Assembly: GCA_964648855.1 (NCBI GenBank)
Contig: CAZYLT010000002.1
Span: forward strand, 90,001 to 122,000
Direction of reading: 5' to 3'
Length of the DNA: 32,000 nt
Source of the DNA: an uncultured archaeon
Lineage (GTDB): Archaea > Asgardarchaeota > Thorarchaeia > Thorarchaeales > Thorarchaeaceae
Shown here: positions 1-32,000 of the stretch, in pieces
Layout: each line of letters starts with the position of its first letter
Numbering within the stretch: the stretch's first letter is position 1
Notes under the pieces: generated by a model
What the model saw: only the letters and a program-made list of their open reading frames with translations
The model's database searches: none
What the model was told of the DNA's origin: nothing
Program-made: the position numbers and the translations under genes

Positions 1-594
1 CTTAGACCATCTTCCAACAATATTCCCAAAATCCATCCCCGCAAGAATCAATTTGGATGGTTCGTAATGTGTTGCAAGATAACAAGCCCTATCCCCATCT
101 GTGAACCCTCCCCACAAGAATACATTAGGTAGCGGTTCAACTTGCGTGCTACCAAGAACCGTTTTCAGTATCGGCACACATTTCTCAACAGCAGGTATAT
201 TATCTCCGTGGGCATGTACTACCGAAACTGCTCCCTTATTGGTTGCCGTTGCAATATCATCCAAATCTCCATCGAGATCGGTGACAATAATATCCGCTTG
301 AACACCTTCATCCAGTAGAGCAGTTGTAGCCCCATCCGCTGCAATGAAAGCTAATCTATCAAATGGCACTTGTTCTGCAATTCTTTCCAGATGACTCTCT
401 AGCGAAGGGCCTGCTCCACAGACTATCACGATTCTTCCTTTGATTAACATTCTCAATTTTCCCAATAATGGTTTGGAATTTTGTCCTGCCAAAATTGAAC
501 TAAGAATCTGTGTTGCTTTCCTGTCATCTTCAGGATTAAGGCCAAGCTCGGATACAATCTCATTGTATAATGGTTGCCATTCTGACCATTTCAT
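1..594 (-). CDS. mptE: 6-hydroxymethyl-7,8-dihydropterin pyrophosphokinase MptE (DUF115 family), 3' end runs off the window
   Basis: Not in the ORF track; translated by hand from ATG at 594: MKWSEWQPLYNEIVSELGLNPEDD...VCGAGPSLE...FIAADGAT...IIVTDLDGD...VVHAHGDN...GGFTDGDRA...LAGMDFG. These are MptE motifs. A GGTGA SD lies upstream, and the gene is directly downstream of folP. Confidence 0.9.
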   Translation of the reverse strand, partial: MKWSEWQPLYNEIVSELGLNPEDDRKATQILSSILAGQNSKPLLGKLRMLIKGRIVIVCGAGPSLESHLERIAEQVPFDRLAFIAADGATTALLDEGVQADIIVTDLDGDLDDIATATNKGAVSVVHAHGDNIPAVEKCVPILKTVLGSTQVEPLPNVFLWGGFTDGDRACYLATHYEPSKLILAGMDFGNIVGRWSK

Positions 595-631
595 TGAATC
601 ACCTTCTGAGAATTCGTTCACTACCTACGAT

Positions 632-1483
632 TCATCCGCCTCTTCTTAGTTTCTCTCCAATTCTACATGCCACAACCGTTTCCTTCACATCATGAGTCCG
701 TACGATGTCAGCTCCATTTGCTGCTGCTATGCTAGTCACGGCGATGCTGCCCTCTAATCTTTCACTAGGGTTCTCCTGATTAAGCAAATAGCCGATGAAC
801 GCCTTGCGGGACACTCCAATTAGTATTGGCTGACCAAGGGATTTGAACATCTCAAGTTCTCGGATTATTTCATAATCTACGTCCGGGGATTTTCCAAACC
901 CTATCCCAGGATCTACTATTATCTTACTTTGCTCTATATCTGCTATATTGGCGATATGAAGACTCCTCTTCAATGCCTGTAGTGATTGCTCAACTGATTT
1001 ACATGTACTTGCGCATGATGACATTACCACGACAGGGATGTTTCTTTGTGAGACCACCTCTGCCATATTTTCGTCTCCTTGAAGACCAGAAACATCGTTT
1101 ATCATAGAGGCTCCAAGTTCTATGGCGCGCTCAGCCACTTGAGAAGATGCTGTATCAACAGAAATAGGCACCTCTATTGAGTCAGTAAGTACCTCCAATG
1201 CATATTCGATTCTCTCCATTTCAAGCTCCGTTGACACCCGTTCGGTATCATAGTAAGCTGTTGGTGCCGTAGAAACCCCACCAACATCTATGATACTCGA
1301 CCCCTCATCTATCATTTGCCTAGCTTTCGCAACTATTTGGTCACCTTGGACTTCTACGGATTCGGCATAGAATGACTCGGGTGATGTATTTAGAACACCC
1401 ATTACGCGCACTGGAAAAACTTCACCTATGCCAAGTGTGTCCACGTATACAGTATTCTTGTGCAAAGACAACAACTCCAACAA
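632..1483 (-). CDS. folP: dihydropteroate synthase
   Basis: Motifs MGVLNTSPESF, IIDVGGVST, ISVDT, INDVSG, DPGIGFGK, GVSRKAFIG and VRTHDV. The true start may be a few codons downstream (TTG after GGAG). Confidence 0.95.
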   Translation of the reverse strand: MLELLSLHKNTVYVDTLGIGEVFPVRVMGVLNTSPESFYAESVEVQGDQIVAKARQMIDEGSSIIDVGGVSTAPTAYYDTERVSTELEMERIEYALEVLTDSIEVPISVDTASSQVAERAIELGASMINDVSGLQGDENMAEVVSQRNIPVVVMSSCASTCKSVEQSLQALKRSLHIANIADIEQSKIIVDPGIGFGKSPDVDYEIIRELEMFKSLGQPILIGVSRKAFIGYLLNQENPSERLEGSIAVTSIAAANGADIVRTHDVKETVVACRIGEKLRRGG

Positions 1484-1555
1484 GACGATGGACCCATAGA
1501 ATGAAATAAAACCTATTCACTGTTCTCCTGACCCGTTGATACAAGGTGAATTTCC

Positions 1556-2701
1556 GTGAATAAAGAATTCAAACGAACACAGCTCTATGAGTGGCACAAG
1601 GAGCACGGCGATGTGATTCCTTTTGCTGGCTGGGAGATGCCCGTGCGCTACACAGATATTCGAAACGAACATATGGCTGTACGAGATGCTGTTGGTATAT
1701 TTGATACTTCACACATGTATCGCTTTTTTATTGAAGGACCCGACGCGGCTGATTTTCTGCAGACTCTTACTACGAACAATGTACACAAGCTTTCCATAAA
1801 TGATGGTCATTATTCAACCTGCTTGAATGAAGATGGGGGTACGCATGATGATTTGATGCTTTACCGAGTGGCTGAAGAAGAATACATCTGGGTGACCAAC
1901 GCTGCAAATGGACCCAAAATTTGGGAACACATGAACGCTTACACCGATGATTTTGAAGTAAACCTGAATGACCGCTCAAGAGAGGTAACAATGGTTGCAG
2001 TTCAAGGCCCAAAGGCTGTTGCATTATTATCCAAATTAGCTGGTTTTGATGTTGGAGAATACTCACGGTTTACCGCTAATAGAGTTACGCTAGCTGGATT
2101 TGATACGTATCTCTGTAGAACTGGATACACAGGTGAAGATGGCGGTGAGATTCTGGTTCTTGATACCCCCTCAACAGAGGAGGGCAAAAAGCGGGCAGTC
2201 GGCTTTTGGAATGAACTATTAGAGCAGGGCAAGGAGTTCGGAATCAAGCCCTGTGGACTCGGTGCTCGTGACTCCACACGTCTCGAGGCTGGATTTGTTC
2301 TCTATGGACATGAGATCGATGAAGAAACATCGCCAATTGAAGCGAGAATTCCATATGCTGTGAAGTTCAAGGTCGATCCTCACTACATTGGATATGATGT
2401 TGTCAAAACACAAAAGACAGAGGGTGTCGACAGAACACGCATTGGGTTTGAGATGATTGACAGAGGCATACCCCGAGAGGATTATGATATGCTTCTGTCC
2501 GGCTCGAAAATTGGAAAGACAACGAGTGGGAGCCTCTCGCCTGTCCTCAGTAAGGGTATTGGAATGGGATATGTTCCGCCGGATACGGTGGAAGAGGGTG
2601 ATACTATTGAGATTGATATCAAAGGCAGAATCCGTGAAGCAAAGATTACCCAATGGCCGTTTTATGATTCTAACAAGTATGGCGCCACGCGAACCGACTG
2701 A
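1556..2701 (+). CDS. gcvT: glycine cleavage system T protein (aminomethyltransferase)
   Basis: Motifs FAGWEMPVRY, EHMAVR, FDTSHM, QGPKA, RTGYTGEDGGE and GLGARDSTRLEAG. GTG start with AAGGTGA SD. Confidence 0.96.
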   Translation: MNKEFKRTQLYEWHKEHGDVIPFAGWEMPVRYTDIRNEHMAVRDAVGIFDTSHMYRFFIEGPDAADFLQTLTTNNVHKLSINDGHYSTCLNEDGGTHDDLMLYRVAEEEYIWVTNAANGPKIWEHMNAYTDDFEVNLNDRSREVTMVAVQGPKAVALLSKLAGFDVGEYSRFTANRVTLAGFDTYLCRTGYTGEDGGEILVLDTPSTEEGKKRAVGFWNELLEQGKEFGIKPCGLGARDSTRLEAGFVLYGHEIDEETSPIEARIPYAVKFKVDPHYIGYDVVKTQKTEGVDRTRIGFEMIDRGIPREDYDMLLSGSKIGKTTSGSLSPVLSKGIGMGYVPPDTVEEGDTIEIDIKGRIREAKITQWPFYDSNKYGATRTD

Positions 2702-2758
2702 CAGTTAGATGCATTTAAAGGGACTGAATAATCCATTCAAATTCGTTGGTGGAATAAG

Positions 2759-3157
2759 ATGTCCGAAGGTCAGGACGTAAGAAAAGACAGGTCTTATAGT
2801 GAGGAACACGAATGGGCTAAAGTCGATGATGGAATTGTTGTGATTGGCATCAGTGACTATGCTCAGAACTCTCTGCATGAAATCACATATGTAGAAGTCA
2901 CAGAAGTTGGAACAAAAGTAGAAAATGGAGATGAATGCGGTCTGGTTGAATCTATGAAAGCATCATCTGACATTTATACGCCAGTAAGCGGCGAAATAGT
3001 CGAAGTTAATGATAAACTTGAAGACGCGCCAGAGATTGTGAATGAATCACCCTATGAAGAGGGTTGGCTGCTGAAAATCAAGCCATCAAATCTTGAGGAT
3101 GAAATGAGTTCACTCATGAGTGCAGAAGAGTACGAAGAGTTCATCAAAGATCTATAG
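2759..3157 (+). CDS. gcvH: glycine cleavage system H protein (lipoyl carrier)
   Basis: Motifs YSEEHEW, GISDYAQ, VESMKASSDIYTPVSG (lipoyl-Lys) and NESPYEEGWL. Confidence 0.96.
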   Translation: MSEGQDVRKDRSYSEEHEWAKVDDGIVVIGISDYAQNSLHEITYVEVTEVGTKVENGDECGLVESMKASSDIYTPVSGEIVEVNDKLEDAPEIVNESPYEEGWLLKIKPSNLEDEMSSLMSAEEYEEFIKDL

Positions 3158-3383
3158 AGCAATACATACATTCAATGCTTGGGACAAGCCTATGCGGATT
3201 ATTGCAAGGCTGTCCGAAGCTTCCGCATTTCTTTTTGGCAGATGTTGGCAAACTAAATGGTATTTGGCAGTCTATTTCATGCCTCTTTTCTGGTTGGTAC
3301 AGAAATGATTCTATCCGAAACCCTTTTAGCGAATATGAGATTGCTCCGCTTAACTTCGAGTCCGAACGGAGAGAGCACACCGA

Positions 3384-6143
3384 ATGTCCAAATTCAATAG
3401 ATATAAGCGGTCCGCGGGTCGTTTCCTCAGAAAAATTTTCCGAAGGCCAAAGGCGGAAATTAATCGTGGGTCCGTAATGATAATGGTAGCATTATCAATC
3501 ATTTTCATATCTGCACTCACTCTAAGACTGGAGCCATTAATCAATGCTCAGCCTGTTGTACGAGCTTTTGACCCATGGTTTCAACTACGGGTAACAGAGT
3601 ATGTGACGGAGAATGGTTATGCCGCATATTTCTCATGGTATGATTATACAACATGGGTACCTTTTGGACGTGACATGACGCAAACTAGCTATATTGGTGT
3701 GCCATTCACCACTGCCTTCTTCTATTGGGTAGTAAATCTATTAGGAATCGAAGTATCAGTAACGTATGTTGCGTTGATTGTTCCTGCATTCATGGGTGCA
3801 TTAACTACTATTGTTGCATTTTTCCTTGGACGAGAACTATACAATAACACTGTTGGCATGCTAAATTCCTTATTCATGGCCTTCATGCCAGCCTTCATCC
3901 AGAGAACAGTAGTTGGATTCTTCGACAACGAAAGCATAGGAATCTTTGCTATTGTGCTCACTATGTACCTCTTTATTCGCAGCATTCGACGTGAATCAAG
4001 TTTATCCGGGGTTGCTGCGGGTTTGTCCCTAGGCTACCTACTTGCGTCATGGGGCGCTGCAGATTTCATGTTGGGTCTCTTTGCTCTCTACGGCTTTACT
4101 ATGCTCATAATAGGAAGATACAGCAAGCGGTTACTCACAACTTTTCTACTAACGCTGACTCTGGGTATGTTCATCGGTTGTCTTGTACCACGAAATGGTT
4201 TCGAGAGCCTCACATCGTTCACATACCTTGCACCAATAGGTGTGGGGGTGCTCCTTACAGGTTACGAAATCTGGCAAAGAATAGGCTCACTTCGCGAAGC
4301 TACTGCAATAAAAATTGCACCCCACTTGAAGTCAATTCTGGTTGGAATTATCACCCCAATTGCAGGGATGATTGCTTATGTGATGTATTCAAGTGGATTA
4401 GACCTCTCGATTGTTACCACAGCATCTAATCCCTTTACAGTGATTGGAAACAAATTCCTTAGTGTAATTAACCCATTTTTCCGTCTTGATCAGCGGATAT
4501 TCGCATCTGTGGCTGAGCACTTACCAAGTCCATGGGGAAGCTTCTATCAGACATTACTGATACTGATATTCTTCTTGCCTTTGGGAATGTATTTCTTATT
4601 CAGAAGAGGCAGGGACGAGGACTATCTGCTTCTCCTGTTTGGCATCACTGCCGTGTACTTTGCAGGAAGTATGATTCGGCTTAGTTTGATTCTTGCACCC
4701 GCAGCTGCAATCCTAGCAAGTATAGCAGTCAATGGAATTTTGAGTCCATTCGCTAAGGTTGTAACTCAGGACTCGGTCTTTGAGCGAAGAAGATTCAGAA
4801 TGAGTTCATCTCTGACATCCGAGCATGCCATTGCTGCATTCGGTTTTGTTGGTTTACTCCTGTCTGTGAATCTGATTATGGGGGTTTCTTATGTGACAAA
4901 CTCGGTGAGCAACCCCGAATTTGCGCCTTCTCAAATCACGTCCGACCAGCAGTTTGGTGATTGGCAGACGTCCATGAACTATATCAGGAACGTTCTACCT
5001 GATGATGCAGTTATTGCCAGTTGGTGGGATTACGGCTATTGGATAAATGGTGCAGGCGAGGGACAAACGATTGTTGATAATGCCACTTGGAATCGTACGC
5101 AAATCGCCTTGATGGGGTACGCATTGATGGCGTTGAATTTCACAGAGTCACTGAAGACGTTCAAGCTCTGGAATACAACACATGTATTGGTCTATTGGGG
5201 TCACACCAGTTCTGGTGTTGGCGGCGATGAGGGTAAATGGCCATGGATGGTAAGAATTGCCGAGGATCGTTTTGGCAGTTCAGTCATAGATGATGCAACC
5301 TATCTTGGCGATAATCCTGCGACCGACCAAGAGGAGTCAGAATACACCCAGGATGCATTCTTCCAGTCCACTTTGTACAAACTGATGATGTATAACGAGC
5401 CCACATCATTAGAGTCTGGACAACAGCGTGGGTTGACTAATGAGCGGTTGGGATGGGATAGGCAATACATCGAAAATCCGGATAAGCGCTGGGTAAATAA
5501 TATTCCACAGACTCTCCACGGTGCTTTCAAAGAGGCCTTCATCAGCTATGCATATGGATTTGTCAAGATTTACGAGATTGACTACACAATGCTTGAACAG
5601 TACAATAACCGTACTAGTTCAGACTGGCGACTGGAGAAAGACTCGCTCTCTCAAGTATCAATTGACGGCAGCCTATCTCCACAAGAAGAGGACTTCCAGA
5701 GTTTCGATACTGTGTTTGGCGGTGGATATGATGCTACTGTCTACACACGTGCAAACTCAACTCATGTCTATTATGGCATCCAAATGGATAACTACACTCT
5801 TGCAGAAGACGCCTTTGGATTGCAAATATCCCCAATTGACAGTACTTCCGTATCAGACATTCGCGCTGTTAACTACCAAGGGAAAGAGTATTTCGATGGA
5901 CATATCGACTACTATGGCGACTGGGTGGCTGATGCTCAAGGGGCAAATGAATCTGAAGCGGCAACTGGCGAAAATGTGATAGAATTTCTACTCCCACTGA
6001 ATTCGGAGGATCCAGATGACATACCTCTCTCGCCTGGTAATAAGTATCAAATACGATTTCTCTTCTGGAACAACATACAAACTGGCGAACCAACTCTCAA
6101 TAGTGACTGGACGGTCTTCTGGGTTCCTGTAGAGCTACACTAA
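3384..6143 (+). CDS. aglB: oligosaccharyltransferase AglB/STT3 with C-terminal extension
   Basis: Multi-TM N-terminal region with FDPWF, GFFDNE and SVAEH. Also WWDYG, DNATWNRTQI and the DK motif DEGKWPWMVRIA. Confidence 0.95.
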   Translation: MSKFNRYKRSAGRFLRKIFRRPKAEINRGSVMIMVALSIIFISALTLRLEPLINAQPVVRAFDPWFQLRVTEYVTENGYAAYFSWYDYTTWVPFGRDMTQTSYIGVPFTTAFFYWVVNLLGIEVSVTYVALIVPAFMGALTTIVAFFLGRELYNNTVGMLNSLFMAFMPAFIQRTVVGFFDNESIGIFAIVLTMYLFIRSIRRESSLSGVAAGLSLGYLLASWGAADFMLGLFALYGFTMLIIGRYSKRLLTTFLLTLTLGMFIGCLVPRNGFESLTSFTYLAPIGVGVLLTGYEIWQRIGSLREATAIKIAPHLKSILVGIITPIAGMIAYVMYSSGLDLSIVTTASNPFTVIGNKFLSVINPFFRLDQRIFASVAEHLPSPWGSFYQTLLILIFFLPLGMYFLFRRGRDEDYLLLLFGITAVYFAGSMIRLSLILAPAAAILASIAVNGILSPFAKVVTQDSVFERRRFRMSSSLTSEHAIAAFGFVGLLLSVNLIMGVSYVTNSVSNPEFAPSQITSDQQFGDWQTSMNYIRNVLPDDAVIASWWDYGYWINGAGEGQTIVDNATWNRTQIALMGYALMALNFTESLKTFKLWNTTHVLVYWGHTSSGVGGDEGKWPWMVRIAEDRFGSSVIDDATYLGDNPATDQEESEYTQDAFFQSTLYKLMMYNEPTSLESGQQRGLTNERLGWDRQYIENPDKRWVNNIPQTLHGAFKEAFISYAYGFVKIYEIDYTMLEQYNNRTSSDWRLEKDSLSQVSIDGSLSPQEEDFQSFDTVFGGGYDATVYTRANSTHVYYGIQMDNYTLAEDAFGLQISPIDSTSVSDIRAVNYQGKEYFDGHIDYYGDWVADAQGANESEAATGENVIEFLLPLNSEDPDDIPLSPGNKYQIRFLFWNNIQTGEPTLNSDWTVFWVPVELH

Positions 6144-6153
6144 ATCAAGAAAC

Positions 6154-6191
6154 AGCGGCTTAGAATCATAGCCGCTCCACTCCTATTTTTT
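6154..6191. terminator. hairpin between convergent aglB and nop10, possible bidirectional terminator
   Basis: AGCGGCT (6154-6160) pairs with AGCCGCT (6170-6176). A T-run follows on + (6186-6191) and T-rich sequence follows on -. Confidence 0.5.
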
Positions 6192-6197
6192 GCCTAC

Positions 6198-6374
6198 TTA
6201 TTCTGAGATTAGTCGTTTTGCCTTCCTCTTGGCTTCACGTCTATATTTTCCATACTTGTCCTGAGGAGAAAATCTCGGAGGCGCTGGACTAGAAACTTGT
6301 CCTCCACAATAAGGGCATTTATCTTCTTCGAGGGTATATTTGTTGCATTCGGAGCATTTGAATAAATGCGGCAT
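6198..6374 (-). CDS. nop10: H/ACA RNP protein Nop10
   Basis: Not in the ORF track (58 aa); hand translation MPHLFKCSECNKYTLEEDKCPYCGGQVSSPAPPRFSPQDKYGKYRREAKRKAKRLISE*. It has a Zn-ribbon plus PPRFSPxDKYxxYR and sits in the canonical position after aIF2alpha. Confidence 0.95.
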   Translation of the reverse strand: MPHLFKCSECNKYTLEEDKCPYCGGQVSSPAPPRFSPQDKYGKYRREAKRKAKRLISE

Positions 6375-6383
6375 ATGTTTTAC

Positions 6384-7178
6384 CTACTTACGAGTAAACT
6401 TGAAGGTACCATCATTCTTCTCAATGAACTTTCTAACAGTGTCCAGTATGTCTTCTAACAGGTCTTCTGCTTCCCTGTAATCCGGACTCTCGATTCTGAG
6501 TTTGTATCTCGGGGAACCAAGTGTGTAGATCTCAACAGACGATTTATCCTGCTTCTGCCCCGCTTCAAGTCCCTTCTTGAGTCCCTGTTTTATCACATTG
6601 ACTCCATCTGGTCCCGGAACAGTAATAGTCATTTCACCATCTATTTCAATCGACGGAATCTCTATTCTTTCCTCTGCAAGTTCAGCTACCTGTTTGAGGT
6701 ATTTTTTTGGTGCATCTACCTCATCAAAAACAGAAACATCTCCGTCTGCAGCTGCTTCAAGGCCCTTGTATATTTCTCCAAAATACTCTTGAATTGGCCA
6801 TCCAACCTTCTCATAGGCCTCTTCTAAAGTCATATCATTATTCTTGGCAACAAGCTCCAGCAGTCTTTCTGCTCTTTGTGCCCTCTTCCACTCTTCGTTC
6901 TTGACCCTCTTGGCTTCTGAAGAAACTCTTCGAAGTGAACAATCAATATGACCCTTGACCTCGTCAATCTTAAGAACTCGTACAACAACCCGTTGGTTTT
7001 CTGCAATATGGTTACGGATGTTTCTAACCCATGTGCTTGAGACCTCTGAAATATGAATGAAGCCCTCCTTGTCCTCATATTCTGGAAGCGTAACATATGC
7101 CCCATATGGGGCTACTTTCGTTGCCACGGCAACCACATATTCATCAGGGCTTGGCCATTCAGCTCGTTTCAAAACCAT
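6384..7178 (-). CDS. eif2a: translation initiation factor 2 subunit alpha
   Basis: S1 domain (YGAYVTL...EGFIHISEVSSTWVRNIR, KGHIDCSLRRV) and C-terminal IYTLGSPRY. ATG 7178 is preferred because GGAGG lies upstream; the ORF track extends to 7193. Confidence 0.95.
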   Translation of the reverse strand: MVLKRAEWPSPDEYVVAVATKVAPYGAYVTLPEYEDKEGFIHISEVSSTWVRNIRNHIAENQRVVVRVLKIDEVKGHIDCSLRRVSSEAKRVKNEEWKRAQRAERLLELVAKNNDMTLEEAYEKVGWPIQEYFGEIYKGLEAAADGDVSVFDEVDAPKKYLKQVAELAEERIEIPSIEIDGEMTITVPGPDGVNVIKQGLKKGLEAGQKQDKSSVEIYTLGSPRYKLRIESPDYREAEDLLEDILDTVRKFIEKNDGTFKFTRK

Positions 7179-7216
7179 CTCGGGAACCTCCACTAGGATC
7201 TCTGAAAATCAGAATC

Positions 7217-7417
7217 CTATTGTAGCGTTTCTACCTCTCTTGCGATTGGCTGAAGCTTTGTCTTTCCGCCAACAGGTTTTGCCAGCACTTTATCACATTT
7301 TAGGCATTTTACTTCTGTAGAAGCATTGCCAAAAATAATCTGTTCATTCTCACAATCCAGACATTTTACCTTCAAAAATCGTGAGTTGGGTTGTTGAACT
7401 ATATCTCCTTTGGTCAC
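7217..7417 (-). CDS. rps27e: 30S ribosomal protein S27e
   Basis: PNSRFLKVKCLDCENEQIIF...CLKC...LAKPVGGK Zn-ribbon. GTG start at 7417 (or 7426). Confidence 0.95.
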   Translation of the reverse strand: MTKGDIVQQPNSRFLKVKCLDCENEQIIFGNASTEVKCLKCDKVLAKPVGGKTKLQPIAREVETLQ

Positions 7418-7571
7418 TATTACCACCAGTCTGTCCGAGGTTTCGATACTGCCTTGCCAGCAGAAAATGGCCCAAACATATGGACACTTTAACGTCGGAA
7501 CAAGGTTGCATTATAACTCTATCGACACGCCATTCCGTTGACGCTCTGAAGAACGTCTACAGGCTTGTTTA

Positions 7572-7853
7572 CTAAACTCTGGAAATCTCAACCTTCTTGA
7601 GTCTCATACCATCCGTTTGAATGGTATATCCACACTCTCGGCATTTGAGTTTGAGTACCGTCTTCTTCGTGGTCTTGGCAAATCGTTTCTGAATAGGCTT
7701 TGGGAATGACCCGTATCCTTTGGTCTTTCTCTTCATCCGTCTAGCACCTTGGGACATTGGGCTCTGTGCCCCTTTCTTTCCGATGGATACAGAATGCTCT
7801 GTGTGTTTTTGACAGCGGGGGCAATACCTATTCATCACAGCAGGAACTTTCAT
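7572..7853 (-). CDS. rpl44e: 50S ribosomal protein L44e (eL42)
   Basis: MKVP...YCPRCQKHTEH...KTTKKTVLKLKCRECG; operon context supports the call. Confidence 0.95.
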   Translation of the reverse strand: MKVPAVMNRYCPRCQKHTEHSVSIGKKGAQSPMSQGARRMKRKTKGYGSFPKPIQKRFAKTTKKTVLKLKCRECGYTIQTDGMRLKKVEISRV

Positions 7854-8038
7854 TGATACTCACCTTATACGAATGGAGTGGTGTCACTCGAGATGCGGCA
7901 TTCATGTATGTTCTTAATCTTATCGTTTTGCACACCGGCAAGATTGGGATATATCGATATGAAGCGCCTTACCTCTGAAAATAGAGGTATCAATTCAAAA
8001 AATGTTGGGATAATTGGCAGAAGCTGGATTTGTGTTTA

Positions 8039-8260
8039 CTAACCCCACAACTGAAGTTGCTGTCCAATATGAGAAACCACGGTAATGATTACCAAAATAG
8101 CTGCCATTACAACTACAAGGGTTGGCCCAACTTTAATTCCAGGAGTTTCGTCCTCGAAGAATCGGATCAGTCCTGCACCACCAGACGGCATTGGACCGGA
8201 ATCTCGGCTGCTCTTTCGCCGTGTTTTTTTCTTCTTCTTCCTCTTAGCGGACTTTGGCAT
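8039..8260 (-). CDS. secG: preprotein translocase subunit Sec61beta
   Basis: Basic N-terminus, then the GAGLIRFFEDE..GIKVGP motif, then a single TM helix. Confidence 0.9.
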   Translation of the reverse strand: MPKSAKRKKKKKTRRKSSRDSGPMPSGGAGLIRFFEDETPGIKVGPTLVVVMAAILVIITVVSHIGQQLQLWG

Positions 8261-8347
8261 TCCGTGTGTGCCTCCTAGACTTAATCTGAATCCCGCTCTT
8301 GCGTTTTTAATCCTTTCCTATTGCCATAAAGCAGAACATCAAGATGG

Positions 8348-8635
8348 CTATAGACAGGCACAAGGTGATTCCGAACATTTTGGGCAGCCCTTCCCATATT
8401 TCATCCGAAAGGCTTGTGTCATATCCACTTGGAGTAGATTGGCTAGGGAGAGCACCCAGGCAAAGACGTCTGCTAGTTCTTCCTGAATCATGTTTTGATT
8501 CTGATTTTTGCCAACCGCCTCACTTAGTTCTGCCAGTTCTTGAAAGGCACGAATAAGAGTTCCATTCACTCCTCTCGCAGTATCTCTCTCGAGATATATC
8601 TCACGCATAAGATCTTGTCCGTCACTTATGTTCAT
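8348..8635 (-). CDS. MazG-like nucleotide pyrophosphohydrolase
   Basis: IYLERDTARG, QELAELSEA, EELADVFAWVLSLAN and C-terminal CPKCSESPCAC, typical of the archaeal small MazG family. Confidence 0.85.
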   Translation of the reverse strand: MNISDGQDLMREIYLERDTARGVNGTLIRAFQELAELSEAVGKNQNQNMIQEELADVFAWVLSLANLLQVDMTQAFRMKYGKGCPKCSESPCACL

Positions 8636-8676
8636 AATTACACCTCAAGAAAGAGGTGACCCGGTCTAGCGGGCCT

Positions 8677-9999
8677 TCATTCGAAGCGGAGGTGCTCATA
8701 GGCAGGAGTTTCGGTATCAAATGCATAGTGTACCTTCTGATATTCCTTCCTGAACTCGGAAACCTCTTCTGCCACCTTCTTGACATCCTCTTCTCTCATG
8801 ACTACACGATAAAGGAAATCTGCAATATCCTCCATTTCGCCCTCCTTCATTCCTAGGCGGGTTACTTCACTAGATCCAAGTCTTATTCCGCCGGGTTTAC
8901 GATAGTCACGACCCATCTTCTTGTCCCATGGTAGCAGGTTGCGATTGATGATTATATTTGCCTTTTCAAGTTCCTCTTCAACCTTTCTTCCATTCTTCAT
9001 GGGTGTATCAGCAACATCTACCAGAACAACATGTGACTCGGTGAAACCCTTGTGTTCTGCGACGACTTGGAAGCCCTTGTCGTATAGTGCCTGTGCAAGG
9101 ACCTTCGCATTCTTCAGAATCTGGTCGGTGAAGTCTTCTCCATACTCCATCATCTCTGCAAGAACCACTGCCAGGCCTGCAACATTATGCAGATGATGAT
9201 TACTCATGAGGCCTGGGAATGCCGCCCTCTTGATTTTATCCGCCCATTCTTCTTTTGCCAAAACCATTCCATGCTGGGGGCCTGGCAAGGTCTTGTGAGT
9301 TGAAGCAGTCACGATATCGGCGCCTTCCCTCAACGGATCTTGAAATCTTCCAGAAGCGATAAGGCCTGAAACATGTGCTGAGTCATATCCAATGGTCATA
9401 TCATATTCATCAGCGATTTCTCTGAACTCTTCAACTGGGTGTGGAAATGGAAAAACACTTGCACCAAAGAGTAGGAACTCGATCTTATTTCCATCCTCGA
9501 AGAGTCTTCTAATCTGTTTCTTGCTTGCGTCGACATCAATATTGAATTCCTCTTCGTCGAAGTCCCAGGTTCTTACCTTATGTCCACGAACTGCTCCTGC
9601 AGTACCACCCAAGCTTCTCCGCGCATGAGAAATATGTCCACCATGCGCGATTGCCAGTGCCATCATCCTATCTAATGGTTTCATAGATGCTGTGTACATC
9701 ATCAAATTAGCAACAACACCTGAGATTGGTCGGACGTCCACAAAGTCAGCTTTGTACAGCTTCTTTGCAAGGTCAATGCAAATCAATTCAACCTCGTCAA
9801 TATACTTGCATCCTGCATAGACACGTTCTCCCGGCCACCCCTCTGCGTAGCGGTCTCTAAAGTCGCAGACCGTTGCAGAACGTACGGCTGGGGATGATAC
9901 GTTCTCAGAAGCAATCAAGTTGATAGTGTTACTCATCCAATTATCGTGACGCTTTATTAGATCGAAAATACGATCATAGCGCTCTTTGTGCTCTGTCAC
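8677..9999 (-). CDS. glyA: serine hydroxymethyltransferase
   Basis: Motifs INLIASEN, YAEGWPGERVYAG, GGHISH, DSAH, STHKTLPGPQ (PLP Lys) and GIRLGSSEVTRLG. Confidence 0.96.
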   Translation of the reverse strand: MTEHKERYDRIFDLIKRHDNWMSNTINLIASENVSSPAVRSATVCDFRDRYAEGWPGERVYAGCKYIDEVELICIDLAKKLYKADFVDVRPISGVVANLMMYTASMKPLDRMMALAIAHGGHISHARRSLGGTAGAVRGHKVRTWDFDEEEFNIDVDASKKQIRRLFEDGNKIEFLLFGASVFPFPHPVEEFREIADEYDMTIGYDSAHVSGLIASGRFQDPLREGADIVTASTHKTLPGPQHGMVLAKEEWADKIKRAAFPGLMSNHHLHNVAGLAVVLAEMMEYGEDFTDQILKNAKVLAQALYDKGFQVVAEHKGFTESHVVLVDVADTPMKNGRKVEEELEKANIIINRNLLPWDKKMGRDYRKPGGIRLGSSEVTRLGMKEGEMEDIADFLYRVVMREEDVKKVAEEVSEFRKEYQKVHYAFDTETPAYEHLRFE

Positions 10000-10347
10000 T
10001 TTCTTATCTCCTCTTTCGAAATCTCAGTGGAACCTACACTAATATGCATGGCTCTCCTTTAAAATTGATTCAAACAGGACTCATTCAAAAACTTTTACTC
10101 CCATATCCCTGGACCACAAGATATCAGAAACCCGGCACTATTACTTTTTGGCCACAGCGTCTATAGTCGATTCTGAACTGATGACGAAACAATTGGGCAT
10201 TTATTACCCAAGTGGCGCGGCAGATCCACGCTCTTGTATCTGAATATTACTTTCTGTTGATGGCTAAATAGGGTGCTTCGTCATTCTCGGCTTATCAGAT
10301 TTCATAAAGACAACATGCCCTACTTGACAGATTTCCATATTGTAGAG

Positions 10348-10365
10348 TTAGAACACGTGTTCTAA
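10348..10365. promoter_or_regulatory. perfect 18-bp palindrome abutting the start codon, candidate operator
   Basis: TTAGAACACGTGTTCTAA; its last base is the A of the ATG at 10365. Confidence 0.45.
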
Positions 10366-10823
10366 TGAAAGATAATCCACGGTCCAAATCTAGGGTAATC
10401 GATTTATGCTTACAAGATCCTTCTATGCATATGCCGGATGAGAATCAGGTAGAAACTGTATGTGGCATTCTGATTGTCGAAAAGGAAACTCAAGAGGACG
10501 CGGTCAACTCTTCTAATGCAATGAAGGATTGTCCACGTTTAATTGCGGTGGGCACGGACCAGAATAGATACTATTGTGTTTTCATCGTACCAACAGATAA
10601 GACCTGGTGGCTTGAGATACCCGAGGCAAAGCCAGAGCTTCTTCGCGCTAAAACCGTCAAGATGTATATTACCGAACAGCTTGTCTATCCTGAGGAGTAT
10701 GAGTTGAGATTGCCCGCAGAGATATCAGAAATATCGCCCTGTGGATCCAATTGTTCAACATGTCCCATGATTGAAGAGAACGATTGTCCTGGTTGCCCAG
10801 CTACAATTCACTATAAAGCATGA
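10365..10823 (+). CDS. hypothetical protein with C-terminal Cys cluster (PCGSNCSTC...CPGCP), resembles the C-terminal part of archaeal Lrp/AsnC-type regulators without an HTH
   Basis: 152-aa ORF with a CxxxCxxC-x7-CxxC motif (metal or Fe-S binding). The Lrp-like assignment is from recall of family patterns only. Confidence 0.6.
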   Translation: MKDNPRSKSRVIDLCLQDPSMHMPDENQVETVCGILIVEKETQEDAVNSSNAMKDCPRLIAVGTDQNRYYCVFIVPTDKTWWLEIPEAKPELLRAKTVKMYITEQLVYPEEYELRLPAEISEISPCGSNCSTCPMIEENDCPGCPATIHYKA

Positions 10824-10937
10824 ATCTACGTAAGCAAAGCAACTCCAATATATATGAACTGAGAATCATAACATTGGTATGTTATCTACAAGGAGGATAA
10901 TGTCGTAGTCAATATTGTGGGAAGCTCAGATTATTCC

Positions 10938-10953
10938 GAAACCTCTATAACCT
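10938..10953 (+). promoter_or_regulatory. BRE/TATA-like promoter of the tRNA gene
   Basis: GAAACCTCTATAACCT lies about 30 nt upstream of tRNA position 1 (10980). Confidence 0.5.
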
Positions 10954-10979
10954 AAAGCCGCAAAGAACCGAACACTCGT

Positions 10980-11115
10980 GGGCCAGTGGCTCAGACAGGT
11001 AGAGCGACAGTACATTCAGAACTTCTCTGATGTGTTGATGCTCTTAACTTGTTGGTCGTGGGAAAACGATTCATTTCGAAGCGTTTCACGAATTCAAATC
11101 CCACCTGGCCCGCCA
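10980..11115 (+). tRNA. tRNA-Lys(CTT) with two introns (11011-11039 at 30/31; 11063-11092 at 53/54), CCA encoded
   Basis: Removing both introns gives a 77-nt cloverleaf: GGGCCAG TG GCTC AGACAGGTA GAGC G ACAGG CT CTT AA CTTGT TGGTC GTGGG TTCAAAT CCCAC CTGGCCC G CCA. Both junctions form bulge-helix-bulge-type motifs, and the discriminator is G73. Confidence 0.93.
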
Positions 11116-11244
11116 ATCTTGTTTCAAAGATGCATCATCCATTTCATCCCTTAATGGACTTCCACCTGATTCATGGTCCTACATGTTGAGAAGGTCTTTA
11201 TCTTCGACTCAATCGAATCTGCCCTGCAAAGACGATGACACCAA

Positions 11245-12030
11245 TTGTTGATTATCCTTAAAACAGGAATTGTACTATCTACACTGGTGTTGCTCTTGAA
11301 GATTCGGGCGTGGTTAAGAAAAGGATCACGGTACAGAAGCTTGTTTATGGGTCTATGCATAATTGTGCTTATTACAGTCCCAGTACTAGTCTTCTTCTGG
11401 TATACGGAGAGCTCAAACCTATCATGGGACATAGAAATTGGCGATGAGTTCACATATGAGGTATCATATCTATCGTTTGACAACGTGGACACCCATCAAT
11501 GGGAAACAAATCCTCTTGGCCATGAACACTGGCGTATACCTGACAATGTTACAATCCTTGTGAAGATCAGTTCTCTACCTGACATTCCAGTTTTCCTCAC
11601 GTCTGATAGCTTTGTGAATGAGATAGTCAAGTTTCAGAAGGTAGAAGTCATGCTCACAAACGGGTCGTCGCTTCCTGATAACACAGGAGTCGAGGTGACA
11701 GACTCGATATCCAGCCTGTTTCTGCCAATTGGTGGCTGGGGCCTATTGGATCTATTCTATCTCGACTCTGGACTATCAGAGCATAACCTCGTAGAGGGTC
11801 AGGAGTATCATTCAAAGATAATATCGTCAGATGTCTTTCTCTTTGAGTTCCTCCATTATGTGTCATTCGCTTCTCCAGGAAAAGCCCATCCCGGGGGGAC
11901 TGGCGGTGGATGGCGAGGGAACATCTCAATGTTGACTGGCGTGCCCGGTCAGATACTGGTCCTTAATGCTGCTCCTAATTATTTCGGGCAAATCCGCATC
12001 AATGCCATGAACCTGACCAGAGTAAACTGA
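11245..12030 (+). CDS. hypothetical membrane-anchored protein (two N-terminal TM segments plus extracellular domain)
   Basis: 261-aa ORF with hydrophobic N-terminal helices and several N-x-S/T sequons (NLS, NVT, NGS, NIS, NLT). No recognised catalytic motif. Confidence 0.65.
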   Translation: MLIILKTGIVLSTLVLLLKIRAWLRKGSRYRSLFMGLCIIVLITVPVLVFFWYTESSNLSWDIEIGDEFTYEVSYLSFDNVDTHQWETNPLGHEHWRIPDNVTILVKISSLPDIPVFLTSDSFVNEIVKFQKVEVMLTNGSSLPDNTGVEVTDSISSLFLPIGGWGLLDLFYLDSGLSEHNLVEGQEYHSKIISSDVFLFEFLHYVSFASPGKAHPGGTGGGWRGNISMLTGVPGQILVLNAAPNYFGQIRINAMNLTRVN

Positions 12031-12183
12031 CTTTGGTTGGAGTTTCACCATTTCCATGGCATTGTTCCTGATTTCATAAAGACTGAGGAATATAAGCAAA
12101 ATGCCTATCGTCCACGAATCAGACCCTGTTGCCGACCAATTGGGACTTAATCGGATTTCGAAGATTCACAACTTGTCTATTGG

Positions 12184-12372
12184 TTAGCATGCTTCCCCCA
12201 GAATCAACGGGATGATGAAACACACTCCTATATATGGCAAGGTCAAAATGACAATGAATATCACATAGAAGGGCAAAATCGAGAAGCCCCACCAGAATAC
12301 TGCCCGCACAACGGCATAAGAAACAATTATGACAACTTCCCGTTTTCTGTGTTTCTCAGTTGCATTGGTCAT
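12184..12372 (-). CDS. small hydrophobic ORF, possibly a remnant of a membrane protein gene
   Basis: 62 aa with two hydrophobic stretches. Another hydrophobic segment (SWTIGILLIFLSLY) continues downstream in a different frame. Confidence 0.3.
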   Translation of the reverse strand: MTNATEKHRKREVVIIVSYAVVRAVFWWGFSILPFYVIFIVILTLPYIGVCFIIPLILGEAC

Positions 12373-12421
12373 TCCCCAGAAGCCACCAAGAAATCAATAG
12401 ATAGACTCCACCTTCATTCTA

Positions 12422-13405
12422 TCAATTCGATATTATCTGGAGATGAGAAATCGTTTCTCTAGCCTCAGCCATTATTCTGTCCAGCAGTTCCTTGACAGAG
12501 GGAATATCCTTTATCAGACCTACTCCTTGTCCACAACTGACAACGCCGCGGTCGGTATCTCCATGCTTATACATCTCTTGTGCTTTATCGCCGGAAGCAG
12601 CTTGGATGAGTTTGAAGAGGGGGGCTCCTTGGGATTCTAGTTCAAGTACATGCTGTGCTGCCTTATTGTCCCATAATCTGTGTGTGTTTCCAACGGAACG
12701 TAGAGCCAGGCAGGTATCAGTTTCTGCAGCTTCAACGAAAGCCTGCTTGAGATTGTCATGAATGGGACATTCTTTTGTGGCCATCATCCGTGTACCCATG
12801 ATTACTCCATCAGCACCAAGTGCTAAGATGGCGGCAACCCCTCTACCGTCCGTTATTCCGCCTCCGGCAATGACGGGAACATCTACTGCATCAATCACCG
12901 AAGGGGTCATTACCATTGTTCCGATGTCCAGTTTTCCAGTAGCTCCACCATTCTCATAGCCAACCACCGTTATCAGGTCTGCACCTAAAGACTCCCCCTT
13001 TTTCGCGTATCTTACTCCAGCACACTTGTGAATCCAAATAGCTCCACCATCCCTGAATTTTGGAACCAAATCTTCCGGGGCTTTATGACCACTGGTTTCA
13101 ATAATCTTTACGCCCTCTGCCAACGTGGCATCCACATAGTCTTCCAGTTTGTCTTGGGGCATCAAAGCGGGGAATAAATTGATGTTTACTGCAAATGGTT
13201 GACCTGTTAGCGATTGTGTCTTCTTGATTGCATCTCGTAACTCATCGGGAGATTTGTAATTTGCACTGGCTAATACTGCACAGGCCCCAGCATTACTTGC
13301 TGCTGCAACAAATTCGGGATTAGAAATTCTTGCCATGGTCCCGGCGATGATTGGATATTTACATCCCAAGATCTCTGTAACTTTCGTCTTTATCATTTGT
13401 CTCAC
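12422..13405 (-). CDS. nitronate monooxygenase / FabK-like FMN-dependent oxidoreductase
   Basis: LGCKYPII, AASNAG, PFAVN, PVIAGGGITDGRG, LGADGVIMGTR and GQGVGLI. ENGGAT replaces the usual ExGGH. Confidence 0.88.
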   Translation of the reverse strand: MRQMIKTKVTEILGCKYPIIAGTMARISNPEFVAAASNAGACAVLASANYKSPDELRDAIKKTQSLTGQPFAVNINLFPALMPQDKLEDYVDATLAEGVKIIETSGHKAPEDLVPKFRDGGAIWIHKCAGVRYAKKGESLGADLITVVGYENGGATGKLDIGTMVMTPSVIDAVDVPVIAGGGITDGRGVAAILALGADGVIMGTRMMATKECPIHDNLKQAFVEAAETDTCLALRSVGNTHRLWDNKAAQHVLELESQGAPLFKLIQAASGDKAQEMYKHGDTDRGVVSCGQGVGLIKDIPSVKELLDRIMAEARETISHLQIISN

Positions 13406-13566
13406 ACACAGCTTTCATCAATTGATTGCTTGCTTATAGATAAATATCGTCATGGATAGACCATCCCAATTGTGTGAGAAGAAACAGTGCTAATCGATTG
13501 GGGATAGCCATGCATGGTCGTGATTTCTTGTTCCTGTAGGAATAGACCAATGCAATCGTGAAGTTT

Positions 13567-13908
13567 CTATTCCTTCTTTCTCGACTTGAACAGCTGGTAA
13601 ACTGCGGCTCCAGCCACAATCGCTCCCACACCAACTATTGCTCCCAGAACTCGAGGTGCATCCTCAACTAGGTGTTCTATCGGATGTGTCACAGGATTCT
13701 GTTTATCTCTGTGAATCTCCCAGTAATCTCCAAAGTCATAGGCATGTAGATTCATACAGGCACAGCGGTACTGAGCCAACATCCCCCATTTTGGCTCGCC
13801 TAGAATGGTTGGTCTAAAGCAAGAGGGCAATTCCGGTAAATCAGCTTTTGAGAACCTCTTGTTCAGATTATAAGGGGCATTCCTGAAAATCTCGTGGACA
13901 TCTACCAT
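13567..13908 (-). CDS. conserved-type archaeal hypothetical protein with C-terminal membrane anchor
   Basis: LGEP..G..AQYR, LHAYDFGDYWEIHRDKQNP...HLVEDAP, then a TM helix and basic tail. Start at 13908 or 13935. Confidence 0.7.
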   Translation of the reverse strand: MVDVHEIFRNAPYNLNKRFSKADLPELPSCFRPTILGEPKWGMLAQYRCACMNLHAYDFGDYWEIHRDKQNPVTHPIEHLVEDAPRVLGAIVGVGAIVAGAAVYQLFKSRKKE

Positions 13909-14080
13909 CCAATCACACACCATGAGATGCAGCATTCAGCTTGTTCATTTGAGATGCTGGAATGAACCCATATAATCCTCTGCATATTGAATACGTTTCT
14001 ATTAAGGCGACGAGCCCCACTAGGGACGCAAAACGATAGGCTCGTCATTATATACTGTTGTCTGAATGAAAACCAAAGAA

Positions 14081-14506
14081 CTACTCATTTTGGCACTCTG
14101 GGCAGATTCCCTCTATATTGAACGTACTGTTTTCCGGAAGAAAGTTTCTTTCTTCCGCGATTTGAGTAACTAGTGCCTTGATACCTTGCGACTCGTGGTC
14201 TATGATTTTTCCACATTTCTTGCAGACCAAGTGAACATGAAGATTGATAGTCGGGTCGTATCTTGTTCCCCCCTCGGTCGTTGCGAGTTCTTGAGCGAGG
14301 CCAATATCTGAAAAAAGTTGCAATGCCTTGTAGACGGTGGCTAAGCTGATTGAAGGATCCTGTTCTTGGGCGTACTCATAAATCTCCGCTACTGTGGGAT
14401 GGGACCCTGCATTCCATAAGGCCTCATAAATCAGGATTCTCTGATAGGTGGCCCGATAACCACTATCTCGAATTGTTTCTGCTATTTCTTCTCTATCTAT
14501 AGCCAT
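14081..14506 (-). CDS. perR: Fur-family transcriptional regulator, PerR-like
   Basis: RATYQR, HPT, ISLATVYKAL, RYD, HVHLVCKKCG, IID and CPEC, matching the PerR metal-ligand pattern. Divergent from a peroxiredoxin. Start at 14506 or 14533. Confidence 0.85.
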   Translation of the reverse strand: MAIDREEIAETIRDSGYRATYQRILIYEALWNAGSHPTVAEIYEYAQEQDPSISLATVYKALQLFSDIGLAQELATTEGGTRYDPTINLHVHLVCKKCGKIIDHESQGIKALVTQIAEERNFLPENSTFNIEGICPECQNE

Positions 14507-14568
14507 TGCATGTTCGAGATGGTGCCGAAACAAATAAACGTATTCGTTACGGAAAGTATTTTTCTGTA

Positions 14569-14604
14569 GATAATAAGACTTAAATAATATTAATTATTGA
14601 TAAC
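14569..14604. promoter_or_regulatory. TATA box plus Fur/Per-box-like AT-rich inverted repeat in the perR-prx divergon
   Basis: CTTAAATA (TATA-like) overlaps AATAAT-ATTA-ATTATT (14583-14598), with GATAAT/GATAAC hexamers on either side. Confidence 0.55.
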
Positions 14605-14713
14605 TCACAAGTTAACAGACTTGAAGAACCTACACATTGAGGGCATGAGAATTGGAGTGGGGGACCAAGTTTGTTGAGATTGAGATATATCCATTATCAA
14701 GGAGAATAGAATT

Positions 14714-15370
14714 ATGGAAGAAACACAAACCGTAGAGAAGAGAATGCTCTTGATTGGTGAGAAGGTTCCGGATTTTGAAACGGAAACGACACACGGTCCA
14801 ATCAAGTTCAGCGAATGGGCGAAAGACAGCTGGGTAATCTTGTTTTCACATCCTGCTGATTTCACTCCGGTCTGCACCACTGAATTCATGGCATTTCAAG
14901 ACATCTACCCAGAATTGAAGAAACGAAATGTGAAGCTAATTGGATTGAGCATTGACAGCCTTTACTCACACATATCATGGGTACGAACAATAAAGGAGAA
15001 GCTAGGCAAGGAAATTGAATTCCCAATCATTGAAGATCTTAGCATGAATGTAGCAAAGAAGTACGGGATGATTCATCCAGCACAGAATGCTACCGCTGCT
15101 GTTCGAGCAGTCTTTTTCATCGATCCTGACTTTAAGCTTAGGGGACTGATTTACTACCCACTTAGCAATGGGCGAAATATGCAGGAGTTCCTTAGGATTA
15201 TAGATGCGTTCCAGACCAGTGACAAGCATAAGGTGGCAACACCCGCAAATTGGCAGCCTGGAGATCCAGTCATTGTTCCACCACCCAAGACCCAAGAACA
15301 GGCAGAGAAACGCCTCAAAGAAGGCTATGACTGTGCTGATTGGTTCTTCTGCAAGAAGAATCTCGAGTAA
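14714..15370 (+). CDS. peroxiredoxin (Prx6 / archaeal TPx type)
   Basis: FSHPADFTPVCTTE with the peroxidatic Cys, AVRAVF, YPLSNGRN, ATPANW and C-terminal CADWFFC. AAGGAG SD. Confidence 0.95.
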   Translation: MEETQTVEKRMLLIGEKVPDFETETTHGPIKFSEWAKDSWVILFSHPADFTPVCTTEFMAFQDIYPELKKRNVKLIGLSIDSLYSHISWVRTIKEKLGKEIEFPIIEDLSMNVAKKYGMIHPAQNATAAVRAVFFIDPDFKLRGLIYYPLSNGRNMQEFLRIIDAFQTSDKHKVATPANWQPGDPVIVPPPKTQEQAEKRLKEGYDCADWFFCKKNLE

Positions 15371-15387
15371 TTATTTGAACACTAATG

Positions 15388-15429
15388 AGAGAGGAACGTG
15401 GGCTCTTTCCACGAACCTCTTTCTACTTT
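15388..15429 (+). terminator. hairpin with T-rich tail downstream of the peroxiredoxin
   Basis: AGAGAGG-AA-CGTGG...CCACG-AA-CCTCTTT followed by CTACTTT. Confidence 0.5.
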
Positions 15430-15559
15430 GTTTTAATTCAAATTTAATCTACAGGGCTACTTCGACAACTGCCTAAAGCAACATCGGCTCTCTCAACATA
15501 CTTATAGCCCTGCAATACTCCCATCAAAGACAATCTCTACTCATAGGAGGAATAAGAGC

Positions 15560-16366
15560 ATGGTATTCAATCCGCTTGGGCCTGATCTTCAGTTAGTCTG
15601 GGATATTATCGCTTTTTTCATCTCATTTTTCTTGGTACTAGTTGTTGTGCAAATAAACGGTGCCATTGAGAAGAGTGGGAAACTATCAGCAGATGTAACC
15701 AGAAAAGTCGTACACATCTTTGCAGCTCCCGTATTTTTGACATCGTGGATTCTGTTCTCGGGGGGAATATTCAGTCGTTGGATAGCAGCAATGGTTCCAT
15801 TGATGTTTGTTCTACTCTTTGTCGCTATTGGGACAGGGAAAATGGTCAATGAAGCATTTGTTGGCTCGATGTCACGTACTGGTGATCCTAGAGAGCTATT
15901 AGGTGGAACCCTGTATTATGCAGTTATGCTAGTAGTTGTTACTATCCTCTGGTTCTATGTTCCCACAACTGGAATCGGCAATGCAGTTCCCACGGCTTTC
16001 ATTATATTTGGATGTGTTGCCGGAGGGGATGGCCTTGCAGATGTAATAGGTCGGAAGTATGGAGGTACGCAGAAGTTTGGAATTGGCGGGGCTGAGCGTA
16101 CAGTGGTAGGCTCTATAGCAATGTTCGTTGGCTCATTCCTGTTTGGCTATGTCCTACTTGCCATATTCTCCATCGAAGTACCTACATTCGATATTGTTGT
16201 ATTATTGGTACCCATCTTGATACTGAGCTTGGTGGCTACAATAGTTGAAGCCCTTTCTCCGAAAGGGATCGATAACTGGACAGTTCCAATCTCAATTATT
16301 TTCGTGATAGTGCTATTCACCTATCTGGTTCCGAGTTGGTGGCCATTTCCGCTACTGACAATATGA
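15560..16366 (+). CDS. CTP-dependent polyprenol/phytol/dolichol kinase family membrane protein
   Basis: TRKVVHI, SMSRTGDPRELLGGTLYY, GGDGLADVIGRKYG, RTVVGS and EALSPKGIDNW. These are SEC59/VTE5-type motifs in a multi-TM protein. Confidence 0.88.
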   Translation: MVFNPLGPDLQLVWDIIAFFISFFLVLVVVQINGAIEKSGKLSADVTRKVVHIFAAPVFLTSWILFSGGIFSRWIAAMVPLMFVLLFVAIGTGKMVNEAFVGSMSRTGDPRELLGGTLYYAVMLVVVTILWFYVPTTGIGNAVPTAFIIFGCVAGGDGLADVIGRKYGGTQKFGIGGAERTVVGSIAMFVGSFLFGYVLLAIFSIEVPTFDIVVLLVPILILSLVATIVEALSPKGIDNWTVPISIIFVIVLFTYLVPSWWPFPLLTI

Positions 16367-16380
16367 ACGGGTGAGCGCCC

Positions 16381-17199
16381 ATGAGCAAAAATCTAACTGT
16401 GCTCAAATTGGGCGGCTCTCTCCTCACGGACAAATCCAGGCCTTATACGCCAAGAACAGAAGTCATGAAGTCTGTTTGTGAAGAGATACACCAGTGCATG
16501 GATGATGGACTCCTCGACTCTTTGATATTGATTCAAGGAGTGGGCTCATTCGGGCATCCACCAGTTCTTGAAAACAGACTTCACATGGGATTCAAGGGGC
16601 AAGACCAATTGATGCCGCTGTCTCATACCCAATCGACGGTTGGCAAGTTTCGAGCAATGCTAGTGGAACAACTCCAACAGGCGGATATCCCTGTCTGTCT
16701 TATGTATCCCTCATCGATGATTGTTGCTGAGAAAATGAAAATGTCAAGATACTTCTTTGAACCATTACGTGGATTCCTATCTATTGGGATGGTTCCCTTG
16801 CTAGGAGGCGACATTCTGATTGACTCACTGAGGGGGTTCAGCGTAGGAAGTGGCGACCAAATGGCTGTTCTCATAGCCAAGGAACTCAAAGCCAAGAGAG
16901 TCATTTTTGCTTCAGATGTGCGAGGCATCTTTGACTCAGATCCCAAGATTAATCCTGATGCTGAGCTCTATTCTGAGATAGATATTGGAGCGATTGAGAG
17001 AACTCTAGAAGAGATGGGTAAGTCAACTGTGATTGATGCAAGTGGTGCAATGAAAGGAAAACTGAAGTCTCTCATCCCCGCAAGGCCCTTGCTTGAGGCT
17101 GGCCTTGAAGTTTCGGTAATCTCGATGATGGAGTCTGGAAATCTGACAAACTATCTCAAGGGAAAAACATCTAGGTCCACCCAAATCGTAAGTCGGTAG
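16381..17199 (+). CDS. ipk: isopentenyl phosphate kinase (amino acid kinase family)
   Basis: LKLGGSLLTDK, GVGSFGHP (IPK-signature His), VPLLGGD, SGDQ, SDVRGIFDSDPK and DASGAMKGK. Confidence 0.85.
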   Translation: MSKNLTVLKLGGSLLTDKSRPYTPRTEVMKSVCEEIHQCMDDGLLDSLILIQGVGSFGHPPVLENRLHMGFKGQDQLMPLSHTQSTVGKFRAMLVEQLQQADIPVCLMYPSSMIVAEKMKMSRYFFEPLRGFLSIGMVPLLGGDILIDSLRGFSVGSGDQMAVLIAKELKAKRVIFASDVRGIFDSDPKINPDAELYSEIDIGAIERTLEEMGKSTVIDASGAMKGKLKSLIPARPLLEAGLEVSVISMMESGNLTNYLKGKTSRSTQIVSR

Positions 17200-17209
17200 T
17201 CAACCGTCA

Positions 17210-18421
17210 TTAGGCGGCTCCCAAAACCATGCGATAGGTCTTCAACAGAGAGTCCACATGTTGCCTTATGTCGAATCGCTTCTCCACAGTAATCCTAGCT
17301 TGGTGACCTATTTCTTTCCTCAGCTTTTCATCTCTCAGTAACATATCAACAGCCTGTACAATCCCATCAACATCTCCAGGGTTCACCAGAATGCCATCAG
17401 CTCCCGAGTGGATTATCTCGCTGGGCCCATAGACATTCGTGGTGATGACTGGAGTCTTGCATGCCATTGCCTCAACAATCGAGAGCCCAAATGGTTCTCT
17501 CATTGATGGATACAAGAACACTGTAGATGAATTTAGGATGTCTGGCACTTCCTGAGCTGGAACGACCCCCAAATAATCAACTGTGCCTTCTAAGCCCCGT
17601 ATCTTGAACTCGTCAAGAAGATACTGCTTTCGCGAGCCCTCGCCAGTCAGGACGAACTTGAGCGCACCATGTGATGCCTTGAGCCTAGATAGAACCTTTG
17701 GGAAGAGACGAACCGACTTCATGTCCTCTAATCTTCCCATGAAAGCCAAATCCCACCTCTCTGTCTTTCTCTCCGGGCTAAAGACATCCAAATTGATGCC
17801 CAAATACTGAGTCCGAATGGGTAAGAGAGTTTCACTCTTTCTAGCCTGTTTTTGTAAAGCCGTCTTGACGGTATCACTGACAGCTAAGATTAGGGCAAAG
17901 GGCAAGGCACGGAAAAGCATCTCATAGTCTGTGGTATTTTCACCACTAGGCAGTATGAGTGGCTTCGGTAATCCATGAACTGTGATGATGACGGGAGGCA
18001 GGTCGTTATCATGTTCATCTGCTATTTTTGACAAAACACGATTGAATACAACATACGTGCTATGACAATGAATTATGTCAGGTTGTTTCTTCTCAATGAG
18101 TCGCCATAATTCAGCAGTAAGGAGTTCGATGTTTTCCTCCAAGTCGCGTGGTTTGAAGTAATCATCTACCAATGAATTTCGTGTCTCTTCTGGGTGCGCG
18201 AGAAATTCGTATTTTCGTGCTTCTAGTAGGTTGCCACGAAGGTGATGAATCTCTGAAGAACCTCTTTTTTCACGTGGAGGCAAATTCCTATTTGATGCCT
18301 GTGCAACTATGTCTATATCGTGTCTTCTTTCGTGAAACTCCTTCGACAGATAGTAGAGATAACTCTCATAACCTCCAATTCCTGCGGGGTTTATACTGTC
18401 GCATACATGTAGAATCCGCAT
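17210..18421 (-). CDS. GT4 family glycosyltransferase
   Basis: MRILHV..GGYE, PDIIHCHS, ITVHG, FMGRLEDMK and EPFGLSIVEAMAC. Confidence 0.92.
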   Translation of the reverse strand: MRILHVCDSINPAGIGGYESYLYYLSKEFHERRHDIDIVAQASNRNLPPREKRGSSEIHHLRGNLLEARKYEFLAHPEETRNSLVDDYFKPRDLEENIELLTAELWRLIEKKQPDIIHCHSTYVVFNRVLSKIADEHDNDLPPVIITVHGLPKPLILPSGENTTDYEMLFRALPFALILAVSDTVKTALQKQARKSETLLPIRTQYLGINLDVFSPERKTERWDLAFMGRLEDMKSVRLFPKVLSRLKASHGALKFVLTGEGSRKQYLLDEFKIRGLEGTVDYLGVVPAQEVPDILNSSTVFLYPSMREPFGLSIVEAMACKTPVITTNVYGPSEIIHSGADGILVNPGDVDGIVQAVDMLLRDEKLRKEIGHQARITVEKRFDIRQHVDSLLKTYRMVLGAA

Positions 18422-18518
18422 CTATCTGGCCTTCCCAATAAGGGGGAGTTCTTCCGAAACTTAATCTTTGTTGCAGATGGATAAATGAAGTAGCCAATGA
18501 GCTAGGTACGTATCAAGA

Positions 18519-19571
18519 ATGCCATTTCGCGACCGTGACATCATTAGAGACTATTCCAATCGTATCTACGTGGTGCTAGGTCATATTCAACCGGCAAATC
18601 ATGTAATTTGTTTTCTAAAATACGTACCCAGCCCAAATGGGAAATGGAAACAGGATGGCGAGTCGTTTGAAAGGGTGTTTTGGGGTAGCGTACAATCAGT
18701 TGATTCTGGAAAGAAGCTGGTACCTCAGGATTTCATCAAGTATGATTTGCATTTTGGTACTGAACTCTTAGAGATTCCAATAAGTCGGATAAAGGCACAT
18801 TATCTACCGGAGAAAAGGCTGGCGACCATATTGGCTACAGACTCCAACGACCCGCTAGAACAATCAGTCAAGACAACAGCGATCGCAATCAATGAGTCCC
18901 TTGGAATTGGATTTGAGTTTCTAGGGGTTGCAGGCAGCATCCTCTGGCATGCTCATAACACAAGCTATTCTGACATCAATATGAATGTATATGGGCTCGA
19001 GAACACCAAACAGATGCAAGAAAGATTAGATGAGGTGTCGGACTCCAATCCCGATATCCGTCCTCGAAGAAAAAGCGAGTGGAAGAATGCAATATCCAGA
19101 ATTAATCGGAGAATTGCCTCCTTATCATACTCAGATCTGGAACTGCTCTTTTCGAGGCGAAAGGCAATCTATCATCAGGACAGGTGCATAGGCATTTCTT
19201 CTATCTTGTATCCGAATGAGTCGCCAATTCCATACGGTTCAGAGAAATACAAGACAGTTTCATCCGATCCAATTCGTGTACAGATGCATATTGAAAACGA
19301 TGACTACGGTCTATTTCAGCCAGCCCTATATATTGGGAAATCGGAGCCAGTGAGAATGGCTGAGAATGAATCAATCACTCGGATAATGGTATACGATGGG
19401 GCTTTCGGAGGAGTTATCCGAAAAGGGGACTCAGTCGAGGTATCAGGTACACTTCAAGAAGTTCAAGCAATGAAACAAAACAAAATGACAGGGGACCAAA
19501 GGAAATTCTACCAGCTCATGGTAGGTACGGTTGAAGGTGCTGGAAGAGAGTTCATTCGCCTGATTGAATGA
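18519..19571 (+). CDS. predicted nucleotidyltransferase (COG1665-like)
   Basis: N-terminal RDRD, FLKYVP, pol-beta-like GVAGSIL...SDINMNVYG and a C-terminal OB-like GDSVEVSGTL. Confidence 0.7.
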   Translation: MPFRDRDIIRDYSNRIYVVLGHIQPANHVICFLKYVPSPNGKWKQDGESFERVFWGSVQSVDSGKKLVPQDFIKYDLHFGTELLEIPISRIKAHYLPEKRLATILATDSNDPLEQSVKTTAIAINESLGIGFEFLGVAGSILWHAHNTSYSDINMNVYGLENTKQMQERLDEVSDSNPDIRPRRKSEWKNAISRINRRIASLSYSDLELLFSRRKAIYHQDRCIGISSILYPNESPIPYGSEKYKTVSSDPIRVQMHIENDDYGLFQPALYIGKSEPVRMAENESITRIMVYDGAFGGVIRKGDSVEVSGTLQEVQAMKQNKMTGDQRKFYQLMVGTVEGAGREFIRLIE

Positions 19572-19613
19572 TTCTTTCTCGACAGCATTGAGAAGAAGAA
19601 CTTGGCATGAAAG

Positions 19614-20690
19614 ATGAGATTGAATCCAATGAGTCAAGAATTACCCTATGTGGGTGTTGAGAAAGAACACGGGGAAGAGATACGAAAAGCACTTCTCGAA
19701 CAAAATCTTCTGAATACATCGTTCCGTATCATTTCAAAGAGCAATCGATTGTTTTTCCCACTCAAAAGTAATTATGAACGAGCTGAGAAGCTACTCGCCG
19801 AAACCTCCCATTCTCTTGTCTTTGGCACAAGAGAGTTCGAGGCGATTGCTAGCGGTCCTTCCTCCCTAGTTGAAGCCTTGAAGGATGATTTGTCTGAAGA
19901 TTTGTTGGAATTAGTTCCTCGTGCCTATGACTTGATTGGAAACATAGCAGTGATTGAAGTCCCAGAGGAACTTGACCCATTTAAGGAGCTAATCGGCCTG
20001 CAATTTTTGAGAGCACATCCGAATTTCGAAACTGTTCTGAATAAGAAAGGAGCCATCTCTGGGACTTTGAGAACAAGAGAATATGAGCTGCTGGCTGGAG
20101 TCGATAAGACTGATACCATTCATACTGAATATGGTTGCAAGATTGCAGTAGATTTGGAAAAGGCGTACTTTAGTCCTCGATTATTGGAAGAACATCACCA
20201 AGTAGCCAAGCAAGTCCGTGATGATGAGCTAGTAATTGATATGTTTTGCGGCGTGGGCCCTTTTTCACTGCACATCACAAAAAGAACTACAGCCGGAGTT
20301 ATAGCAGTTGACATAAATCCTGAAGCCATTCAACTTCTGAAGAAAAGCATCGAGCTTAACCAACTCAAAGGCGAATTACAGACTGTAGTTTCAGATGCAC
20401 ATAAATTCGCTCAGACATCGTTGCCACATATCGCCGATAGAATAATCATGAACCATCCTTCCGGAGCTGAGGGATTTATTGCCGATGCTTGTCAGTTGAT
20501 CAAACCCGGCGGAGTTATTCACTATTACGACTTCATGGCTGAGCCTGATCCAGAAGAGAAGATGTTGACCCGGGCTAGAAATCTGATAACAGCCAACAAT
20601 AGAAAGGTGATTACGATTTCACGCGTAAGAAAGGTACGTGATAGTGCTCCATATGAATATCAGATGGTGGCAGATCTTAAAGTCCAGTGA
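19614..20690 (+). CDS. trm5: tRNA (guanine37-N1)-methyltransferase Trm5 family
   Basis: YDLIGNIAV, TIHTEYGC, YFSPRL, DMFCGVGPF, DINP and RIIMNHP. Confidence 0.88.
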   Translation: MRLNPMSQELPYVGVEKEHGEEIRKALLEQNLLNTSFRIISKSNRLFFPLKSNYERAEKLLAETSHSLVFGTREFEAIASGPSSLVEALKDDLSEDLLELVPRAYDLIGNIAVIEVPEELDPFKELIGLQFLRAHPNFETVLNKKGAISGTLRTREYELLAGVDKTDTIHTEYGCKIAVDLEKAYFSPRLLEEHHQVAKQVRDDELVIDMFCGVGPFSLHITKRTTAGVIAVDINPEAIQLLKKSIELNQLKGELQTVVSDAHKFAQTSLPHIADRIIMNHPSGAEGFIADACQLIKPGGVIHYYDFMAEPDPEEKMLTRARNLITANNRKVITISRVRKVRDSAPYEYQMVADLKVQ

Positions 20691-21111
20691 GATACCTCAA
20701 TTCGCAGTCAATCTCAACATCATCTCTTGCGATTCTGTCGATGAACTTCCGACTCAAATCCGCTGCTGCCTTATCAGCACCCACCATCAACGTCCTGTCA
20801 CATTCGTACTCACTGGTTCTAGTTACCATGCTAACAGAGTCTTGGTAAGTCAAACCCGGAGACCCATGTCCAATGACTACCTCCTTTATACTGCCAACTC
20901 TCATTTCGAGTTCAATGATTGTCGTCCTTTTTGTTGCCATCTCCATGACCTCTTCGGATAGGCCATTTGGTGCAATTGAACATCTCACTCCTACTATACA
21001 GTCCCCACTTGGAGTCAGATTGGTTTCCTTTGTTATTTCCATTGTTGATTTATGGGTCCCTACGATATTTTCATGTCCTAGTGCAGAAAAACTGACTCGA
21101 ATCATACTCAT
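20677..21111 (-). CDS. DUF371 family protein
   Basis: GHENIVGTHKSTMEITKE..LTPSGDCIVGV, RTSEYECDRT and ADKAAADL. Confidence 0.88.
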   Translation of the reverse strand: MSMIRVSFSALGHENIVGTHKSTMEITKETNLTPSGDCIVGVRCSIAPNGLSEEVMEMATKRTTIIELEMRVGSIKEVVIGHGSPGLTYQDSVSMVTRTSEYECDRTLMVGADKAAADLSRKFIDRIARDDVEIDCELRYLTGL

Positions 21112-21153
21112 TATTATTTCTCAACGCTTTTATCAATCCAGCCCTTATTAGAA

Positions 21154-21840
21154 GTGATTCATATGAGTGAGCATGAGTTAGCCCAGAAGAAACAACAGCT
21201 CATCAATAGCCTGAAGAAGAGAGGATATCTTGAGAGTGAGGATGTAATTCGCGCATTTGAGCAGGTTCCTCGGGAGGAATTCATTCCCCATGGAAAACGA
21301 GGAATGGCATATCGTGACCATCCATTACCTATTGGGCACGGTCAGACTATTTCTGCCCCCCATATGTGCGCAATAATGTGTGAAAGCCTTGACCTTGAAG
21401 AAGGGCACAAACTATTGGAGATTGGTGCTGGTTCGGGATATCATGCCGCCTTGTGTGCAGAAATTATTGCGCCATCTAACTCATCAAATCCTGGACATGT
21501 CTTCACCATAGAAATAGTAGAACGACTCATTGACTCCGCCCGTGAGAACCTTCAAAATGCTGGTTATTCTGACCGAGTATCACTAATCCATGGAGATGGT
21601 GGGCAGGGGCATCCTGAGGAGGCACCATTCGATAGAATTCTAGTTACAGCAGCAGCACCGTCAGTACCCCAGCCATTGATAGAACAACTGAGAAATGACG
21701 GCCGGATGTTGATTCCTGTTGGTTCGCGAGGTTTCTATCAAGAGCTCATGATGGTCGACAAAAACTCAAGCGGTGAGATAAGCAAGAAGAAATGGGGTGG
21801 GGTTGCATTCGTTCCCTTGACTGGTGAATTTGGACACTAA
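21154..21840 (+). CDS. pcm: protein-L-isoaspartate O-methyltransferase
   Basis: VPREEF, AYRDHPLPIGHGQTISAPHM, LEIGAGSGYHAA, GDG, APFDRILVTAA and VAFVPL. Confidence 0.95.
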   Translation: MIHMSEHELAQKKQQLINSLKKRGYLESEDVIRAFEQVPREEFIPHGKRGMAYRDHPLPIGHGQTISAPHMCAIMCESLDLEEGHKLLEIGAGSGYHAALCAEIIAPSNSSNPGHVFTIEIVERLIDSARENLQNAGYSDRVSLIHGDGGQGHPEEAPFDRILVTAAAPSVPQPLIEQLRNDGRMLIPVGSRGFYQELMMVDKNSSGEISKKKWGGVAFVPLTGEFGH

Positions 21841-22517
21841 GTCACTAGGTGCAACGGAACTAGAGTGAGTTCGACTTCATCACCGGTTTTCAAATCTAGT
21901 TTTTTGCGAATATTCATGGGGGCAATGACCTCCAGAATATCCTTTCCATGATGAGTTCTTTGGGCAAGCACAATTGCAGCCTCGATTTTTCCGTTAACAA
22001 GCACTCTATAACAGATTACATCGCCGAATGTTCGTCCTTCTTCTCTAAAACCTTGCACAACCAAAGGTGGAGAATGCTTCATTCTACTCACAGCCTGCTG
22101 AGACTTCTCACCAGAAATTTTCACGTTGAGGGTGCCGAGATACGGTTTGAATCCTAACGATTCTTCAAAGCGGTCAGAATACATATCTACATAGTATGCC
22201 CCTTCTCCGAGTCCTCCTACGATAGTGCCTTCGATTCTAATCTCGTCCTTAGGTGGAGCAAAGGCGATCTCAAGGTTACTAAACACTCGTGCCAATTGGT
22301 TTCGCCCTTTCTCGGTGAGTCTAATTCTCATTCCACTAGCAGTATGTACTCGCACCACATATCCTTCTTCGAGACAGGTCGTAATCCGTCGCGATGCAGT
22401 TTGCTGGCTTACACCTAGGTCATCACCCAATTCACTGGTCTTTACTAGAACACTCTCATGAATGGCTCCTTTCATTGCTAGTCTATACAACGCAAACCAG
22501 ATTTCAGGCTGAATCAA
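21837..22517 (-). CDS. ribK: CTP-dependent riboflavin kinase with N-terminal winged HTH (RbkR type, DUF120)
   Basis: HTH ELGDDLGVSQQTASR; kinase motifs GLGEGAYY, LGFKPYLGTLN, RTHH and LEVIAP..R..L. Confidence 0.92.
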   Translation of the reverse strand: MIQPEIWFALYRLAMKGAIHESVLVKTSELGDDLGVSQQTASRRITTCLEEGYVVRVHTASGMRIRLTEKGRNQLARVFSNLEIAFAPPKDEIRIEGTIVGGLGEGAYYVDMYSDRFEESLGFKPYLGTLNVKISGEKSQQAVSRMKHSPPLVVQGFREEGRTFGDVICYRVLVNGKIEAAIVLAQRTHHGKDILEVIAPMNIRKKLDLKTGDEVELTLVPLHLVT

Positions 22518-22544
22518 TACAATCGGTCTCCAGTGGTTATGTTT

Positions 22545-23177
22545 CTACTTTTTGCCCAGTTGATCCTCAAAATGTCCTAGCTGCTCTATCAGCTTCTCTT
22601 GTCTCACTGCTGTGGTGACATCTCCTCTAGTTTTTTCGACAATTCTCCGTGCAACATCAGACTTTCGTCTTAGATTGCGGACGAGCGAGTCAGGAAAATC
22701 AAACGTCTGCAGTTCCTCGAGGATATCCTCCATCATGCTTAGAAGTTTCTTAGCGCCCTCCACGTCATCGCTTCTCAGCAATTCCAGAGCGGCACGCCTC
22801 AATTCACCTATCGTATCGGCAAGTCCAGTGAGGTAAGGCCGCCCTGGGATATCAAATTCTTCTGGACCTGTCAAACTGTTTTCCTTAAGAATGGAAAGAA
22901 CATTCACCGCCTCAGTTAACTCCTGGTATGCTGTTTCAAAGTACTTCGAAACAGTAACAAACTTGCTATCTTTGGCTAGCTTTCTTCCCTCCTGAATCAG
23001 TTCATAAGCTTCTTCCACTTTCTTCTGTGCATCATCAAAGTGACCACGATGAGACGCCTTTATTGACTGACCACATCTTCTAACCGCACCTCTCGAAATA
23101 GGTAGAACCTTCTCTCTAACCTCATCATCCGCTTCTATTTCTTTCCTGATTGGCTCTAGTAGTTGACTTATGTCCAT
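22545..23177 (-). CDS. Translin/Trax family RNA-binding nuclease (archaeal C3PO-like)
   Basis: DDEVREKVL..SR, AYQELTEA, YLTGLADTIGELRR and LRRKSDVAR. ATG 23177 avoids overlap with taw1; the ORF track start is 23267. Confidence 0.85.
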   Translation of the reverse strand: MDISQLLEPIRKEIEADDEVREKVLPISRGAVRRCGQSIKASHRGHFDDAQKKVEEAYELIQEGRKLAKDSKFVTVSKYFETAYQELTEAVNVLSILKENSLTGPEEFDIPGRPYLTGLADTIGELRRAALELLRSDDVEGAKKLLSMMEDILEELQTFDFPDSLVRNLRRKSDVARRIVEKTRGDVTTAVRQEKLIEQLGHFEDQLGKK

Positions 23178-23196
23178 CCTTTTTCCCGCCGTATCT

Positions 23197-24162
23197 CTAT
23201 CCGAGCTTCTTAATTTGTTTTCGCCGCGACAAGAGCACAACTTTACTCTCAACCTGTTCATCCACAAGATAATATCCAGTCAATGCAGTCAATTTCTCTG
23301 AGAATGCCCTGATGTCATTGTGTGAAGGGGAATTAGATATAGACAATCTTCCTCTTGATGAACCGAGATTCATGTATGCTTTAACCTCCACAAAATCAGG
23401 TTCTCCAATAAGTATCATCTCAGCATAGGAACGCACATCGTGCATATTTTTCTCTGCGACCATGGTAAGACGATTCACAGTTCTGCAATTAATAGTCTGC
23501 AAAAGCTCTTGACTGTGCAATAATCTATGCCACGCGTCTTTAATGAGAGGGTGAAGAAGTTGTTTATGGGTCTCCTCGTCTGGAGCGGCAATTGTTACGT
23601 ATAGTTGAGTAGGAGGCGTGATTTCTTCCAGAACCTCAGGAAGAGTTCCATTCGTGACCAGAAAAGAAGTCATGTCTCTATTATCAATTTCATCTATCAA
23701 GTCGCTTAGACCCGGATAGAGTGTAGGTTCCCCAGCCAGTGAGATTGCGACATGATTTGGATTTCGCGCTTCAAGATATCTCTCTTCGCTCACATCAGCA
23801 CCTGCTTCCGGATTATACCCACCAAGTGAACGAAGATTTGCCATCATTGTTGCATCCAACAACTCCTTTGCAGGGAGTGTGTCCTCTGATTTTACATCAA
23901 CTTGATTCCAATGGACTGAGATGTCCGCCGGAGTCACCCTCCAGCAAAAATCGCATACTTGTGTGCATTTATCGACTACAGGTGTCATTTGAAGGCAACG
24001 ATGTGATTCAATACCATAGAATCGTTGCTTGTAACAAGTATCTCCATTCAGAAGGCTCTTTTTCTGCCACTGACAGGCTTTGAATGCACCACGCTCGCCC
24101 AACAGATGGTATCCTTGACTGAGGAGCCTTTCTCGTAGTTGACCTGGCATGCTGGCATTCAA
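23197..24162 (-). CDS. taw1: 4-demethylwyosine synthase Taw1/TYW1 (radical SAM)
   Basis: KACQW, CYKQRFYGIESHRCLQMTP, CTQVCDFCWR, HVAISLAGEPTLYP and PDFVEVKAYM. Start at 24162 or 24150. Confidence 0.95.
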   Translation of the reverse strand: MNASMPGQLRERLLSQGYHLLGERGAFKACQWQKKSLLNGDTCYKQRFYGIESHRCLQMTPVVDKCTQVCDFCWRVTPADISVHWNQVDVKSEDTLPAKELLDATMMANLRSLGGYNPEAGADVSEERYLEARNPNHVAISLAGEPTLYPGLSDLIDEIDNRDMTSFLVTNGTLPEVLEEITPPTQLYVTIAAPDEETHKQLLHPLIKDAWHRLLHSQELLQTINCRTVNRLTMVAEKNMHDVRSYAEMILIGEPDFVEVKAYMNLGSSRGRLSISNSPSHNDIRAFSEKLTALTGYYLVDEQVESKVVLLSRRKQIKKLG

Positions 24163-24231
24163 GGTTTTATCAGATGCATGACTTCTCGCTGGCTATATCA
24201 GCATTTGGCAATGTGCGATTTCTATGTATGA

Positions 24232-25476
24232 TTAGTATTCTTCCAGTTCTTTTCCTAGCAATTCTTGATTGTACCATGACCCCGTCATGAGCCCCCTTCG
24301 TGAGAGGTCACCCAATTTCGACCTTATGTGATCAGGTAGCCTTCCTGCAGGTTCATGCTCAAAATCGCTACCTGGCAAGGGCATGAAAACGTGCCCATGA
24401 ATTTTCGCACCCATATCCGCCAAGTCGTAGCAAAGTTCAATACTCTTCTCAAGGCTCTCTTCAGACTCCCTTGGAAGCCCAAAAATCATATCAACATGGG
24501 GAACGAACCCGCACTCTAAAGTGCAGGTCACGGCCTCCATCCCCTCTTCAACTGTGTGATGCCTATTCGAAAGTTGAAGTACTTCATTACTACCGCTTTG
24601 AATGCCTATCTGTAGGCTGTCATTTGCCACATAGTTGCGGAGCATCTTGAGCAGAGGACGATTCACAAACTCTGGTCGAACTTCAGATGGAAACGATCCG
24701 AAATACAACTGATCCAAGCCATCTACAGAGCTGGCCTGATATAAGAGCGACTCTAGTTTTTCCGGATTTGGTTTTGCTCCCCTCCCTCCATAACATAAAG
24801 CATTCGGAGAAAGCAGCCAAGCCCTCTCAAAGCCACTTCTTTTCACTGCCTCCCGTAGCCAATATACAATACTATCTACACTGCGGTGCCTGACGCGTCC
24901 ACCCGAGAGGAATGGCGTAGCACAAAACTTGCATCGAAATGGGCATCCCCTAGTAACTTCTATGGGACCAACCACATTCATTTCCAATGCAAAAGGCGGA
25001 TAGAGGTCAAGTTCAACCGGCGAGAGATTTCTTGGTGTTGGTACTTTCCCTGTAGTATCAGTCACTACTCCCGGAATATCACTCGTATCGCGTCTATCAA
25101 GTATTCTCTCGAGAAGAGCTGGAAAAGCATACTCGCCCTCTCCCACGACCACAAAATTGAATCCCATCTCAAGAGTATCTCTAGGCCGTGCAGTGCTGTG
25201 TGGGCCTCCGGCAACTAATATGACTTTGTTGCCAAAATTGTTCCTAATCTCTTGCACTTCATCTTTGACTCGTGGAACTTGCGTGCTCATGACAGTGAAA
25301 GCAGCTATTACCATCCCATCATTCAATCGGTCTGCGATGACCGAGTCAAATTTTTCCAATGGGGCCTCAACATGTAGCTCCTTAAAACGGTCATCTATTT
25401 CGATAGCACCTAATAATGCAGCAAGGCTGTATCTTGATTTGCGATGCGCTCTAAAAACTAACGAATTGACTGTCAA
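24232..25476 (-). CDS. B12-binding domain / radical SAM protein (TIGR04013, MJ1487-like)
   Basis: AGGPHSTA, VVGEGE, IEVTRGCPFRCKFC, FGSFPSEVRPE, GIQSGS, DMIFGLP and FMPLPG. Confidence 0.85.
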   Translation of the reverse strand: MTVNSLVFRAHRKSRYSLAALLGAIEIDDRFKELHVEAPLEKFDSVIADRLNDGMVIAAFTVMSTQVPRVKDEVQEIRNNFGNKVILVAGGPHSTARPRDTLEMGFNFVVVGEGEYAFPALLERILDRRDTSDIPGVVTDTTGKVPTPRNLSPVELDLYPPFALEMNVVGPIEVTRGCPFRCKFCATPFLSGGRVRHRSVDSIVYWLREAVKRSGFERAWLLSPNALCYGGRGAKPNPEKLESLLYQASSVDGLDQLYFGSFPSEVRPEFVNRPLLKMLRNYVANDSLQIGIQSGSNEVLQLSNRHHTVEEGMEAVTCTLECGFVPHVDMIFGLPRESEESLEKSIELCYDLADMGAKIHGHVFMPLPGSDFEHEPAGRLPDHIRSKLGDLSRRGLMTGSWYNQELLGKELEEY

Positions 25477-25490
25477 CTAGAACACAAGCA

Positions 25491-26084
25491 CTACTCTTCA
25501 ATGTTTTTTTCTTCAACGCCATCTTCAGTAATGACCATGAGTTGAATATCTCCACCGGATTGGACATCTCTTGCAATCCCTGCACGAACAGCACTCACAG
25601 CTAATTTCTCAGCCTCTTTTACAGTCATCTCTGACTCGTATTTCTCTTCTAGAACACCGAGTGCGGTTCTGGTACCGGTACCTACAGCAGTGTAATCTTC
25701 TGTCAGTAGTGATCCACCCATATCTAACGAGTACAATGCCGGGCCATCATCATCGATCCCAACAATCAGAGTTTGCACAAATAATGGGGTGAACCTTCTC
25801 GCGTAGAGTGTATTTGCAACCATCTTTGCGAGAGCTTTGACTGAGATACTCCTCTCTTGTTCGAGTTCATAGAGTTTAATCTGTGCCTTGAGTCTGTTTA
25901 CTAACATCTGATAATCTGAAGTCAACCCAGCGGATGCAAGTACAATTGAATCAGTGAGTTTGAATGCTTTAATGCCTTTTTCAGTAAGAACCATGGTACC
26001 CCAGCTGATAAGGGAATCCGTAGCGACTACTAAACCATCCTCACATTTTATGCCCACGACAGTGGCACCTGTTGGCAGACTCAT
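25491..26084 (-). CDS. psmB: proteasome beta subunit (Thr1 replaced by Ala, probably non-catalytic)
   Basis: Ntn-hydrolase pattern TG-ATVVGIKC.DG.V.ATD, AGLTSDYQ, LYSLDMGG, AVGTG and RDVQSGG. Confidence 0.92.
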   Translation of the reverse strand: MSLPTGATVVGIKCEDGLVVATDSLISWGTMVLTEKGIKAFKLTDSIVLASAGLTSDYQMLVNRLKAQIKLYELEQERSISVKALAKMVANTLYARRFTPLFVQTLIVGIDDDGPALYSLDMGGSLLTEDYTAVGTGTRTALGVLEEKYESEMTVKEAEKLAVSAVRAGIARDVQSGGDIQLMVITEDGVEEKNIEE

Positions 26085-26203
26085 TATTGTTCATTCCTCG
26101 CTCTGGTTTGACTTCTACAGTTTAGGGGCTGTTCCATTCCTTTTAAAAGATGTTCTATAACCTGTTCAAGTTGAAATACATACTCTATTGGATGTTGCAA
26201 AAA

Positions 26204-27277
26204 ATGTCATCACTTAATCCGTTCAAGGATATCCCCGCTATTTTAACAGCTGAGGAGATCATAGAGTATGCACATAAGCACTCAAAGAAGTTGAGCATGA
26301 AGAGTTCCTATCAACTCCCGAAGGTGGATCGCACAAGAATCCGTGAAGTTGCAAGGCTTCAAGAGTTTGTCAAACTAGTCAAGACAAAACTGAAACAAAT
26401 AGTTGAGGAGTTCCCATCACTCGATAACCTGCACCCGTTCTATATAGAATTGACTGAGATCCTTGTTGGAATTGATAAACTGAAGCGCTCACTAGGAGCG
26501 GTTTACAACTGCATTGGACCCATCAATGACATCGCAGATAATCATCTAGAAGCCATCAAGCTGTCCAAGGATTACAAACAAATGAAATGGAGTCGCAGCG
26601 CAGCAAAAGGGAGAATTGCATCTATAGTAGAGAGCACATCTGAAAACATCGATTTCATAATCCACGCAAAAACCACGCTATCGAAACTCCCGGGAATTCT
26701 TCCAGACTCTCCTACCATTGTATGTGCTGGGTTTCCAAATGTTGGAAAATCTACCTTGGTACGCCAAGTTTCCACCGCTGAACCAGAAATTGCCTATTAT
26801 CCATTCACCACCAAGAAAGTAATCATTGGTCATCTCAAAATAGGGGAGCATCTGGTTCAAATTGTTGACACTCCTGGCGTGCTAGACCGTCCGATGAGTA
26901 AGAGAAATGATATTGAAAAGCAAGCAATAACGGCACTCAAGTATCTTGCTGATGTCATAGTATTTCTGATTGATCCCTCTGAGGCATGTGGATGGAATAT
27001 TAGAGACCAGATGGGTCTGCTCAATGAGGTCCGGAGAACATTCCCCCTTGTACCAACCCTGACAGCTCTCAATAAAGTAGACATTACCCCTGAAGATAAA
27101 TTGAAGGATGCCCATGAGTTATTGCCAAATGTCTATGAAATATCAGCCTTGAGCGGTGATGGAGTAGGAGTTCTCTTGAGAGATGCAACAGGAGAGGTAG
27201 ATGTTAAGACAATGGATGAAGCCATAGAAGAATACTTGGAATCAATCAAGAAGGGTGATCCCAACCCCTTTGATTGA
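26204..27277 (+). CDS. nog1: NOG1 family GTP-binding protein
   Basis: FPSLDNLHPFY, GFPNVGKST, IAYYPFTTK, DTPGVLDRP, DPSEACG and NKVD. ATG 26204 is preferred; the ORF track start is 26150. Confidence 0.92.
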   Translation: MSSLNPFKDIPAILTAEEIIEYAHKHSKKLSMKSSYQLPKVDRTRIREVARLQEFVKLVKTKLKQIVEEFPSLDNLHPFYIELTEILVGIDKLKRSLGAVYNCIGPINDIADNHLEAIKLSKDYKQMKWSRSAAKGRIASIVESTSENIDFIIHAKTTLSKLPGILPDSPTIVCAGFPNVGKSTLVRQVSTAEPEIAYYPFTTKKVIIGHLKIGEHLVQIVDTPGVLDRPMSKRNDIEKQAITALKYLADVIVFLIDPSEACGWNIRDQMGLLNEVRRTFPLVPTLTALNKVDITPEDKLKDAHELLPNVYEISALSGDGVGVLLRDATGEVDVKTMDEAIEEYLESIKKGDPNPFD

Positions 27278-28300
27278 GAGAATTCCCGTACCATCTGGCT
27301 TTGTTTCAAGCTTATTTTCGATACCTAGAATTTGTTCAGCCACCCAGATGTTAGTCCTAAGATGCGACGAAATCTCAGACACACCAACCTTACTCGTCCC
27401 TTCTGCGATTGCCAAATATGGTACAAGCATATCAGCTAGATGAACATCGACTGCCATGCCTGCTGAGACCTCTTCTAGCAGACGTTGAGCTGCTTCTTCT
27501 CCTACTATTTCAGCCCTCTTTCCTAGACTATCTGCACCCAATCGATAGCCGTCTATAGATTCGGCCCAAAGAACAATGCCACTCCCTGCTCCTAAATGAG
27601 GGTCACCATTCTTGGGATATGTTTCAACCCGAATGTCTATGTCGTTCATGCCTTTCTTCTGTAACCTGTCCTCTGCTGACTTTGCTTGTCTCTGCGCTAC
27701 GTGGCTTGGAAGACGAACACAGTGCGATACCCCTCGTATATGTTTCAAATCTCCAAATTCAACCATTTCCAGTGGTCTAATGTGTTCAACAGGCTCAATA
27801 GTGGCTAACACTTCACCGCCACCTCTGGGATAGTGTCCTCTACGGTGGACATCAAACTCAGTCCTCGGTCCCATCATCTCCAAAGCCCAAGCAAAAACAT
27901 GGCTAATATAGTCCATTGGGGGACTCCATGCAACATCTGTCCCTCCCGTAAGATCGAATTCCACGGGCTCAGGTGATAGAACTGCGGGTGGAAGCACTGC
28001 TTGCAGAAGCAAAGATAGAGATCCAGCTGTTCCAACATCTTGGCTGAATTTTCCATGATTTCGTTTCTTTGGAACAAATTCTACCTCTTTGGAGCCCACC
28101 TCTGCACCTTTGATTTCTGCGTTTACTAATTTACCTGCCAGCTTTATGCCGGCCAAGTGTTGTCTCTTCAGTCCTGGTTTTGGTCTGCCTGCGCGAATAT
28201 TAGTAATCCGAATTGAGTTCATGGTCAAGGCTGCAAGGGAAATGGAGGTCCTCAGAATTTGTCCACCGCCTTCTCCATGGGAACCATCAATCTCTATCAA
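27242..28300 (-). CDS. rtcA: RNA 3'-terminal phosphate cyclase
   Basis: IDGSHGEGGGQILRT, IRAGRPKPGL..QH, GGTDVAWSPP, RGHYPRGGG and DVHLAD (catalytic His). Confidence 0.95.
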   Translation of the reverse strand: MIEIDGSHGEGGGQILRTSISLAALTMNSIRITNIRAGRPKPGLKRQHLAGIKLAGKLVNAEIKGAEVGSKEVEFVPKKRNHGKFSQDVGTAGSLSLLLQAVLPPAVLSPEPVEFDLTGGTDVAWSPPMDYISHVFAWALEMMGPRTEFDVHRRGHYPRGGGEVLATIEPVEHIRPLEMVEFGDLKHIRGVSHCVRLPSHVAQRQAKSAEDRLQKKGMNDIDIRVETYPKNGDPHLGAGSGIVLWAESIDGYRLGADSLGKRAEIVGEEAAQRLLEEVSAGMAVDVHLADMLVPYLAIAEGTSKVGVSEISSHLRTNIWVAEQILGIENKLETKPDGTGILSIKGVGITLLD

Positions 28301-28416
28301 TCTCTTTGTCCTCCATACTTGATTAGTACTGCAGTCTTTAGAAACCCTCCTCTCTCGTATAATGGACAGTGCCTAATGCTTATTTGTGCGGTAAGGCCTC
28401 TTGACTACGTGAAAAA

Positions 28417-28941
28417 ATGCGTTCAGTATTCATCGGCCGCTTTCAACCATTCCATAAGGGGCATCTACACACAGTCAAGCAGATTATTGAGAAGGATGAA
28501 GACCTGATAATTGTCATTGGAAGCTCTCAATATTCTCATACTCCGAATAATCCCTTCTCAGGGGGTGAACGCGTGATGATGATCAGAGAGGCTCTTCTTG
28601 AAGCTGGTCTTCCTCTGGATCACATAGACATCATTCCACTTTCTGATATTCACATCCATCCCCTTTGGGTATCCCACCTCAAGAGTTTCGTTCCCTACTT
28701 CGATAAGGCATACACACATAATCCATTAGTGAGACGCCTGTTCACGGATGCTGACATTCCAATCGACGAAACTGACCTGTTGAAGCGAACTGCTTACAGT
28801 GGCAATCATGTGCGGGACCTTATCAAATGGGAGAATGACGAGTGGGAAGCCCTACTTCCAGATGCAGTCGTTGATATAATCAAGAAAAACAAGTTGGATG
28901 AACGCATCAGACAGATTGGTGACACCACTCTAAAGAAATAG
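28417..28941 (+). CDS. nadM: nicotinamide-nucleotide adenylyltransferase
   Basis: FIGRFQPFHKGH, IGSSQYSHTPNNPFSGGER, NPLV and WEALLPDAV. Confidence 0.95.
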   Translation: MRSVFIGRFQPFHKGHLHTVKQIIEKDEDLIIVIGSSQYSHTPNNPFSGGERVMMIREALLEAGLPLDHIDIIPLSDIHIHPLWVSHLKSFVPYFDKAYTHNPLVRRLFTDADIPIDETDLLKRTAYSGNHVRDLIKWENDEWEALLPDAVVDIIKKNKLDERIRQIGDTTLKK

Positions 28942-29093
28942 AATCGCGTAAGACAGACTTTAAATAAGGTTTCATACCGAGACAAAATCGGTGGACGTTA
29001 ATGCTAGGTGAATGCGTTCCGAGTACTAGTTAGTCTTGTTCTTCATCCTAGTCAGTATGATGCCTTTAGAAAGAATCGCACGGAGATGATTGT

Positions 29094-30578
29094 ATGAACG
29101 GAAGTGAATCGAACAACGATGAGAAGCAAATCATTTTCAATATCAATAAGGAGGAAAATTTTCCTGATTGGTATACTGAAATTTGCAGAGTAGCAGAATT
29201 AGTGGACATCCGGTATGGCGTGAAAGGCTTTACTCCGTTCTTACCGTGGAGCTTTATGTCCATGGATATTATGTTTGATATCTATGAACACACACTGAAG
29301 GGAAAGAAACACCTTCCCATGCTATTTCCTACGGTTATCCCTGAGGGAAATCTAACAAAGGAGGCAGACCATGTTGAAGGTTTCACTCCTCAGGTATTTT
29401 GGATAAAAGACATCGGCGAGGGAAAGGAGTTAGAAGAGCCTTTGGCTCTAAGGCCCACTAGCGAAACAGCTATCTATCCACTATATTCCCTCTGGGTTCG
29501 TAGTTGGCGTGACCTGCCAATGAAGAGGTATCAGAAATGCTCAGTCTTTCGTTCAGAAGTCAAGAGCACTCGTCCCTTTTTGAGAGGCAGAGAATTCCTC
29601 TGGATCGAGAGTCATAATGTCTTTGCTACACATGAGGAAGGCAAGGCACAGGTCATGGAGGACCTTGAAACCACACAAGAAGTTGTGACTGGAGAATATG
29701 GAATCCCCGTGATGGTCTTCAGAAGAACCCAGTGGGACAAATTCCCTGGTGGACTGGATACCTATGCTGCAGACACCTTAATGCCTGATGGGAAAGTGAT
29801 ACAGTTGCCCTCAACCCATGACTTGGGTGACAACTTTGCTCGGGCGTTCAACATCACTTATCTCGATGAGAACAATGAGGATGTCTATGCCTTCCAGACC
29901 TGTTATGGTCCAGCGGTTTCTCGAATATACGGTGCTATGATTTCAATCCATGGCGACGATAAGGGACTACGCCTCCCATTCAAAATTGCGCCCTATCAAG
30001 TTGTCATCATTCCAATCTTCACAGAAAAGACCGAGAAGAAAGTGATGGATTACTGCCATGACATTGAAAGCAGTCTGAGCGAGGCTGGAATACGAGTTCA
30101 TCTTGATGATTGCGATCAAACACCTGGCTGGAAGTACAATTTCTGGGAGATGAAAGGAGTGCCTCTCCGAGTTGAGGCTGGTCCTCGTGACATAAAGGGA
30201 GAAAAGGCTGTGGTATTCCGCCGGGATACTATGAAGCGGGAATCCGTTTCAGTGGGAGAATTGTCAGATCGAGTGAAAGAATTGGGTATGGCAATTGATG
30301 ATAATCTTCGGAAAATAGCAGAATCGAAATTCGAAGATCTTGTTGTGGACGCGGAGAAAATTGGTCAAGTTAATGACGCTCTGGATCGTGGTAAAATCGC
30401 TCGAATCGAGTTTTGCACTACTCAGATGGCCGGTCTTGCTTGTGCTGAGTATATCAAAGACAAAACTGGTGGAGAGATCAGGGGTACTCGAATTGATATT
30501 GAAGAAGAGCCTACAGGTGTATGTCTTGTATGTGGTAAGCCTGCGCAAGAGATTGTTTACATAGCCCGATCCTACTAA
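29094..30578 (+). CDS. proS: prolyl-tRNA synthetase (archaeal/eukaryotic type)
   Basis: LRPTSET, SWRDLP, FRSEVKSTRPFLRGREFLWIESH, HGDDKGLRLP..IAPYQVVIIP and C-terminal Zn domain CLVCG...ARSY. Confidence 0.97.
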   Translation: MNGSESNNDEKQIIFNINKEENFPDWYTEICRVAELVDIRYGVKGFTPFLPWSFMSMDIMFDIYEHTLKGKKHLPMLFPTVIPEGNLTKEADHVEGFTPQVFWIKDIGEGKELEEPLALRPTSETAIYPLYSLWVRSWRDLPMKRYQKCSVFRSEVKSTRPFLRGREFLWIESHNVFATHEEGKAQVMEDLETTQEVVTGEYGIPVMVFRRTQWDKFPGGLDTYAADTLMPDGKVIQLPSTHDLGDNFARAFNITYLDENNEDVYAFQTCYGPAVSRIYGAMISIHGDDKGLRLPFKIAPYQVVIIPIFTEKTEKKVMDYCHDIESSLSEAGIRVHLDDCDQTPGWKYNFWEMKGVPLRVEAGPRDIKGEKAVVFRRDTMKRESVSVGELSDRVKELGMAIDDNLRKIAESKFEDLVVDAEKIGQVNDALDRGKIARIEFCTTQMAGLACAEYIKDKTGGEIRGTRIDIEEEPTGVCLVCGKPAQEIVYIARSY

Positions 30579-30586
30579 TCCTATGC

Positions 30587-30622
30587 AAAGGGGCGATTTC
30601 AAACACGCCCCTTTTTCTTTTT
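30587..30622 (+). terminator. GC hairpin plus T-tract after proS
   Basis: AAAGGGGCG (30587-30595) pairs with CGCCCCTTT (30606-30614), followed by TTCTTTTT. Confidence 0.65.
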
Positions 30623-30683
30623 CTCATAGACCACCGGTCTTATAGCCAGATTCAGAAATCTAATCTAACTGAGGTACCATACA

Positions 30684-31670
30684 ATGAAAGTCTTGGTTCC
30701 CTATCGAGAGGAAATCGCAGACACCATCCAAGCAATACTTGGGAACGAAGCCCAAGTAGTGAGGTCAGAAAGAACGGTGCAAGACATGCTTGAGAAGGGA
30801 TCAGATGCAGTTGCTGTAGCCTCTGGACGAGTTCCCTCTGAGTATATTAGGCGAGCTAAACATCTCAAGATGATTCAGGCGTTTGGCGCTGGAGTGGACA
30901 AAATAGACCATGATGCAGTACTTAACAGAGGCGACCTTATAGTCTGCAACAACCATGTGAACGCCGACGAAGTGGCGGAGTACGCTATAATGCTTCTCCT
31001 AGCGGTTGCGAAGCATATCATTCCCAGCCATGAAAAACTACGAGAAGGCGACTGGAGTCTTGGATGGGGAAGCGACCATCCTAACACAGAGATTCGCAAG
31101 AAACGACTCCTCATAATTGGGTTGGGTAGTGTGGGCGCCGCAATTGCAAAACGATTACAAAGGTTCGATCTCAAAATCACTGCTGTCACTAGGACTGGCG
31201 AATCAGACAGCGAGCAGATAGTGGATAAACTCGTATCTGTGGAGGAGATCGAAGGCGTTGTTCGGCAAGCCGACTTTGTCATCCTCTCACTTCCTCTCAC
31301 AGACGATTCAGAAGGTCTGGTTGATGAAGAATTCCTGTCTTGGATGAAGCCGACCTCCATTCTTGTCAATGTGTCTCGTGGGCCAATTATCAAAGAATCA
31401 GCGCTGTATCATGCACTACAGGACAACAAGATTGCAGGTGCTGCAATTGATGTATGGTGGGAATATCCCAAGGAATGGGGTGGCACTAATAAATTGCCCT
31501 CCGAAAACTATCCTTTTCATAACATGGAAAATGTTGTTTTATCGCCTCACAGGGCGGGATATTCTGAACATATACACGAGGAACAACTGAGGTTCGTAGG
31601 AGAGAATATTCTCAGGTTTATTCGGGGAGAAGAACCTGAGAATCAAGTAGACCTGAAACGAGGGTATTAA
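30684..31670 (+). CDS. D-isomer specific 2-hydroxyacid dehydrogenase
   Basis: GAGVDKID, VAEYA, GLGSVG, ILVNVSRG, AAIDVWW and SPHRAG. Confidence 0.92.
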   Translation: MKVLVPYREEIADTIQAILGNEAQVVRSERTVQDMLEKGSDAVAVASGRVPSEYIRRAKHLKMIQAFGAGVDKIDHDAVLNRGDLIVCNNHVNADEVAEYAIMLLLAVAKHIIPSHEKLREGDWSLGWGSDHPNTEIRKKRLLIIGLGSVGAAIAKRLQRFDLKITAVTRTGESDSEQIVDKLVSVEEIEGVVRQADFVILSLPLTDDSEGLVDEEFLSWMKPTSILVNVSRGPIIKESALYHALQDNKIAGAAIDVWWEYPKEWGGTNKLPSENYPFHNMENVVLSPHRAGYSEHIHEEQLRFVGENILRFIRGEEPENQVDLKRGY

Positions 31671-31836
31671 GCAAAACTTCCTCTCATTTAGAGGGGATTA
31701 TCTACCCCTCCTCCCAATTAGTAATTTGAAAAATCATTAGGCGGGAGCATATTGTTATTCGCTTTGTCCAAGAGTCAAAACTTTAAGGTGGACCACGTTG
31801 ACGACAGATAACAGTACAAAGATTGGGGACGGCACA

Positions 31837-32000
31837 GTGAGCATAGAAACTCTCTCAGATATTCCCGGCGTAGGGTCTAAACTAAGGAAGATCTTGGTTG
31901 ACCACTTTGGAAGCGAGGCAGTCGCTCTCAAAGTGATTCTTGATTTCCGTGTCGATCTTGTCGCATCTGTACCAGGAATAGGCGATAAACAAGCGGTAAA
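31837..32000 (+). CDS. 5' part of a helix-hairpin-helix protein, probably archaeal MutS-like (HhH-MutS); truncated by the window end
   Basis: Hand translation from GTG 31837: MSIETLSDIPGVGSKLRKILVDHFGSEAVALKVILDFRVDLVASVPGIGDKQAV, with two HhH motifs (IPGVG, VPGIG). TATA-like TTTAAGG upstream. Confidence 0.6.
   Translation, partial: MSIETLSDIPGVGSKLRKILVDHFGSEAVALKVILDFRVDLVASVPGIGDKQAV

Follow-up and report, generated by a model that had tools for sequence, protein, structure and literature searches.

A Thorarchaeota tRNA-Lys(CUU) gene predicted to be spliced from three exons at two non-canonical BHB introns

Introduction

The tRNA sets of four Asgard lineages, including Thorarchaeota SMTZ1-83, have been predicted, and Asgard EndA has been described as an (alpha-beta)2 enzyme with an L1 loop (Kaneta et al. 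2018, PMC5829648). In SMTZ1-83, multi-intron and non-canonical tRNA genes were predicted via tRNAscan-SE plus SPLITS, and a conserved loop lysine (K44 in Aeropyrum pernix) was described as giving EndA its broad substrate range (Kaneta et al. 2018, PMC5829648). That study gives class proportions per genome only and notes that its tRNA sets are incomplete; the Lys(CUU) gene, its intron sites and their distribution are not described there. Introns have since been found in 92-95% of the tRNA genes of Atabeyarchaeia and Freyarchaeia, where they are often non-canonical and multiple (Valentin-Alvarado et al. 2024, PMC11291895), and a preprint of October 2026 covering 90 Asgard genomes reported repeated gains, enrichment of BHB motifs at insert boundaries and systematic under-calling by tRNAscan-SE (10.64898/2026.10.13.758758). 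Multi-intron, non-canonical tRNA genes are also classic for Thermoproteales (review PMC4090602).

The 2024 study and the preprint focus on Atabeyarchaeia, Freyarchaeia and Jordiarchaeia, whereas the genome investigated here (G000) belongs to Thorarchaeota, a group that is absent from the main text of the preprint and would be counted there with "other Asgard families", for which it gives 0.91 inserts per gene. In this study, we analysed a stretch of 32,000 nucleotides (G000:C2:90001-122000), referred to as the window, for which a sequence-only reading had proposed an interrupted lysine tRNA gene. Judged from the sequence and its comparison with relatives, positions 10980-11115 (+) of the window very probably represent the single functional tRNA-Lys(CUU) gene of a Thorarchaeota archaeon whose two BHB introns are removed by splicing. 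Since multi-intron tRNAs of Asgard archaea have already been published, the gene is a well-supported Thorarchaeota case and not a new kind of thing.

Results

Three exons and two non-canonical introns make up the gene

The lysine tRNA gene occupies 136 nt of the window. Exon 1 (10980-11010, +) encodes the 5' strand of the acceptor stem, the D-arm and anticodon-stem bases 27-30 (Sprinzl 1-30 plus 17a). Exon 2 (11040-11062, +) encodes G31, the anticodon loop with the CUU anticodon (11043-11045, +), the 3' strand of the anticodon stem, the variable loop and the 5' strand of the T-stem (Sprinzl 31-53), and exon 3 (11093-11115, +) encodes the T-loop, the 3' strands of the T-stem and acceptor stem, discriminator G73 and CCA (11113-11115, +). 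Of 26 G000 tRNA genes that were checked, 25 encode CCA. Intron 1 (11011-11039, +; 29 nt) lies at site 30/31 with a strict hBHBh' motif and was assigned by the BHB test, homologues and covariation, while intron 2 (11063-11092, +; 30 nt) lies at site 53/54 with a relaxed HBh' motif and was assigned by the BHB test and same-site inserts in the class.

We then excised the introns in silico and submitted the products to ARAGORN. The results showed that removal of both introns yielded a perfect 77-nt tRNA-Lys(ctt) cloverleaf, while removal of either one singly yielded no tRNA call, so the three-exon structure proposed earlier and its need for both excisions were confirmed. In a structure-anchored scan, the spliced tRNA formed all 21 of 21 stem pairs, and it contained U8, G18G19, U33, T54-Psi55-C56, the G53-C61 pair, G73 and CCA, with CUU in a 7-nt loop. 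The D-loop has 9 nt, including one extra base (17a), and the variable loop has 5 nt; hence the Sprinzl sites are 30/31 and 53/54, and the numbering of these non-canonical sites in the sequence-only reading was correct. Introns at both sites have precedent in Crenarchaeota, and published lists of the two sites were not found in our literature search. The predicted spliced junctions are ACAG|GCUCUUAA for intron 1 and GUGGG|UUCAAAU for intron 2. A split or permuted tRNA gene was ruled out, as the three exons are collinear within 136 nt.

Direct reading of the upstream sequence identified a TATA-like box with a CTCTATAACC core at 10944-10951 (+), approximately 30-36 nt 5' of the mature tRNA start. 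A/T-rich boxes resembling it were present at equal distance 5' of other tRNA genes of the genome, and 10944-10951 may represent the archaeal promoter of the tRNA-Lys(CUU) gene.

The unspliced locus was not recognised by the usual tools. No tRNA was called there by ARAGORN in default mode on the window or in intron mode on the whole genome, by Rfam at the gathering threshold in the window, or by an Rfam scan of 10900-11200 with an E-value threshold, in agreement with the earlier expectation that usual annotation may overlook the gene. The sole Rfam match at the locus was an antisense sR12 (box C/D) with E=4.2, which we treated as chance.

Both introns carry BHB motifs at the predicted cut sites

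BHB motifs were scored at homology-defined boundaries as a 4-bp helix between two 3-nt bulges, with cutting after the second bulge base. For intron 1, the central helix CGAC/GUUG was paired at 4 of 4 positions (11005-11008/11034-11037) and was flanked by the 3-nt bulges AG|U (11009-11011) and AU|G (11038-11040), by a 4-bp outer helix AGAG/CUCU (11001-11004/11041-11044) and by an inner hairpin (11012-11015/11030-11033 and 11017-11020/11026-11029; inner helix run of 5) with its loop at 11021-11025. For intron 2, the central helix CGUG/CACG was also paired at 4 of 4 positions (11057-11060/11087-11090), with the 3-nt bulges GG|A (11061-11063) and AA|U (11091-11093), a 5-bp inner helix AAACG/CGUUU (11064-11068/11082-11086) extended by 11070-11072/11078-11080, and the pentaloop AUUUC (11073-11077). 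The BHB test at the exact boundaries found no outer helix for intron 2, which places it in the relaxed HBh' class. The splice boundaries were unique, any slide altering the spliced product (n_equiv 1 for each intron). A motif of such quality at a fixed site and length occurred at approximately 1.7e-4 of random genome positions and is present twice here. The strict and relaxed geometries read earlier at the two cut sites were thus borne out.

The exonic strands of these motifs are taken from the arms of the mature tRNA. The intron 1 motif (BHB-1) draws on 11001-11005, which comprise A21 and the 3' strand of the D-stem, and on 11041-11044 (bases 32-35), while the intron 2 motif (BHB-2) draws on C48 and T-stem bases 49-51. 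Because BHB-1 and BHB-2 pair with D-stem and T-stem bases, the D- and T-arms would be unfolded during intron cutting; the earlier statement that the precursor must open both arms can be read directly from the sequence.

Many introns of this genome and of the orthologous genes, in various tRNAs and at various sites, follow a common plan of approximately 30 nt, in which a stem of some 9 bp is capped by the pentaloop A-N-U-Y-C (ACUUC, AUUUC, AUUCC, AGUCC), without wider sequence identity.

Orthologous genes carry the inserts as presence/absence polymorphisms

We compared 30 related loci with the mature sequence in alignments that left long gaps free and checked the spliced products by ARAGORN. 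The results showed that these Lys(CUU) genes contained 0 to 3 inserts, and removal of the inserts gave Lys(ctt) every time. The orthologue inserts were approximately 30 nt long with identical boundaries, and in a search of the locus against relatives, matches spanned exon 1, intron 1 and exon 2 and broke off precisely where intron 2 is predicted to begin. Inserts were absent from G015, G020 and G003. Several genomes carried the 30/31 insert only, many carried 30/31 and 56/57, G002 and G011 carried 37/38 and 53/54, and G063 carried 30/31 and 53/54, as in G000. Three inserts (30/31, 43/44 and 56/57) were present in G001, G007 and G022, of which G001 belongs to the same genus as G000. Alignment to the mature tRNA also revealed a gene with four inserts in G017 (L047, G017:C119:7000-8666, about 250-640, minus strand); these inserts of approximately 30 nt each follow mature positions 19, 31, 43 and 54 and include both G000 sites.

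The glyA neighbour of tRNA-Lys(CUU) was conserved in seven of the relatives checked, including intron-less G015. This conserved neighbour indicates that the genes are positional orthologues whose inserts, with their exact boundaries, are polymorphic for presence and absence. In the class as a whole, 30 of 87 genomes and 8 of 17 genera had the insert at 30/31, 16 of the 87 genomes had an uninterrupted 30/31 junction, and 10 of the 87 genomes, from 4 genera, had the insert at 53/54. The intron-1 region showed a mean column identity of approximately 92% among 19 aligned orthologues from six genera (exon flanks included), and the T-arm introns of these genes were almost completely diverged or replaced. 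Since the same-genus relative G001 (L006, G001:C30) has another set of inserts, the introns of the T-arm and variable region are gained and lost even between members of one genus, whereas the one at 30/31 is stable.

Covariation supports the BHB structures, and folding energies leave a caveat on intron 1

An alignment of the intron-1 region of the 19 orthologues was used to assess covariation. The BHB-1 structure was 93% paired across these orthologues, compared with only 20-50% for slid controls, four hairpin pairs of intron 1 had changed on both sides, and the covariation score was reached by 0 of 500 shuffles. The BHB-1 central helix was invariant except in G001, where a U->C change converts a G-U pair into G-C with the BHB register kept; the same change produces an A-C mismatch in a competing shifted register. 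At the T-arm site, the 53/54 hairpins of G002, G030 and G063 had unrelated or diverged sequences and were always paired. Moreover, in genus g5 an exon change U50->C was met by an intron change A->G in the BHB-2 central helix (U50-A to C50-G). Homologous introns have therefore kept structure over sequence, as expected of BHB introns.

We then folded the precursor with RNAfold (naked RNA, 37 C). The minimum free energy was -54.0 kcal/mol, with a shifted continuous helix at intron 1, and the best fold with both BHBs enforced reached -42.6 kcal/mol, approximately 11 kcal/mol above the minimum. This model, which also misfolds the mature tRNA, gave central-helix pair probabilities of 0.0 (intron 1) and 0.17 (intron 2), and RNAalifold on the 19 orthologues likewise chose the shifted register for intron 1. 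The second bulge of intron 1 (11038-11039) reads AU|G here, where the remaining 18 orthologues of the alignment have AA|G, and its U adds one G-U pair to the competing non-BHB helix favoured by RNAfold. Since RNAfold also fails on the cloverleaf of the mature tRNA, the folding energies carry little weight. The modelled thermodynamic preference for the shifted helix would thus represent a caveat on intron 1 and a minor uncertainty, not a refutation.

These folding results are the main reason to consider a scheme in which the gene is real but EndA does not act on intron 1 unaided. The precursor would then reside mostly in the more stable shifted helix, removal of intron 1 would be slow, ordered or helper-dependent, and the intron would be a kinetic checkpoint instead of a neutral insert. 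The helper could be co-transcriptional folding, a chaperone or prior modification. The energy gap, the zero occupancy of the BHB-1 central helix and the register chosen by RNAalifold are all compatible with such a scheme, as is the conservation of the intron-1 region across six genera while the T-arm introns diverged. However, the nearest-neighbour model misfolds the mature tRNA as well, and the lone informative substitution, the U->C change of G001, favours the BHB register. A helper in the form of a guide RNA also failed to appear above chance: a strict box C/D regular expression returned zero guide candidates pairing with the precursor, and a looser pattern (a 9-mer, then CUGA) returned 44 chance-level matches, the lone one with a box-C-like word upstream having the wrong spacing. 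A guide RNA as the reason for intron 1 conservation was therefore rejected, and we regard the checkpoint scheme as a whole as very improbable.

The assembly contains no other Lys(CUU) copy and encodes a matching splicing machinery

The G000 assembly comprises 3.11 Mb in 62 contigs and is 94.6% complete. The named genomes with the closest EndA were Candidatus Thorarchaeota MAGs, with up to 94% identity, in line with the earlier assignment to a probable Asgard genome. BLAST of the mature sequence against G000 detected no second Lys(CUU) copy or fragment, matching only the three exons of the locus. AAG accounted for 54% of the Lys codons in 716 long open reading frames (ORFs) of the genome. As the sole tRNA gene for the majority Lys codon is unseen by common finders, standard annotation would give an incomplete tRNA set.

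These data also bear on whether the locus could be a decaying or silent pseudogene, in which case tRNA-Lys(UUU), or a further Lys(CUU) gene from the unassembled part of the genome, would decode AAG. The incomplete, fragmented assembly makes a second copy possible, tRNA-Lys(UUU) is present (C2:2646-2752) and might, in principle, decode this codon through wobble, and truncated Lys(CUU) copies exist in the relatives G017 and G080. Nevertheless, the 21 stem pairs, the universal bases and both BHB motifs are all intact, the structure is kept at the glyA-linked locus across genera with compensatory changes, and G000 itself has neither another copy nor a fragment of the gene for its majority Lys codon, so that a pseudogene is very improbable. 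The idea that three tRNA-like fragments merely lie close together by chance, for which one could cite the silence of automatic finders at the locus, is effectively refuted by the perfect cloverleaf after excision, the two BHBs in exact register, the 30 related genes examined and the glyA synteny in seven of the relatives checked.

We next consider the enzymes that a functional tRNA-Lys(CUU) gene with two such introns would depend on. The genome encodes two EndA paralogues. The alpha subunit (L001:1474-2037:-, 187 aa) matched the A. pernix catalytic subunit 3P1Z_B with E=2.9e-49, retained the Tyr-His-Lys triad, and aligned to 3P1Z_B gap-free across the L1/CSL loop, with K42 (IRKPK) on K44 (VEKPR). 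The second paralogue (L002:1174-1809:+, 211 aa) has Val at the catalytic His position, which fits a role as structural beta subunit, as predicted from its sequence. RtcB and archease genes were also present. A heterotetrameric EndA with a broad substrate range is predicted for this genome; the earlier claim that a broad-specificity endonuclease is required agrees with this typing, which points to a crenarchaeal-type alpha subunit with the loop lysine and a His-less partner.

Non-canonical introns are common among the tRNA genes of the genome

The other tRNA genes were surveyed with a BHB-aware, CCA-anchored scanner that parses the cloverleaf with jumps over BHB candidates. It recovered 35 tRNA genes in G000, with Lys-CUU among the perfect scorers; because it misses genes that do not encode CCA or whose BHBs are weak, this census is a lower bound. 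At least 14 other genes contained non-canonical BHB introns, including Ala-GGC, four Arg genes, Glu-CUC, Gly-CCC, Leu-GAG, Lys-UUU, Thr-UGU and Val-CAC, and three genes contained two introns, namely Lys-CUU, Ser-UGA (C2:49060-49210) and Val-GAC (C11:6841-6978). Of 26 tRNA introns in the genome, 17 were 29-33 nt long. This survey had been proposed together with the original reading, and its outcome indicates that Lys(CUU) is typical of the genome and that the splicing machinery is in constant use.

Examples of intron-bearing loci lie at C10:47179-47286, C10:47651-47760, C4:18987-19096, C4:65885-65994 and C11:35454-35560. ARAGORN in intron mode mislabelled several intron-bearing genes as SeC, Pyl or Arg-ACG, or assigned them "introns" of 722-2255 nt. 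The T-loop of the tRNA-Lys(UUU) gene (G000:C2:2646-2752, +) is interrupted by an intron of 30 nt that follows mature position 60 (about 59/60), and ARAGORN miscalls this gene as an intron-less 78-nt gene at 2645-2722. Genes for Trp, Leu-CAA, Ser-GCU and Ser-CGA were found in G000 neither by ARAGORN in intron mode nor by the scanner; they may be more heavily interrupted.

BLAST of intron 1 and intron 2 detected no paralogue of either in G000, the best matches being chance-level words of 12-14 nt. A transposed intron family of the Thermoproteales type was also rejected for the two introns, as no near-identical copies of them were found in G000. Elsewhere in the genome, the word AATGGGGTCAT is common to the introns of two tRNA genes, tRNA-Leu(UAA) and one tRNA-Met (G000:C4:19216-19334 and C4:24703-24836).

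Truncated Lys(CUU) copies occur in two relatives

It had also been suggested that the T-arm intron could disrupt an attachment site for mobile elements. This found no support in G000, where there is no partial tRNA duplicate and no integrase among the five flanking ORFs scanned against Pfam: one encodes SHMT (glyA), one is of the NMO family, and three had no Pfam match (window 10365-10823, +; 11245-12030, +; 11151-11492, -).

Truncated 5' Lys(CUU) copies consisting of exon 1, intron 1 and exon 2 were observed in G017 and G080, repeated on one strand. They lie on L046 (G017:C216) at 218-300, 1925-2001 and 4608-4663, on L048 (G017:C149) and on L045 (G080:C244). Several end exactly at G53, the 53/54 site, and share a common upstream flank, ...CACCGCTGCGT. 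On a 4.7-kb G017 contig, the copies flank TPR, flavodoxin and beta-helix genes, and no integrase match was obtained among four ORFs scanned on that contig. A 3' Lys(CUU) piece, from approximately position 32 to CCA, is present in L047 at about 1400-1667. Attachment-site remnants, cassette borders and split-gene pieces are candidates for the origin of the truncated copies.

Discussion

Our analysis supports the following route to a functional tRNA-Lys(CUU). A precursor of approximately 136 nt would be transcribed, and exon-intron pairing would form two independent BHB motifs. A heterotetramer-type EndA, composed of a catalytic alpha and a non-catalytic beta-like subunit, would then cut each 3-nt bulge between its second and third bases, and RtcB with archease would join the three exons, after which the tRNA would refold to the cloverleaf. 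The cutting and joining themselves, and which intron leaves first, are inferred.

The contrast between the stable 30/31 intron and the changing T-arm introns admits a more far-reaching, unlikely reading, in which the 30/31 intron is ancient, constrained in sequence and of use to the precursor, and the T-arm introns track a conflict with genetic elements carrying copies of tRNA-Lys bases 1-53. Its role may be, for example, to keep the D-arm and the anticodon loop locked in a non-native helix before a given step of maturation has taken place. The restless T-arm introns in question are those at 53/54, 56/57 and 58/59, and the idea of a conflict with elements, which draws on the G017 and G080 copies ending at G53, may explain them.

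What the Thorarchaeota case adds is a set of exact intron boundaries backed by intron-less positional orthologues and covariation, together with fast intron turnover, as seen from the different set in a relative of the same genus. The sequence-only reading had further attached to the gene a bearing on the origin of eukaryotic tRNA splicing; this link is a general one that the literature has discussed before, and existing knowledge of that origin and of the splicing mechanism is unchanged by the Lys(CUU) gene.

Comparison with described systems places the gene among known forms. In Thermoproteales, tRNA genes are interrupted at non-canonical sites that include the anticodon stem and the T-arm, similar to the situation here. 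Up to three introns per gene, both hBHBh' and HBh' motifs, and splicing that depends on an (alpha-beta)2 EndA with a CSL are described for them (Sugahara 2008; Fujishima 2010; as cited in PMC4090602 and PMC5829648), and the CSL lysine is present in our genome. Many Thermoproteales introns belong to sequence families common to different tRNA genes, which is read as transposition (Fujishima 2010), whereas the two introns studied here have no paralogues in G000. The relaxed motif of intron 2 resembles that of the Methanopyrus kandleri pre-tRNA-Glu(UUC), an HBh' intron that also has no exon-side outer helix (Kaneta et al. 2018, PMC5829648); in contrast, M. kandleri EndA is without the L1 loop and cuts HBh' introns poorly (PMC5829648), while the EndA of G000 has both loop and lysine.

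The closest resemblance is to other Asgard archaea. Their published multi-intron tRNAs, like those of G000, have short, protein-spliced introns, many of them at non-canonical D-arm, anticodon-stem and T-arm sites, with BHB boundaries, and share with it repeated gain and loss between relatives, a portion missed by standard annotators and an EndA of two paralogues. Intron length differs, clustering at 29-33 nt in G000 compared with a median of 22-23 nt in the Asgard preprint (10.64898/2026.10.13.758758). Thorarchaeota SMTZ1-83 belongs to the same phylum as G000 and has the same EndA architecture, with the L1 loop lysine, which enables cutting of relaxed BHB motifs, present in both.
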